Assembly: GCA_049317185.1 (NCBI GenBank)
Contig: JBMOIS010000010.1
Location: 3,220-67,219 of the forward strand
Reading direction: 5' to 3'
Source: Chlorobium sp.
GTDB lineage: Bacteria > Bacteroidota > Chlorobiia > Chlorobiales > Chlorobiaceae
Length of the DNA stretch: 64,000 nucleotides
Shown here: in pieces, positions 1 to 64,000 of the stretch
How positions within the stretch are numbered: position 1 is the first letter of the stretch
How the letters are laid out: the number at the start of each line of letters is the position of its first letter
Notes under the pieces: generated by a model
The model's input: only the letters and a program-made list of their open reading frames with translations
Told to the model about the DNA's origin: nothing
Database searches by the model: none
Translations under genes and position numbers: made by a program

Positions 1-1
1 T

Positions 2-895
2 ATCACCTTCTGGAAATCCGCCACTCCCATTGCAGGCGTTACAAGCAGCCTGACCTCTGTTCCTGCTGTCACCGCCACACAGCCAATCGAATTCAGGAAT
101 ATCCAACTCGCCGCAGATGGCAGTCGAACAATTGAGATATGGGAAACTTCATCAAAGATTGATATTGGCAACGTAGACCTCGACATTGCCCTGCCGACAG
201 GCTCAATAGCAACTTGGCAGAATGCACCCGGTTTGCCATCAGGCTGGACATCAGTAACCAATACGGAAAACCCTGGAAAGTTCATTCTCGGCAGCATGGG
301 CGTAACGGCGTTATCCTCTGGCTCTGTCCAACTTGGAACACTGACGCTCACCGTTCCAACAAACCAGCAGCATTTTGAACTCCTGTTGAAAACAGGTTTG
401 TTGGGTAACGATACCATTCCTGCGTTTGGTATATCGTCGGACAGCATGACCACCGCTCTTGATGGCCTTTACCAGCACATCAACATGCCTGTTGGTTCCT
501 ACGCCCTGACCAGTGCCAAGGTGTCGGGTACTGCCGAGAGCAACGCCATAAAATCCAATGATGCGCTTGCTGCCCTGAAGATGGCCGTAGGAATGAACCC
601 CAACCTGGATGGCAGCGCAGTGTCGCCGTACCAGTACCTTGCGGCTGATGTCAACCATGATGGTCAGGTCAAGGCAGCAGATGCGCTCAACATCCTGAAG
701 ATGGCGGTCAAGCTCAGCACTGCTCCTGAAAAAGAGTGGCTCTTTGTGCCGGAGAGTGTTGGAAGCGAAACGCTGATGTCAAGAACGAATGTCCTGTGGC
801 CGGATAACCCGATACCAGTCACGCTGGATGCTGACCAGGATTTGCATCTGATCGGCGTTTTAAGTGGTGATGTTAATGGTAGTTGGGTGGCGTAA
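2..895 (+). CDS. C-terminal part of a large secreted/surface protein with cohesin-like and dockerin-like domains (5' end lies outside the window)
   Basis: The frame is open from base 2 (ITFWKSATPIAG...) to TAA at 893-895. It contains a dockerin-like Ca-binding repeat ADVNHDGQVKAADALNILKMAV, a degenerate repeat AIKSNDALAALKMAV, a beta-rich cohesin-like segment (SSGSVQLGTLTLTVP) and a terminal GDVNGSW. Confidence 0.7.
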   Translation: MTFWKSATPIAGVTSSLTSVPAVTATQPIEFRNIQLAADGSRTIEIWETSSKIDIGNVDLDIALPTGSIATWQNAPGLPSGWTSVTNTENPGKFILGSMGVTALSSGSVQLGTLTLTVPTNQQHFELLLKTGLLGNDTIPAFGISSDSMTTALDGLYQHINMPVGSYALTSAKVSGTAESNAIKSNDALAALKMAVGMNPNLDGSAVSPYQYLAADVNHDGQVKAADALNILKMAVKLSTAPEKEWLFVPESVGSETLMSRTNVLWPDNPIPVTLDADQDLHLIGVLSGDVNGSWVA

Positions 896-907
896 AAAAA
901 CACCGTA

Positions 908-941
908 AGCCCGGAAGTTTGCACACTTGTACTTTCGGGCT
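908..941 (+). terminator. Hairpin just after the surface-protein gene, probable terminator
   Basis: AGCCCGGAAGT (908-918) pairs with ACTTTCGGGCT (931-941) with one G-U pair, 12 nt after the stop codon. The U-tail is weak. Confidence 0.45.
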
Positions 942-995
942 GCTTGGCAAGAGCAATGTGTTTTAAACGATGACGGAGTATTTTGCAGGCGAAAA

Positions 996-1041
996 GCTCA
1001 AAACAAAAAACCGGGGTTCAATCCGACATTGTGTTTTGAGC
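996..1041 (-). terminator. Probable terminator of rpmE-frr
   Basis: Perfect 10-bp inverted repeat GCTCAAAACA (996-1005) / TGTTTTGAGC (1032-1041), followed by TTTT on the minus strand, just downstream of the frr stop. Confidence 0.5.
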
Positions 1042-1055
1042 CTTGAGATGAGTCG

Positions 1056-1616
1056 CTATACCTCCATAATCTCTTTCTCTTTGTGCGTGATCAGCTCGGT
1101 AAGCTGTTTCTCAAATTTGTGGAGCATCTCATCAGCATCCTTTTTCCCTTTGTTCTTGTCGTCCTCGCTGATGTTTCTCGCTTTTTCAAGCTTTTCGATC
1201 TCCTGAATCATGTCGCGGCGAAGATTGCGAAGGGAGACTTTTGAGTCCTCTCCAAATTTTTTGGTGAGTTTTACAAATTCCTTGCGGCGCTCTTCGGTGA
1301 GCGGGGGAATGCTTACCCGGATGTTCTGGCCGTCGGCGGCAGGGTTGAGCCCAAGGTTTGCATCGCGGATAGCTCGTTCGGTAGCCGATACCATGGACTT
1401 GTCCCAAACCTGGACAATAAGCGTGTGAACATCAAGAACACTGATGTTGCCGACCTGTTTCAGCGGCATCTGTTGGCCATAAGCCTCTACCTTGACGCGG
1501 TCAAGCAGTGTTGTTGTTGCCTTTCCAGTCCTGATCGAAGCGATTTCGTGCTGAAATGCCTCGATGGCCTTCTTCATTTTAGGCTCTGTTTTTTGATAAA
1601 CCTCCCTGACACTCAT
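1056..1616 (-). CDS. frr: Ribosome recycling factor
   Basis: IRTGKA...LLDRVKVEAYG, IRVSIPPLTEERRKEFVK, typical of RRF. Confidence 0.98.
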   Translation of the reverse strand: MSVREVYQKTEPKMKKAIEAFQHEIASIRTGKATTTLLDRVKVEAYGQQMPLKQVGNISVLDVHTLIVQVWDKSMVSATERAIRDANLGLNPAADGQNIRVSIPPLTEERRKEFVKLTKKFGEDSKVSLRNLRRDMIQEIEKLEKARNISEDDKNKGKKDADEMLHKFEKQLTELITHKEKEIMEV

Positions 1617-1661
1617 AGCTGTTCCAATGTTAGTGTTGGTTTGCTGAAAAAAAAAGCTTGT

Positions 1662-1889
1662 TTATTGTGCGTTTGCCTGTGCTGCTGTGGATTTTGCAAA
1701 GCGCTTGTTGAAGCGTTCGACGCGTCCGGCGGTATCAACAAGAGTCTGCTTTCCTGTATAGAACGGGTGGCAGTTGTTGCAGATATCAACCTTGATGGTT
1801 GTTCTGGTTGAGCGGGTGACGAAGGAGTTGCCGCAATTTGCGCAATTGACAGTTACTTCCTTATACTTTGGATGAATATCTTGTTTCAT
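1662..1889 (-). CDS. rpmE: 50S ribosomal protein L31 (Zn-binding type A)
   Basis: [20 protein letters not shown]...[14 protein letters not shown]...TAGRVERF. The start is the ATG at 1889; the ORF-track extension to 2012 is not L31-like. Confidence 0.97.
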
Positions 1890-1989
1890 GACTTTCGTTG
1901 ACTTTGTCGTACAATAGATGATATGATCGGCAATAAAATTGTAAAGGTTGCAAATATACAAGAATTTCATTCCAGTTACAACCATTAAT

Positions 1990-4110
1990 ATGACCGGTTC
2001 AACATCAGTCACTTACCTGAAAGGGGTGGGCTCAAAAAAGGCTTCAATTCTCAACGGGGTGGGTATTTTGACGCTTGATGATCTTTTTGACTACTATCCT
2101 CGCCGATATCTTGACCGGAGCGCCATGAAAAGTATTGGCGTCCTTGCGGAAGGAGAAACGGTAACGGTTGTTGGTACGGTGATCAGGACGCAGCTTGATG
2201 GAGAGACTCCAGGCAGGGCACGTTTCAAAGCCTGGCTTGGTGATGCAACCGGTGTGCTGGAGCTGACATGGTTCCGGAGTGTCCGCTATTTTTCGCGCAG
2301 CGTCGTTCAGGGTGAATCACTTGCTGTTTATGGAAAAGTGAGCTATTTCGGGAGTCATGCCCAGATGCAGCATCCTGATTTCGATCGTCTGAGCCCCGAT
2401 CGTCTTCAGGCGAGTGAGGGTGAGTGCAGCGATTTTGAGTTGTACAATACCGGAAAGATTATCCCCATCTATCCGACCAGTGAGGCCATGAAGCAGGCGA
2501 GTCTGGGTTCAAAGCAGATGCGCACGCTGATTGCCCGTGCGTTTGAACAGGGTGCTCCGGGTCAGCGGGAGAATCTCACCCCTCCCATGGTTGCCGATAA
2601 TGGTTTACTCTCGCTTGCCGAAGCATATCGCGAGATTCATTTCCCCTCATCTCACGAAAGACTTGAACGGGCACGCTTCAGGCTGAAATGGAGCGAACTT
2701 TTTTATGCTCAATTGTTGTTTGCCCTTCGCCACAGTGAGATCAGGCGCAATAAGGCAGCGGTGAAGTTCACTCACTCCGGTGAGGCGACGCAAAAGCTCT
2801 TTGCCAGCCTTCCTTATACCTTGACCGACGGCCAGAAAAATGCGGTGCGAGAAATCTATCGTGATCTCAGGAGTGGCAGTCCCATGAACCGTCTTTTGCA
2901 GGGAGATGTCGGCTCAGGAAAGACTATTGTGGCTCTCTTTGCCATGGCTCTTGCTGCCGACAATGCGCTTCAGTCAGCATTTATGGCTCCGACAGAAATT
3001 CTTGCGGTACAGCACTATCTGGTGATGAAACGTTATTTTACTCCGCTTGGCCTGCAGGTTGGAATTCTGACGGGCAAGCAGGGGAAAAAGGTACGTCAGG
3101 TGGTGCTTGATGCCCTCAGCTCCGGAGAGCTGCATTGTGTTATTGGCACTCACGCCATGATTGAGCATGGAGTCAGCTATGCCAATCTTGGACTGGTGAT
3201 TATTGACGAACAGCACCGCTTCGGGGTGTTGCAGCGTAAGGCGCTCCAGGAAAAGGCGATCAATCCTCATGTGCTCCTGATGACAGCCACGCCGATTCCG
3301 AGAACCCTTGCCATGGGCGTGTTTGGTGATCTCGATGTTTCGGTTATTCGTGACAAGCCTGTGGGAAGAAGGCTGATCAAAACTTACCTGAGGTCGGAAC
3401 AGGAGAAGATGAAGGTGTATGATTTTCTCCGCTCACAGATTGCGGCAGGCAGGCAGGGGTATATTGTCTATCCCCTTGTCGAAGAGTCTGAAAAGATGGA
3501 TCTGAAAGCGGCGGTTGAAAGTTATCAAGAACTCTCTGCCTCGGTGTTTCCTGATCTCCGCCTTGGATTGATTCACGGGCAGATGAGCCCGGATGAGAAG
3601 GAGTCGGTGATGGAGCAGTTCAGGGGAGGAGAGATTGATCTGCTTGTTGGAACGACAGTGATTGAGGTTGGGGTGGATGTTCCCAATGCTACGGTGATGG
3701 TTATTGAACATGCGGAGCGGTTTGGGCTTGCCCAGTTGCATCAGCTCAGGGGACGGGTTGGCCGTGGAGAGCATCCATCTTTTTGCTTTCTGCTCTTTTC
3801 AAAAATGACGGCGGATGCCCGTGAACGGCTTGGTGCCATGGTGTCAACCAATGACGGCTTTGTTATCTCGGAAATTGATGCGAAAATAAGGGGGGCGGGC
3901 AATATTCTCGGAAAAGAGCAGTCCGGTGCCATGAGTGGCTTGAGAATTGCCGATCTGAACACAGATTATACTATCATGCAGTCGGCCAGGTCTGCGGCCT
4001 ATGCCCTTGTTGAACAGGACGGGCAGTTGCGGGCTGCGGAACATGCCATGATACGGGAGTGTTATCTGCGTCAGTACCACGACCGTTTTTCTCTGGCTGA
4101 TATTGGATAG
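1990..4110 (+). CDS. recG: ATP-dependent DNA helicase RecG
   Basis: YLKGVG N-terminus, [39 protein letters not shown]. Confidence 0.97.
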
Positions 4111-4284
4111 TTTTGTTGTGAACAATTTCAATAAGTGACTTTTTTATATTAAGTCATTTACTCTTGTGCATCTACAGTCATCAGGATGAAGCGGTCGAAT
4201 TTCGTGGCGTTTGAGGAGTTTTTCACGAATGTTAATGGGGGAGTGAGTGGTATTTGTCAATGACGGAATGATTGTCGTTTTTTT

Positions 4285-5232
4285 ATGAAAAGAGATGATG
4301 AAGGGGTTCCATGCGGGTTGGTCATGGAGATATCCGGTGCCTCTTATATTGTTGTTTCCGATGATGCAACAGAGTATCGGTGCCGCACTTTTCCCGGAAC
4401 GAAAACGGAGAATGGTGATTCGACGCTTGTCGCAGTCGGAGACCGGGTTGAGCTGAAAATGATCGAAACGGGAACTGCATTATACGAAGCGGCAATTACC
4501 CTCGTGCAGCCTCGCCACAGTGCGCTGACAAGAAAAAGGGATGTTCGTCGCAACCGGAGCAAAGAGAAGGTGCAGGTGATAGCCGCCAATATTGATCAGT
4601 TGGTCGTTGTTGTTTCAGCCTTTGATCCTCCTCTCAGTACACGGCTGATCGACCGTTACCTCGTCTTTGCGGAATCCGAAGAGATGGAGATTGTGATTGT
4701 GGTCAACAAGATGGATCTTGAGGATTCGAAGGAGACTCGTCAGTTGATGAAGCCCTATAAGGCGCTTGGATACAGAGTTGTCTATACCAGCGCTGAAGAG
4801 AAGAGAGGTATGGGGCTCCTTCGAAAGGCGCTGGCTGGAAAACTTTCAGCGTTCAGTGGGCATTCTGGTGTTGGAAAGTCAACGTTGATCAATCAGCTCT
4901 CCGGTCAAGAAGATCGGCTTCGTACCGGTGAAACCAATATGAAGACCGGAAAGGGGCTCCATACGACCACAAATTCTGTTATGCTTGCTCTGCCAAAGGG
5001 TGGCTATATCATCGATACTCCGGGGATCAGGGAGTTTAATCTTTCAGGAATTACCCGCGACAATCTGCGCTTCTATTTCAGGGAGTTTCTCTCAGTGATG
5101 CAGGAGTGCAGTTACTCTTCATGTTCTCATACCGTAGAGCCCGGGTGCGGGATTATGAAGGCGGTGGAGGATGGTCGTATTGATCCCGACCGTTTCGAGA
5201 GTTATCTTGCAATCTATGAGAGCATCGATTAA
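4285..5232 (+). CDS. rsgA: Ribosome small subunit-dependent GTPase A
   Basis: Circularly permuted GTPase motifs NKMD, GHSGVGKST, DTPG, and Zn finger CSYSSCSHTVEPGC. Confidence 0.96.
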   Translation: MKRDDEGVPCGLVMEISGASYIVVSDDATEYRCRTFPGTKTENGDSTLVAVGDRVELKMIETGTALYEAAITLVQPRHSALTRKRDVRRNRSKEKVQVIAANIDQLVVVVSAFDPPLSTRLIDRYLVFAESEEMEIVIVVNKMDLEDSKETRQLMKPYKALGYRVVYTSAEEKRGMGLLRKALAGKLSAFSGHSGVGKSTLINQLSGQEDRLRTGETNMKTGKGLHTTTNSVMLALPKGGYIIDTPGIREFNLSGITRDNLRFYFREFLSVMQECSYSSCSHTVEPGCGIMKAVEDGRIDPDRFESYLAIYESID

Positions 5233-5261
5233 TTTCTTTTCATCACTAACCGTTATGCCTA

Positions 5262-6635
5262 ATGATCATTACCGTTAATCCTGCTACCGAAGAGCCGATT
5301 GCCGAGTATCAGACCATGATATCCTGCGAGATTGAAGAGATCCTGCAGGTATCCCGCAGAGATGCTCTGTCATGGAGAAAAGTCTCACTGCTGGAACGCA
5401 GTTTACAGATGATGTTTCTTGCGGAACTGATGCGTCAAAAGAAAGAGCATTGTGCTGCACTGATAACGCTTGAAATGGGCAAGCCTTTGGCTCAGGCAGT
5501 CGCTGAAGTGGTCAAGTCAGCCTGGGTCTGCGATTATTATGCAGATCATGCGGAAGAGTTTTTAATGCAGGAAGAGAGTCTGCTTGATGGGGGTGTTCGA
5601 GGCCTGGTTACCTTTGAACCCATCGGTCTTGTGCTTGGCATTATGCCGTGGAATTTCCCCTTCTGGCAGGTGCTCAGGTTTGCGGCACCGGCAATCATGG
5701 CGGGTAATGGCATTATTGTCAAGCACGCACCGAGTGTTACCGGTTCAGCCATTGCCATCGAAGAGCTTTTCCGCGAAGCCGGCTTTCCCGAGCATCTTTA
5801 CAGAACCGTTCATATCGACCTTGAAGATGTTGACCGCTTGACTGGTTTCATGATTGATCATCCCGCCATTCAGGGCGTTTCAGTGACGGGCAGTACTGCC
5901 GCTGGCCGTGCTGTTGCCGCAAAGGCCGGGCGAGCCATCAAAAGAAGCGTCCTTGAGCTTGGCGGTAGTGATCCCTACATTGTGCTTGATGATGCTGATA
6001 TTCCTGAGGCAGTTGCTATCTGTGCTGCGGCGCGTCTGCTCAATTGTGGACAGAGTTGCATTTCCGCAAAACGCTTTATTGTGCAATCCTCAGTCATCAA
6101 GGAGTTTGAACGCCTGCTTCTGCAACGCATGGAGGCTTCGGTGATGGGCGATCCGTTTGATCCAACAGTGGACATTGGCCCGATGGCACGCCGCGATCTT
6201 CGCGACCAACTGCACGCACAGGTTTCTGGAAGTGTTGAACAGGGAGCCCGATTGCTGTGCGGTGGGAAAATTCCTGAAAGAAAAGGATTTTTCTATCCTC
6301 CAACACTTCTCGCGGGAGTGCAGAAGGGGATGCCGGTGTACGATGAAGAGACATTCGGGCCAGTTGCCGTGATTATTGAAGCGGTTGATGATGATGATGC
6401 AATACGCATAGCAAATGATACCCCCTATGGCCTGGGGTCTGCGGTTTTCTCCCGGAATATTGACAGGGCTCTTGCTGTCGGAAATCAGCTTGAGACGGGG
6501 AACTGTTTTATCAATAGTTCGGTAAAATCAGATCCACGCCTGCCATTTGGCGGTGTAAAAGAGTCAGGCTATGGCCGAGAACTCTCCCGCTATGGTATCT
6601 GTGAGTTTGTCAATATCAAGAGTTTTTCCCGGTGA
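5262..6635 (+). CDS. NAD(P)-dependent aldehyde dehydrogenase, succinate-semialdehyde dehydrogenase (Sad/GabD1-like) subfamily
   Basis: IMPWNFPFWQ, TGSTAAG, LELGGSDP, catalytic NCGQSCISAKR, EETFGP, FGGVKESGYGRE. Confidence 0.9.
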   Translation: MIITVNPATEEPIAEYQTMISCEIEEILQVSRRDALSWRKVSLLERSLQMMFLAELMRQKKEHCAALITLEMGKPLAQAVAEVVKSAWVCDYYADHAEEFLMQEESLLDGGVRGLVTFEPIGLVLGIMPWNFPFWQVLRFAAPAIMAGNGIIVKHAPSVTGSAIAIEELFREAGFPEHLYRTVHIDLEDVDRLTGFMIDHPAIQGVSVTGSTAAGRAVAAKAGRAIKRSVLELGGSDPYIVLDDADIPEAVAICAAARLLNCGQSCISAKRFIVQSSVIKEFERLLLQRMEASVMGDPFDPTVDIGPMARRDLRDQLHAQVSGSVEQGARLLCGGKIPERKGFFYPPTLLAGVQKGMPVYDEETFGPVAVIIEAVDDDDAIRIANDTPYGLGSAVFSRNIDRALAVGNQLETGNCFINSSVKSDPRLPFGGVKESGYGRELSRYGICEFVNIKSFSR

Positions 6636-6683
6636 CGGCGAATATGGTTTTCTCAACAATAGGTATAAAAAAAAGAGATTTTT

Positions 6684-7376
6684 ATGGATAAACGTCAGGC
6701 ATTACGCGAATTAGCGGTCACACGCAAACAGACTCCGCCACCTGAAGGATCATTTCGTCTTGGGAAATACCATGAAGGGATTTACGAATGTGATCACGTC
6801 TCGCCTTACACCAAAGGCGCTGATAATGTCAATGCTGAGATTTTTGTGCTATTGCAGGATTGGGGTTCTGATGATGAAATGAGTCGATCGGTGGTTGATC
6901 TTGAAAAACAAAAATTTGAATTACTATATGGGCGCACACCTGGGCAATATCCTAATGAGCATCTTGAAGAGCTACTCCACAAGTATTTTTCGATTGCTCT
7001 CGATCAGACCTATGCCACTAACCTTTTTCCCTACATCAAATCTGGAGAGGTAAGTGCTGAAATTTCAGACAAGGATTTGCGACGGGCTGCTGAAGAATTT
7101 GCTTTGCCACAAATAGCTATTGTTCAACCAAAACTGGTGATTTGTTGTGGGAAGAAGACGTTCAATGCCGTGAGAGTTGCTGCTGACGAGAAAGAGGTTG
7201 AGACAGTTGAAGAGGGAATTAATGCACCGTTTTCTCTTTATGGTTCTGAGGTATGGTTGCAGTCGCATCCCGGTATTCGTGGAACAAACAACAGAAATAG
7301 CGGTGGAGTTGACCGTGTCAGCGGTGACTGGGAAAAAATGGCGGCATCCTTTGCTGAGCTTTGCTCTGAACGATAA
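6684..7376 (+). CDS. Uracil-DNA glycosylase superfamily protein, divergent
   Basis: Motif-A-like IFVLLQDWG, YATNLFP, IVQPKLVICCGK and motif-B-like SHPG give a UDG-like alpha/beta layout. There is no canonical GQDPY and no Fe-S cysteine set. Confidence 0.65.
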   Translation: MDKRQALRELAVTRKQTPPPEGSFRLGKYHEGIYECDHVSPYTKGADNVNAEIFVLLQDWGSDDEMSRSVVDLEKQKFELLYGRTPGQYPNEHLEELLHKYFSIALDQTYATNLFPYIKSGEVSAEISDKDLRRAAEEFALPQIAIVQPKLVICCGKKTFNAVRVAADEKEVETVEEGINAPFSLYGSEVWLQSHPGIRGTNNRNSGGVDRVSGDWEKMAASFAELCSER

Positions 7377-7406
7377 CTCTTTCATGCAGCCGGAAGGAAT
7401 TATCCT

Positions 7407-7814
7407 ATGAACAAGCCTGTTGATCATACTCTTGATACCCAGCTTCGCCAGGTGCTTGAGCGCCACCCGGAAATTCGGCTGGCATTGCTGTTTGGCTCTG
7501 TAGCGAAAGGGACAGCCCGTTATGATAGCGACCTTGATATAGCGGTTGCTGCTGATTGTCCACTTGATGTTCATAAGATCATGGCGCTGATTTCTGAACT
7601 GGCTGAATTGACGGGACATCCTGTAAATTTGTTTGATTTATCAACTGTTGGTGAGCCTTTGCTTGGCCAGATTATTGCTGGCGGTCGCAGAATCATGGGC
7701 AACGATACACTCTATGCTGAGCAAGTGCTTAAACATCTCTATAACCAGGAGGATTTTGTGCCGTATCAGAGAAGAATTTTTAAAGAGCGGAGGGAAGCAT
7801 GGATTGGGTGTTAA
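7407..7814 (+). CDS. Minimal nucleotidyltransferase, MntA-type antitoxin
   Basis: LLFGSVAKGTARYDSDLDIAV (GSx10DxD), followed by an overlapping DUF86/HepT-like gene. Confidence 0.88.
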   Translation: MNKPVDHTLDTQLRQVLERHPEIRLALLFGSVAKGTARYDSDLDIAVAADCPLDVHKIMALISELAELTGHPVNLFDLSTVGEPLLGQIIAGGRRIMGNDTLYAEQVLKHLYNQEDFVPYQRRIFKERREAWIGC

Positions 7815-8077
7815 TTGAGCAGAAGCTGGAATCTTTGCGTCGTTCTGTCCGCAGGGTTAAAGAGAAATGCGCTGAAAACGCGGCTGCCATAGCGAATAAT
7901 TACGATGCTCAGAATATTCTTTCTCTTACTATTTCACGAGCTGTTCAGATGTGTGTAGATATTGGGACACATCTTATTGCAGGTACAGAGTATGCTGCTC
8001 CCGTAACGATGGGGCAAACATTCGATAGTACACGACTGACTCTCCCTTGCTTGCTGCGTGGAGTAATGAGAGACTAA
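7799..8077 (+). pseudogene. Truncated HepT/DUF86 HEPN ribonuclease toxin
   Basis: The N-terminus MDWVLIEQKLESLRR...RAVQMCVDIGTHLIA...PVTMGQTFD is HepT-like. Similarity then ends near 8026 and the ORF stops at 92 aa, without the RNxxxHxY active-site motif. Both other frames stop within a few codons. Confidence 0.75.
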
Positions 8078-8080
8078 AAG

Positions 8081-8116
8081 AAAAAGCCTCTGCTTCGTCT
8101 GAAGGAGAGGCTTTTT
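8081..8116. terminator. Bidirectional intrinsic terminator
   Basis: AAAAAGCCTCT...AGAGGCTTTTT between convergent genes. Confidence 0.8.
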
Positions 8117-8141
8117 GATAGAGTTCCAGGTGCGATACTAA

Positions 8142-8657
8142 TCAGGAGGCAACCGCAAACTCTGCAAGGTAGGTTTTGATTGACTGATGTTTTCCAAGGC
8201 CAAGCTTTTTATGCATTCTGTAACGGATGCTCTCCATTCCTCTTGTCGATATGCCTACAGAACGGCCAATCTCTTTTGTGTCATAATTCAACTTGACCAG
8301 CAGGCTTATTCTCAGCTCACGCTGGTTAAGATTGGCGTGCTTCTTCTGTAGTTTCGATAAAAAAAATGAATCGGACTCAGTCAATTCTATATTGAGACGT
8401 TTTTCAATGGTTTCGGTCTCAATCAGGCTTAAACACGAATCGGTCATCATTCTTTTCAGGGTGCTATCAATTTCAAGAGCGTGTATCTGGTCAAGGAGAT
8501 TCCGTAACGAATTTGTTTTTTCAGCGATTGCCGTCGAAACTCTAGTCAGCTCCAAATCCTGATTCGCAATTCTTGCCCTAAGCTCCCCGATCTCTTTCTC
8601 GTACTCGGGAGTGGTTTTTTTGTTCTGTTCTGTTTGTGAGTGCATTGTGGTAATCAT
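8142..8657 (-). CDS. Short LuxR-type HTH regulator (coiled coil plus C-terminal HTH, no sensor domain)
   Basis: C-terminal NLNQRELRISLLVKLNYDTKEIGRSVGISTRGMESIRYRMHKKLGL is a LuxR/GerE-like HTH. Paralogue of 10156-11382. Confidence 0.8.
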   Translation of the reverse strand: MITTMHSQTEQNKKTTPEYEKEIGELRARIANQDLELTRVSTAIAEKTNSLRNLLDQIHALEIDSTLKRMMTDSCLSLIETETIEKRLNIELTESDSFFLSKLQKKHANLNQRELRISLLVKLNYDTKEIGRSVGISTRGMESIRYRMHKKLGLGKHQSIKTYLAEFAVAS

Positions 8658-9246
8658 TCGGGTTATTCGATTTATAATATCATCTTTGCGCTGTTAAAAC
8701 TCGTGAAATCGGTACATTCTTGCAACAGCACCCAAGAATTCCGGTACTTCCCCAAGGTTCTTCCTGTAACGTCTCTTGTTTTCCTGATTTTTCCGGGGAT
8801 ATATTATCCCCCGTCACTTGCCTACTTTGCGACCTCCATTTTTTAATTGGTTCAGAACACTTTCTTATGACCAGGACAACGAGCTATTTTCTGATTATTG
8901 ACCATAACAACAAAAAAACACAACCCAAACCTCAATAGCAGATAATATAAGCAAGTTCATAGTACTTTCATAGCTATTTGAACTGTATTTGTGTTCGATT
9001 GCCCATATTTTATTGCTGACGTGTTCACAGGAGTAATATTTGTTTTTTTTTACACAAACGCAAAAGAATATTTGTATTTCTACGGATAAACACTCTTTTT
9101 CTTTTTTTTATACTTTGGCGGGATATTTTCCCTTGTGATTTTGCATTTATTCATGCTGCAAATTCATTGCAGAACTACTTAGGCGCCTTAATTGCTGTAT
9201 AGTTACTTTGTTTATAGTGGTGTGTTTTTTCTTTTCAATTTTCAGC

Positions 9247-10149
9247 ATGATGAATAATTTTTTGCGTTACATTTTTATTTTTAATCCTGCAGCCGACAAA
9301 GGTCGTGCTTCGCGCAAGGCAGAATGGCTTAAAGCACAGGTATCAGGCCGTACAGACTCAGCGCTGTTCACAACAGCTTATGCTGGTCATGCAGGAGATA
9401 TCGCTCGTTCTGAGAAAAAGGAGGGCACCTGTATGATTGTGTGTGGAGGAGATGGAACGCTTCATGAAGTGGTCAATGCTGTTGCAGGAGAAGGCGTAAC
9501 GATCGGGATTCTCCCCATTGGTTCGGCAAATGATTTTATTAAAACTTTGCATCCCCAAAACAAGGGATACTCTGGCATCACTCGTTTTTTTGAGGCTAAA
9601 AGCAAAATAATTGATATAGGAAGTGTTATTTATGGTATTGATCATCGGTATTTTATCAATTCTCTTGGCATCGGCTTTACCGGACGCATTGCAAAGAGCG
9701 TTAAACTGGCAAGTTGGTTAAAAGGGGAGCTTGGTTACGTTTACGCTTTTTTTAGTGTGCTTTTTGGCCATAAGCCTTTGACTATGGGTATCAAAATTAC
9801 TCTGGAGGACTCTTTTCTGGAGCTTCACGAGCCTGTTTTTGCGTTTTCAGTATTAAATGGAAAAATTGAGGGGGGGAAATTCAGGATAGCTCCACTTGCC
9901 GAGTTGTCAGACGGATTGCTTGATGTCTGTATTCTCAAGGCGGTGCCAAAACATGAATTTTTTCGCTATGCGTTCAAATATCTCTGCGGTAGCCATATCA
10001 GTGACCCACAGATTATCTACTGCAAGGCGAAGGCTGTGGAGGTGATGCTTGAGCATCCTGATGTTATGCATCTGGACGGGGAGGTGTATGACGGCATTTG
10101 TGGCAGGATTACGATTTCGGTCGTTTCGCAGGGACTTTCTGTGTTATAA
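9247..10149 (+). CDS. Diacylglycerol/lipid kinase family protein (YegS/DgkB-like)
   Basis: FIFNPAA, TAYAGHA, CGGDGTLHEVVN, LPIGSANDF, LSDGLLDV, HLDGE. Confidence 0.9.
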   Translation: MMNNFLRYIFIFNPAADKGRASRKAEWLKAQVSGRTDSALFTTAYAGHAGDIARSEKKEGTCMIVCGGDGTLHEVVNAVAGEGVTIGILPIGSANDFIKTLHPQNKGYSGITRFFEAKSKIIDIGSVIYGIDHRYFINSLGIGFTGRIAKSVKLASWLKGELGYVYAFFSVLFGHKPLTMGIKITLEDSFLELHEPVFAFSVLNGKIEGGKFRIAPLAELSDGLLDVCILKAVPKHEFFRYAFKYLCGSHISDPQIIYCKAKAVEVMLEHPDVMHLDGEVYDGICGRITISVVSQGLSVL

Positions 10150-10155
10150 GGGGGG

Positions 10156-11382
10156 TTATGTTATGTTGAGCTCTGAGAGAAAGCTCTTGATTGACTGGTG
10201 TTTCTCAAGACCCAACTTTTTATGAATTCTGTAGCGTATGCTTTCCATCCCTCTGGTTGATAAACCGATGGACCGGGCAATCTCTGAGGTGTCATAGTTC
10301 AACTTGACCAGAAGACTGATACTCAATTCGCGCTGGTTAAGGTTAGGAAATTTTTTCTGCAGTCGGGATAAAAAAAATGAATCAGAATCAGTGGTCTCTC
10401 TGTTCAGATGTTTTTCGATCACTTCCTTCTCAAGAAGGCTCAGGCACGAATTGGCCAGTTCACTTTTAACGCCAGGCTCAAGGTCAATTGAGTCTATTTT
10501 GTCAAGAATTTTCCGCACTCCCTTTTGTTTGTCAGCAATTACTCTCGACACTCTTGCCAGTTCCATCTCCTGGGTCTGGACTCTTTTTGTAAGATCGGCG
10601 ATCTCTTTTTCTCTTTCGCGAGCGGACTTGTTGCTTACCTCCGCTTGTGCATTCATTTTTATTATCAGTTGGGTTATTCGATGTCCAAAGTCTTGTTTAA
10701 GCAGTTGAACTTCGTTCTCTTGTTCCCTCTCTTTTTCTACAAGGTCTGAGCGTAAGGAGTCGATTGCCTTGAAAAAAGGATAATACGGGTGACCATCGGG
10801 AGGTATGCTTATACTCTGGTCAAGCATATTAAGCCAGGAAATTCTTGCTATGGCTTCCAGAAACTTTTTGTTTAATGCCTGCAGGTTGTTGTTATCTGCC
10901 TCGGATTCTCTGATGGCAAGATTTCCGGCTTTAAACGCCCTGATATGTTCAATGCTTTTTTCATAGGTTTTGCCGAGTATGACGCAAATATTTTGAGGAG
11001 CAACAGCGGCAAAAGTATCCACGATTATGCGCATGGATTCCGGAATATTGTAAAAGCCTACAACTCCAAGGATTGGACTCCAGTTAAAAAAGAGATTGGT
11101 GATCGCCTTTTTGTAGTTAAAGGTAATGTCGGAGATGTGGGCAAGATCAAACAGGATGTGAAACTGCCTGCTCAGAAGATCAGATTCAGTGAGCACAACC
11201 TGCAAGAGTTCAATGTCCATAAAATCCAGGATAATATCTGATTTTTTTTGTACATCAATCCCGGTGTGGACGATATTGCCGTCAATCACACTCATCCATT
11301 TGGTATACTCTGCGGAAGGGTGATGACTTTTCCAGTGGCTTTTTTGGGTTATTGTAGCTCTTGGCTGTTGTTGTGTTTCCAT
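10156..11382 (-). CDS. LuxR-type HTH regulator with large N-terminal putative sensor domain
   Basis: The C-terminal HTH is nearly identical to 8142-8657. It has a central coiled coil and an N-terminal alpha/beta domain (HILFDLAHISDI...VVGFYNIPESMRIIV) reminiscent of STAS/SEC14-like domains. Confidence 0.75.
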   Translation of the reverse strand: METQQQPRATITQKSHWKSHHPSAEYTKWMSVIDGNIVHTGIDVQKKSDIILDFMDIELLQVVLTESDLLSRQFHILFDLAHISDITFNYKKAITNLFFNWSPILGVVGFYNIPESMRIIVDTFAAVAPQNICVILGKTYEKSIEHIRAFKAGNLAIRESEADNNNLQALNKKFLEAIARISWLNMLDQSISIPPDGHPYYPFFKAIDSLRSDLVEKEREQENEVQLLKQDFGHRITQLIIKMNAQAEVSNKSAREREKEIADLTKRVQTQEMELARVSRVIADKQKGVRKILDKIDSIDLEPGVKSELANSCLSLLEKEVIEKHLNRETTDSDSFFLSRLQKKFPNLNQRELSISLLVKLNYDTSEIARSIGLSTRGMESIRYRIHKKLGLEKHQSIKSFLSELNIT

Positions 11383-11681
11383 TGCCTGGAGTGTCTGCTA
11401 TAAATGATACTGATTGTTGTCGACCCGGCATTTAAAGCAATAAATTAACGGGCTGAAAGGTAATTAACAAAGGGTACTTCTAAAAAATGGCAGGAAAACC
11501 GGGAGTGCGCTCTTTTGTTATGCTGAAAACCGTATTTTGTTCATAATAACAGTGAAGATAAATCTGGTGCTGTAGATGGAATGTCATATTCCCGGCTTTT
11601 TATATATTCAGTCATAGCTTTGTGCTCTGATGGGTAATATGACAGCAGGAAACAACAGGAAATAGAGAGGGTATTTGGACT

Positions 11682-12932
11682 ATGCAGGTTATTGTGTTTG
11701 AAGATACCAGGGTTCGGGAGTTGATACCTCTTGTCAATCTTAAACCTGTTTACGGACTTTATACCGGGTTTCGTTCTCTTCAGGAAAAGCTTGAGCATTG
11801 GACGAGAGGGCGTGTGACGCTGACCTGGCATCTGCGTCGCTATCTTGCCTCTTTTTATGCTGAACAGCATCCGGAATACACCGTAAACCGTATCGAAGAA
11901 AAAGAGGTGCTGCTCATCAATGGACGTATAGTTTGTGATGAAGCAGCAGCCAGAGTGATCATTGAAGGTGCATTTGATTTGGGGACGGCGTATATGCAGG
12001 GTGATAATCTGCTGTTTGCAAGAGTGGACAGCTCTCTTTTTACTAGCCAGGCAGGTTTGATGCCAGACCTTTTTGATCCATCCATTCTTGCAGGAGAGCT
12101 TGTTACAGAAGCGGTAACAGGGTTCAGGGTTATCGATAATCTTTGGGATGTGACGGCTTTTCATGCTGATGAGATGTTGCGGGATGCTGAAACGCTTGAA
12201 CTTGGGCGTTTTGAGGGAGAGGTGCATCCTTCAGTTTCCATTGTCAATCGTTCGAATATCTATGTTGCTCCCGGTGCTGTTGTTCGGGCTGGAGCGGTTC
12301 TTGATGCTGATGAAGGATTTGTCGCTGTCGGGGCTGGAGCGATTGTTGAACCGCAGGCAGTGCTGATGCAGAATATATTTCTTGCTCCCTGGTCGAGAGC
12401 AAAAATTGGCGCAAAATTGTACAGCAATGTTGCCATTGGGATGGCATCCAAAGTTGGCGGTGAAGTTGAGGATTCTCTTCTTGAACCGTTTGCCAACAAG
12501 CAGCATGACGGTTTTCTTGGCCATTCCTATATCTCATCCTGGTGTAATCTTGGTGCTGGAACGAATACGAGCGACCTCAAGAATAATTATAGTCCGGTAA
12601 ACTTGCTCATCAATGGCCAGTTAAAGGTGACGGGATTACAGTTTCTCGGGCTTTTAATGGGCGACCACAGCAAGAGCTCAATCAATTCAATGTTCAATAC
12701 CGGAACTGTGGCAGGGACAGGGGCAAATATTTTTGGCGGCGGATTTCCTCCCAAAGAGGTTCCCTCATTTTCGTGGGGCGGGAGTGGAGGTTTTGAGAGC
12801 TATAATATTGAAAAAGCGGTTGATACAGCACGGAAGGTAATGGCGCGCCGCAAGGTTACCATGAGCCTCGCCTATGAGTCGATGTTCCGCTTTGTTGCAG
12901 GAGCCGAGTGCTCGGATCGTCTCTTTGTATAA
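11682..12932 (+). CDS. GlmU-related putative sugar nucleotidyl/acyltransferase (Bacteroidota/Chlorobiota type)
   Basis: N-terminal FED...L.PL..LKPV domain, left-handed beta-helix hexapeptide repeats, KQHDGFLGHSY...CNLGAGT. Confidence 0.8.
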   Translation: MQVIVFEDTRVRELIPLVNLKPVYGLYTGFRSLQEKLEHWTRGRVTLTWHLRRYLASFYAEQHPEYTVNRIEEKEVLLINGRIVCDEAAARVIIEGAFDLGTAYMQGDNLLFARVDSSLFTSQAGLMPDLFDPSILAGELVTEAVTGFRVIDNLWDVTAFHADEMLRDAETLELGRFEGEVHPSVSIVNRSNIYVAPGAVVRAGAVLDADEGFVAVGAGAIVEPQAVLMQNIFLAPWSRAKIGAKLYSNVAIGMASKVGGEVEDSLLEPFANKQHDGFLGHSYISSWCNLGAGTNTSDLKNNYSPVNLLINGQLKVTGLQFLGLLMGDHSKSSINSMFNTGTVAGTGANIFGGGFPPKEVPSFSWGGSGGFESYNIEKAVDTARKVMARRKVTMSLAYESMFRFVAGAECSDRLFV

Positions 12933-12950
12933 CTTCTTAAGTATGACTAA

Positions 12951-13514
12951 ATGATTATTGTTATTGATAACTATGATTCTTTTACCTATAACCTGGTGCA
13001 GTATATTGGCGAGGCAGGGGAAGCCGTTGAGGTATACCGTAATGACGAGCTTTCGGTCGATGAGATTGTAGCGCTTGCTCCCTCAAAAATTGTTATTTCT
13101 CCTGGACCTGGCACTCCTTGCGATGCAGGCGTTTCTGTGCCGTTGATTCATGCGGTCAAAGGTCGAATTCCAGTACTCGGTGTGTGTCTTGGACATCAGT
13201 CGATCGGTGCCGCCCTTGGAGGAAACGTGGTGAGGGCACTCAGCATTATGCATGGCAAGACCTCACTGGTTTATCATGACAACTGCGGGATTTTCAGGGG
13301 CGTTGATAATCCTTTTTTGGCGACAAGGTATCACTCTCTCATTGTTGAACGGGCGACACTTCCAGAGACGCTTGTTCTTAGGGCATGGACTGAGGACGGA
13401 GTGATAATGGGTATGGATTCTGAGCAGTTAATGCTCTATGGAGTCCAGTTTCACCCCGAATCCATTATGACTGCCGAGGGGAAAAAAATTATCAGGAATT
13501 TTCTTGAACTGTAG
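12951..13514 (+). CDS. trpG: Glutamine amidotransferase, anthranilate/aminodeoxychorismate synthase component II (TrpG/PabA)
   Basis: IDNYDSFTYNL, SPGPGTP, GVCLGHQ, RYHSL, QFHPES. Confidence 0.9.
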   Translation: MIIVIDNYDSFTYNLVQYIGEAGEAVEVYRNDELSVDEIVALAPSKIVISPGPGTPCDAGVSVPLIHAVKGRIPVLGVCLGHQSIGAALGGNVVRALSIMHGKTSLVYHDNCGIFRGVDNPFLATRYHSLIVERATLPETLVLRAWTEDGVIMGMDSEQLMLYGVQFHPESIMTAEGKKIIRNFLEL

Positions 13515-13534
13515 TAATTGATTCAGCGGTTGTT

Positions 13535-14272
13535 ATGGATATTTATCGCACTCCTTCAGGGGCAAAAGATGAGAGAAGAGGGGATGGTGTTCCGCAGCAT
13601 TCCGGGGCCCATCGCGAAAGTGATTTTATGGCTGACGGATGGCGAGTGTTCAAAATTATGGCGGAATTTGTCAGCGGTTTTGAAATGATGTCTGAGGCAG
13701 GTCCAGCCGTCACTGTTTTCGGTTCTACAAGGGTGCTTGCAGGAAGCCCGGAGTACCTTCTTGCTGAAAAGCTTGGATTCCTCTTTGCTGCTGAGGGATT
13801 TTCAGTGATAACAGGTGGTGGGCCGGGTGTTATGGAGGCGGCAAACAAGGGAGCCCAAAGCGCGGGAGGTGCATCTATTGGATTCAATATCAAACTTCCA
13901 AACCAGCAGCAGCCAAACAAGTATATTGATCATGACAAATTGGTGAGTTTTCAGTATTTTTTTGTGCGCAAGGTTATGTTCATAAAATATGCACAGGCAT
14001 TCATCGCTTTGCCGGGCGGTTTTGGCACGCTTGATGAAATATCTGAAGCCATTACGCTTATATGCACAGGGAAGAGCGAACGGTTTCCGGTTATATTGGT
14101 GGGCAAAAGTTACTGGGAGGGATTTTACCGATGGGTTCAGGAGAGCATGCTGAAGGAGAAGGGCTATATCAGCACTGCCGATCTTGAATTTATTTACCTT
14201 GAAGATAGCCCTGAAGAGATAATTGCAATCATCAAAAATTTTTATCCTGATGGTTATTCGCTGAATTTTTAA
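13535..14272 (+). CDS. LOG family nucleoside monophosphate phosphoribohydrolase (TIGR00730-like)
   Basis: TGGGPGVMEAAN, FFVRKVMF, PGGFGTLDE. Confidence 0.92.
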   Translation: MDIYRTPSGAKDERRGDGVPQHSGAHRESDFMADGWRVFKIMAEFVSGFEMMSEAGPAVTVFGSTRVLAGSPEYLLAEKLGFLFAAEGFSVITGGGPGVMEAANKGAQSAGGASIGFNIKLPNQQQPNKYIDHDKLVSFQYFFVRKVMFIKYAQAFIALPGGFGTLDEISEAITLICTGKSERFPVILVGKSYWEGFYRWVQESMLKEKGYISTADLEFIYLEDSPEEIIAIIKNFYPDGYSLNF

Positions 14273-14718
14273 GAAGGAACTCTTGTTTTTGCATTGCATT
14301 GGTTCAGCCATTGAAGAAGTGCTTCTGTTTCCTTGATGGTAAGATGAGTTTCCGGTTTCCAGAGGTAATAGAGCGGTTGATGAGCAGATCCGTTCGTAAC
14401 TACCCTCATAATCTCTTTTGTCGGAAGTGTTTTTTCTGCCGTTTTTTGACTGTTCCCTGTGGAAAAATTAAGAGCCGTCCGGCCTGAAGCCACCCTTGTT
14501 GAGGCCAGCCATGATGCTGGAGCAACGTAGCCAAAGCTATCCCATCGGGTTTCATTCGAGTGGCAGTCATAACAGGCTTTTTTCAGTGAGCTTTTTATGA
14601 CATGTGGGAGTTGGATCTCTGAAACTACTGGTGGGTTGATTCGTTTCAGTGGCACAAACTGCATGAGTATCAGGACGACAAGAGACCAGCTTGCAGTTGA
14701 TTTGAATGAAAAAGTCAT
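14269..14718 (-). CDS. Exported heme-binding domain protein (single CxxCH)
   Basis: N-terminal hydrophobic segment, ACYDCHSNET, YVAPASW, GR..LNFS, which is the Haem_bd family pattern. Confidence 0.8.
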   Translation of the reverse strand: MTFSFKSTASWSLVVLILMQFVPLKRINPPVVSEIQLPHVIKSSLKKACYDCHSNETRWDSFGYVAPASWLASTRVASGRTALNFSTGNSQKTAEKTLPTKEIMRVVTNGSAHQPLYYLWKPETHLTIKETEALLQWLNQCNAKTRVPS

Positions 14719-14783
14719 GATTACCGGAAAACCCTGGATGAGATTGTTGTATTTCTTTCTGTTAATGTCAAAAAAGTGTTATC

Positions 14784-15119
14784 GTGATATTTCCCTGTGA
14801 AAAAGCTGTTTGGTATTATCTCCCTCAAATCAGGGCAGATCTTGCCATCGAGCTTGTAAAATCCGGAATGACTCAATCGCAGGCGGCAAAGAAACTTGGT
14901 GTCACTCCCGCCGCAATCTCTCAGTATATCCATAAAAAGCGAGGAACGCAATCTCTGAAAAGCAAAAGTTACCGACAGGAGATTGCTGCTGCGGTTACAA
15001 AAATTTGTGAAGAGGCTTCGTCCGCTGACCTTCATCGCATTGTTTGCAACTGCTGTCACCTGCTGCAAAAGGAGGATGACGAACAAAAGGATCTCTGCTT
15101 GTCTACAGCTCCACAATGA
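14784..15119 (+). CDS. XRE-type HTH transcriptional regulator with conserved cysteines (COG2522-like, mostly archaeal family)
   Basis: [50 protein letters not shown]-terminal CNCC. Confidence 0.82.
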
Positions 15120-16794
15120 TATGGGCTTCAGTTGAATGACCGTTAAGCAAATTCTTCAGGGTAGTGATCAGTTCCATTCCGTATTTGTTGAGATAATAAA
15201 AGACATTGATTAACCTCTCTTGCGGTATTCCTTCCGGAAACAGTGCGGTTTCTGCTTTCAGAATCTGCTCAAGCAACTCTTCGTGTTTGCGCCTGCTGGC
15301 CTTCCATGTTTTTTGTTCTATACTTTCAACAATTTTTGCTGACTGGAGGGATGATGCGGCCAGAAGTGGTTCAAGGGTGGGGTCAATCTTGGCAAGCACT
15401 GGCCCGAGAGAGGCAAAAGCCCTCTGGATTTCGCCCTTTGTTTTTTCGAACAGTGCGTCAAGTTGAGGGTTTTCAGCGAGGCCGACGGCATTTTTTTTCA
15501 ACTGTTGGAGGTCGCTGAAGAGTGCATGGTAAATCTGCTTGCGTGAAAATCCTGGTTTTCCGATGACGTGGAGCAGCCTGTCCATGATTCGGCTTATTTT
15601 CGGTTCAACCAGGGTAAAACTTCCCCTGGGAATAATAAACGGCATAGTGATACCAAAGTGTTCATAATTATTTCGGTACTGCGCCAGATAGCTTATTTCA
15701 CCCGGGCCGGCGATACAGGCAAAGGTTGGCAGGACGTAATCCTGAACAATTGGCCTGAGAACGACATTGGGGCTGAACTGTTCTGGATGATCCTGACACA
15801 GTTCAAGCATCTGGTGCTTTGAATAGAGCTGTTTGTCGGGGACAATCGAGAAAGAGTTTTCTGACGGTTGCTCTATCTTTTGTCGTTGTCCATGATGGTT
15901 GATATAAAACAGATTGACAGCTCTTGGTTTTGTCTGTGCCGTGTAGCCGAGATTTTCCAGACGGGTACTTTGTGCAACGACATTATAGGAAGATGCCGGC
16001 GAGGATGAGAGTTCTCGAAATAAGATGGTGGACGAAAGCCGCTTGAACTCAGGATCCTGACTCGAAAGAAGAATCAGTGGCTGTTCTCTGAAGATCCGCA
16101 TCATGGTGCTGGCGAAGCTTATCTCGAAGGTGCTTCCTGGATAATAATACTCTGTAAGGATATCCGAAACACTCTGTTTGTGGGAGGAATCAGGCAAGAG
16201 TCTGAGAAACTCCTCAACGGTACGGCTGATCTCTTCACCGAAGCAGGTGTTGGCTACCATCTGATCCGGCATGCGCCTGTATGGCTCCTGTTTGAAGTGG
16301 ACAACCTGATTTTCCGAAAAAATTGCCGTGTGGGCCGATTCGTCATAGTCGTGGTCTTCTCCTTCTAGCCAGAAAATTGGGACAAAGTCGTATTCGGGAA
16401 AGAGCGCTTTTTGACGTTCGGCAAAAATAATGGCGCTGAGCGCTTTGTAGATTGTATAGAGCGGCCCGGTAAAGAGTCCCAATTGCTGCCCGGTTACTAT
16501 GGCCATACATCGTGGTGAACGGAGCTTTTCTATCTCACTGAGCTGACGTGCAGTGCCTCCCCAGCGGCTGTTTTGCCGCACGAGAAGCCGAACAAGAGTT
16601 TCCCGGTCAAACGTTCTCGAAGCAAGCAATCCAAGCTGCCGGTAGTAATCGGCCTCTTTTTGGTAATCAAGATGAAAACATTCTGTAATCAGTGTGGAGC
16701 GTTCAGGGTCTTCAGATGTATAGTCACGGAAAAGCTTTGAAAATCCCTTTTTTGGTGTCAGGATATTTTTGTAGTCAAGGAGAAAGGTGTTCAC
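15103..16794 (-). CDS. bshC: Bacillithiol biosynthesis cysteine-adding enzyme BshC
   Basis: [54 protein letters not shown]. The probable start is GTG at 16794, just after surE. Confidence 0.92.
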
Positions 16795-16798
16795 GTTT

Positions 16799-17575
16799 TT
16801 ATTTTTGGAGGTTCCATTGTTCAAGGGTGCTGATATACCTGTTATTGGTCAGATCGCAAGAAAGCGGTGTAATGGCCACATAATTGTGCCTGACAGCAAA
16901 TTCATCTTTGTGCAGGGAATCATCCAGCAGACGCAGGGTTCCATTCAGCCAGTAGTAGGGGTTGCCAAACATGTCGTTTCGTTCAATGGCATTTTCTTCC
17001 CAACGCGAACGCCCCTGCTGGGTGATCATGATCCCGGCAATCAGCGATTCTGGCACATTCGGAATATTGACGGAAAGAATGGTGTCTTGCGGTAGCCCTT
17101 CAAGCAGCACTTTTTTTGCCAGTTTGCGGGCAAATTTTCCTGCGTAGGTAAAATCAGCATGTTCATAAGTTGCAAGCGAAAATGCCAGAGAGGTAATTCC
17201 CTGGATAGCTCCCTCGAGAGCAGCCGCGACCGTTCCCGAATATACGGTGTTTGTTGCGGTATTGCTTCCATAATTGATGCCTGATACAATAAGATCAGGC
17301 TTTGATGTCAGGATATGGCTTAAACCAACCTTGATGCAGTCGACAGGTGTGCCTGAAACGGTGTATCCAAAAAAACGACCGTTTTTCAAAAACTTTTTGA
17401 TTCTTAATGGAGATCCCAGTGTCATGGCATGGCTCATGGCGCTGTGTGGTTCAGCAGGCGCAACGACGGTTACTCGTCCGATTTTTTTCATCGCAGCCGC
17501 AAGCGCATGGATTCCTTCTCCTTCAATGCCATCATCATTACAGACAAGTATATGAGGTTTTTTCAGTGTGTCCAT
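16799..17575 (-). CDS. surE: 5'/3'-nucleotidase SurE
   Basis: [32 protein letters not shown]. Confidence 0.97.
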
Positions 17576-17670
17576 GCTGTGTCCGTTTGTTTATGATAAG
17601 AATGTTACGTGTCTGATGTCTCGTGGCGCTTTGGATTTGAATGCTGTGTAAAAGTATAAAAAAGTTCTGT

Positions 17671-20406
17671 TCAAAAGTTATGACCAATACTGAAATAAAA
17701 GATGGTCTCTGAAAATTTCAGGGAGGTGTATGCTGTATTGTGAGCTTCTGCAAGAAATGGGAACGCTTTTGAAACGGTAAGCCTTGTCGGACCGAGAGGA
17801 GTGTCCCAAATCATGCTTGCTCCGATACCGTGAATAAGGTGCGCAGAAGAGATATCGTCCATATTTTCCCATACATTGCCGACATTGTAATGCAGGAGCA
17901 GCGATGTTGGAAAGAGAATGTCAAATGATGGTTTGTAGCCAAAATGTATTCCGGCCGCCGCCATATTGTCGCATGGAAGATCGTTTTCTTTCAACCCTGT
18001 AAAACGCTGGCTGTAAGTTGTTCCCGGTCCTCCGAGAAAAAATTTCTCTGACAATGGTAAGTTGCTGCTGCTCAGACCAAAAAGTCCCGAAAGTTGCAAG
18101 GTGGTTTTTTTTGTAAGCTGGATATTTTCTTCATGGTTTCCTGATACCAGCCAGAAAATATCATGATTGTTAAAAAATGATGGAGTCAGTGAGTATTTAA
18201 CGTTTGTATAGGTTCCCGAAGTTGGGGTCAATGAGTTGTTTCTCGAATCAAGGGTAAATTGTGTGCCGATGGAGAGTGTCGTGTTATTTGCGGTGTTCAA
18301 TGCTGCACTGTTATGCTCTTCAGCCCAGGATTGTGCGTTTTGCAGGGTAATCTCCGCAATTAACTGACCGTTTTTTCGGATTCTTGCGCCGAAAGCATGG
18401 CTGAAACCGTACTTCTGGATTCCATAATTTTTCAGAGCTTCTGAAACATCGCGATGTTCAAAAACATGCTCGTCATAAAAAAGGCGTGAAGACATCGTCA
18501 AGTGTGACTCACCTATCCTTGGCACATTAAATTCAAGGTTGACAAGATAGTTTTTTCTTCCTGCCTTCAGCCAGCCGCCAATTGAGTTGGTTGTGCCTCC
18601 GAGATTTTCGTTTCTGACATCGACAAGGAACTGGGCATTGTTTGTTTCATCATAGCGCAAACCGAGCCGGAGCACTGAGGGTGGTTTTTCTTCAAGAGAA
18701 AAGTTGATCAGGGGATTGCTGTCGGGCACAGAGCCTTCGGCCGGCTTTGCGAAGATGGAGACTCGATTGAAGCCCCCCGTTTCGTAAAGATTATTGACAG
18801 ACTCTTCGGCCTTCTGGATGCGGAGTGCTTGAGTAGTATCAATTTTTATTTCTCTCATTACAGGAGTGATACCTGTGATATTTTTGTCCCTGCGGATCTC
18901 GATACTCTCCGGCTTTCCAGAAGAAACATTGACGTTCAGGGTGCCATCGTCGAGGGAGCAGCTTTTGATGTTGACAAAGCAGTATCCTTTTCTGCGGTAT
19001 TCTGTTATGAGTGCTTCAAGGGCTTTTGTTCCTGCTGCATTGGTGTAAAGCACTCTTGTTATCGGGCTGAAACACTCTTCAATCTCATCTGGTGAAAGTG
19101 CTGCGGGAGGTCCACCCGTAACGGTAACATTTATAATTTCTGGAAGTGGATCAAGGTGAAAAATTACTTTTTTATGGAGGTGATCAAGTTCGGCCGAGAC
19201 TCTGGTAAAGAGATCTGTTGCCAGCAACTTCTGAAAGGTTTTGTCCAGGTCTGTTGCATTGTGGATAATGGCGGAGGCAACAGGGTTATATTCCGGATTA
19301 TCTTGTGGGAACAGGAATGTTTTGGTATACGTTCCGATAGCAATACTTCGTGAACTCTTGTTTTCTATCCTGAGTTTTATGGTCTCTGCAACAACTTTTC
19401 CTTTGGCATAGCCGGCATCGACAAGAGCTTTAATATTCGAAAAATCGGTGGCTTTATGGTCGCCGAGTTCGGGAGTTATGACAATATCTGCTTTTGCAAG
19501 TTGCGCCGGGTATTGCAATTTTGTGAGGATGGTCATCGCCTGATCGGCAGCTTTCCAGGGGAGATCAAGTTCGCCGCCGGTTGCATACATGCTGCCGTGC
19601 GTATCGACCGCAATTTTATAGTCGGCATTGAACGCATCAAGTTCATCGACCGGAAGATTGGCAACGAGTCCGCCATCAACCAACTGGTAACCGTCACGGA
19701 TGATCGGTTCATAAAGAATTGGAATAGTACTGCTTGCCCGCATTGCTTCTGACAGTGAGCCGCTGGTAAGGGTGATACGCTTTCCTGAAACAAGATCGGT
19801 AGAAACTGCCCTGAAATTGATCGGAAACGTTGAGAAATTGCCTGAAGCATGATAGAGAGCGTTCAATGCCAGGAGGTCGAGAGTGCCTGTCATCTCCTGA
19901 GCTGAGTTAAGCGATTTAGGAATAACAAGTTTTAGCTTCTCAATACGGATGGCCAGAGATGCCCGGTCACGGATTCGCTGCTGTTCAAGAAAAATGTTTG
20001 AACGGGTATAATTATCATGGAAAGAAAGAATTGATTGCCAGGGAAGGGTATGGACGATCCCTTCAAGTTCCTTTGGGCTGTATCCGCAAGAGTAGAGACC
20101 GCCAATAACGGCACCCATGCTTGTGCCGGCAATACCATCGACGGGAATGCCTGCCTCATCAAGAGCCTTGAGGATGCCAATTTGTGACAGACCGTTTGCG
20201 CCGCCTCCTGAAAGTGCAAGAGCTACAGTTTTTCTGGCAGGCCTCATGAAGTTGAACAGGGTATAGCGGTGTTGAGGAAGTTTTAGCGTGTCGGGATAGA
20301 CCAGTGTCGTCGGTGAGGCCACAGCATCAGGTAGCGTCGTCATTTCCGCGAGGGTAGTGGCAATGATAAGTGCGATGATACAGGCAATTGTTCTGACGTT
20401 CAACAA
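17671..20406 (-). CDS. Patatin-like phospholipase fused to POTRA and Omp85-type beta-barrel (PlpD-like)
   Basis: LSGGGANG, GTSMG nucleophile, DGG motif, central POTRA-like region, C-terminal barrel ending FYFSIGHNF. Confidence 0.88.
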   Translation of the reverse strand: MLNVRTIACIIALIIATTLAEMTTLPDAVASPTTLVYPDTLKLPQHRYTLFNFMRPARKTVALALSGGGANGLSQIGILKALDEAGIPVDGIAGTSMGAVIGGLYSCGYSPKELEGIVHTLPWQSILSFHDNYTRSNIFLEQQRIRDRASLAIRIEKLKLVIPKSLNSAQEMTGTLDLLALNALYHASGNFSTFPINFRAVSTDLVSGKRITLTSGSLSEAMRASSTIPILYEPIIRDGYQLVDGGLVANLPVDELDAFNADYKIAVDTHGSMYATGGELDLPWKAADQAMTILTKLQYPAQLAKADIVITPELGDHKATDFSNIKALVDAGYAKGKVVAETIKLRIENKSSRSIAIGTYTKTFLFPQDNPEYNPVASAIIHNATDLDKTFQKLLATDLFTRVSAELDHLHKKVIFHLDPLPEIINVTVTGGPPAALSPDEIEECFSPITRVLYTNAAGTKALEALITEYRRKGYCFVNIKSCSLDDGTLNVNVSSGKPESIEIRRDKNITGITPVMREIKIDTTQALRIQKAEESVNNLYETGGFNRVSIFAKPAEGSVPDSNPLINFSLEEKPPSVLRLGLRYDETNNAQFLVDVRNENLGGTTNSIGGWLKAGRKNYLVNLEFNVPRIGESHLTMSSRLFYDEHVFEHRDVSEALKNYGIQKYGFSHAFGARIRKNGQLIAEITLQNAQSWAEEHNSAALNTANNTTLSIGTQFTLDSRNNSLTPTSGTYTNVKYSLTPSFFNNHDIFWLVSGNHEENIQLTKKTTLQLSGLFGLSSSNLPLSEKFFLGGPGTTYSQRFTGLKENDLPCDNMAAAGIHFGYKPSFDILFPTSLLLHYNVGNVWENMDDISSAHLIHGIGASMIWDTPLGPTRLTVSKAFPFLAEAHNTAYTSLKFSETIFYFSIGHNF

Positions 20407-20525
20407 AGGTAATGCTCCTCGTTTATCAAATCGTTATAGAAGGGTTTATTCTGACCGTTTTTGAGATCTCCTGTGAACTTCATATCTTGAGGTTTAATGT
20501 ATAACCTTTACTCTTCATTGTAAAC

Positions 20526-21365
20526 ATGGCATGGTTTAATCGGGTAAAACCCTCAATACTTCCAACCGACAAGCGAGATATGCCGGAAGGGTTGTGGTGG
20601 AAATGTGAAGAGTGCGGAGCGATGCTTCACAAAAAACAGCTTGAAGATTATTTTTACACCTGTTCGGAATGCAGCCACCATTTCAGGATATCTCCTTATA
20701 AGTATTTCTCGATTCTTTTTGATGGCGACAAGTACATTGAGTTTGATGATAACCTCCGTTCTGCCGATCCTCTCAGTTTTACCGATACAAAAAAATATCC
20801 TGACAGGGTTCATGATACTATTGAAAAGAAGGGAAAAACTGAGGCCTGCCGGAATGCTCATGGAGAGTGCGGAAGTAGCCCCCTTGTCGTTTCAGCCATG
20901 GATTTTGGTTTTATCGGTGGTTCAATGGGTTCGGTTGTTGGTGAAAAAATAGCTCGTGCTGTGGACAAGTCGCTTGAACTCAATGCTCCTCTCCTTGTTA
21001 TTTCCCAGTCAGGCGGAGCCCGGATGATGGAAGGTGCATTCAGCTTGATGCAGATGGCTAAAACTGCCGCCCGGCTTACCAGGCTCAGTGAGAGGAAATT
21101 GCCCTATATCTCTCTTCTTTCCGATCCGACAATGGGAGGTATAACCGCCTCTTTTGCCATGCTTGGCGATATCAATATCAGCGAGCCGAAAGCTCTCATA
21201 GGGTTTGCTGGTCCCAGGGTGATCAGGGATACCATCAAAAGAGATCTGCCCGAAGGGTTTCAGCGAGCTGAGTTTCTGCTTGAACATGGCTTTCTTGATC
21301 GCATTATCTCCCGGAGGGATCTGAAAAGCGAGCTGGTTACTCTGCTCGGTATGCTCAAAGTTTAG
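20526..21365 (+). CDS. accD: Acetyl-CoA carboxylase carboxyltransferase beta subunit
   Basis: WWKCEEC...CSEC Zn finger, [29 protein letters not shown]. Confidence 0.98.
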
Positions 21366-22012
21366 TTCCAGTGAAGTGCTGCTGCCGTAACCGGGAATTG
21401 TGCCATGAAAATCTTTTTTATCTCAAGGGCAATTTCCCGGTGCTCCTGTTGCGTGCTTTTGTCGGTTCGTACCTCCAGATAGTGTATCCAGCTTCTTGCA
21501 GAGCCCTTCATATAGAGTTTCGTTTGAGTTCCCAGCGGCAAGAGCACTCTTGCGCACTCCTTGGCAATGCCCTTTTCAAGCGCCAGGTTGTATTCTTCAA
21601 GTGCCTTTTGGGCAATGCGATCCTGCGCATCATTAAACCACTGTATTGTCTTTTTATCCAGATCGTCCAGAGAGTTTTGCCGGTTTTTGCTGTCCTGCCG
21701 CCTTGGCTGGTATCGCTCAATCTCCTGTGCTTTGGCGTACCGCTGTGAGAATTCCTGAAACTGGAAACTTTTGTGGCGGAGAATTTGTGGTGAAATGGCT
21801 CTTGAGGTCACAATTTCCACCGTCATATCCACCATTTCAAAGACGCTCCAGTGCTTGTGAGTAATACAGTAAGCGAGCAGCTTTTCATAATCCGGGGTCT
21901 CCTGATGAGGGCTCGATACTCTTGCGCAGTAGGCAATAAGTCCCTCAGGGGAGAGTGTCTTATTCTCAACCTCTATAAGTGGGGTGGTGACTGAAATAAG
22001 GCGGACCTGCAT
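21362..22012 (-). CDS. thyX: FAD-dependent thymidylate synthase
   Basis: [20 protein letters not shown] (ThyX motif), ECARVLLP. The start is the ATG at 22012. Confidence 0.95.
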
Positions 22013-22259
22013 ATTCCTCAACGTTTTAATGTTTGTTCGGGCTGAAATATAGAGAAATGGCTTCATTTTTCCTGTTTTCATGCAAAGACGGGATAACTCT
22101 CTTTTTTTGCTAATTGAAACGGGAAGTCTTGATTTATTGTTGTCACTGAGTATTTTGACATTCAGTATAAGGAGTTTCTGTTGAGCTTCTTCGGCAGGGC
22201 ACATTTGGTGCAGCTCAGGTTTTTCAACGACTTACCAATTTTAAACAACAGGATAGGCT

Positions 22260-22937
22260 ATGGCAAATATTAATTTTGGTTTTGAGCACCATGCCAGAAA
22301 AATGTACTCAGGCGCTATAGAACAGGGGATTACCAACACTCTTGTTCCCATGGTTATAGAAACTTCAGGACGTGGCGAGCGTGCTTTCGATATTTTTTCA
22401 AGGCTTTTGCGTGAACGCATTATCTTCCTTGGAAGCGGGATTGACGAGCATGTGGCTGGTCTTATTATGGCCCAGCTTATTTTTCTCGAATCTGAAGATC
22501 CGGAACGCGACATTTATATCTATGTCAACTCTCCGGGTGGCAGTGTTTCTGCCGGTCTCGGAATATATGACACCATGCAGTATATCCGTCCGGAAGTCTC
22601 AACAGTTTGTGTCGGTATGGCTGCAAGCATGGGCGCATTTCTGCTTGCCAGCGGAGCAAAAGGAAAGAGAGCCTCACTTCCCCATTCAAGGATCATGATT
22701 CATCAGCCCTCCGGTGGTGCGCATGGACAGGAGACGGACATTATTATCCAGGCCCGTGAAATAGAGAAGATCCGCAGGTTGCTTGATGAACTGCTTGCCA
22801 AACATACAGGCAAGGATGTGCACCAGGTACGGGAGGATTCTGAAAGGGATCGCTGGATGAACGCACAGGAGGCACTTGATTATGGTATTATTGATGCCAT
22901 TTTTGAAAAACGTCCCATACCTGAAAAGAAGGACTAA
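22260..22937 (+). CDS. clpP: ATP-dependent Clp protease proteolytic subunit
   Basis: [33 protein letters not shown]. Confidence 0.98.
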
Positions 22938-22953
22938 CCTGAACGATGTTATT

Positions 22954-25665
22954 ATGAGCGATCAGACAGAACTCTTTAATCTGGACAAAAGCTATAACCA
23001 TCACGATGTCGAAGATAGGTGGAGAAGTTCGCACTGGGAAGCGATCGGGTGCTTTCATGCCGAAAGTTCCCGTGTGCTTGAAGAGGGAAAAAAGCCCTAT
23101 ACCGTGCTTATGCCTCCGCCTAATGTTACCGGCAGTCTTACGCTGGGTCATGTGCTGAACCATACGCTGCAGGATATTTTTATTCGCTACAACCGTATGA
23201 CCGGCAAAGAGGCCTTGTGGCTTCCTGGCACCGATCATGCCGGTATTGCGACACAGACGGTGGTGGAGCGAAAGCTGAAAAAAGAGGGCATAACCCGACA
23301 CGATCTCGGACGCAAGGAGTTTCTTGATCATGTCTGGCAGTGGAGGGAGGAGTATGGCGGCCTTATTCTCAGGCAGCTTCGCCGTCTCGGCATCTCCTGT
23401 GACTGGCGGCGTAATCTTTTTACTATGGATGAAAGCGCCTCCAAAGCAGTTATCAATGCCTTTATTACACTCTATCGTGACGGTTTGATCTACCGGGGGA
23501 CCCGCATTATCAACTGGTGCCCGGTGTCACAGACCGCGCTCTCCGATGAGGAGGTGATCATGAAGCCCCGCAAGGACAAGCTGGTTTATGTGCAGTATGC
23601 TCTTGTCAGCCATCCCGGCGAATATATTACCATTGCAACAGTGCGGCCTGAAACCATTCTGGCCGATGTTGCCATTGCCGTTAACCCTGGGGATTCCCGT
23701 TACCGCCACCTGATAGGGGAGCTTGCGGTTGTGCCGGTAGCAGGAAGGCATATCCCCGTTATTGCTGATGACTATGTTGATATTGAGTTTGGTACCGGCG
23801 CTCTGAAAATCACACCGGCACATGATGCCAACGACTATGCCGTGGCACAGCGTCATAATCTTCCGATTCTTTCTGTTGTCGGTAAAGATGGCAGAATGAC
23901 CGATGAGTTTGGTTACGGCGGCATGGATCGGTTTGATGCCCGTGAAAAAATTCTCAGGGATCTCGACGAGCTTGGAAATCTTGTGCGTGTAGAAGAGTAC
24001 GAGCATAATGTTGGCTATTCCGAGCGAGCAGATGTGGTTGTTGAGCCTTATCTTTCCGAGCAGTGGTTTGTCAGGATGAAGCCTCTTGCGGAGAAGGCGC
24101 TGCAGGTTGTCAATGAAGGTGAAATCCGCTTTCATCCCCAGCACTGGATTAATACCTATCGCCACTGGATGGAGAACATCCAGGACTGGTGTATCTCGCG
24201 CCAGCTCTGGTGGGGACATCGCATTCCCGCATGGTACGACACTGAAGGCAGGGTGTGGGTTGCAGGAACATATCAGGAAGCCTGTCATCTTGCCAGTACC
24301 GACAAGCTTGTACAGGATGATGATGTGCTGGATACCTGGTTCTCTTCATGGTTATGGCCGATGACAACGCTTGGCTGGGTGGACAAACAGAGTGTCAACG
24401 ACAATCTCAAAGCTTTTTATCCAACCAATACTCTGGTAACCGGGCCGGACATCATTTTTTTCTGGGTAGCCAGAATGATTATGGCCGGGCTCTATTTCAA
24501 GGGAGAGGTACCCTTCCGTGATGTCTATTTTACCAGCATTATCCGAGACATGAAGGGACGCAAGCTGTCAAAATCTCTCGGTAATTCGCCCGATCCGATC
24601 AAGGTGATGGACACTTACGGTACCGATGCCCTGCGTTTTACCATCATCTATATAGCGCCTCTTGGTCAGGATGTCCTGTTCGGGGAGGAGAAGTGCGAGC
24701 TGGGTCGGAATTTTGCAACGAAAATATGGAATGCTTCACGACTTGTCTTTATGCAGCGCGAGAAGTATTTCAGTGACACTGAAGAGTTTGCCGCTGTTTA
24801 TCGTGACTTTAATCCGCGTTCCGGGAGTTTTAATCTTGGAGAGCAGTGGCTTCTTGCCGGGTTCAACGTGATGCTTGAGCGTTATCATAACGCCTTCAGT
24901 CTGTTCAGGGTCAATGATATTGTCAGGCTGCTCCATGATTTTTTCTGGAGAGATTACTGCGACTGGTATCTGGAAGCGCTGAAGGTGAAACTTTCAGGAG
25001 CGCTGACAAAAGAAGAGGCCCGGGAGGCTGTTTGCCTCGCTGTTTATGTTCTTGAGGGTATCCTGAAAGCGTTGCATCCGGTGATGCCGTTCATTACTGA
25101 CGAGATATGGCATCATGTTCTGCAGCGTTCTCCGGATGAGACTATTTCCCTGTCGCCTATGCCCCTTGCCGATACCGAACTCTCAGCTCTGGATGTGAGC
25201 GGATTTTCTTTGATACAGAAGCTGATCACGGAGGTGAGGAGTTTGCGTTCATTGTTTGGTGTCCCTCACAGCAGCCAGGCAGAGATTCTTCTCCGGCCAG
25301 CCAATGATGGAGATCGCCTGGTGTTTGAGGCAAATCTTCCCCTTGTGGCCACACTCGGTCATTGTATCCCGAAACTTATGGTAGACAGAGAGCACCCGCG
25401 TCATGCGGCCGGATCGGTTGTTGAGGGGAATGAACTATTTGTGCTGCTTGAGGGGTTGATATCATTTGAAAAGGAGCGGGTTCGTCTTCAGAAAGAGATA
25501 GACAATGTTTCTTCCTACGTGATGTCTGTTCGAAGGAAGCTTTCAAACCGTAGCTTTGTGGATAATGCTCCTCGGGATGTGGTTGCAAAAGAGGGTGAAA
25601 AGCTCAGGGAGGCTGAGGATAATCTTGAAAAACTCGGGAGAAATCTTGCTGTTCTGAGCGATTGA
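22954..25665 (+). CDS. valS: Valine--tRNA ligase
   Basis: [33 protein letters not shown] (KMSKS-like), C-terminal coiled-coil arm. Confidence 0.98.
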
Positions 25666-25827
25666 GGATGACCCGACTTTTTGTTTGCATTTGCGGTGGT
25701 GGAAGAGAATGAAATCTTTCTGTTAGGTTTAATGAGCAAAAAGCGGTATTCTCCGACTTTTCTGGTTTATAAAAGACAAATCGGTGGGAGTAGTTTAACT
25801 TGCTGAAGTTCTCAAGGAGAGTTCTAT

Positions 25828-26727
25828 ATGAGGCAACTCAAAATAAGCAAACAAATAACCAATCGCGAAAGCCTTTCTCTTGATCGTTACCTGCAGGAGA
25901 TAGGGAAATATGATCTTTTGACTGCCGAGGATGAGGTTCGGCTGACCAAGGCGATCAAGGAGGGTTTTGATATGCCGGTCGATACGACTGAATACAAGAG
26001 AGCAAAACGTGCGCTTGACAAACTGATCAAAGGCAATCTGCGATTTGTTGTTTCGGTGGCCAAGCAGTACCAGAACCAGGGCCTCACTCTCGGTGACTTG
26101 ATTAATGAAGGGAATCTCGGTCTTATCAAGGCGGCAAAGCGCTTCGATGAAACCCGTGGATTCAAGTTTATCTCTTATGCGGTTTGGTGGATCAGGCAGT
26201 CCATTCTCCAGGCATTGGCCGAGCAATCGAGAATTGTCAGGCTTCCCCTGAACCGGGTAGGCACTCTCAACAAAATCAGCAAGGCTTACAGCCAGCTTGA
26301 GCAGGAATTTGAACGCGATCCCAATACCAGGGAGCTTGCCACTTTGCTTGAAATGGATTCGCAGGACGTTGCCGACACCCTGAAAATTGCAGGGCGGCAT
26401 GTTTCGGTTGATGCGCCATTTGCCCAGGGCGACGATAACCGTCTGCTTGATGTTTTGCAGAATGATGGACATCTGCCTGACTACGGTCTCAACCGCGATT
26501 CACTTACCCTTGAGGTTGAACGCTCGCTTTCCGTCCTTGCGCCACGGGAAGCCGATGTGATCAAGTCATATTTCGGGATTGGCATGGATAATCCGCTGAC
26601 GCTCGAAGAGATCGGAGAGAAATTCCGTTTGACTCGGGAGCGTGTCCGGCAGATCAAGGAAAAAGCGATACGGAGATTGCGTCAGTCGGCATACAGCAAG
26701 ATTTTAAAAGAGTATATCGGTAGCTGA
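25828..26727 (+). CDS. rpoD: Primary-type sigma-70 factor lacking region 1.1
   Basis: [41 protein letters not shown]. Confidence 0.88.
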
Positions 26728-26771
26728 AGGCTTTTTTTATTATCTTTTGCTAACGATGACTATTTGAAGAG

Positions 26772-26806
26772 GGGAGTGCAGGCAAACATTTTTTGTCAGC
26801 ACTCCC
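26772..26806. terminator. Hairpin between convergent rpoD and lptG-like genes
   Basis: GGGAGTGC (26772-26779) / GCACTCCC (26799-26806), with additional inner pairing. Confidence 0.4.
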
Positions 26807-26882
26807 TCCTGCGTTTCAGGATTGCCCTGTCAGCTTCATTCTGATATTTTTACCGGGGTACCATGGTTCAGAGCGGTCAAGC

Positions 26883-27962
26883 TCAGTCGATAGCTGTTTT
26901 ATAAATCACATAGCCTATGCCCAGAAAGAGCAGATTCGGCAGCCATGCTGCGAGGGCAGGGTGCACAAGTCCCTGATACCCTGCAATTGCAATGGTTTTC
27001 TGCAGTCCGAGATAGAGGAACCCTGCAAACAATGTGATGGCAATTTCAGAAGCAAGACCTCCGCGCTTTTTTTTGGCGGAGAGTGGAACGCCGATGAGAA
27101 TGATGATGAGCGAAGCAAATGGCATCGCAATTTTGTTATGAAACTTTACCATTGAGCGCTCAAGCCCTGAAAAACCGGCATTTCTTTTTTCTGAAAGATA
27201 TCTGTAGTGGCGGCTGATATTCATTTCGTCCGGTTGCAGATTGAGTTCTGCCAGAGTGCGCGGTGAAAGCGCCAGTTTTACCGGTTTCAACGGTACGACA
27301 CTAAAAATCTCCTGCTCTCCGGTAAAAATACGGCTTGAAACATTCTGCAAGATCCACTCTTTGTGTGCCGGGTCATAGTGCATGGCATCAGCATCCATTC
27401 GTGATTTGAGACGCGAGCCGAGAAACTCTTCTATGGAAACAGTGCTGAGGTTTGACCGGTCAGGATCTATACTGCCTATGGAGACAATACGGGAGCCTGG
27501 TTCAAGAAGATGAATATTGCTGTTCTCATTTTGCCGGGATTTTTTTTTGCCGAAATAATGCTGTTCAAAGGAGTGGGTTTTGGTAAATGCCGCAGGTGCT
27601 ATCCACCATGCATTGGCAAGATTGATCAGGAGAATGAGAATGCCGCCGATAAAAAAAGGGTTCAGCAGTTGGCGCATACCGACACCAGCCGATCGTATAG
27701 CCGGAAGTTCTCCCGAAAAAGAGAGTCTTCCCGAGACAAGTATTGATGAAAGCAGGGCACTGACTGGCGATGTTACCAGAAAAGTGGAGGGTATCGAGAG
27801 AAGGTAATAATGGCCGATATCCCACAGGCCAAGCTTGTTGTCCATGAACTCATCAAGTTTTTCAACCATGTTGATGAGCATGAACAGGCAAACAAAGACG
27901 ATGGAGCTAAAAATAAATGCTTTGGCAAACTGCCTGAATATGTACTGGTCAAGAATTTTCAT
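26883..27962 (-). CDS. lptG: LPS export permease, LptF/LptG family (probably LptG)
   Basis: MKILDQYI, GELPAIRSAG, periplasmic beta domain, C-terminal AAWLPN. Confidence 0.8.
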   Translation of the reverse strand: MKILDQYIFRQFAKAFIFSSIVFVCLFMLINMVEKLDEFMDNKLGLWDIGHYYLLSIPSTFLVTSPVSALLSSILVSGRLSFSGELPAIRSAGVGMRQLLNPFFIGGILILLINLANAWWIAPAAFTKTHSFEQHYFGKKKSRQNENSNIHLLEPGSRIVSIGSIDPDRSNLSTVSIEEFLGSRLKSRMDADAMHYDPAHKEWILQNVSSRIFTGEQEIFSVVPLKPVKLALSPRTLAELNLQPDEMNISRHYRYLSEKRNAGFSGLERSMVKFHNKIAMPFASLIIILIGVPLSAKKKRGGLASEIAITLFAGFLYLGLQKTIAIAGYQGLVHPALAAWLPNLLFLGIGYVIYKTAID

Positions 27963-27998
27963 AGGAATATTCAGGCAGGCAGGCCACCTTGCATAAGC

Positions 27999-30959
27999 TT
28001 AATAGCCAAAAATATCATTAACCTTCAGCTCTTTAACGGTTCCGTATTTCCGCAGGGTTTCCATATCAAGATTTTCTTTTTTGCCCAGCACCAGCATCAC
28101 ATGCCTTTTGTTGCCGAAATGCTTGCTGTGGAATTTTTCGATATCGCTGAGGCTCATCTGCGCCGTATCATGATAAATTTCCTTTCTGATATCTTTGTCG
28201 TGTCCGAGCCGGACAGCCTCTTCGTAATTGAAAAGAATCTCGGTTTTTGTCAGCCGTTCGGTTGAAATTTTCTGTTGAATGCCGTTTTGTGCCGAAGCAA
28301 ACAGTTTCGGTGACTTTGGCAGTTCTTTCATCAGGAGGCTGATACCTTCAAGCGCTTCGGGCAGCTTGTCAGCCTGGGTGCCGATGTAACTGACAATATA
28401 GTTGTGCTCTTTCTTTTGTTTCGGTGTCTTGTATACCGAAAATACAGAGTATGCCAGGGCTTTTGCTTCCCGCAGTTCCTGGAAGACCACCGATGACATG
28501 CCCCCTCCGTAATATTCGTTAAAGAGGGTTGCAATGGGGAGGATGGATGGATTGTAGAGTTCGTCTCTCGTCAACAGAATAACCTCGGCCTGTGTCATAT
28601 CGTAATCAACGAAATAGACAAGATTATCGGCTTGTTCCAGATCCTTGAAGGGGTCGTTTGTTGGCGGAGTTGTAAACGATTCCGGATAGTGCCGAACCGT
28701 GCGAAGTTCACCAAGCATCTCATGCATAGAGGCAGGACCGTAATAGAGTACCCGATGGTTGTACTGCAAAAGCGTTCGTATCTCTTCAAGCAGCTCTTTG
28801 GAGGTGACTTTATCAAGCTCACTGTTGTTCAGCACATTGGTGAAAGGCGAGACAGATCCGTACTTGCCGTAACTCGTCATAGCTTCAAAGAGTATCTTTT
28901 TCTTGGAGAGCTTGTCATCTGCCCGCTCTTTCATCACGCCGGCTTTAAGATTTTCAAGAGCCTCCTCATCAGGTCGGGTATCGACGAGAAGTTTTTCAAG
29001 CAGTCGAATTGCGGCTGCGGAATTTTTTTGAAGTCCTGAAAGTTTCAGGTAGACGTAATTATCAGCGGTAAATGCCGAAAAGCTTGAACCGATTTTATAA
29101 AGTTCCTGGCTGAACTCTTTGGGGGTGAGGTCGGAAGTGCCGAGATAGGAGAGGTAGTCGAGCGCAAGATCGATTTTTTTGCTGTTATTTTTTCCGATAT
29201 CAAAGACGTAATAGAGCGAGTAGAGCTCGTTTTCGCTGTTTTGCACATAATGCAGCTTGACGGAGGGATTGACATCAGCAAAACCGATATCCTTTTTATA
29301 ATCAAGAAAAACGGGTTTGGTTTTTTCTGATTTCCTGGCCAGGAGTTGTTCCGCAAAAGGTGACGAGGTATCCCGATTTACCTTGAGAGGGGTGATCGGT
29401 GGCTTCTGGATTTTAGTTTCACTTATTGGTGTGCCGTGCTCTTTGTAGACGGCCACATAATTTGAATGGTAATACTTCCGGGCAAACGCTATAACCTCCT
29501 CTTTTGTGATTTTCCGGAGGCGCTCGATCTGGCTGACATGCTCTGACCAGGGCATTCCCCATACGAATGCGTCAACATAGGCCTCAACCCTTCCATGGTT
29601 GGTTTCGTAGAGTTTCAGTTGCTCGATTTTCAGGTCATTGATTGCCGCCTCCAGGAGCCAGTCAGGAAACTTCCCCTCTTTGAGAAGTTCAATCTGTTTG
29701 AGCAGATTATCCTTGACTTCGTCCAGACTTTGGCCTTCTCTGGGTTTTCCACTCAAAATATGGGTGGAGTAGTCTTTCATCATAATCAGCATCGAACCGG
29801 CATCAAGGACTTTCTGTTGCTGGTTCAGGTTAAGGTCAATCAGACCGGCTGTCTGGTTGAACAAAACCTTGTCGACCAGTGTCAGGTAATCGGCATCAGA
29901 GCTGTTGACTCCATTAAACCGGAATCCAATGACCAGCTCTTCAGATTCAGGACCCTTGACCTTGATGACCGAGGGTTTCGTGATATCCTCTTCAACAGCA
30001 GGCGTAAACGGAGGGATCGCTTTTGGTTCCAGCACTGAAAACTTTTCGTCAATCAGTTTGATCGTTTTCTCAGGATCAAAATCACCGGCAATACAGAGAG
30101 CCATATTGTTCGGCACATAATGGGTGCGGTAGTAATCGACAACATTTTTGATTGAGGGGTTTTTCAGGTGCTCGGCCTTGCCGATGGTGGTTTGGGTACC
30201 GTAAGTGTGTTTTTTAAAAAGTCCGGCAAAAAGATTTTCCCATATCTTGCGGCTGTCACTGTCCATGGTCATGTTTTTCTCTTCATAGACGGTTTCAAGT
30301 TCGGTATGAAAGAGCCGCATAACCGGATTGCGGAACCGTTCAGCTTCGATGGTCAGCCACTGGTCAAATTTGTTTGACGGAATATCATTGACATAGACGG
30401 TCTGTTCGACCCAGGTGTAGGCATTGGTGCCTTGTGCGCCTATTGAGCTGAGCAATTTGTCATATTCATTGGGTACGGTATAGCCTGCGGCCGCGTTGGA
30501 GAGTGAGTCGATTTTTTTGTAGATTGCCGTCCTCTTCTCAATATTGGCAGTTGAACGGTACTGTTCGTAAAGTTCTGTAATCTTTTCAAGTTCGACGTGC
30601 TCCTTTTCGTAGTCAAGCGAGCCAAGGGAATCGGTTCCCTTGAAGAGCATGTGCTCAAGATAGTGCGCAAGACCGGTGGTCTCTGCCGGGTCATTCTTGC
30701 TGCCAGCCCGTACTGCCACCGAGGTGTAGATTCTTGGTTCGTCATGATAGGGGCTCATGTAGACGGTCAGCCCGTTTTTGAGCGTATAAATTCTTGTGTG
30801 GAGGGAATCGCCGGGAACTGTCGAGTATGGGTAAGGGCTGGTTTCGTGCTTGTTCATAATGGGCGTACAGGAGATTAAATGCAAAAAAAGTATCCCGATG
30901 ACAAGCACAGGAATACGGCGGTTCTTGGGTAATACGGATTGAAAAGTATCTGGCATCAA
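27999..30959 (-). CDS. M16 family zinc metallopeptidase, probable lipoprotein
   Basis: [14 protein letters not shown] (HxxEH), [10 protein letters not shown], and a lipobox-like LISC after a hydrophobic stretch. Confidence 0.9.
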
Positions 30960-31193
30960 AAAAAGATAATAATGGGATTAAAAGCACATAATTGCAACCA
31001 GGGCAAGAGCTTTTTTAACATGAACGGATGTTTATTCATAAAGCATTTGCCAACAGGGTACAGCCTTCCGTTCCCAATGTTAACTATATTCTTGGGCAAG
31101 AACTAACAAAGCGCATTAATAGTTCTATTTACAGAGCCATAAGGTGCAGAAAAGGGGTGTACAGAAATAATTTCAAAAAGAGGAACGTTGTTT

Positions 31194-33248
31194 ATGCAAG
31201 AGTGTATTGGCGGAACATACAGGCTTGTGAGCCCTTACAGTCCGGCAGGTGACCAGCCGAAGGCCATTGATGCGCTCCGTGAAGGTGTACTGTCTGGCAA
31301 TCCTTACCAGACGTTGCTTGGAGTGACCGGTTCCGGCAAAACCTTTACCATCTCCAACGTCATTACCCAGGTCAACAAGCCGGTGCTGGTGATGAGCCAT
31401 AACAAGACTCTTGCAGCGCAGCTCTACGGTGAGCTCAAGCAGTTTTTTCCTGACAATGCGGTCGAGTATTTTATCAGCTATTACGATTTTTATCAGCCCG
31501 AAGCGTATCTCCCTGCACTCGACAAATATATTGCCAAGGATCTGCGTATCAACGATGAGATTGAACGGCTTCGGCTGAAGGCCACCAGCGCCTTGCTGAG
31601 CGGCAGGAAGGATGTTATTGTGGTGAGTTCAGTCAGTTGTATTTACGGACTGGGTTCACCTGAAGACTGGAAAGCGCAGATTATTGAACTGCGCTCCGGA
31701 ATGGAAAAGGATCGGGATCTCTTTTTGAAAGAGCTGATTGCCCTCCACTACATTCGTGATGATGTGCAGCCCACCTCCGGCAAGTTTCGGGTAAGGGGTG
31801 ACATTATCGATCTTGTTCCTGCACATGAAGAGCTTGCCCTCAGAATCGAGTTTTTTGGCTCCGAAATTGAAAGCATCCATACTTTTGATATTCACAGCGG
31901 GGAGGTGCTCGGTGTTGATGATTACGCCTTTATCTACCCGGCCCGGCAGTTTGTTGCCGATGAGGAGAAGCTCAAGGTGGCGATGCTCGCAATTGAAAAC
32001 GAACTTGCGGAGAGGTTGAACTATTACCGGTCAGAAAACCGCTTTCTCGAAGCACGCAGGATAGAAGAGCGCACCCGCTACGATCTTGAGATGATGAAAG
32101 AGCTTGGCTACTGCTCCGGCATTGAGAATTACTCTCGCCATCTTTCAGGACGCCCTGCCGGGGAGCGCCCCATCTGCCTCCTCGACTATTTCCCGGAGGA
32201 GTATCTGGTGGTGATTGATGAGTCGCATGTGACACTGCCACAGATACGCGGGATGTACGGTGGCGATCGGTCACGCAAAACCATTCTGGTCGAACATGGC
32301 TTCAGGCTCCCTTCGGCGCTCGATAACCGGCCGCTCCGCTTCGAGGAGTTTGAGTCCATGGTGCCACAGGTTATCTGTGTCAGCGCTACCCCGAGTGAAC
32401 ATGAACTGCTTCGTTCCGGTGGAGTGGTGGTCGAGCAGCTTGTTCGTCCTACCGGTCTGCTTGACCCGCCGGTGGAAGTGCGTCCGGTAAAAGGGCAGAT
32501 CGACAACCTTCTGGCAGAAATCCGCATCCATACGGCAAAAGGCCATAAGGTGCTGGTGATGACCCTGACCAAAAGAATGTCTGAAGACCTGCATGACTTT
32601 TTCAGAAAGACGGGTATCCGTTCGCGATATCTGCATTCGGAGATCAAAAGTCTGGAGCGGATGCAGATTCTCAGGGAACTCAGGACTGGAGATATTGATG
32701 TGCTTGTCGGTGTCAACCTTCTGCGCGAAGGTCTTGATCTTCCGGAAGTATCTCTTGTTGCCATTCTTGATGCCGACAAGGAGGGCTTTTTGCGCAACAC
32801 CCGTTCATTGATGCAGATTGCCGGCAGGGCCGCCCGCAATCTTGACGGATTTGTGGTGCTCTATGCTGATGTGATTACCCGATCCATCCGTGAAGTGCTT
32901 GACGAAACCACAAGACGTCGCACCATTCAGCAGCAATACAACGAAGAGCATGGCATTACGCCGCGTTCAATCATAAAGTCAGTTGAGCAGATTCTTGATA
33001 CCACAGGGGTTGCTGATGCGGAGGAGCGTTATCGCAGAAGGCGTTTCGGTCTCGAGCCCAAACCGGAAAGGGTGCTTGCCGGTCTTGTTGACACCTTGAC
33101 CCCCGAGGCTGGTTATGCCATGGCGGCAGAACTTCGGCTTGAAATGCAGGAGGCTGCCGTTCAGATGGAGTATGAGAAAGCCGCCTGTCTGCGTGATGAG
33201 ATCAGCAAGCTGGAGCAGGTGTTGAAACGACAGCAAACAGGGGAATGA
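31194..33248 (+). CDS. uvrB: Excinuclease ABC subunit B
   Basis: [41 protein letters not shown]-terminal UVR domain. Confidence 0.98.
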
Positions 33249-33350
33249 TTTTTTCTGCTGTTTGTTTCGTTGCGGAAAACTACATTATAGCGTGACAGGG
33301 GTATAATACTTCCTTTTATTTACTATGCCATTCACTCCATTTTGTTTTCA

Positions 33351-35558
33351 ATGTTAGCACAGATAGGAAAGGACCATTACAATAAACTCAATGAGATTCT
33401 CCAGCTCTCCCACAAGAATCTCAAAAATTTTGATGAATCGCTGATTCAGCGGGCTTTTTTTATGTGCTATCGGGCTCATGAGGGAGAAAAGAGGGCTTCA
33501 GGAGAGCCTTTTTTCTTCCATCCGGTCGAAGTTGCCACCATTCTGCTCAATGAACTTCCCCTCGATGGCGTTTCCGTGGCGGCGGCACTGCTGCATGATG
33601 TTATTGAGGATAGTGGCTATACTTACGAAGACATTGTCGCCGAACTGGGGGTTGAGGTAGCAGATATTGTTGAAGGGCTCACCAAGATCTCCGGCATCAT
33701 GATTAACCGTGAGAATACCCAGGCGGAAGGCTTTCGCAAGATGCTGCTCTCTATGGTCAAGGATATCAGGGTTATTCTCATCAAGTTCTGCGACCGTCTG
33801 CACAACATGAGGACGCTTGAGTCACTCCCGGAGCACCGCCGTCTGAAAATTGCTCTTGAGACCCGGGATATCTATGCTCCTCTTGCGCACCGGTTTGGCC
33901 TTGGAAAAATGAAGGTTGAGTTCGAAAATCTTGCGCTCAAGTTTATCGATCCGGAAATGCACGATTTTCTGCAGCAAAAAATTCTTATGGGCAAGGGAGA
34001 TCGGGTCAATTACCTCAGCAAAATGATTGTGCCGATCAAAGCAGATCTTGAACAACAGGAGTTCAAGGTTGAGATACAGGGACGAGCCAAGCATCTTTTT
34101 TCGATATACAACAAGATGCGTAACAAGAACAAGAGCTTTGAGGATATTCACGATCTTTACGGTATCAGGGTGATTCTTGATACGGAGTGCATTGCCGAAT
34201 GCTTTTCAGTGTACGGATTTATCACACAGAAATATCCCCCGGTTCCACAGTATTTCAAGGACTATATCTCAATACCCAAGCATAATGGATATCAGTCACT
34301 TCATTCCGCAATTATCGGGCCAAAGGGCCACATGGTTGAACTGCAGATTCGTACCAAGCGCATGCATGAGTTTGCTGAACTTGGCGTAGCTGCCCATTGG
34401 AGATACAAGGAAAAAATTTCAAGGGATGATGTAAACATTGATTCTTTTCTTCGCTGGGCCAGAGAGTTGATCAAGGATGCTGATTCTGCCGCTGCATTTA
34501 TGGAGGGGTTCAAGCTCAACCTCTACCATGACGAGATCTACGTTTTTACTCCAAAAGGAGATATGAAAACAATGCCGGCAGGTGCCACGCCGATAGATTT
34601 TGCTTATGCCATTCATACTGAGGTCGGCAACGGCTGTATCGGGGCGAAGGTTAACGGCAAGATTGTTCGTCTGAACGCACAGCTCAAGTCCGGTGACCGG
34701 GTAGAGATTATTACCTCCAAAAATCAGAAGCCGAAAGCTGACTGGCTTAAAATAGTGGTAACACAGCGTGCCAAGCTTAAAATACGGTCGGCCATCAATG
34801 AGGATCGTCGTCTGCAGATTGAGAAAGGGCGAGGAATATGGGAAAAAATGCTTACTGGCACCAAAAAGCTTTTTTCGGATAGCGAAATTATTCAGCAGGT
34901 TAAAAAGTATGGCCTGAAAACTCCGGCAGATTTTTTCAGTGCTCTTGCAAGTCAGCAGATCGACGGAGAAGAGGTCATTGAGCGGGTTACAAGTTCCAAA
35001 AAGGAGGGACATGCAGCCAAAAGCATCAGTGATGAAGCTCGTGAGGTTGAAGAGTACCTTCAGATAGCCCGGCAGGAACAGGAACAACAGCAGCAGGGAA
35101 TGCCTGTAAAAAAGGATGAGGTAATTATTGCCGGTATGAGTAATATTGCCTATTCTTATGCGAAGTGCTGTCAGCCTGTTCCCGGTGATGACGTGCTCGG
35201 TTTTGTTTCAGCCGATGGTGTCGTAAAGATTCACCGAAAGAACTGCATTAATGTCAGTAATGAGAATCTGCTGAAAAGTGAGAGGGTTGTCTCGGTCTCA
35301 TGGAACCGTAAAGTTGAGACCGATTTTCTGGCGGGTATAAAAATTGTTGGTGAAGATCGTCTGGGTATCATGAACCAGCTCACGACAGTTATCTCCAAAT
35401 TTGATACTAATATCCGCAGCATTTCGTTGAACGCCCGTGACGGCATGTTTGTAGGCACCATGATGGTCTATGTTCGCAATGCCGAGAAGCTGAGCACTCT
35501 CATGGACAAGCTGAAAAAAGTACAGGGTATTTTTACCGTTGAACGGTTGATAAGCTGA
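33351..35558 (+). CDS. relA: Bifunctional (p)ppGpp synthetase/hydrolase (long RSH, Rel)
   Basis: Intact HD motif LLHDVIED, DRLHNMRT, synthetase YQSLH / ELQIRT, TGS, CC (AKCC) and ACT domains. Confidence 0.93.
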   Translation: MLAQIGKDHYNKLNEILQLSHKNLKNFDESLIQRAFFMCYRAHEGEKRASGEPFFFHPVEVATILLNELPLDGVSVAAALLHDVIEDSGYTYEDIVAELGVEVADIVEGLTKISGIMINRENTQAEGFRKMLLSMVKDIRVILIKFCDRLHNMRTLESLPEHRRLKIALETRDIYAPLAHRFGLGKMKVEFENLALKFIDPEMHDFLQQKILMGKGDRVNYLSKMIVPIKADLEQQEFKVEIQGRAKHLFSIYNKMRNKNKSFEDIHDLYGIRVILDTECIAECFSVYGFITQKYPPVPQYFKDYISIPKHNGYQSLHSAIIGPKGHMVELQIRTKRMHEFAELGVAAHWRYKEKISRDDVNIDSFLRWARELIKDADSAAAFMEGFKLNLYHDEIYVFTPKGDMKTMPAGATPIDFAYAIHTEVGNGCIGAKVNGKIVRLNAQLKSGDRVEIITSKNQKPKADWLKIVVTQRAKLKIRSAINEDRRLQIEKGRGIWEKMLTGTKKLFSDSEIIQQVKKYGLKTPADFFSALASQQIDGEEVIERVTSSKKEGHAAKSISDEAREVEEYLQIARQEQEQQQQGMPVKKDEVIIAGMSNIAYSYAKCCQPVPGDDVLGFVSADGVVKIHRKNCINVSNENLLKSERVVSVSWNRKVETDFLAGIKIVGEDRLGIMNQLTTVISKFDTNIRSISLNARDGMFVGTMMVYVRNAEKLSTLMDKLKKVQGIFTVERLIS

Positions 35559-35630
35559 AGGGGGAAGATCCTGGAAAAAGATGTATCTATTTTTTTAATT
35601 GAAAATGCAATTTAACAGTAGGAGACAATT

Positions 35631-36218
35631 ATGAAATATTCAATGGCAAGATTTCTGGCTTTTTTGCTTTTTTTCAGCACACTCTACGGATGCGGATACA
35701 ACAGTATTCAGCAGAATGAGGAGGCGGTAAACCGTTCATGGGGCGATCTTGGGTCACAGTTGCAGCGACGGGCCGATCTTGTTCCCAATCTTGTGGCAAC
35801 CGTCAAGGGTGCTGCTAACTTTGAAAAGGAGACACTGACGGCAGTGGTGGAAGCAAGGGCAAAAGCCACCTCAATTCAGCTTACTCCCGCCATGCTCAGC
35901 GATCCGGCGGCTATGGCAAAATTCGGAAACGCCCAAGGTGGTCTCTCTTCAAGCCTTTCGCGCCTGATGGTGGCCGTTGAGCGCTATCCGGAACTCCGGG
36001 CCAACCAGAACTTCCGCGATCTTCAGAATCAGCTTGAAGGAACTGAAAATCGTATCAGCGTGGCTCGGCAGCGCTATAATGTTGCTGTTGAGACGTTTAA
36101 CTTTTCCATCAGGCAATTTCCAAACTCCATGACCAACAGTTTTCTGCTGAAACTGAAAGCCAAAGAGTATTTCAAGGCCGATGAAGCAGCCAAAACTGTG
36201 CCGTCGGTTAAATTCTGA
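35631..36218 (+). CDS. lemA: LemA family protein (lipoprotein-type)
   Basis: [42 protein letters not shown]. Confidence 0.93.
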
Positions 36219-36232
36219 CAGAATAAATTGCT

Positions 36233-36985
36233 ATGAAATTATTGACTAAATCCGGGTTGAGGTTTTGGCTCTTTTTGTTGGTGGCGCTGCTGCCGTTTGT
36301 ACCGATCAGCAGGCTCATGGCAATCCCTGTCCCGGCACTTTCAGGAAGGATCAACGATTATGCTTCCATGATATCCGCTCCGGTAAAGGCGGATATTGAA
36401 GCAAAACTTCAGAAGCTTGAAGTTGCTGAATCAACACAGATTGTTATTCTTACCGTTCCCTCGCTTCAGGGCGACCCGGTTGAAGATTTTTCGATACGGG
36501 TGGCCGAAGCATGGAAAATTGGCCATAAAGGCTCCGACAACGGTGTGCTGCTCATTGTTTCAAGAGACGACCATAAAGTGCGCATTGAGGTTGGCTACGG
36601 GCTGGAAGGCAAACTGACCGATCTTTTGGCAGGACGCATTATCAACGACGAAATTGTTCCGGCCTTCAAGGCAGGCCAGTTTGATGCGGGGTTTACCACA
36701 GGGGTTTCATCACTTGTTGCGGCAGTCCATGGAGAGTACAAGGGAGTGCCCCAGGCCAAACGAAAGAGCGGCAAGCCCTCATTTCCGCTCCTTACCATTA
36801 TTGTGCTGGTGATCTATTTTATAAGTCAGATTTTCAGGGGGCACCGGGGCGGTGGCGTGATGGCTAATGGCGGCTTTGGAGGCGGATTTTATGGTGGCAG
36901 CAGCTTTGGCGGAGGTGGTGGAGGTGGTGGCTTTGGTGGCGGAGGCGGTGGTTTTGGTGGTGGCGGAGCTTCAGGGAATTGGTAA
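36233..36985 (+). CDS. TPM (TLP18.3/Psb32/MOLO-1) domain protein with Gly-rich tail
   Basis: RINDYA, DNGVLL, RIEVGYGLEG, GGFGGGGASGNW tail. Confidence 0.92.
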   Translation: MKLLTKSGLRFWLFLLVALLPFVPISRLMAIPVPALSGRINDYASMISAPVKADIEAKLQKLEVAESTQIVILTVPSLQGDPVEDFSIRVAEAWKIGHKGSDNGVLLIVSRDDHKVRIEVGYGLEGKLTDLLAGRIINDEIVPAFKAGQFDAGFTTGVSSLVAAVHGEYKGVPQAKRKSGKPSFPLLTIIVLVIYFISQIFRGHRGGGVMANGGFGGGFYGGSSFGGGGGGGGFGGGGGGFGGGGASGNW

Positions 36986-37690
36986 ATGCCTGATAAATAT
37001 GAAATAAAAATGAGTAATTCAGCAGAAAAATTTCTTACAGCGGCGGAACGGCTTCAAATTGAGGGGCGTATCGCGGAGGCTGAAAAACGTACCTCGGGGG
37101 AAATCGTTGTGATGGTGGTTCCCTCCAGTTACCATTACCCTCTTGCATCCATGCTTGGTGGTTTGCTTCTGGCGATGCTCATCGCCATTGCTGCTACTTT
37201 CTATATTGAGACAGAGAGATTGATCGAGACGGAGAGATTGCTCGGCAAGGAGAGTATCTGGTTCTTTCCTGCCGTATTCGGTTTCTCGTTCATGCTCTTG
37301 CACGAACTGATCAAGCGAATCGCTTTCCTTAAACGACTTTTTGTTACCTTTTCCGACATGCAAGAGGAGGTCGAGGAGGCTGCCATTCAATCGTTTTATC
37401 AAAGGAATATCAATCGCACCGTTGACCATACCGGGCTTCTCATTTACATATCTCTTTTTGAGCGCAAAGTCCGTGTGGTTGCCGACCAGGGCATTAACGA
37501 AAAAGTTACCCAGGAGATCTGGCAGGGGATTGTCAACACTATTGTCCATGGTATTCGCGGAAAAGAGCATGGCAATGCCATTGCGGCGGCGGTTGATCAA
37601 TGTGCCGACATCCTTGCCAGCCATTTTCCGGTGAAAGCTGGTAATTTCAATGAACTGGCGAACGAGGTTATTATTGGCAGGGGAAAGTGA
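36986..37690 (+). CDS. TPM-domain membrane protein (second member of lemA-TPM-TPM cluster)
   Basis: IAEAEKRTSGEIVV, TGLLIYISLFERKVRVVADQGI, NELANEV. An alternative start is the ATG at 37010. Confidence 0.88.
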   Translation: MPDKYEIKMSNSAEKFLTAAERLQIEGRIAEAEKRTSGEIVVMVVPSSYHYPLASMLGGLLLAMLIAIAATFYIETERLIETERLLGKESIWFFPAVFGFSFMLLHELIKRIAFLKRLFVTFSDMQEEVEEAAIQSFYQRNINRTVDHTGLLIYISLFERKVRVVADQGINEKVTQEIWQGIVNTIVHGIRGKEHGNAIAAAVDQCADILASHFPVKAGNFNELANEVIIGRGK

Positions 37691-37707
37691 GTAAAATTTT
37701 TTGAGCT

Positions 37708-37976
37708 ATGCCAGTTATTTCAATGTTTTATGGGATCATTATACAGCTCTTGTTTTATGATAACAAGGAGCACAATCATCCTCATATTCATGCCAAATAT
37801 GGGGAGTTTGCCGCTGCTTTTGATATTGAAACGGCGGATATTTTAGCAGGGACTTTACCTTCTCGTCAAACAGGCTCGTGCAAGCCTGGATTGAAATCCA
37901 TCGAGATGAGCTCAATGCCGACTGGCAACTTTCGATTGATGGTCATGAAGTATTTAAAATTGAGCCTTTAAAGTGA
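37708..37976 (+). pseudogene. DUF4160 domain protein with a single-base frameshift
   Basis: The N-terminal half is MPVISMFYGIII...HNHPHIHAKYGE...LPSRQT. The family-typical C-terminus RLVQAWIEIHRDELNADWQL...FKIEPLK* is in the -1 frame from 37872 to TGA at 37974-37976. Confidence 0.85.
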
Positions 37977-37985
37977 GATCATTTT

Positions 37986-38291
37986 ATGCTTTGCAATGTT
38001 GTTGCTTTTGCTCCATTACATGATGGGCATTTATTTATTGAACTCAATAATGGTGAAACCGGAGTGTTTGATATGCGCCCTTACATGCGATCGAACTATT
38101 TTGCGTCATTGAAAAAGCCTGAATATTTCAATCAAGCCTTTCTTGAATATGGGGTTATTTCGTGGCCTGAAGGGCAAGATATTTCACCTGATACCATGCG
38201 CCTGGAAATGATTCTCCAGTCCTGCCCTGATGGCATTAAGCTTCACCAGAATAATGCTCATAATTCCAGTCAAGGTTGTCTGACCCAGTGA
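37986..38291 (+). CDS. DUF2442 domain protein (usual partner of DUF4160)
   Basis: LFIELNNGETGVFDM, FASLKKPEYF, ISWPEGQDISPDT. Confidence 0.85.
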   Translation: MLCNVVAFAPLHDGHLFIELNNGETGVFDMRPYMRSNYFASLKKPEYFNQAFLEYGVISWPEGQDISPDTMRLEMILQSCPDGIKLHQNNAHNSSQGCLTQ

Positions 38292-38377
38292 AAAAAATCA
38301 TTTTGATTTTCCGGTTTAAATGTTTTTTTACAGTCCGTTGTAACTTGTCTTCATAACCTCAGAAGAAAAGGGTCGTC

Positions 38378-39475
38378 ATGAAAAAAACTGCATTATACTC
38401 CTGGCATGAAAAGGCCGGAGCTAAAATTATTGACTTTGGTGGCTACCTCATGCCAGTTCAGTACACGGGAATTATCGCCGAGCATCATGCGGTGCGGAAT
38501 GCCGCAGGGCTTTTTGATGTATCGCACATGGGCAACTTTTATGTCAGGGGTCGCCTTGCCAAGGATTTTCTCCAGTTTATGACGACCAACGACCTTGACA
38601 AGGCGAAAGATGGCCAGGCGCAGTACAATCTCATGCTTTATCCCAATGGGGGTATTGTTGACGATCTGATTATTTATCGCATGGACAGTGAAACATTTTT
38701 TCTTATTGTCAATGCAAGCAATGCGCAGAAAGATTTTGAATGGTTGCAGCAGCATATCGTGGCTTTTGAAGGGGTTGAGCTTGAGGATCACACGGATCGT
38801 CTTTCACTGATTGCCCTGCAGGGTCCTTTTGCCATGACTATTTTTGCCCGGGTTTTTCCCGCACTTGATGTTAATTCTCTTGGCTCATTCCAGTTTTGCA
38901 AGTCTCTTTTTCAGGGGTCAGAAGTTATCATTGCCCGAACCGGCTATACCGGTGAAAAGGGTGTTGAACTTTGTTTACCCAATGAGGTTGCACTGCCGCT
39001 TTGGGAAGCCCTGTATGAAGCTGGCCGGGAGTACGGCATACAGCCAATTGGGCTGGGCGCACGCGACACCCTTAGGCTTGAAATGGGATACTCGCTTTAT
39101 GGTCATGAAATTGATCAGGATACCAATCCGCTTGAAGCACGATTGAAATGGGTGGTAAAGCTGAATAAAGGCCATTTTATCGGACGGGAAGCATGCCAGC
39201 AGGTTGAGCTTGATATGGAAAGAGGGGTTGCCGGTTTTATTCTTGATGGCAGGATCCTTCCGCGCCAGCATTTCAGGGTGTATAATACTGATCGTCAGGA
39301 AATTGGATGGGTATGCAGCGGTACTCTTTCGCCAACATTGCAGCAACCAGTTGGCACCTGTAATATCGTACGTGAATATATCGGACCAGGCACCCCGATT
39401 CTGGTTGAGGTTCGAGGAGGTTTTCATACTGGAGTGATAACTACTCTGCCGTTTGTTACAACCTCTTTGGGCTGA
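38378..39475 (+). CDS. gcvT: Glycine cleavage system aminomethyltransferase T
   Basis: FGGYLMPVQY, FDVSHMG, ARTGYTGEKG, GARDTLRLE. Confidence 0.97.
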   Translation: MKKTALYSWHEKAGAKIIDFGGYLMPVQYTGIIAEHHAVRNAAGLFDVSHMGNFYVRGRLAKDFLQFMTTNDLDKAKDGQAQYNLMLYPNGGIVDDLIIYRMDSETFFLIVNASNAQKDFEWLQQHIVAFEGVELEDHTDRLSLIALQGPFAMTIFARVFPALDVNSLGSFQFCKSLFQGSEVIIARTGYTGEKGVELCLPNEVALPLWEALYEAGREYGIQPIGLGARDTLRLEMGYSLYGHEIDQDTNPLEARLKWVVKLNKGHFIGREACQQVELDMERGVAGFILDGRILPRQHFRVYNTDRQEIGWVCSGTLSPTLQQPVGTCNIVREYIGPGTPILVEVRGGFHTGVITTLPFVTTSLG

Positions 39476-39512
39476 GAGCAACAAGGAATTAACGAGTGAC
39501 TGTACGGTGAAG

Positions 39513-41927
39513 ATGAAAAAAGAGAGCAAAGGCACCCAGGGAAAGGCGCTTGACATTAAGGCGTTGAAAAAAGAGTTGATTGGCATGATGCTTATGCTGG
39601 CATCTCTTTTTCTGATCAGCTCCATTCTGTGTTTCAATCCTGATGATGAAGCAAGTTATGGCGCTCTTGCCTGGTACGATATTTTCAGTAATGCTGCACG
39701 GGATGCTGCAGAAAGCATTCACAATCCATTCGGACTTCTGGGCGCAAGGCTTTCGACCTTTTTTATCCGCTCTGTTCTTGGCTATCCCATAATTTTTCCG
39801 ATGACCTCATTTTTTTTATGGGGTATTTCGCTCATAAGGGGAAAAAGTCTTAAACCGGCCCTTCTTTTTTTTCTGTACAGTCTTTTTATTACCATTGATG
39901 TTGCAGCCATGTTTGGTCTTACCTCTGCATCATTCAGTGATGTTATGGCAGGAGCAATCGGAAGAATGCTTGCCGCCTTGTTGGCTACCGTTATCGGTTT
40001 TTCCGGTGCGTGGATTCTTCTTGGCGTTATCGTTGTTGTTCTGACCTTTTATATGGGACGGGGAATGCTCGCAAGCCTCACGCATTCAACAATGGTTATC
40101 CAGAAGAGTATCGGCAGGCAGTTTGGTGATTTCAGGGCAAAACGTGAAGAGTCACGAAAAAAAAAAGCCGAACAGCGAGCGTTGAAAAAGGAAAAAAAAC
40201 GGAAGGTTGAGCGTAAAGAGCGGGTGCAAAAGCCGCATTCATTGAAATTCGACAAACAGGTTTCATCCGCCTCCTCACTGGAAGAGCAGTTTTTACCATC
40301 AGACGTTGCTGTGCCGGAGCTCTCACCTGCCGATTTCACTGGTTTGGCGCAGATGCCGAATGTTCCCGGAGAACCTGAAATGATTATTCATACGGGTGTT
40401 CGTGAGAAAGAGGCTGATCTTGATGAGCGAAAGCTTAAAGTGCAAACCAAGGACAGGGAGGCTTACCGTTTTCCTTCAATTGACCTTCTGGAAAAGGTGC
40501 CAGATGATGACGACCAGATTGATGAACAACATCTTTCTGAAAGTAAACGTAAACTGCTTGAAAAACTCAAGATCTACAAAATTGAGGTCAAGAGAATTTC
40601 CACGACGGTCGGACCGCGGGTGACCTTGTTTGAAATGGAGCTTGAACCGGATGTGAAGGTGAGCAGGGTTAAATCTCTTGAAAATGATCTTGCCATGGCG
40701 CTCTCTGCCAGGGGAATCCGCATTATTGCGCCTATTCCCGGAAAGAATGCGGTGGGGGTGGAAATTCCCAACAGCAAGCCGAAAACCGTCTGGTTGCGAT
40801 CGGTACTGCAAGTTGAAAAATTCAAGAACAGCACCATGATTCTGCCGATTGTACTCGGCAAAACCATAGCGAACGAAGTCTATATTGCTGATCTGGCCAC
40901 GATGCCTCATTTGTTGATAGCCGGAGCTACTGGCGCTGGAAAGTCGGTATGCATCAACGTCATCATCGCAAGCCTCCTCTATGCGTGCAGCCCCGACAAG
41001 GTGAAATTTGTGATGATTGATCCAAAAAGGGTTGAGCTTTTTCAGTATCAGCATCTGAAAAACCATTTTCTCATGCGTTTTCCCGGTATTGAAGAGCAAA
41101 TTATCACCGATCCCCAGAAAGCGGTCTATGCGCTGCGCTGCGTCGTCAAGGAGATGGAGCTTCGTTATGAAACACTTGAAAAAGCAGGAGTTCGTAATAT
41201 TGGAGATCATAACCGCAGGATTCCCGAGGAGGCGATGCCATACCTTGTTGTGGTTATCGACGAACTTGCCGATCTCATGATTACAGCAGGAAGAGAGGTT
41301 GAAGAGCCGATCATCAGGATTGCCCAGCTTGCCCGAGCCGTTGGTATTCACCTGATTGTGGCGACCCAGCGTCCTTCGGTCGATGTCATTACCGGCATAA
41401 TCAAGGCGAACTTTCCTGCCCGTATCGCATTTCAGGTTGCAAGCAGGGTTGATTCACGAACCATTCTTGATGGTTCAGGTGCCGAACAGCTTCTCGGTAA
41501 CGGCGACATGCTCTATCAGCCATCCAATCAGCCCAAGTCGATGCGTATTCAGGGGCCTTATGTCTCTTCGGGTGAAGTTGAAGAGATTACCTCCTTTATT
41601 GGTTCCCAGCATGCCCTGAAGAATATCTACGTGCTTCCCGCTCCGGATGCACAGAAAAACAACGGTATGCAGGTGTCAAGCTCCCAGGAAAAAGAGGGGC
41701 GTGACAGTATGTTCGAGGAGGCAGCAAGACTTGTGGTGACGCATCAGCAAGCCAGTGTTTCGCTGCTGCAACGGCGCCTGCGGCTGGGATTCAGCCGTGC
41801 AGGAAGGGTTATGGATCAGCTCCAGTTCAGCGGGATTGTGGGTGAGGCAGATGGCAGCAGAGCAAGGGAAGTCCTCATTAATAATGAAGACTCCCTGGAA
41901 CTGTTATTGAGAAATCTTGACGGATGA
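39513..41927 (+). CDS. ftsK: DNA translocase FtsK
   Basis: N-terminal TM segments, PHLLIAGATGAGKS, DELADLM, ATQRPSVDV, gamma domain SLLQRRLRLGFSRAGR. Confidence 0.97.
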   Translation: MKKESKGTQGKALDIKALKKELIGMMLMLASLFLISSILCFNPDDEASYGALAWYDIFSNAARDAAESIHNPFGLLGARLSTFFIRSVLGYPIIFPMTSFFLWGISLIRGKSLKPALLFFLYSLFITIDVAAMFGLTSASFSDVMAGAIGRMLAALLATVIGFSGAWILLGVIVVVLTFYMGRGMLASLTHSTMVIQKSIGRQFGDFRAKREESRKKKAEQRALKKEKKRKVERKERVQKPHSLKFDKQVSSASSLEEQFLPSDVAVPELSPADFTGLAQMPNVPGEPEMIIHTGVREKEADLDERKLKVQTKDREAYRFPSIDLLEKVPDDDDQIDEQHLSESKRKLLEKLKIYKIEVKRISTTVGPRVTLFEMELEPDVKVSRVKSLENDLAMALSARGIRIIAPIPGKNAVGVEIPNSKPKTVWLRSVLQVEKFKNSTMILPIVLGKTIANEVYIADLATMPHLLIAGATGAGKSVCINVIIASLLYACSPDKVKFVMIDPKRVELFQYQHLKNHFLMRFPGIEEQIITDPQKAVYALRCVVKEMELRYETLEKAGVRNIGDHNRRIPEEAMPYLVVVIDELADLMITAGREVEEPIIRIAQLARAVGIHLIVATQRPSVDVITGIIKANFPARIAFQVASRVDSRTILDGSGAEQLLGNGDMLYQPSNQPKSMRIQGPYVSSGEVEEITSFIGSQHALKNIYVLPAPDAQKNNGMQVSSSQEKEGRDSMFEEAARLVVTHQQASVSLLQRRLRLGFSRAGRVMDQLQFSGIVGEADGSRAREVLINNEDSLELLLRNLDG

Positions 41928-41932
41928 GCGAG

Positions 41933-42193
41933 TTATACTGACTCAACGCGAACAATTTCCGGAATTGCTTTTTTGATAGCCTGTTCAACGCCTGCCCGCA
42001 GGGTGAGGGTACTCATGGGGCATGAACCGCATGCGCCAAGCAGTTTTACATCAACGACCATATCTTTGGAAATGCCGACAAGCTGACAGTCTCCTCCGTC
42101 AACTTGAAGGTAAGGACGTACGGTTTCAAGGGCGGCAATAACCCTGTCGTAGAGCGCATCGCTGTTCGGCAGATAATCCTTGCTGGTGCTCAT
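41933..42193 (-). CDS. NifU/NfuA C-terminal domain Fe-S carrier
   Basis: VRPYLQVDGGD, LGACGSCPMS. Confidence 0.93.
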   Translation of the reverse strand: MSTSKDYLPNSDALYDRVIAALETVRPYLQVDGGDCQLVGISKDMVVDVKLLGACGSCPMSTLTLRAGVEQAIKKAIPEIVRVESV

Positions 42194-42287
42194 GGTATAA
42201 TTGGTTTACAATGGTTGAAAATAATGATTGATTCCTGAGTGACAGAACTTAATATCAGACCTCCTGCGCAAAATAACAATATGAAAG

Positions 42288-43199
42288 TTATGATAGTTCC
42301 GCTGCTTGCCTTGCATTCGTTATTGAAACCTGTCGGGCAACCTCTGTTGCGGCCTGTTTGATAGCTTTTGAGGTTGCTGAATCGGGCTTGCTCAGCATAC
42401 AGGGGACTCCGTTATCACCGCCTTCGCGGATAGCCCTGTCGATCGGGATTGAGCCGAGGAATGCGACACCCTGGGTTCTTGCAAAGATCTCCCCGCCCTG
42501 GTTCCCGAAAATATAGTCTTTGGTGCCATCAGGAAGTTCGTAATAGCTCATGTTTTCGACCAGTCCAAGAATGGGGACATTGACTTTGCGGAACATGCCG
42601 AGCGCTTTTGAAACATCGGCAATGGCAACATCCTGTGGAGTGGTGACAATAACAGCACCGGTCAAAGGAATGGTTTGGGCGATGGTGAGCTGAATATCGC
42701 CGGTACCAGGTGGAAGGTCAAAAATCAGGTAATCGAGTTCTTGCCAATCGACATCACTGATAAACTGTTTGATGGCACTGGATGCCATGGGGCCTCTCCA
42801 GATTACGGCGGTATCAATGTCAATCAGAAACCCGATGGACATCAGTTTAACGCCGAACTTTTCCAGAGGGACAAGATATTTTTCCACGACTTCCGGCTTG
42901 GCATCAAGAAGTCCAAACATGGTTGGAATACTCGGTCCGTAAAGATCGGCATCAATCAAGCCAACTTTTGCGCCTGTTTCGGCAAGGCTGATGGCAAGAT
43001 TGACGGCAAAGGTCGATTTTCCCACTCCGCCTTTTCCTGAGGCGACGGCAATGATATTTTTTACCTGTTGCAGTGGTCGCTCATGATGGGTACATGATTC
43101 ACCATGCTCGTGATGATGGCTGCACGATGAGTGTGCAGCGCCATTGCCTTGATTATGGTTACAGGATGAATTGGTTGATTCATCATGGAGAGTAGACAT
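42288..43199 (-). CDS. mrp: Mrp/NBP35 (ApbC) Fe-S cluster carrier ATPase
   Basis: SGKGGVGKST, DADLYGPS, WRGPM, DLPPGTGD, VTTPQ, ENMS. Confidence 0.93.
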   Translation of the reverse strand: MSTLHDESTNSSCNHNQGNGAAHSSCSHHHEHGESCTHHERPLQQVKNIIAVASGKGGVGKSTFAVNLAISLAETGAKVGLIDADLYGPSIPTMFGLLDAKPEVVEKYLVPLEKFGVKLMSIGFLIDIDTAVIWRGPMASSAIKQFISDVDWQELDYLIFDLPPGTGDIQLTIAQTIPLTGAVIVTTPQDVAIADVSKALGMFRKVNVPILGLVENMSYYELPDGTKDYIFGNQGGEIFARTQGVAFLGSIPIDRAIREGGDNGVPCMLSKPDSATSKAIKQAATEVARQVSITNARQAAELS

Positions 43200-43263
43200 T
43201 GAGAGATAATGTTTAATTGTTGCAGAAAAAATATTGGATTGTAATTGTATTCAATGAAAGCCT

Positions 43264-44577
43264 CTACTTTTGAAGGAAACGCATTGATATGGGAACTCCA
43301 TCCAGAGTGAAGTGTTCGCGCAGCTTTTTTTCCAGAAACTTCCTGAAATTGCTCTGTACCAGCAGTGGATCATTACAGAAAAAAGCGAAGACCGGCCATG
43401 CGGCATTGATTTGTGTGACGTACTTGATCTTCAGCTCTTTGCCCGATTTTGTAGAGGCGTGCGTTTGTGAAAGCGCCTCTTCAAGAAATTTATTGAGCAC
43501 ACTGGTGCTGATTTTGCGGGCGCGGTTGCGACTGATCTCCTGTGCCATGTCGATTGCCCGGTAAAGGTTCTTTTTGGTCAAGGCGGAAATAAAAACGACA
43601 GGAACATAAGCGAGGTTGCCCATGCTCATCCTCAAATTCTCCTCGTATATTTTGCTGGTTTTAGAATCCTTTTCAATCAGATCCCATTTGTTGATCAACA
43701 GCAGCGCCCCCTTTTTGCGCTCAACGGCCATATTGATAATTCTCATATCCTGCTTTTCTATGCCAGGCGCTGCATCAAGCATCACCAGCGCAACATCGCA
43801 TCGTTCAATGGCCTTTTCACTTCTCAATGAGCTGTAGTATTCGATACCGGCATCAATTTTTGTCCGTTTTCGCAGTCCGGCGGTATCAATCAGGGTGAAC
43901 TCCTGCTGTTTGCGGATAAATCGGCTGTCGATAGCGTCGCGGGTAGTTCCTGGTATGTTCGACACTATGAGACGGTTGGAGCCAAGCAGGGCATTGACAA
44001 AACTTGATTTTCCGACATTTGGCCGTCCAAGTACAGCAAGCTGGATAGCAGCGTCCTCTGTAACTGGCTCCTTCTCCGTTTCAGGCAGTGACTCAAGAAT
44101 GTCATCAAGCATATCGGCCACACCGCTGCCATCTCTTGCAGAGAGGAAGTAGGGTTTCGTAAATCCGGTGCTGATAAACGATTCAGCATCAAGAGTCAGT
44201 TGTGGTGATTCAACTTTGTTGACCGCAAAGAAGAGCTGCTTGTGATGGAAAGTGCGCTGCAAGAGTCTTCCGAGTTCAAGATCATCGTAAGAGAGGCCTG
44301 CACGCACATCGGTCAAAAAGATGATAATGTCGGCATCGCGGATGGCCATCAGTGTCTGCTCAAGCATTGCCATGCTGATGATGTCGCCATCGGCGTTGTA
44401 GCCTCCAGTATCCATCAGGAGAAACTGTTTGCCCTGCCATTCGCCCTCGGCGATGTGCCGGTCTCTGGTAACCCCGGGTGTTGGGTCGACAATGGCGCTT
44501 CGCTGGCGCAAGATTCGGTTGAAAAGGGTAGATTTTCCGACGTTTGGTCGGCCCACCAGAGCAATTAAAGGCTTCAT
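43264..44577 (-). CDS. der: Ribosome biogenesis GTPase Der
   Basis: Two tandem G domains (GRPNVGKS twice; DTGG and DTAG; NKVE and NKWD) plus a KH-like C-terminus. Confidence 0.97.
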
Positions 44578-44660
44578 AAGAACAGGTTGCGGTCTTGATA
44601 AAAAAGTTGATACAGGCTCTTTCCAGAATTCCTGTTGAGATATAATGTATAATTTGTAGA

Positions 44661-44716
44661 ATTAACTGGAATAATTTACATTGCTGAACTTTATTTTTCG
44701 GAAAAGTCCAGTTAAT
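44661..44716 (+). promoter_or_regulatory. Candidate structured 5' leader of rplM-rpsI
   Basis: Perfect 10-bp inverted repeat ATTAACTGGA (44661-44670) / TCCAGTTAAT (44707-44716), downstream of tandem TATAAT (44641, 44648) and 13 nt before the rplM ATG. Confidence 0.45.
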
Positions 44717-44729
44717 CTATAGTAAGAGC

Positions 44730-45179
44730 ATGAGCAAGACGTTAAGTTTTAAAACATATTCGGCAAAACCTGCAGATGTTGACCGCAAGTGGTATGTTGT
44801 TGATGCCGAAGGTCAGGTGTTGGGCAGGATGGCCTCTGAAATTGCAAAAGTGCTGAGGGGCAAGCACAAGCCGCAGTTCACGCCACATATCGATACTGGT
44901 GATTTTATTGTGGTAACCAATGCTGAAAAAGTTGCGCTCAGTGGTAAAAAGGAAGAGCAGAAGAGCTATTTTTCGCACTCCCATTATCCTGGTGGTGTCA
45001 AGGTTGATCATGTCAAGGATCTTCTAAAGAAAAAGCCGGAAAGGATTGTAGAAAATGCTGTCTGGGGCATGTTGCCGCACAACAATCTTGGCCGTCAGCT
45101 TTTCAGAAAACTCAAGGTTTATGCAGGCGCTGAGCATCCGCATGCTTCGCAGTCTCCTGTTGAAATGAAAGTAAACTAA
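44730..45179 (+). CDS. rplM: 50S ribosomal protein L13
   Basis: [27 protein letters not shown]. Confidence 0.99.
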
Positions 45180-45196
45180 ATATTAACTCATAGGGA

Positions 45197-45586
45197 ATGA
45201 AAGAGGTTATTGACACAGTAGGTCGCCGTAAAACCTCGGTGGCTCGAGCTTTTATGACTCCGGGAAAAGGCCGGGTTATTATTAACAAGCTGCCGGTCGA
45301 AGAGTATTTCAAAGATGAATTCAAACGCCAGCAAGCGCTCAGGCCTCTCGTAATTACCGAAAAAACGGAAGAGTTTGATATCAAGGTTAACGTTCAGGGT
45401 GGTGGTGTCAGCGGCCAGTCCGGGGCTGTAAGCCTTGCTATTGCCCGTGCTCTTACCGAGTTTGATGAAGCGGCTCGCGCCATACTAAAAACAGAGAAAC
45501 TTCTTACCAGAGATCCCCGTATGGTTGAGCGGAAAAAATTTGGACGGAAAAAAGCCCGCAAACGTTTCCAGTTCTCAAAACGTTAA
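45197..45586 (+). CDS. rpsI: 30S ribosomal protein S9
   Basis: [31 protein letters not shown]. Confidence 0.99.
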
Positions 45587-45620
45587 TCTCGTGCTCTATC
45601 GTTTTATTATACAATTTCAG

Positions 45621-45735
45621 AACACAACTTCGCATATCATGCCATTCTGAAAACCATTCAGATGAAGCTTTTCGGAAGTGTCCAGCGTCCTGCGCTGGAT
45701 ACCGGAAAGTATGGGTTTGATAGAGGAACAACTAA
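45621..45735 (+). promoter_or_regulatory. Probable rpsB 5' leader (S2 autoregulatory RNA)
   Basis: ACAC near 45622, GC-rich hairpin TCCAGCG-TCCTG-CGCTGGA (45681-45699) with outer pairing, and GAGGAACAAC near 45723. This layout resembles known rpsB leaders. Confidence 0.55.
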
Positions 45736-45752
45736 ATTACAAGAAAGTAGCT

Positions 45753-46520
45753 ATGTCACATTTCCAGCTTGAAGAGATGCTCCACGCAGGAGTCCACTTC
45801 GGTCACCTTGCACGTCGCTGGTGTCCGAAAATGAGACCGTACATTTTCATGGAGAAAAACGGTGTTCACATTATTGATTTGCAAAAAACTGTTGTTCTTG
45901 CTGATGAGGCTCTCAAGGCACTTGATGCCATTGCCCAGACTGGCAGGGAGATCATGTTTGTCGGCACAAAAAAACAGGCCAAACATATTATTGCCGAGCA
46001 GGCAGAACGTGCAGATATGCCTTATGTTTGTGAGCGTTGGCTGGGTGGTATGCTGACCAACTTCCAGACTATCCGTCAGAGCATCAGACGCATGAACTCC
46101 ATCGACAGGATGGCCACTGATGGCACTTATGATATGATTACCAAGAAAGAGCGACTCATGCTTGGACGTGAAAAGGAAAAGCTCATGAGGATCCTCGGCG
46201 GTATTGCTACGATGACAAGACTTCCTGCCGCACTTTTTATTGTTGATATCAAGAAAGAGCATATCGCCATCAAGGAAGCTCGTACACTCGGTATTCCCAT
46301 TATTGCCATGGTCGATACCAACTGCGATCCTGAACTGGTTGATTATGTGATTCCGGCAAATGACGATGCTATCCGCTCCATTCAGCTTATGGTCAAGGCA
46401 GTTGCTGATATCATTATCAAGGCACGTGAGCTTAAGGTTGAAAATGAGGTGCTGGCCGAGATGGATGAAGTAGTCGTTGACGTGGATGTCGATGGTGAAA
46501 AGGAAGAAATCAGCGAATAA
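45753..46520 (+). CDS. rpsB: 30S ribosomal protein S2
   Basis: [36 protein letters not shown]. The start is the ATG at 45753. Confidence 0.99.
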
Positions 46521-46561
46521 TCAGCGTTTATAATCAATAAGAGTAAAATAGTAAAAGTTAC

Positions 46562-47428
46562 ATGAGCCAGACTTCAGCAAAAGATGTAAAAAATCTTCGT
46601 GATATAACAGGTGCAGGGATGATGGACTGCAAAAAAGCCCTTGATGAAACGGGAGGGGATGTACAGCAGGCTATCGATTATCTGCGCAAGAAAGGTGCCG
46701 CACTGGCAGCGAAACGTGCGGACAGGGATGCCCGTGAGGGGATGGTCAGTATCAAGTTGACACAGGATCACAAAAGTGGCGTTATGCTTGAACTGAACTG
46801 TGAAACTGATTTTGTTGCGCGAGGTGAAGACTTTACCGCGTTCACAGCAGCGCTAGGTGACCTTGCTCTTGCAAACTCCAGCACATCACCCGAAGCTCTT
46901 TTACCGTTAACGCTTGGCGAGGCATACGGTGGCGAAACCGTAGACGATGCCATGAAAACCATGACCGGCAAGCTTGGTGAAAAGATCAACCTCAAGCGAC
47001 TTGCTTTTTACAATGCTCCGGACGGCCTTGTTGAGGGCTATATCCATCCAGGGGCTAAACTTGGTACCATCATTCAGATTGATACCGACAAACCTGACAG
47101 TGTGCGGGAGCTGGCCAAAGATCTTGCCATGCAGATTGCTGCCGCCTCTCCGATTGTTGTTGACCGCTCCTTTGTTCCTGCTGATTACATTGCCAAAGAG
47201 TCCGAAATCTATCGCCAGCAGGCTCTCGAACAGGGCAAGAAAGAGGCGTTTGTTGACAAGATTGTTACTGGAAGACTTGAAAAGTATTACCAGGATGTTG
47301 TGCTCAGTGAGCAATCCTTCATTAAGGATGATAAAATAAAAGTATCTGAAGTGCTCAGCGAATTCCGAAAAAAGCATCAGGCAACGGTCGATGTGATTGG
47401 ATTTGTTCGCTACCAGTTGGGAGAATAA
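46562..47428 (+). CDS. tsf: Elongation factor Ts
   Basis: [26 protein letters not shown]. Confidence 0.99.
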
Positions 47429-47429
47429 A

Positions 47430-47462
47430 AAAAAAAGCCTCGTCGTTCGAGGCTTTTTTTTT
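47430..47462 (+). terminator. Intrinsic terminator after tsf
   Basis: A-tract-GCCTCG-TCGTT-CGAGGC-T9. Confidence 0.85.
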
Positions 47463-47516
47463 GAATAAATTTGCAGAAACTGTTTTTATTAACTTTTTTT
47501 TCCGGAGGGTAAGGAT

Positions 47517-48236
47517 ATGCTCCAATACAAGCGCATTCTGCTGAAATTGAGTGGTGAAGCACTTGCCGGAGAGGATGGATACGGCATTAATCCCGATATG
47601 CTGGACCGTTATGCTGAGGAGATCAGGGAGGCTCGCGATATGGGCGCTCAAATTGCCATTGTTATCGGTGGCGGAAATATCTTTCGCGGGATGTCTGAGG
47701 CCGCAGCAAAAATGGATCGTGTTCAGGCAGACTATATGGGCATGCTGGCAACGGTGATTAATTCATTGGCTTTTCAGGATGCCCTTGAGCGCAAGGGGGT
47801 CTTTACCCGTCTTCAGACGGCAATAAAAATGGAGCAGATGGCTGAGCCGTTTATCCGGCGCAGGGCTGTCCGACATCTTGAAAAAGGCCGAGTTGTTATT
47901 TTTGGGGCAGGTACAGGAAATCCCTATTTTACGACAGACACTGCCGCCTCGTTGAGGGCAATAGAGATTGAGGCTGATATTATTGTCAAAGGCACCAGGG
48001 TTGATGGAGTCTACGATTCTGATCCCGAAAAAAATTCAAATGCACAATTTTTTCCGGATATAACATATTTTGATGTGATTCGGAAAAACCTTCGGGTTAT
48101 GGATATGACAGCTATCACCCTTTGCTGTGAAAATGCGTTGCCCATTGTTGTCATGAACATGAACCAAAAAGGTAATTTAACCAGATTGTTGCGAGGTGAA
48201 AAAATCGGATCACTGGTTCATGCAGATCCCTCCTGA
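47517..48236 (+). CDS. pyrH: UMP kinase
   Basis: [35 protein letters not shown]. Confidence 0.98.
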
Positions 48237-48718
48237 CAGGGCTCTTCATCATCCGGGCCAGACTGAAAAAAACGACTGAGCACCAATTGAATCTCCTGCC
48301 ATTCAAAACCACGGTTATGCAGGAAAATTTCGAGCTTTTTTTTCTTCTCAGTGTTGCTCGCGCCATGTAGTGAGCCGATTTTCTTTTCGGCTGCCTGCAT
48401 GCAAAGCTCTTCACTGTGATACTCTTTGATGAGCTGTTCGATGATCTCATCTGGAATACCCCTTTTTCGGAGTTCTGCCCGCATTCTGATTTTTCCGGCG
48501 GGTCTCTGCCTCGATTTGCTTCTGATCAACTCCATACTGAACATTTTGTCGTCCAGAGTTCCCTGTTTTGTCAGCTTCTCCAGTACCGGTTCGATACTCT
48601 CCGTGGTGTATCCTTTTTTAAGAAGTTTTCTTTCAAGTTCCTTGCGGCTGTGATTGCGCAGGCCAAGGAGTTTGAGGGCAAATGCCATGGCGTGGGAGGA
48701 ATTGTTTTCAAGCATCAT
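48218..48718 (-). CDS. recX: Regulatory protein RecX
   Basis: [33 protein letters not shown]. Confidence 0.9.
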
Positions 48719-48990
48719 CAGCAGGATAGAGTGCTCATTAAAAAAGAAAAACTTTCAGAACCAAAAATCATTTCCAGATTTTATACGTCATAAGGTAACG
48801 CTCAGAAGATATCTGATCAAATATAGAGTTTGCAATGTATCACTATTGCCAGTAATTTCAACTCTGCCGACAGCTCTCTATCCTCGAAGCTTTTTCTCTC
48901 TCTTCATTTTTACTATATTCCATCCTTTTAAATGAACGTGCCGGCTTTATACCGGGATGTTAGTATATTTTCAGCCAAGCTTAATAGAAG

Positions 48991-49464
48991 ATGCCGCGTT
49001 ATACCCCAGAACAGCTTGCCAAACGAAACGCATCAGTCTGGACCGATATTCAGATTATACTTGCGCCGATACAGTTTCTCTTTTTTATTGCAGGGTTGAC
49101 CATTACGGTGCTCTACGCCAATGATCTTTTTGTCACCAGTTTTTACTGGGTCAGTCTGGCCATTCTGTTCAAGACACTGTTTTTTGCTCTTCTTTTCATT
49201 ACAGGGATGTTTTTTGAAAAAGAGGTTTTTGATCAATGGGTTTATTCTAAAGAGTTTTTCTGGGAAGATGTTGGAAGCACTGTCGCGGCTTCATTTCATC
49301 TGCTTTACTTTTTTTTGGCCTTGTTCAAAGCTCCACAGGAGGTGTTGATTTGGGATGCTTATCTGGCTTATTTTACTTATGTGATTAATGCGCTGCAGTA
49401 TCTGGTCAGAATTATTCTTGAAAAACTCAATGAACGCAACCTCAGGATTGAGGGTCAGTTATGA
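48991..49464 (+). CDS. bchF: 3-vinyl (bacterio)chlorophyllide hydratase, BchF/BchV family (position suggests the BchV paralogue)
   Basis: [18 protein letters not shown]...[21 protein letters not shown], multi-TM. Confidence 0.88.
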
Positions 49465-49679
49465 AATACAGTTTTAAAAGACTTTGGAATACAGCGTTTC
49501 TGTTTGTTGGGCCAGCGTGGTATCTGCTTGTCTGGATGATTTGGTCGTCCGGCCAGTTGCTGACTATCGGTGACAAGGTTACGTTTCTTGGTATAGTGAT
49601 TCCTGGTTTTCTCATTATCTACAGCGCCGGATTTCTTATTGAAGGTTGGCATGAAAAGAAGAAAAAAGCGAACGCCTGA
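49461..49679 (+). CDS. Small two-TM membrane protein of unknown function
   Basis: ATGA overlap with the bchF-family stop, two hydrophobic helices and a basic C-terminus (HEKKKK). Confidence 0.75.
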
Positions 49680-49752
49680 GCCAGGCCCTTCTTGCATGTC
49701 CTAATATTAACAATACACGCTGGTTTCCGGCGTCAGAAGAATATAATTACCT

Positions 49753-51870
49753 ATGCAGAACCTTTGGAACGATGCTGAGCATCAATGCTTCGTCAAAGAG
49801 CAGTGCAGCTTACCCGAGATGCAGTCTGAACTGGCTGAATTGGTCTATGCATCCCGCCTTCTTGGCCGTGAAAGTTCACTGGTGATGCATGGCGGGGGTA
49901 ATACCTCCGTCAAGTGTGAATTGGTTGATATGGTTGGCAATCGAGCTGAAGTGCTCCTGATAAAGGCGAGTGGTGTTGATTTGAGCAGGGTCACCGGTCT
50001 CGACTATACACCGCTCAGATTGGGCCCGCTGCGTAAACTTGTTGAGTTATTCAGCCATAACGACAGTATCAGCGAAGAGGCACTTCGGCGTTTTTCAACC
50101 AAAGAGTTTAAATATCTGTTGTTGTTGAACATGTTTACCCTGAATGATCACCTGACAGAGAAGAGGCTGACACCTTCGATTGAAACACTCCTTCACGCTT
50201 TTCTTCCGCACCGGTTTATTCTTCATACTCATTCATTCGCCCTGCTGACGCTAAGCAATCAGCCCGACGGAGTCAGGCTCTGCAGCGAAACTCTTGGTGA
50301 AAGCTTTGGCTCAGTTCCCTATATCAAGCCAGGACTTGGACTTGCCCGGTCGGCAGCCAGTGTTTATGAGGCAAACCCGGAGATAAAAGGGCTGGTGCTT
50401 CAGAAGCACGGTCTGGTTACTTTCGGTTCAACTGCCCGTGAAGCCTATAGTCGAATGATTGAAGCTGTCAGTATGCTTGAAGAGCGGATTGCTGTGTCGG
50501 GCAGAAAAAACTTCCCATCGGCATCGTTGCCAGCGACTATTGCTTCTGTCGACGTGACGGCCCCCGTCATCAGGGGCGCTTGTGTTGAGGAGATGGCACC
50601 GGGGACTCGTGAGTATCATCAGTTCATTCTCGATTTCCGTACTTCCGCTGATATTCTTGAATATGTTAATAGTGCTGATCTGGTGCGCATGAGTCAAAAG
50701 GGTGCCATGACACCGGACTTTATTATCCGTACGAAAAACAAGCCGCTGGTTGTCTCTGCCCCTGATGCAAGTGACATTCCTGGATTCAAGGCAGCAGTAC
50801 ATGAGGCTGTCCAACAATACTGTCAAGAATATACCGAGTACTTTACCATTCAGCAGCAGGTTTCCGACATGAAGGTAACGATGCTCGACCCCCTGCCAAG
50901 AGTAGTACTGGTGCCAGGTCTTGGTCTTTTTGGACTTGGAAAAACCGCAGCATCTGCCGCCGTCAATGCAGACATAGCGACGTGCACTGCGTCCGCCATT
51001 CTTGATGCCGAATCACTCGGTACTTTTGAAACCATCAGTGACCGTGAAGCTTTTGAGATAGAGTACTGGGACATGGAACAGGCCAAAATGAACAAGGTTC
51101 ATCACGATGTTTTTGCTGGCAAGGTTGTTTTGGTTACCGGGGCCGCAAGTGGCATAGGACTTGCGACAGCCAAAGCCTTCCGCCAGAAAGGGGCCGAACT
51201 GGTTCTTCTTGACCTGACCAGTGAATCACTCGACAGGGCGGCACAAGAGCTTGGAGGCAACGTCCTTACTCTCACCTGTGATGTTACCTCCAGGGCAGAG
51301 GTTCACGCAGCATTCGATGCAGCCTGCCGCCGTTTTGGTGGAGTGGACATTATTGTGTCCAATGTTGGTGCCGCCATTCAGGGACGCATTGGCGAAGTCG
51401 CAGACGATCTGCTCCGTAAAAGTTTTGAACTTAACTTTTTTCAACACCACTCCATTGCCCAGGAGGCCGTCAGGGTGATGAAACTGCAGGGCACGGGTGG
51501 AGTACTGTTGTTCAACGTTTCAAAACAGGCGGTCAATCCAGGCCCGGATTTTGGACCTTATGGTTTGCCAAAAGCGGCGACCATGTTTCTTGTGCGTCAG
51601 TATGCGCTGGATCATGGCCGTGACGGTATTCGTGCAAACGGGATCAATGCGGATCGTATTCGCAGCGGTCTGCTTACTGAAGAGATGATCAAGGCCCGCT
51701 CAACCGCCCGGGGTCTGAGTGAGCGGGAGTATATGGCCGGCAATCTGCTGCAGCTTGAAGTGACCGCAGAAGATGTCGCAGAAGCTTTTGTGCACCTTGC
51801 GCTTGAAACCAGGACGACCGGATCAATTACCACAGTGGATGGCGGCAACATTGCTGCTGCGCTCCGCTGA
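49753..51870 (+). CDS. Bifunctional class II aldolase / short-chain dehydrogenase (RhaD-SDR fusion type)
   Basis: HGGGNTSVK, PSIETLLHA...HTHS metal motif, KHGL, then SDR VTGAASGIG and YGLPK. Confidence 0.9.
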   Translation: MQNLWNDAEHQCFVKEQCSLPEMQSELAELVYASRLLGRESSLVMHGGGNTSVKCELVDMVGNRAEVLLIKASGVDLSRVTGLDYTPLRLGPLRKLVELFSHNDSISEEALRRFSTKEFKYLLLLNMFTLNDHLTEKRLTPSIETLLHAFLPHRFILHTHSFALLTLSNQPDGVRLCSETLGESFGSVPYIKPGLGLARSAASVYEANPEIKGLVLQKHGLVTFGSTAREAYSRMIEAVSMLEERIAVSGRKNFPSASLPATIASVDVTAPVIRGACVEEMAPGTREYHQFILDFRTSADILEYVNSADLVRMSQKGAMTPDFIIRTKNKPLVVSAPDASDIPGFKAAVHEAVQQYCQEYTEYFTIQQQVSDMKVTMLDPLPRVVLVPGLGLFGLGKTAASAAVNADIATCTASAILDAESLGTFETISDREAFEIEYWDMEQAKMNKVHHDVFAGKVVLVTGAASGIGLATAKAFRQKGAELVLLDLTSESLDRAAQELGGNVLTLTCDVTSRAEVHAAFDAACRRFGGVDIIVSNVGAAIQGRIGEVADDLLRKSFELNFFQHHSIAQEAVRVMKLQGTGGVLLFNVSKQAVNPGPDFGPYGLPKAATMFLVRQYALDHGRDGIRANGINADRIRSGLLTEEMIKARSTARGLSEREYMAGNLLQLEVTAEDVAEAFVHLALETRTTGSITTVDGGNIAAALR

Positions 51871-51925
51871 ACGACAGAGAGAGTAGAGAGTAACCATCAT
51901 AACCGAAAAGAGGAGATCGACCATC

Positions 51926-52807
51926 ATGGCAGAATACGATAAAGACAAACAGGCCAAAGAGTATTATCTTGACACCCCTGTCAACAACTACGGATTCTTT
52001 CTCAAGGGAGCACACTCTCTTGACTGGGGAATGAAGAATCGCCTCTCAAGAATATTTCGACCCGATACAGGCAAGACCGTGATGCTTGCTATTGATCATG
52101 GTTACTTTCAGGGACCTACCACCGGTCTTGAGCGTCCTGATGTCAATATTGTGCCGCTGATGCCCTATGCTGATGCGATCATGTTGACACGTGGTATTTT
52201 GCGCACCACTGTTCCACCAAGCCTTACCAGAGCGGTCGTCATGCGTTGCAGCGGAGGCCCGAGCATTCTCAAGGAGCTTTCTGATGAAGAGCTTGCCGTC
52301 GATATTGAAGATGCCATTCGTATGAATGTTGCGGCAATCACCCTGCAGATATTCATTGGTGGTGAATACGAGACCCGCTCAATACATAATATGACACGTC
52401 TGGTCGATATGGGCCTGCGTTATGGAATTCCAACCATGGCAGTGACTGCCGTTGGCAAGGATATGGTGCGCGATGCCAAGTATTTCCGGCTTGCCTGCCG
52501 TATGGCTGCCGAACTCGGTGCGCAGATTGTCAAGACCTATTATGTGCCGGAAGAGTTTGATACGATTACAGCTTCATGCCCTGTACCGATTGTTATGGCT
52601 GGCGGCAAGAAACTTCCTGAGCTTGAAGCACTCACGATGTCACGCAACGCTATTGATGAAGGCGCATCAGGTGTTGATATGGGCCGTAATATTTTTCAGA
52701 GTGATTCCCCGCTTGCCATGATGAAAGCGGTTAACAAGGTGGTGCATGAGCAGATGAGTCCAAAGGATGCCTACGACTATTTCAATACCATAAAGGCTGA
52801 AGGATAA
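51926..52807 (+). CDS. lsrF: LsrF-like 3-hydroxy-5-phosphonooxypentane-2,4-dione thiolase (class I aldolase fold)
   Basis: [27 protein letters not shown], catalytic [20 protein letters not shown]. Closely matches my recollection of E. coli LsrF. Confidence 0.88.
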
Positions 52808-52893
52808 CGTACTTCTGTCAAAGTTCGATTTTTTTAATGGATACCCTTGAGCAACTTGCTGCATGCCGGGACAGGGGCGTATGATGTTTTTCT

Positions 52894-54192
52894 ATGAACA
52901 GAGAGGATATTAAAGGTTTTTTTGCTTCAAGAGAGCAGCTTCCTATGGCTGACTACCTGACGCTCGACTACTACCTGGAATGCGTGGGGGATATAGAGAT
53001 AGCCCTTGCTCATTTCTGCAGCGAACAATCTACGGCACAGTGGAAACGTGTTGGCCATGACGAAGACTTCCGTCCCAAATATGGGGCGAAGGTTATCAGC
53101 CTGACGGTTGAGGGGGAGCTTCCCGCGCTCAGCTATCCTGTCACTCATGCCGCAGCCGGTACTGTCCACGCATGCCGTGTCACTATTGCACATCCTCATC
53201 GGAATTTCGGGACAAAAATCCCGAATCTGCTCTCCGCAGTCTGTGGAGAAGGAGTCTTTTTTACTCCAGGAGTACCAGTGGTCAAGTTGCTTGATATCGG
53301 TTTTCCGGAGTCTTACCTTCTTGCTTTTGATGGGCCAAAATTTGGTATTGATGGCATACGCGATATTCTTCAAGCCTATAACAGGCCAATCTTTTTTGGA
53401 GTGGTTAAACCCAATATAGGGCTCAGTCCTGTTGACTTCGCTGAAATTGCCCGTCAGAGCTGGCTCGGTGGACTGGATATCGCCAAAGATGACGAAATGC
53501 TGGCCGATGTGGACTGGTCAACTCTTATTGAGCGATCTCATGCACTGGGAGAGGCAAGACGGAGCGCGGAACAGGAGACCGGTGAGCCGAAGATTTACCT
53601 TGCCAATGTGACCGATGAGGTTGACCGGCTGATTGAGCTGCATGATATTGCTGTCCGCAACGGAGCCAATGCCCTGCTGATCAATGCCCTCCCGGTGGGA
53701 CTCAGCGCTGTCAGAATGCTGGCAAAGCATACGAAAGTCCCTCTTATCGGTCATTTTCCTTTTATTGCAGCGTTCAGCCGGATGGAAAAATATGGTGTTC
53801 ACTCAAGGGTCATGACCAAACTGCAACGCCTTGCCGGTCTTGATTCAATTATCATGCCTGGATTTGGCAACAGGATGATGACACCGGAAGAGGAGGTCAA
53901 AGAGAATATCAAAGAGTGTCTGCAAGAGTTCGGTCATCTCCGCCGTTCACTTCCTGTTCCGGGTGGCAGCGATTCTGCCTTGACACTCGAAGGGGTGTAC
54001 CGTAAAGTCGGCAGTGTTGATTTTGGCTTTGTGCCTGGTCGTGGTATTTTTGGTCATCCCATGGGTCCAAAAGCTGGTGCGACGAGCATCCGTCAGGCAT
54101 GGGAGGCGATAGAGCAGGGTATTGAGCTTGAAACGTATGCAGTCGGTCGGCCGGAACTTCAGGTGATGGTTGACGGGGCCAACGGAAAATAG
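52894..54192 (+). CDS. RuBisCO-like protein, form IV (IV-Photo type)
   Basis: [24 protein letters not shown] (carbamylated-Lys motif), [20 protein letters not shown]. No small subunit gene. Confidence 0.93.
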
Positions 54193-54201
54193 CAGGTTCT
54201 C

Positions 54202-55026
54202 ATGGGGAAGCTCGACCACAAGGTTGCCGTTATTACCGGCTCTACCAGAGGGATAGGTAAAGCTATAGCCCGTGAATTTGTACGTGAAGGCGCAAAGGTG
54301 GTCATTACCTCCTCCTCTCATGCCAATGTTCAGTCGGTTGTATCGGAATTTCCTTTGGGTACAGCACATGGCTGTGTCTGCAATGTAGTCTCAATGGCTG
54401 ATATGGAACAACTTATCCTGGAGGCAACAGGCAGATTCGGCAAGGTTGACTGTTTTATTAACAATGCAGGGATTTCCGATTCCTTCGGGAGCATTACCGA
54501 GAGCGATCCAGATGAATGGGGAAAGGTCATTGACACCAATCTCAAAGGAACCTATAACGGGTGCCGTGCTGCAATCAGCTATTTTCTCAGAGAAAGCAGA
54601 AAAGGAAAGGTTATCAACATGGCAGGATCCGGGAGTGACAGAGGCTCAAATACTCCATGGATCAGTGCCTACGGTTCCACCAAGGCAGCCATAGCGCGTT
54701 TTACCTACGCCGTTGCCGAAGAGTATCGACAGACAGGAATCTCTGTCATGCTGCTGCATCCAGGGCTGGTTCGTACCGGCATGGTCAGCACCGGGAACCC
54801 TACGGTCGAACTGTCACGGCAGTTAGCCACGTTCAACACGATTCTTGATATTTTTGCCCAGCCTCCGTCCGTTGCAGCAAAGCTCGCCGTGAAACTTGCA
54901 TCAAGCTGGAGTGATTCCAAAACAGGCGTTTATCTTTCAGCCTTGAGTGGAAGAAGAAAAAAGGGGTTGCTTCTGACCTATCCCTTCCGTAAAATAACGA
55001 ACAGGATTGACCGTCGAACCTATTAA
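54202..55026 (+). CDS. Short-chain dehydrogenase/reductase
   Basis: ITGSTRGIG, NNAG, YGSTK catalytic motif. Confidence 0.9.
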   Translation: MGKLDHKVAVITGSTRGIGKAIAREFVREGAKVVITSSSHANVQSVVSEFPLGTAHGCVCNVVSMADMEQLILEATGRFGKVDCFINNAGISDSFGSITESDPDEWGKVIDTNLKGTYNGCRAAISYFLRESRKGKVINMAGSGSDRGSNTPWISAYGSTKAAIARFTYAVAEEYRQTGISVMLLHPGLVRTGMVSTGNPTVELSRQLATFNTILDIFAQPPSVAAKLAVKLASSWSDSKTGVYLSALSGRRKKGLLLTYPFRKITNRIDRRTY

Positions 55027-55039
55027 TTCGGGTATCGTC

Positions 55040-55549
55040 ATGAGAAAAGCGGGTGCAACGACAGCCATACTTTTTTTCTTTTTTTTTGCCATTCTTCAGG
55101 GCTGTTACAGCTTTACAGGAGGATCATTGCCAGCGCACCTGAAAACTATTGCAATTCCGGTGTTTGACGACCGTTCAGGGGCCGGGATTGCTCAATTCCG
55201 GATGGAACTTGCCAGAGGTCTTTGTGATAGAATAGAATCGCAAAGCCCGCTTCGCTTGACGCCATCCATTGCTCGTGCTGATGCCCTGCTTGAAGGATCG
55301 ATCATCTCCTTTTCTGATGTGCCAGGCCAGCTTTCCAGTACAACCGAGCGGGCTATGACAAACAGGATTACCATGGTTGTTCAGGTTACGATGGAAGATC
55401 GTGTCAAAAAAAAGGCGCTGTTTACACAATCGTTTGTCGGATTTGCCGACTATCCTGCGGGGAACTCTGTTTCGCAGCAGGAGGCAATTCGATTTGCCAT
55501 TGGCCAAATTGTTGAAGGGATTTTTGACCGGGTTGTCTCTGGATGGTAA
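55040..55549 (+). CDS. lptE: LptE family lipoprotein
   Basis: Lipobox LQGC followed by YSFTGGSLPAHLKTIAIPVF, typical of Bacteroidota/Chlorobiota LptE. Confidence 0.78.
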   Translation: MRKAGATTAILFFFFFAILQGCYSFTGGSLPAHLKTIAIPVFDDRSGAGIAQFRMELARGLCDRIESQSPLRLTPSIARADALLEGSIISFSDVPGQLSSTTERAMTNRITMVVQVTMEDRVKKKALFTQSFVGFADYPAGNSVSQQEAIRFAIGQIVEGIFDRVVSGW

Positions 55550-55651
55550 AATTGGCGCATTGCAAGAGGAACGGAAGGTGATTCAGATTTTTTTTATTAC
55601 AATGACGATGTAAAGCCTGTGGTATGCAGGTATCCACTAAAGGAGGTTGTT

Positions 55652-56077
55652 ATGGGAACAGACAAGAATGTTGAGTACCGTCTTGAACTTGCTCGAGGGT
55701 TTCTGAATGAGGCGGAGCAGGATTATTCTCTCAGGCGCTGGCGAGCGTGTGTTTCAGATTCTATTCTCGTGATAGAACATACAGGCCTTGCCGTGCTGAT
55801 GCTCTTTGGTGTCTCTCCCTTGACCCATAAGCCGGGCAAGCATTTGTCACAACTGATTTCAGAGGGAACCGTAGCATACGATGTTGCGGCGCTCATTGAA
55901 CAGATTCTTCCGGAGCTTGAAACGTTTGATTCGCACGAAAAAATGCTTGCAAAATACGGAGACGAGTTATCTTACAGGCTTCCCTGGGAGCTTTTTGGCG
56001 AAGAGCAGGGTGGATTGGCTATTGAGGCTGCCCGCAAGTGTATGCGCTTGAGTCAGGATATGGCCGGGCTGCTGTAG
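55652..56077 (+). CDS. Stand-alone HEPN domain protein
   Basis: All-helical ~140 aa. RLELARGFLNEAE...VIEH..LAVL..FG..P.TH pattern, KYG, E..G.AIEAA. Strong AAGGAGGT ribosome-binding site at 55640-55647. Confidence 0.7.
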   Translation: MGTDKNVEYRLELARGFLNEAEQDYSLRRWRACVSDSILVIEHTGLAVLMLFGVSPLTHKPGKHLSQLISEGTVAYDVAALIEQILPELETFDSHEKMLAKYGDELSYRLPWELFGEEQGGLAIEAARKCMRLSQDMAGLL

Positions 56078-56131
56078 TAATTTATAGATTTGTGATGTTG
56101 ACCGGGCGGATTGTAACAAAAAAAATAAGTT

Positions 56132-57010
56132 ATGAAAGGAATTATTCTGGCAGGAGGCTCTGGTACCAGACTCTATCCGGTCACAAGGGGAATATCGAAA
56201 CAGCTCCTTCCGGTTTATGACAAGCCCATGATCTACTATCCCCTGACGACGCTGATGCTTTCGGGGATACGGGATATTCTTGTTATCACCACATCTGAGG
56301 ATCAGCCGATGTTTATGAAACTGCTTGGGGATGGCCGTGACTGGGGTATTTCCCTCTCTTATATAGTGCAGCCCTCTCCCGACGGGCTTGCCCAGGCGTT
56401 CATCCTTGGTGAGGCATTTATTGGCAGTGATGACGTTGCTCTTATTCTTGGCGATAATATCTTTTTTGGTTACGCATTCAGTGCAATGCTTGAGGCGGCT
56501 GCAGGGTTGGTAGAAAAAGAGCGTAAGGCAACGATATTTGGCTATTATGTCAGTGATCCGGGGCGTTATGGTGTTGCAGAACTTGATGCTGAGGGAAATG
56601 TGCTCTCTCTTGAAGAGAAGCCTCAGAATCCGAAATCAAATTATGCTGTGGTCGGGCTCTATTTTTATCCCAACAGTGTGGTAGAGATCGCAAAACAGGT
56701 GCGTCCATCCTCACGGGGAGAGCTTGAAATCACGGCGGTTAATGAGGCCTATCTGATAAAGGGTCAGCTCAAGTGTTCCATGCTGGGGCGCGGATTTGCC
56801 TGGCTTGATACCGGAACGCATGAGTCATTTCAGGAGGCAGGGAGTTTTATTCAGACTGTGGAAAAAAGGCAGGGATTGAAAATTGCCTGCCCTGAAGAGA
56901 TCGCTTGGCGAAATGGCTGGATTACAGACGAAAAGCTGTTGCAGTTGTCTGAACCATTGATGAAAAGTAACTACGGACAGTATCTGAAGCAGTTGTTGGT
57001 TCAACGGTAA
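56132..57010 (+). CDS. rfbA: Glucose-1-phosphate thymidylyltransferase
   Basis: [42 protein letters not shown]. Confidence 0.98.
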
Positions 57011-57097
57011 CGTGCAGTTATGTTAAAAAAACAGGCAGTTTTTCTTGGCAGAGGCTCTTGTTGTGATTGGTGATTTCAATATATTTTCCCGGTATTT

Positions 57098-57688
57098 ATG
57101 CGTGTAATTGTTTCAACCATACCTGATGTCCTGATTTTTGAGCCGCAAGTGTTCGGTGACGATCGCGGCTATTTTTTTGAATCATTTCGCCAGGATCTTT
57201 TTGACCAGCACATCGGGAAGGTTGCGTTTGTACAGGATAATGAGTCGAAGTCAGGCTACGGGGTGCTTCGTGGCCTTCATTTTCAAAAACCCCCGTTTAC
57301 CCAGTCCAAGCTTGTTCGGGTGGTTTATGGGTCTGTGCTTGATGTTGCTGTTGATCTGCGTCTTGGTTCGCCGTGGTATGGCCATCATGTAGCCTGTGTG
57401 CTTGATGCCGAACGGAAAAATATGCTGTGGGTGCCGAAAGGGTTTGCGCACGGCTTTCTTGTGCTCTCTCCTGAAGCCGTTTTTGCCTACAAGTGCGACA
57501 GCTATTACGCTCCATCTCACGATGCCGGTATTCTTTGGAATGATCCAGCCCTTTGTATCGACTGGCGGCTTCCGGAAGTGGCGATCCGTGTTTCAGGCAA
57601 AGATGCCATACAACCGCAGTTTGGTTCGGTTGATCTGTTTCAGTACGACGATTTCAGACAGGAAAAACTTTATCCGGGGGCTTCATAA
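57098..57688 (+). CDS. rfbC: dTDP-4-dehydrorhamnose 3,5-epimerase
   Basis: FGDDRGYFFE, VLRGLHFQ, GFAHGF. Confidence 0.97.
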   Translation: MRVIVSTIPDVLIFEPQVFGDDRGYFFESFRQDLFDQHIGKVAFVQDNESKSGYGVLRGLHFQKPPFTQSKLVRVVYGSVLDVAVDLRLGSPWYGHHVACVLDAERKNMLWVPKGFAHGFLVLSPEAVFAYKCDSYYAPSHDAGILWNDPALCIDWRLPEVAIRVSGKDAIQPQFGSVDLFQYDDFRQEKLYPGAS

Positions 57689-58576
57689 TTGAATATTCTT
57701 GTTACAGGCAGCCGGGGTCAGCTTGGTTCTGAATTGCAGGAGCTGTCGGCTCTCTGTGACAACCATCGGTTTTTTTTCTATGATCTTCCTGAGCTTGATA
57801 TTACACGTCCCGACCAGGTTGTGTCACTTTGTCGTGACCATGACATAGAGGTGATTGTCAATTGCGCGGCATATACGGCTGTGGACAAGGCTGAAACAGA
57901 TGCTGGGATGGCATTCAGGGTGAACCGGGATGGATCGGAAGTCCTTGCTGTGTGCGCCAAAGAACGCAATGCCCTGCTGCTGCATCTTTCTACTGACTAT
58001 GTTTTTGATGGTTCCTCCAGTACCCCTTACCGGGAGAGTGATCCGGTTGCGCCACTTGGAGTGTACGGTCACTCAAAGTGGGAGGGTGAAGAGTGTATCC
58101 GTCAGATTGCACCGTCGCACATTATTATCAGGACATCCTGGCTTTACTCGATTTACGGTGTTAATTTTGTCAAAACCATGTTGCGCCTCGGTGCAGAACG
58201 GCCCGAGCTGAATGTTGTGGTTGACCAGATTGGAACGCCTACCTGGGGGGCAGATCTGGCAGCAACGATTATGTCGATTATTGAGCGGCATGACAGGGAT
58301 TTCCATTATGGAGTTACCTTCCATTACTCAAACGAAGGGGTTGCTTCCTGGTACGATTTTGCAAAAGCGGTTATGGATTTGGCAGGAGTTCCCTGCAAGG
58401 TTCTGCCGATAGAAAGCGCCCGGTATCCCCAGATTGCACCACGGCCACAGTACAGCGTTTTGAACAAGTCGGCAATTAAAAAGGAGTGGGCGATTGAAAT
58501 CCCCTACTGGCGCGATTCACTGGCAGCCATGATTCAGCGTTTGGCTGATGGAGGGGGCGTGAGCCATAACACGTAA
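57689..58576 (+). CDS. rfbD: dTDP-4-dehydrorhamnose reductase
   Basis: VTGSRGQLG, AAYTAVDKAE, STDYVFDG, YGHSK, PRPQYS. TTG start. Confidence 0.96.
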   Translation: MNILVTGSRGQLGSELQELSALCDNHRFFFYDLPELDITRPDQVVSLCRDHDIEVIVNCAAYTAVDKAETDAGMAFRVNRDGSEVLAVCAKERNALLLHLSTDYVFDGSSSTPYRESDPVAPLGVYGHSKWEGEECIRQIAPSHIIIRTSWLYSIYGVNFVKTMLRLGAERPELNVVVDQIGTPTWGADLAATIMSIIERHDRDFHYGVTFHYSNEGVASWYDFAKAVMDLAGVPCKVLPIESARYPQIAPRPQYSVLNKSAIKKEWAIEIPYWRDSLAAMIQRLADGGGVSHNT

Positions 58577-58670
58577 ATGTTTTTTTATCGGGAATGGTGT
58601 GGAGTACAGACCCCGTAGAGGCGACGACTTGGCTGCACGGGGAAGTTTTCAACAAATCATTAGCTCATCA

Positions 58671-59720
58671 ATGCATATTCTGATTACAGGGGGAGCGGGC
58701 TTTATCGGGTCGCATGTTGTCCGTCATTTTTTGACGAGATATCCCTCGTATACAATTACCAACCTCGACTGTTTGACGTATGCCGGAAACCTGGCCAATC
58801 TGAAAGATATTGAGCATCTGCCGAACTACAGGTTTGTCAAGGGGGATATCACCGACGGCGATTTTCTGATGCGCCTTTTTGAAGAGCACCAGTTTGACGG
58901 AGTGATTCATCTGGCAGCAGAGTCGCACGTTGATCGCTCAATTGCCAATCCGACGGAATTTGTGGTGACCAATGTGCTTGGCACGGTCAATCTGCTCAAT
59001 GCAGCCAAGGCCTCCTGGCAGGGAGATTATGAGAGCAAGAGGTTCTACCATATCTCAACCGATGAGGTTTACGGTTCACTCGGCAAGGAGGGGATGTTTA
59101 CCGAAGAGACACCTTACGATCCCCATAGCCCCTACTCAGCCTCAAAAGCCTCCTCCGACCATTTTGTCAGGGCCTGGCACGACACCTTCGGCTTCCCCGT
59201 GGTGATCAGCAACTGTTCAAACAACTACGGTTCATTCCAGTTTCCCGAAAAGCTCATCCCTCTATTTATCAACAATATCCTCCACCAAAAACCGCTTCCG
59301 GTCTACGGCAAAGGAGAAAATATCCGCGACTGGCTCTGGGTTGTTGACCATGCCCAGGCTATTGATGTGATCTATCACCAGGGCAAAACAGGTGAGACCT
59401 ACAATATTGGTGGCCATAATGAATGGAGTAATATCGATCTTGTCAGACTGCTTTGCCGTATCATGGACACAAAGCTCAGACGGGATGCCGGAGAATCTGA
59501 AAAATTGATTACTTATGTGACTGACAGGGCCGGTCACGACCTTCGTTATGCTATCGATTCGTCAAAATTACAACGCGAACTTGGCTGGGTTCCTTCTATA
59601 ACATTTGAAAAAGGGCTTGAGCTGACGGTGGAGTGGTATCTCTCAAATGGTGAGTGGCTCAACAATGTCACCTCGGGCAGCTACCAGCATTATTACGAAA
59701 AAATGTATGGTGGCCGGTGA
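58671..59720 (+). CDS. rfbB: dTDP-glucose 4,6-dehydratase
   Basis: ITGGAGFIG, AAESHVDRS, STDEVYG, YSASK, RDWLWV. The start is the ATG at 58671. Confidence 0.97.
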   Translation: MHILITGGAGFIGSHVVRHFLTRYPSYTITNLDCLTYAGNLANLKDIEHLPNYRFVKGDITDGDFLMRLFEEHQFDGVIHLAAESHVDRSIANPTEFVVTNVLGTVNLLNAAKASWQGDYESKRFYHISTDEVYGSLGKEGMFTEETPYDPHSPYSASKASSDHFVRAWHDTFGFPVVISNCSNNYGSFQFPEKLIPLFINNILHQKPLPVYGKGENIRDWLWVVDHAQAIDVIYHQGKTGETYNIGGHNEWSNIDLVRLLCRIMDTKLRRDAGESEKLITYVTDRAGHDLRYAIDSSKLQRELGWVPSITFEKGLELTVEWYLSNGEWLNNVTSGSYQHYYEKMYGGR

Positions 59721-59750
59721 CAATAATTATTTAAAGAGAGGATCGTTTTT

Positions 59751-60728
59751 ATGAGAATTCTGGTTATCGGGGGTGCAGGCTATATTGGCAGCCATGTTAC
59801 AAGAGCTTTTCTTGATAAAGGATACGAGGTGACGGTGTTCGACAATTTGCAGACTGGCTTCAGGGAAAATCTTTTTGAAGAGGCTCACTTTGTCCATGGC
59901 GATATCATGCGTCCTGAGCAATTGCGTGCTGTTATGGCTGGAGGCTATGATGGGTGCGTTCACCTTGCCGGATTAAAGGCGGCCGGGCAGTCGATGTTGC
60001 ATCCTGCGGTATACGCTCATGCCAATATTTCTGGTACGATTAATGTTCTTGATCACGCTGCTGCTGCGGCGATATCCCCGATTATTTTTTCATCATCCGC
60101 CGCTGTTTACGGAAGTCCCCACTATCAGCCCATTGACGAACATCATCCTCTCAACCCTGAAAATTTTTACGGTTTTACCAAGCTTGAAATCGAGTGTCTT
60201 TTGGAGTGGTATGACCGGCTGAAAGGGATGCGTTATGCGGCAATCCGATATTTCAATGCTGCCGGGTATGATGTGCAGGGGCGGGTAAAGGGGCTGGAGT
60301 TGAACCCTGAAAATCTGCTGCCTCTTGTGATGGAGGCTGCTGTGGGTATTCGATCGAAAATTTCTATTTTTGGAGATGATTACCCGACACGGGATGGAAG
60401 CGGCATTCGCGACTATGTTCATGTAAGCGATCTTGCTGAAGCACATGTCACCGTTTTTGAATACATTCTGAAGCATGACAAGAGTTTGACGGTGAATCTC
60501 GGTAGCGAGAAAGGGGTGAGTGTGTTTGAAATGGTTGAAAGGGCACGGGCAATTACCGGTCGGGAAATTTCTGCTGAAGTTGTTGGCAGAAGGGCAGGCG
60601 ATCCGGCGGAACTTGTGGCATCTTCCGGCAAGGCGAAGGAGTTGCTTGGGTGGGTGCCGAAATACAGTGATGTCGATACCCTTGTTTCTTCAACATGGAA
60701 GATGTACGAAAAGTATATTACCCGTTAA
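59751..60728 (+). CDS. galE: UDP-glucose 4-epimerase
   Basis: GGAGYIGSH, FSSSAAVYG, YGFTK, RYFNAAG, RDYVHV. Confidence 0.93.
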   Translation: MRILVIGGAGYIGSHVTRAFLDKGYEVTVFDNLQTGFRENLFEEAHFVHGDIMRPEQLRAVMAGGYDGCVHLAGLKAAGQSMLHPAVYAHANISGTINVLDHAAAAAISPIIFSSSAAVYGSPHYQPIDEHHPLNPENFYGFTKLEIECLLEWYDRLKGMRYAAIRYFNAAGYDVQGRVKGLELNPENLLPLVMEAAVGIRSKISIFGDDYPTRDGSGIRDYVHVSDLAEAHVTVFEYILKHDKSLTVNLGSEKGVSVFEMVERARAITGREISAEVVGRRAGDPAELVASSGKAKELLGWVPKYSDVDTLVSSTWKMYEKYITR

Positions 60729-60746
60729 TACATAATTTGTTTCTTC

Positions 60747-62162
60747 ATGATTGTTCCAGTTATCCTCAGCGGTGGTTCGGGAACCAGACTCTGGCCTCTT
60801 TCACGGTCATTGTATCCCAAGCAGTTGCTTTCGCTGACAGGCGAAAATACCATGCTTCAGGATACCGTGTTTCGCCTTGCCTCAATCGAGGAGCGAGGGC
60901 CAGTATATTGTGTCTGCAATGAGAGTCACCGGTTTATGGTGGCTGAGCAACTGCATGAAACAGGCGCTGATATCGGAGAGATTATTCTTGAACCATCTGG
61001 ACGCAATACGGCACCTGCTGCCGCCATAGCGGCCCTGCTGATCACGAAAAAGTATCCAGGTGCTGTCATGCTGGTTTTGCCTGCCGATCATGTTATTCCT
61101 GATACCGCTGCCTTTGGTGCTGCGGTTGCTGCGGGGAAATCGGCAGCCGAAGCGGGTGAACTGGTGACGTTCGGTATTGTAGCGGACTCCCCTGAAACGG
61201 GCTATGGATATATCAGGGCATCCTCGAACACGGAAAGTGAAAAAAAAGTCTATCCCGTCCTTGAGTTTGTTGAGAAACCTGACAGGGAAACAGCAGAACG
61301 CTACCTTGCGTCCGGTGACTATTTCTGGAACAGCGGGATTTTTCTTTTCAAGGCCGAGACCTATCTGCTTGAGCTTGAAGCGCATAATCCTGTCATGCTT
61401 GCCGCTTGCCGTGAGGCTTTGGAGAAGTCGGTTAAAGATCTTGATTTTTTGCGTCTTGATGCGGAGGCATTCTGTGCGTCTCCGTCAGATTCGATTGACT
61501 ATGCCGTGATGGAAAAAACCACGAGAGCCGCTCTTGTTCCTCTCAATGCCGGCTGGAATGATGTGGGTTCATGGTCTGCGCTCTGGGATGTTCAGAAACG
61601 TGATGATACCGGCAACATCAAGAAGGGCGATGTTTTGGTGCATGATGTGAAAAACTGCTATATCCATGCCACCAGTCGTCTTGTTACAGCCGTAGGCCTT
61701 GAAGGGCATATTATTGTTGAAACATCCGATGCGGTGCTTGTGGCTTCACGGGAGTGTGTACAGGATGTCAAGGTGCTTGTTGAACAGCTTAAAAAGAATG
61801 AGCGCGATGAAGCGCAGACACACCGGCGGGTTTGCAGACCGTGGGGCACTTATGAAACCGTTGATGCTTCAGCGCGTTTCAAGGTAAAGCGCATTACGGT
61901 CAACCCTGGAGCAGCCCTCTCGCTGCAAAAACATCATCATCGTGCCGAACACTGGATTGTTGTGAAGGGAACGGCACTGGTTACTGTTGAGGACAAAAAT
62001 ATTATTCTCAGTGAGGATCAGTCAACCTATATTCCTGTCGGAGCATTTCATCGTCTCGAAAATACCGGCTCGACTCCGCTTGAACTGATTGAGGTACAGT
62101 CTGGCAGTTATCTTGGAGAGGACGATATCGTTCGTGTCGATGATCGATATGGTCGGCAGTAG
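60747..62162 (+). CDS. manC: Mannose-1-phosphate guanylyltransferase / mannose-6-phosphate isomerase
   Basis: SGGSGTRLWPLSR, GRNTAPA, FVEKPD, WNSGIF, cupin RPWG...LQKHHHRAEHW. Confidence 0.95.
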   Translation: MIVPVILSGGSGTRLWPLSRSLYPKQLLSLTGENTMLQDTVFRLASIEERGPVYCVCNESHRFMVAEQLHETGADIGEIILEPSGRNTAPAAAIAALLITKKYPGAVMLVLPADHVIPDTAAFGAAVAAGKSAAEAGELVTFGIVADSPETGYGYIRASSNTESEKKVYPVLEFVEKPDRETAERYLASGDYFWNSGIFLFKAETYLLELEAHNPVMLAACREALEKSVKDLDFLRLDAEAFCASPSDSIDYAVMEKTTRAALVPLNAGWNDVGSWSALWDVQKRDDTGNIKKGDVLVHDVKNCYIHATSRLVTAVGLEGHIIVETSDAVLVASRECVQDVKVLVEQLKKNERDEAQTHRRVCRPWGTYETVDASARFKVKRITVNPGAALSLQKHHHRAEHWIVVKGTALVTVEDKNIILSEDQSTYIPVGAFHRLENTGSTPLELIEVQSGSYLGEDDIVRVDDRYGRQ

Positions 62163-62273
62163 AAAGAAAAGTTTCATACTCGGGAACAGCTTCTTCTGCT
62201 TTGCTTTGATAGCTTGATTAAATATATTACATTTCGAAAGTATTGTAGCGGCAAACCTAAATAGCAGTGTAAT

Positions 62274-62489
62274 ATGGCAGAAGAAACAAAGATGTCCGGT
62301 CAAAATCAGCAGAAACAAGGTGATTTTGTGAAAGGGGATTTTTCTACTATCCTTGTTGGTGTAGGCACTCTTATTGACAGTACGATTGAGCCAGTAAGCA
62401 AGATTCTGGCCCAGACCCTTGATTCTCTTGCTGTGGTTGCAAAACAGATTCTTGAAGGTGTCAACTCTACGCTTGGAGGCAAGAAGTAA
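62274..62489 (+). CDS. Chlorosome envelope protein, CsmB/CsmF family-like
   Basis: 71 aa amphipathic; GDF..I...VGTLIDSTIE.V...QILEGV resembles the CsmB/F motif also found at the N-terminus of CsmH. Confidence 0.7.
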   Translation: MAEETKMSGQNQQKQGDFVKGDFSTILVGVGTLIDSTIEPVSKILAQTLDSLAVVAKQILEGVNSTLGGKK

Positions 62490-62536
62490 GCGCCGGGAGG
62501 TATATCGGCGTTCAGGCTTTGTTCATAAATGTTTTC

Positions 62537-62569
62537 AGGCAAGCTTTTCGGTTATTGAAGGGCTTGCCT
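62537..62569 (+). terminator. Probable terminator after the csm-like gene
   Basis: AGGCAAGC / GCTTGCCT perfect 8-bp stem followed by TTGCTGTTTT. A second small hairpin CGCCG/CGGCG lies at 62491-62510. Confidence 0.55.
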
Positions 62570-62659
62570 TTGCTGTTTTATAATTGCTTTTTATTGCTTG
62601 ATTTTTTTTATAATCACAGGCTTTTTTGCTTGTTTCTGATTGAATGATTCTGAAGCATT

Positions 62660-64000
62660 ATGGATAATAAATTTGTAGAGTATCCCTCAAGTGTGGCTTA
62701 CAGTGCCGTCGAGGCAGAAGTGTTGGCCTACTGGAATGAGCAGGGGATTTTTCACAAAAGCCTTGAAGAAAGACCCGCAGAGAGGATCTACTCATTTTAT
62801 GAGGGCCCTCCGACAGTCAACGGCAAGCCAGGCGTTCACCATGTCTTCAGCCGTACCATAAAGGATGTTGTCTGTCGCTACAAGACGATGCAGGGCTACC
62901 GCGTGCCCCGGAAGGCTGGTTGGGATACCCATGGATTGCCGGTCGAGATTTCTGTGGAAAAAAAGCTTGGACTGAAGAACAAGGCCCAGGTTGTTGCATA
63001 CGGGGATGGCGAGTTCAATGCCGAGGCACGGGCGCTGGTCTATCACCATATTGACGACAATCGCGAAGGGTGGGGAAAGCTGACCGAGCGGATGGGATAC
63101 TGGGTCGATATGGACCACCCCTACATCACCTGCACCAATGACTATATCGAATCGGTCTGGTGGGCACTGAAAACAATTTTTGACAAGGGACTGATCTACA
63201 AGGACTATAAAATCGTTCCTCAGGATCCAAAATCTGAAACAGTGCTGAGTTCACATGAGCTTGCCCTGGGGTATAAAGAGGTGAAAGATCCGAGCATTTA
63301 TGTGAAATTCAAAGTCAGGGGCTCTGAAGAGTCTTTGCTCGTATGGACAACGACACCGTGGACGCTCATTTCCAATGTGGCTCTTTGTGTTGGTTCGGAT
63401 ATTGACTACGTCAAGGTTTCTCATGTCGAGAGCGGAGAGGTGATGATCCTTGCCAGGTCACGGATGCAGGTGCTGCTGGAAAAGAACGAGGAGGGGGAGG
63501 CGCTCTGGAAGATTATTGCTGAACTGAAAGGGTGTGATCTTGAAGGGCTCGACTATGAGCCGCTGTTCAACTATATGCACCCTGAAAAAAAGTGCTGGTA
63601 CGTTACCTCCGGGACGTTTGTCTCTACTGAAGATGGGACCGGCATAGTTCATATTGCTCCGGCATTCGGCGCTGATGACTACGAGATTGCCAAAAAGTAT
63701 GATTTGCCGATGCTCCAGCCGGTTGCCCGCAATGGCTGCTTTACGGCGGAAGTGAGTGATTATGATGGCATGTTTTTCAAGGATACCGATCCACTCGTTA
63801 TCCGCCAGCTCAAGGACGCGGGAAAATTGTACCGCAAGGAGATCATTACTCATACCTATCCCTATTCATGGCGTTATGATGTGCCGGTCATCTATTATGC
63901 ACGGGAGTCATGGTATATCAGGACAACCTCCATAGCCGCCCGTATGGTGGAACTCAACAAAACCATTAACTGGTGTCCTCCCGAGATTGGCGCCGGACGT
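62660..64000 (+). CDS. ileS: Isoleucine--tRNA ligase, type 2 (runs off the 3' end of the window)
   Basis: I translated this by hand because it is absent from the ORF track: MDNKFVEYP...[16 protein letters not shown]...[10 protein letters not shown]...WTTTPWTL...GTGIVHIAP. Confidence 0.96.

Follow-up and report, generated by a model that had tools for sequence, protein, structure and literature searches.

In E. coli and Salmonella, LsrF takes part in AI-2 processing together with LsrK, LsrG, LsrR and LsrACDB, and its catalytic and phosphate-site residues have been defined (PMC2728841). The DHAP shunt, consisting of MtnP, MtnA, Ald2 and an alcohol dehydrogenase, is established (PMC5893883, PMC8102628); in this type of 5-deoxyribose disposal (MtnP or MtnN plus MtnK, then MtnA and Ald2/DrdA), the cleavage is aldolytic and yields acetaldehyde. 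The characterised RuBisCO-like proteins (RLPs) act on methylthio-pentulose phosphates, a C. tepidum RLP mutant has sulfur and stress phenotypes, and the function of the Photo RLPs was stated to be unknown as of 2018 (PMC5893883). Literature searches including LsrF returned no paper that treats LsrF together with the Chlorobiaceae RLP.

The locus described here lies in a 64,000-nt stretch of a Chlorobium contig (the window). It comprises four genes, all on the + strand: a class II aldolase fused to an SDR, of the RhaEW-like "bifunctional aldolase/short-chain dehydrogenase" type (49753..51870), an LsrF-type 3-hydroxy-5-phosphonooxypentane-2,4-dione thiolase homologue (51926..52807), a form IV-Photo RLP (52894..54192), and a second, stand-alone SDR of the classical family (54202..55026). 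The gaps between them are 55, 86 and 9 nt, so that the last gene starts 9 nt past the RLP gene. The first-pass annotation had given four co-oriented, tightly spaced genes with these domain identities; the open reading frames are at exactly the stated coordinates, and our profile searches confirm the domain content. Upstream on the + strand, a bchF/bchV-family 3-vinyl bacteriochlorophyllide hydratase gene (48991..49464; TIGR02020 BchF, 201 bits), a context gene outside the proposed pathway, ends 288 nt before the fusion gene. Between them is a 72-codon hydrophobic ORF (49461..49679, +), whose ATG overlaps the bchF stop (ATGA) and which contains a sigma-70-like site at 49570-49597 predicted by a promoter scan. 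Downstream, an LptE-like lipoprotein gene (55007..55549, +; PF04390, 47 bits), syntenic in Chlorobiaceae, overlaps the stand-alone SDR gene by 20 nt; the two are probably co-transcribed, although LptE is unrelated in function. The stand-alone SDR (PF00106, 160 bits) has only generic top NCBIfam and PDB matches (glucose-1-DH, FabG), all under the cut-offs.

The four-gene arrangement is kept in all 80 Chlorobiaceae loci fetched, and LsrF is present in 111 of 115 Chlorobiaceae genomes; thus, the arrangement is not a matter of chance. The cluster had been described as known in Chlorobi, and it is the long-known Chlorobiaceae RLP locus: the Chlorobaculum tepidum locus is orthologous, with an RLP about 80% identical to ours, the same gene order and no essential difference. 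The C. tepidum protein is reportedly the RLP of Hanson and Tabita (2001), with structures 1TEL/1YKW. The earlier proposal concerned its function, the salvage of 5'-deoxyadenosine, and the position behind a bch gene was thought to fit this pathway. That adjacency reflects syntenic history instead. Most Chlorobiaceae loci have the bchF-family gene upstream, but of the 71 loci that include the fusion gene, and hence extend beyond it on that side, 10 lack it. One 99%-complete Chlorobium genome is without the whole cluster, which also counts against salvage. All distribution patterns given here and below rest on few evolutionary events.

LsrF scores 512 bits against the equivalog NF006081 (cut-off 297), which covers residues 1-290 of 291, and aligns without gaps to E. 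coli LsrF at 61% identity. The lysine of the VKTYY motif, which had been picked out earlier, equals K203 of the E. coli enzyme in this alignment. Also kept, besides the Schiff-base Lys203, are the catalytic residues Asp57 and Asp251 and the phosphate site formed by His58, Gly226, Gly227, Gly253 and Arg254; the same residues are identical in three planctomycete-type homologues and a Chloroherpeton-like homologue. On this evidence, we regard the Chlorobium protein as a true LsrF with intact catalytic residues; its thiolytic chemistry, on a 2,4-diketone phosphate, is probably the same as in E. coli. The rest of the Lsr system is another matter. With E. coli queries, tblastn of the whole 3.1-Mb assembly (92.7% complete) gave no match at E<=1e-3 for lsrK, lsrR, lsrB, lsrC, lsrD or lsrG, so that the absence of lsrK, lsrG and an AI-2 transporter noted for the window extends to the genome, and there is no complete lsr locus elsewhere in the assembly that would account for LsrF. 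The LsrA match in the genome is a generic ABC ATPase and not an Lsr transporter. LsrK, LsrG, LsrR and LsrACDB are all lacking; the diketone has to be formed by some other route, of which a dehydrogenase is the most plausible.

The fusion (705 aa) contains a class II aldolase at residues ~1-445 and an SDR at ~446-705 (Aldolase_II, PF00596; adh_short, PF00106), and is assigned to NF006193, "bifunctional aldolase/SDR" (1356 bits, cut-off 1213), and NF006192. In an alignment to 3M4R, it keeps the class II aldolase Glu and three His (PSIET...LHTHS...KHG), which in FucA and RhaD are the catalytic and the metal-binding residues, respectively. It has the two-domain architecture of RhaEW, but scores 443.8 bits against that rhamnulose-1-P aldolase/ADH family (TIGR02632), under the cut-off of 567.75; it also differs in its obligatory LsrF partner and in belonging to a genome without rhamnose isomerase or kinase. 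The SDR domain of RhaEW is said, by Rodionova et al. in 2013, to oxidise free lactaldehyde; if the fusion's SDR did likewise, LsrF would be unnecessary, which counts against salvage through LsrF. The first-pass annotation missed the RhaEW type of the fusion, an enzyme that by itself could carry out a conventional DHAP-shunt aldol cleavage. It is the sole class II aldolase-family gene in the genome, which has no stand-alone class II aldolase, and the three LsrF-positive genomes examined have the fusion only. By contrast, each of the 14 LsrF-negative genomes examined from other Chlorobia families has exactly one stand-alone FucA-like aldolase. This complementary distribution counts in favour of salvage.

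The RLP matches the C. tepidum structures 1TEL/1YKW (757 bits) and R. palustris RLP2, 2QYG (670 bits), while its RuBisCO_large domain is under every RuBisCO and MtnW cut-off. This match and its motifs (GVVKPN, AKDDE, GHFPF and IMPGFGNR) bear out its description as a form IV RLP with KDDE. KDDE and VVKPN are identical across the Photo clade. In RuBisCO residue numbering, the carbamyl-Lys/metal motif (KDDE) and K175 are retained and other substrate residues are replaced, e.g. K177 to N. In vitro, methylthioribulose-1-P is slowly isomerised by R. palustris RLP2 (PMC5893883), so Photo RLPs do bind substrates of the keto-pentose-1-P class, in favour of salvage. Against it, MTA metabolism is unaffected when RLP2 is deleted (PMC5893883). 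The DeepYkr RLP of R. rubrum and R. palustris, the methylthioribulose-1-P 1,3-isomerase of the MTA-isoprenoid shunt, is in the same superfamily and likely shares this substrate class, keto-pentose-1-phosphates made by MtnA. However, it is from a different clade, the R. palustris Photo RLP is outside that pathway, and no cupin partner is present.

Does the Photo RLP generally travel with LsrF? It does not. In nine of nine non-Chlorobiaceae loci, RLP is paired with YjbQ (YjbQ/UPF0047), with gaps of 3-10 nt and once about 330 nt; this adjacency is a feature that we observed in all non-Chlorobiaceae members rather than a published criterion. Chloroherpeton thalassium has the RLP without LsrF, and purple bacteria carry the same Photo RLP without LsrF nearby, both of which count against salvage. 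The stand-alone SDR follows RLP in every Chlorobiaceae locus examined and in none of the non-Chlorobiaceae RLP loci compared. The Chlorobium cluster contains no YjbQ, but two copies are found elsewhere in the genome, one adjoining an alpha-amylase-family gene that flanks the YjbQ-RLP pair in Chloroherpeton. The suggestion that RLP tautomerises in place of LsrG is unsupported, given RLPs without LsrF elsewhere and unchanged active-site motifs.

The cluster joins two separable modules, aldSDR-LsrF and the Photo RLP. The aldSDR-LsrF pair occurs without adjacent RLP in a Chloroherpeton-like genome, a point for salvage, and genes of this type also occur without RLP in planctomycete rhamnose operons. 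In about 63 non-Chlorobi metagenome loci with LsrF, an SDR (or Zn-ADH) follows LsrF in nearly every locus that is long enough, often accompanied by a class II aldolase and/or an Rpe-like gene, whereas lsrK is found once and lsrG never. These SDRs resemble the fusion's SDR domain (33-36% identity) rather than the fourth gene (25%). MtnW-like RLPs are in the LsrF clusters of two unrelated metagenome loci, which favours salvage; that only one of the ~63 loci has an MtnA-like neighbour counts against it. The near-universal LsrF-dehydrogenase adjacency thus supports the earlier claim that an SDR oxidises and LsrF cleaves, but the closest LsrF relatives (~80% identity) are in rhamnose-type operons, which weakens its link to salvage, and unfused planctomycete homologues of the fusion sit in RhaA/RhaB operons. 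Five brown Chlorobium genomes have a diverged second aldSDR-LsrF copy, again without the RLP, in their BChl e island (described in PMC3613366), flanked by the radical-SAM gene bciD and by cruB. This placement beside a radical-SAM gene of BChl e agrees with the earlier 5'-deoxyadenosine reading; the loss or decay of the copy in 11 of 16 bciD-positive genomes counts against it.

Elsewhere in the genome, MtnA (contig C34, 19752-20756; TIGR00512, 380 bits, cut-off 279) directly follows the only PNP/MTAP-family gene, a point in favour of salvage. The PNP gene adjoins MtnA or lies close to it (gaps from 15-36 nt to ~0.9 kb) in the five genomes examined from aldSDR-LsrF lineages, including the window's own, G118, G119 and G059 (a member of Chlorobiaceae from which the cluster has been lost), but not in the six genomes compared from lineages without LsrF; this, too, favours salvage. 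MtnA by itself does not discriminate, because each of the 20 Chlorobia genomes tested carries it, whether the cluster is there or not. Profile searches of the genome placed MtnP, MtnN and MtnK below cut-off or absent, with MtnN/Pfs absent, and a search for MtaD or another amidohydrolase-type deaminase found none. With none of these found, the only candidate for opening the salvage route is the PNP directly upstream of mtnA, whose scores are those of an inosine/guanosine type; this first step is therefore unproven. The search for mtnP, mtnK and mtnA proposed earlier thus yielded a PNP-MtnA operon, but neither MtnP, MtnN nor MtnK. Overall, the 5'-deoxyadenosine reading is supported in part, by an intact LsrF in a genome lacking both the Lsr partners and MtnN/Pfs, by the PNP-MtnA operon, by the LsrF-dehydrogenase adjacency and by the copy beside bciD, and not in the role of RLP or the bch adjacency.

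From the observed gene content, catalytic residues, distributions and contexts, we infer every substrate and reaction of the following scheme. We suggest, tentatively, that the cluster unites two older modules and that this union is specific to Chlorobiaceae. The first module, the fusion plus LsrF, may carry out an oxidative, CoA-dependent splitting of a deoxy-ketose-1-phosphate. The SDR would oxidise the C4 hydroxyl to give a 2,4-diketone, and LsrF, through a Schiff base at K203, would pass the acyl group to CoA, giving DHAP and acetyl-CoA. Because green sulfur bacteria have no known sugar catabolism, the most likely substrate would be 5-deoxyribulose-1-P, and possibly also 5-methylthioribulose-1-P; 5-deoxyribulose-1-P oxidised at C4 is exactly P-HPD, the proven LsrF substrate. 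The 5-deoxyribulose-1-P could be made by the PNP-MtnA operon from 5'-deoxyadenosine, which radical-SAM enzymes such as BchE, BchQ, BchR and BciD release as a by-product. The aldolase domain of the fusion may provide a parallel, conventional DHAP-shunt aldol cleavage, or serve in substrate binding and epimerisation. The second module, Photo RLP plus the second SDR, would have relocated here from its ancestral partner YjbQ. RLP would probably enolise or tautomerise a related keto-pentose phosphate, e.g. 2,3-diketo to 2,4-diketo in the manner of LsrG; of all the steps proposed, this one is the weakest. The scheme shares with the DHAP shunt MtnA, here next to a phosphorylase, a class II aldolase-family domain and the expected product DHAP. 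It differs in that its aldolase forms one protein with an SDR, invariably has LsrF alongside and is encoded away from mtnA, and in that the cleavage would be oxidative and thiolytic, giving acetyl-CoA.

A fused version of the conventional DHAP shunt is rather unlikely. Here the aldolase domain would cleave 5-deoxy- or 5-methylthio-ribulose-1-P to DHAP and acetaldehyde or methylthioacetaldehyde, the SDR would oxidise or reduce the aldehyde, as RhaEW does with lactaldehyde, and LsrF, RLP and the second SDR would act on other substrates. The RhaEW-like fusion has intact metal and catalytic residues, is the sole class II aldolase and excludes the stand-alone FucA-like aldolase in relatives, and the shunt itself is established; but its score is under the rhamnulose-1-P aldolase/ADH cut-off, and this gives no reason why LsrF always accompanies the fusion or an unfused SDR across phyla, even without a class II aldolase. 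It is unlikely, too, that RLP and its SDR serve a separate YjbQ-linked reaction and simply landed beside aldSDR-LsrF in the Chlorobiaceae ancestor. The tight YjbQ-RLP pairs, the unchanged RLP motifs and the YjbQ gene remaining beside the alpha-amylase-family gene would fit such co-location without coupling, whereas the short gaps kept in every Chlorobiaceae locus examined and the independent RLP-LsrF co-locations in two other lineages argue against it.

The rhamnose operons raise the question of a 6-deoxyhexulose-1-phosphate (rhamnulose-type) substrate, released as the cell turns over its own rhamnose-containing glycolipids or LPS, which aldSDR-LsrF would convert to DHAP and lactoyl-CoA, with no relation to SAM by-products. 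We consider this very unlikely: the nearest LsrF, SDR and aldolase relatives are in operons with RhaA (712 bits) and rhamnulokinase, and the window has the dTDP-rhamnose genes rmlACDB 1.1 kb downstream, but tblastn with planctomycete queries found no RhaA or RhaB in the genome, the rml distance differs among Chlorobiaceae loci, and no sugar catabolism is known in green sulfur bacteria. Quite improbable as well is 5-methylthioribulose-1-P from MTA as the substrate, with DHAP and (methylthio)acetyl-CoA, or an RLP-isomerised methylthio-pentulose phosphate, as products. That would account for the sulfur phenotypes seen in the C. tepidum RLP mutant, and MtnA is a bona fide MTR-1-P isomerase equivalog; RLPs characterised on methylthio-pentulose phosphates and the sulfur/stress phenotypes point the same way (PMC5893883). 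However, the R. palustris Photo RLP has no part in MTA metabolism (PMC5893883), LsrF is 61% identical to an acetyl-specific enzyme, and no MTA phosphorylase or nucleosidase was found in the genome. Most improbable of all is the detoxification of spontaneous phospho-diketones, P-DPD-like beta-elimination products of ribulose phosphates, with RLP as an LsrG-like isomerase, LsrF as the terminal enzyme and the two SDRs as accessories. The RuBisCO enediol is known to give P-DPD by beta-elimination, LsrF clusters repeatedly include RLPs, and LsrF is intact, but this accounts neither for LsrF's obligatory dehydrogenase partner, nor for the RLP of C. thalassium, which has no LsrF, nor for the complementary aldolase distribution.

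For this known cluster, we therefore propose oxidative-thiolytic salvage as a plausible, testable and as yet unproven function. Its genes suggest that the Chlorobiaceae may turn the deoxy-sugar waste of S-adenosylmethionine chemistry into DHAP and acetyl-CoA.

The cluster consists of four ORFs, all on the + strand, and the coordinates given to them in the first-pass annotation are exact. The first gene (49753-51870, +) encodes a fusion of a class II aldolase with a short-chain dehydrogenase (SDR), here called aldSDR, and scores 1356 bits to NF006193, 'bifunctional aldolase/short-chain dehydrogenase' (cut-off 1213); it falls under the cut-off for the rhamnulose-1-P aldolase/ADH family TIGR02632 (444 vs 568). 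The second (51926-52807, +) is an LsrF equivalog (NF006081, 512 bits; cut-off 297), and its product gives a gapless alignment with E. coli LsrF (PDB 3GKF, 3GLC, 4P2V) at 61% identity. The third (52894-54192, +) encodes a homologue of the RuBisCO large chain that reaches no RuBisCO, MtnW, or OiaX cut-off. We assign it as a form IV-Photo RuBisCO-like protein (RLP) because of its scores against the C. tepidum RLP structures 1TEL/1YKW (757 bits) and R. palustris RLP2 (2QYG, 670 bits). The fourth (54202-55026, +) is a classical SDR without specific assignment; PDB searches with both SDRs gave generic matches only. The spacings between the four genes are 55, 86, and 9 nt, a terminator scan inside the cluster found none that was convincing, and a sigma-70-like site lies upstream at 49570-49597.

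The bchF-family hydratase gene upstream ends at 49464, and most of the 288-nt gap before the cluster is occupied by an unannotated hydrophobic ORF of 72 codons (49461-49679), the ATG of which overlaps the bchF stop (ATGA). On the other side, an LptE-like gene (55007-55549) begins within the last 20 nt of the SDR gene, suggesting that the two, although unrelated in function, are coupled in translation. A small, weakly HEPN-like ORF (55619-56077) follows it. A complete dTDP-L-rhamnose operon (rmlA, rmlC, rmlD, rmlB) with galE is located at 56132-60728, 1.1 kb downstream of the cluster. Its nearness may be coincidence, since the distance varies among Chlorobiaceae loci.

The feature is real, and it is the known RLP locus of the Chlorobiaceae. 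The order aldSDR-lsrF-RLP-SDR-lptE is identical in all 80 fetched Chlorobiaceae loci with an RLP, the closest of which to ours are from freshwater Chlorobiaceae MAGs. Synteny extends beyond the cluster, to tsf and pyrH upstream and, in many loci, to rmlA downstream. LsrF is the most conserved of the proteins across the family (80-100% identity), followed by the fusion (64-95%) and the SDR (62-92%). The position of the cluster directly behind a bch gene had been taken as fitting a link to bacteriochlorophyll synthesis. This argument largely fails: the whole block from tsf and pyrH to lptE is syntenic, and bchF is missing upstream in 10/71 Chlorobiaceae loci holding the fusion gene, so the adjacency reflects history and not a requirement, and a functional one is largely ruled out. 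Among the 132 genomes surveyed across the class, LsrF was found in 111/115 Chlorobiaceae, in 2/3 members of a second family, and in 0/13 of two further families. One Chlorobium genome (G059, 99% complete) appears to have no LsrF, RLP, or class II aldolase and keeps its PNP-MtnA operon; the 18 kb downstream of its pyrH (L195) are without any cluster gene. It may be a natural knock-out of the whole cluster.

When its parts are followed outside the Chlorobiaceae, the cluster is seen to be composed of two separable modules, the Photo RLP and the aldSDR-LsrF pair. For eight non-Chlorobiaceae Photo RLPs (66-70% identity), nine loci with flanks were located (among L085-L091 and L196-L198), including those of Chloroherpeton thalassium, several Pseudomonadota, and a purple sulfur bacterium in which the pair described below lies inside the puf/LHC region. 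A YjbQ/UPF0047 gene is directly upstream of the RLP gene in 9/9 of these loci, only 3-10 nt away in eight of them and about 330 nt away in the ninth (L087), and none of the nine has LsrF, the fusion, or an SDR beside the RLP. LsrF-linked and YjbQ-linked RLPs have essentially identical motifs around the RuBisCO-type active site; therefore, the reaction should be the same. Furthermore, C. thalassium (G117) has the RLP and no LsrF. The first-pass annotation had proposed that the RLP may take the role of LsrG; as a general rule, a dedicated replacement of LsrG by the RLP is thus untenable. The genome of the window has its own YjbQ gene on another contig (C9:46573-47013; L191:4573-5013), with a product 62% identical to Chloroherpeton YjbQ. 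It follows an alpha-amylase-family gene, and the YjbQ-RLP pair of Chloroherpeton is likewise flanked by one of that family; thus, the RLP appears to have moved out of this locus. A literature search for publications tying YjbQ/UPF0047 to RLPs found none.

The aldSDR-LsrF pair also occurs alone. A Chloroherpeton-like genome (G119) has the genes for the fusion (56% identity) and LsrF (82%) side by side, far from YjbQ-RLP. Anaerobic Planctomycetota carry an LsrF 79-82% identical to that of the window. The lsrF gene in those lineages (3 genome and about 63 metagenome loci) is followed, in nearly all loci of sufficient length, by an SDR gene, or in a few by a Zn-ADH gene. Genes for a class II aldolase of 380-445 aa, an Rpe-like protein, or both are often present too, in every permutation, aldolase-SDR fusions included. 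The partner SDRs of the non-Chlorobi LsrFs match the SDR domain of the fusion (33-36% identity) and not the product of gene 4 (25%). Among the roughly 63 metagenome loci, lsrK is present in only one and lsrG in none. An L-rhamnose isomerase gene (PF06134, 712 bits) is found about 1.7 kb upstream in 11 loci, and seven loci have an FGGY kinase of one family, of which the member tested had its best score as rhamnulokinase. Thus, in their unfused form the SDR and the aldolase are RhaEW-like components of rhamnose-type operons. In a neighbor-joining tree (Biopython, no support values), all Chlorobia LsrFs form one clade, sister to the SDR/rhamnose-linked group, with the Zn-ADH-linked forms and E. 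coli LsrF further out.

The planctomycete-type operons (L103, L105, L110, L114, L116, L118, L121, L122, L132, L137, L178) hold genes for rhamnulokinase, L-rhamnose isomerase, LsrF, and SDR, together with three unannotated proteins of about 445-570 aa, an Rpe/LsrE-like epimerase, and a class II aldolase. Their composition points to an oxidative-thiolytic route, so far undescribed, by which rhamnulose-1-P would be converted to DHAP and lactoyl-CoA.

Five brown, BChl e-type Chlorobium genomes, including C. phaeobacteroides DSM 266 and Pelodictyon phaeoclathratiforme BU-1, have a second, diverged aldSDR-LsrF pair without RLP, 66-88% identical to that of the window. In the three loci fetched (L199, L200, L201), it sits in the BChl e/isorenieratene island between the radical-SAM gene bciD and cruB, beside a bchF paralogue; in DSM 266, where it lies at L199:8929-14200, a B12-type radical-SAM gene is also near. 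The published description of this island names bciD, cruB, and bchF2, and the words 'aldolase' and 'dehydrogenase' appear nowhere in its main text (PMC3613366). The second copy is intact in only 5/16 bciD-positive genomes, with an LsrF remnant beside bciD in one more (G094), and the second LsrFs nest inside the primary Chlorobiaceae copies in a rough neighbor-joining tree. Therefore, hitch-hiking on a block duplication may explain it.

The assembly of the window (3.1 Mb, 204 contigs, 92.7% complete; the window is on contig C10) was searched for functions that could feed or explain LsrF. With tblastn, the E. coli lsr proteins matched only LsrF and a generic ABC ATPase; lsrK, lsrR, lsrB, lsrC, lsrD, and lsrG were not found in the whole assembly. 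A complete AI-2 locus elsewhere, which the first-pass annotation had named as an outcome that would count against its idea, is thereby ruled out. Of the genes mtnP, mtnK, and mtnA that it had proposed to look for, only mtnA was recovered: a bona fide MtnA (TIGR00512, 380 bits; cut-off 279) is encoded on contig C34, its gene starting 15 nt after that of an inosine/guanosine-type purine nucleoside phosphorylase (PNP; NF006054, 388 bits). MtnN/Pfs, MtnK, and canonical MtnP are absent or under cut-off in this genome. An amidohydrolase-type MTA/5'-deoxyadenosine deaminase (MtaD-type) was not found either, the sole Amidohydro_1 protein being dihydroorotase.

The chemistry put forward for LsrF is correct. 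5-Deoxyribulose-1-P oxidized at C4 is 3-hydroxy-5-phosphonooxypentane-2,4-dione (P-HPD), the established substrate of LsrF; this diketone would equally arise from 1-deoxy-pentulose-5-P oxidized at C4. The adjacency of LsrF and a dehydrogenase without LsrK or LsrG fits a scheme in which the dehydrogenase makes the beta-diketone and LsrF thiolyses it. The reading that we favor, at less than even chances, is that LsrF and the SDR domain of the fusion cleave 5-deoxyribulose-1-P oxidatively and with CoA. The aldolase domain could carry out an ordinary DHAP-shunt cleavage in parallel, or could serve in substrate binding or epimerization. The RLP might be an LsrG-like tautomerase acting on the 2,3-diketo isomer, or, like the DeepYkr RLPs, a 1,3-isomerase. 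Together with the second SDR it forms a recruited module, the link of which to LsrF is plausible and unproven. The complete sequence, an oxygen-independent and energy-conserving salvage of 5'-deoxyadenosine through PNP, MtnA, SDR oxidation with RLP tautomerization, and LsrF to DHAP and acetyl-CoA, is doubtful as a whole. Such salvage would spare the radical-SAM steps of bacteriochlorophyll c/d/e synthesis from product inhibition. The support for the LsrF/SDR part is circumstantial comparative genomics, and that for the RLP part is weak.

What does the distribution of the genes say about a 5'-deoxyadenosine substrate? MtnA is present in 20/20 Chlorobia genomes tested, cluster-bearing or not, so its phylogenetic profile against the cluster is uninformative. 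In favor of such a substrate, the PNP gene and mtnA are neighbors, 15-36 nt to about 0.9 kb apart, in 5/5 genomes from aldSDR-LsrF lineages (including that of the window, G118, G119, and G059) and are not close to each other in 6/6 compared genomes from lineages without LsrF; the linkage is absent in the other families of the class, genus g5 excepted. In the four Chlorobiaceae genomes checked, the gene directly upstream of mtnA is the sole PNP/MTAP-family member, and the other Chlorobia families (G117-G132, except G125) have a second paralogue, 36-42% identical. From its gene content, the PNP-MtnA operon would feed a ketose-1-P for which the genome appears to have no downstream enzyme besides the cluster. 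The second aldSDR-LsrF pair beside bciD and the MtnW/YkrW-like RLPs encoded inside LsrF clusters at two unrelated metagenome loci count toward this substrate as well. Counting against this reading, the candidate for nucleoside cleavage is an inosine/guanosine-type PNP, with canonical MtnP, MtnN, MtnK, and the deaminase not found; the nearest LsrF relatives are rhamnose-linked, with an MtnA-like neighbor in 1 of about 63 metagenome loci (L106). In addition, the SDR domain of RhaEW reportedly oxidizes free lactaldehyde (Rodionova et al., 2013). Perhaps two to four evolutionary events underlie all of these distribution arguments.

The lactaldehyde activity bears on a rival in which the fusion is a self-sufficient DHAP shunt, its two domains acting without LsrF. 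Apart from the N-terminal domain of the fusion, the genome encodes no sequence of the class II aldolase family. In each of the three LsrF-positive genomes examined, the fusion, of about 705 aa, is likewise the only class II aldolase; all 14 LsrF-negative genomes examined, from other Chlorobia families, have exactly one stand-alone FucA-like enzyme (ORFs of 234-285 aa). This complementary pattern counts in favor of the 5'-deoxyadenosine reading and also fits the rival. The constant pairing with LsrF speaks for the thiolytic route. A 6-deoxyhexulose-phosphate route is suggested by the rhamnose-type operons of the nearest relatives; against it, neither RhaA nor RhaB is encoded in the genome of the window. 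A further rival is detoxification of phospho-diketones.

Two rivals remain. C. tepidum RLP mutants have pigment, sulfur, and stress phenotypes, with no reaction assigned, and to our knowledge the function of the Photo clade has been open since 2001. An MTA/sulfur variant of the pathway has on its side the MtnA of these genomes. The function of the Photo RLPs was stated to be unknown in 2018, and the R. palustris enzyme has no role in MTA metabolism (PMC5893883). Alternatively, the RLP is merely co-located with aldSDR-LsrF, as its association with YjbQ elsewhere would allow; the invariant gene order within the Chlorobiaceae favors a functional link. Of the two metagenome loci with an MtnW/YkrW-like RLP in an LsrF cluster, one (L161:8001-13040) also has genes for an RpiR regulator, an MFS transporter, and acetoin/pyruvate-dehydrogenase-type E1/E2, and the other (L157:3168-9972) has two isopropylmalate-synthase-like genes and a GlcD-like oxidase gene.

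The functional proposal is a new version of two schemes already known, namely the DHAP shunt and Lsr thiolysis. Literature searches including LsrF found no publications linking it to RLPs, Chlorobi, 5-deoxyribose, or rhamnose. Databases label LsrF as AI-2 quorum-sensing machinery; our analysis reframes it, since it appears to be half of a widespread dehydrogenase-thiolase cassette that converts deoxy-ketose phosphates to DHAP and acyl-CoA. The question of the Photo RLP is narrowed to a few concrete, cheap enzyme assays, and if 5'-deoxyadenosine salvage is true, the IV-Photo RLP would have its substrate assigned after about 25 years, and the 'quorum-sensing' LsrF would ancestrally be a deoxy-sugar-phosphate thiolase, always paired with a dehydrogenase. 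The cluster would then represent a new branch of SAM by-product salvage, suited to anaerobes, that yields acetyl-CoA instead of toxic acetaldehyde, and this salvage would be tied to chlorosome pigment synthesis, which relies heavily on radical-SAM enzymes.
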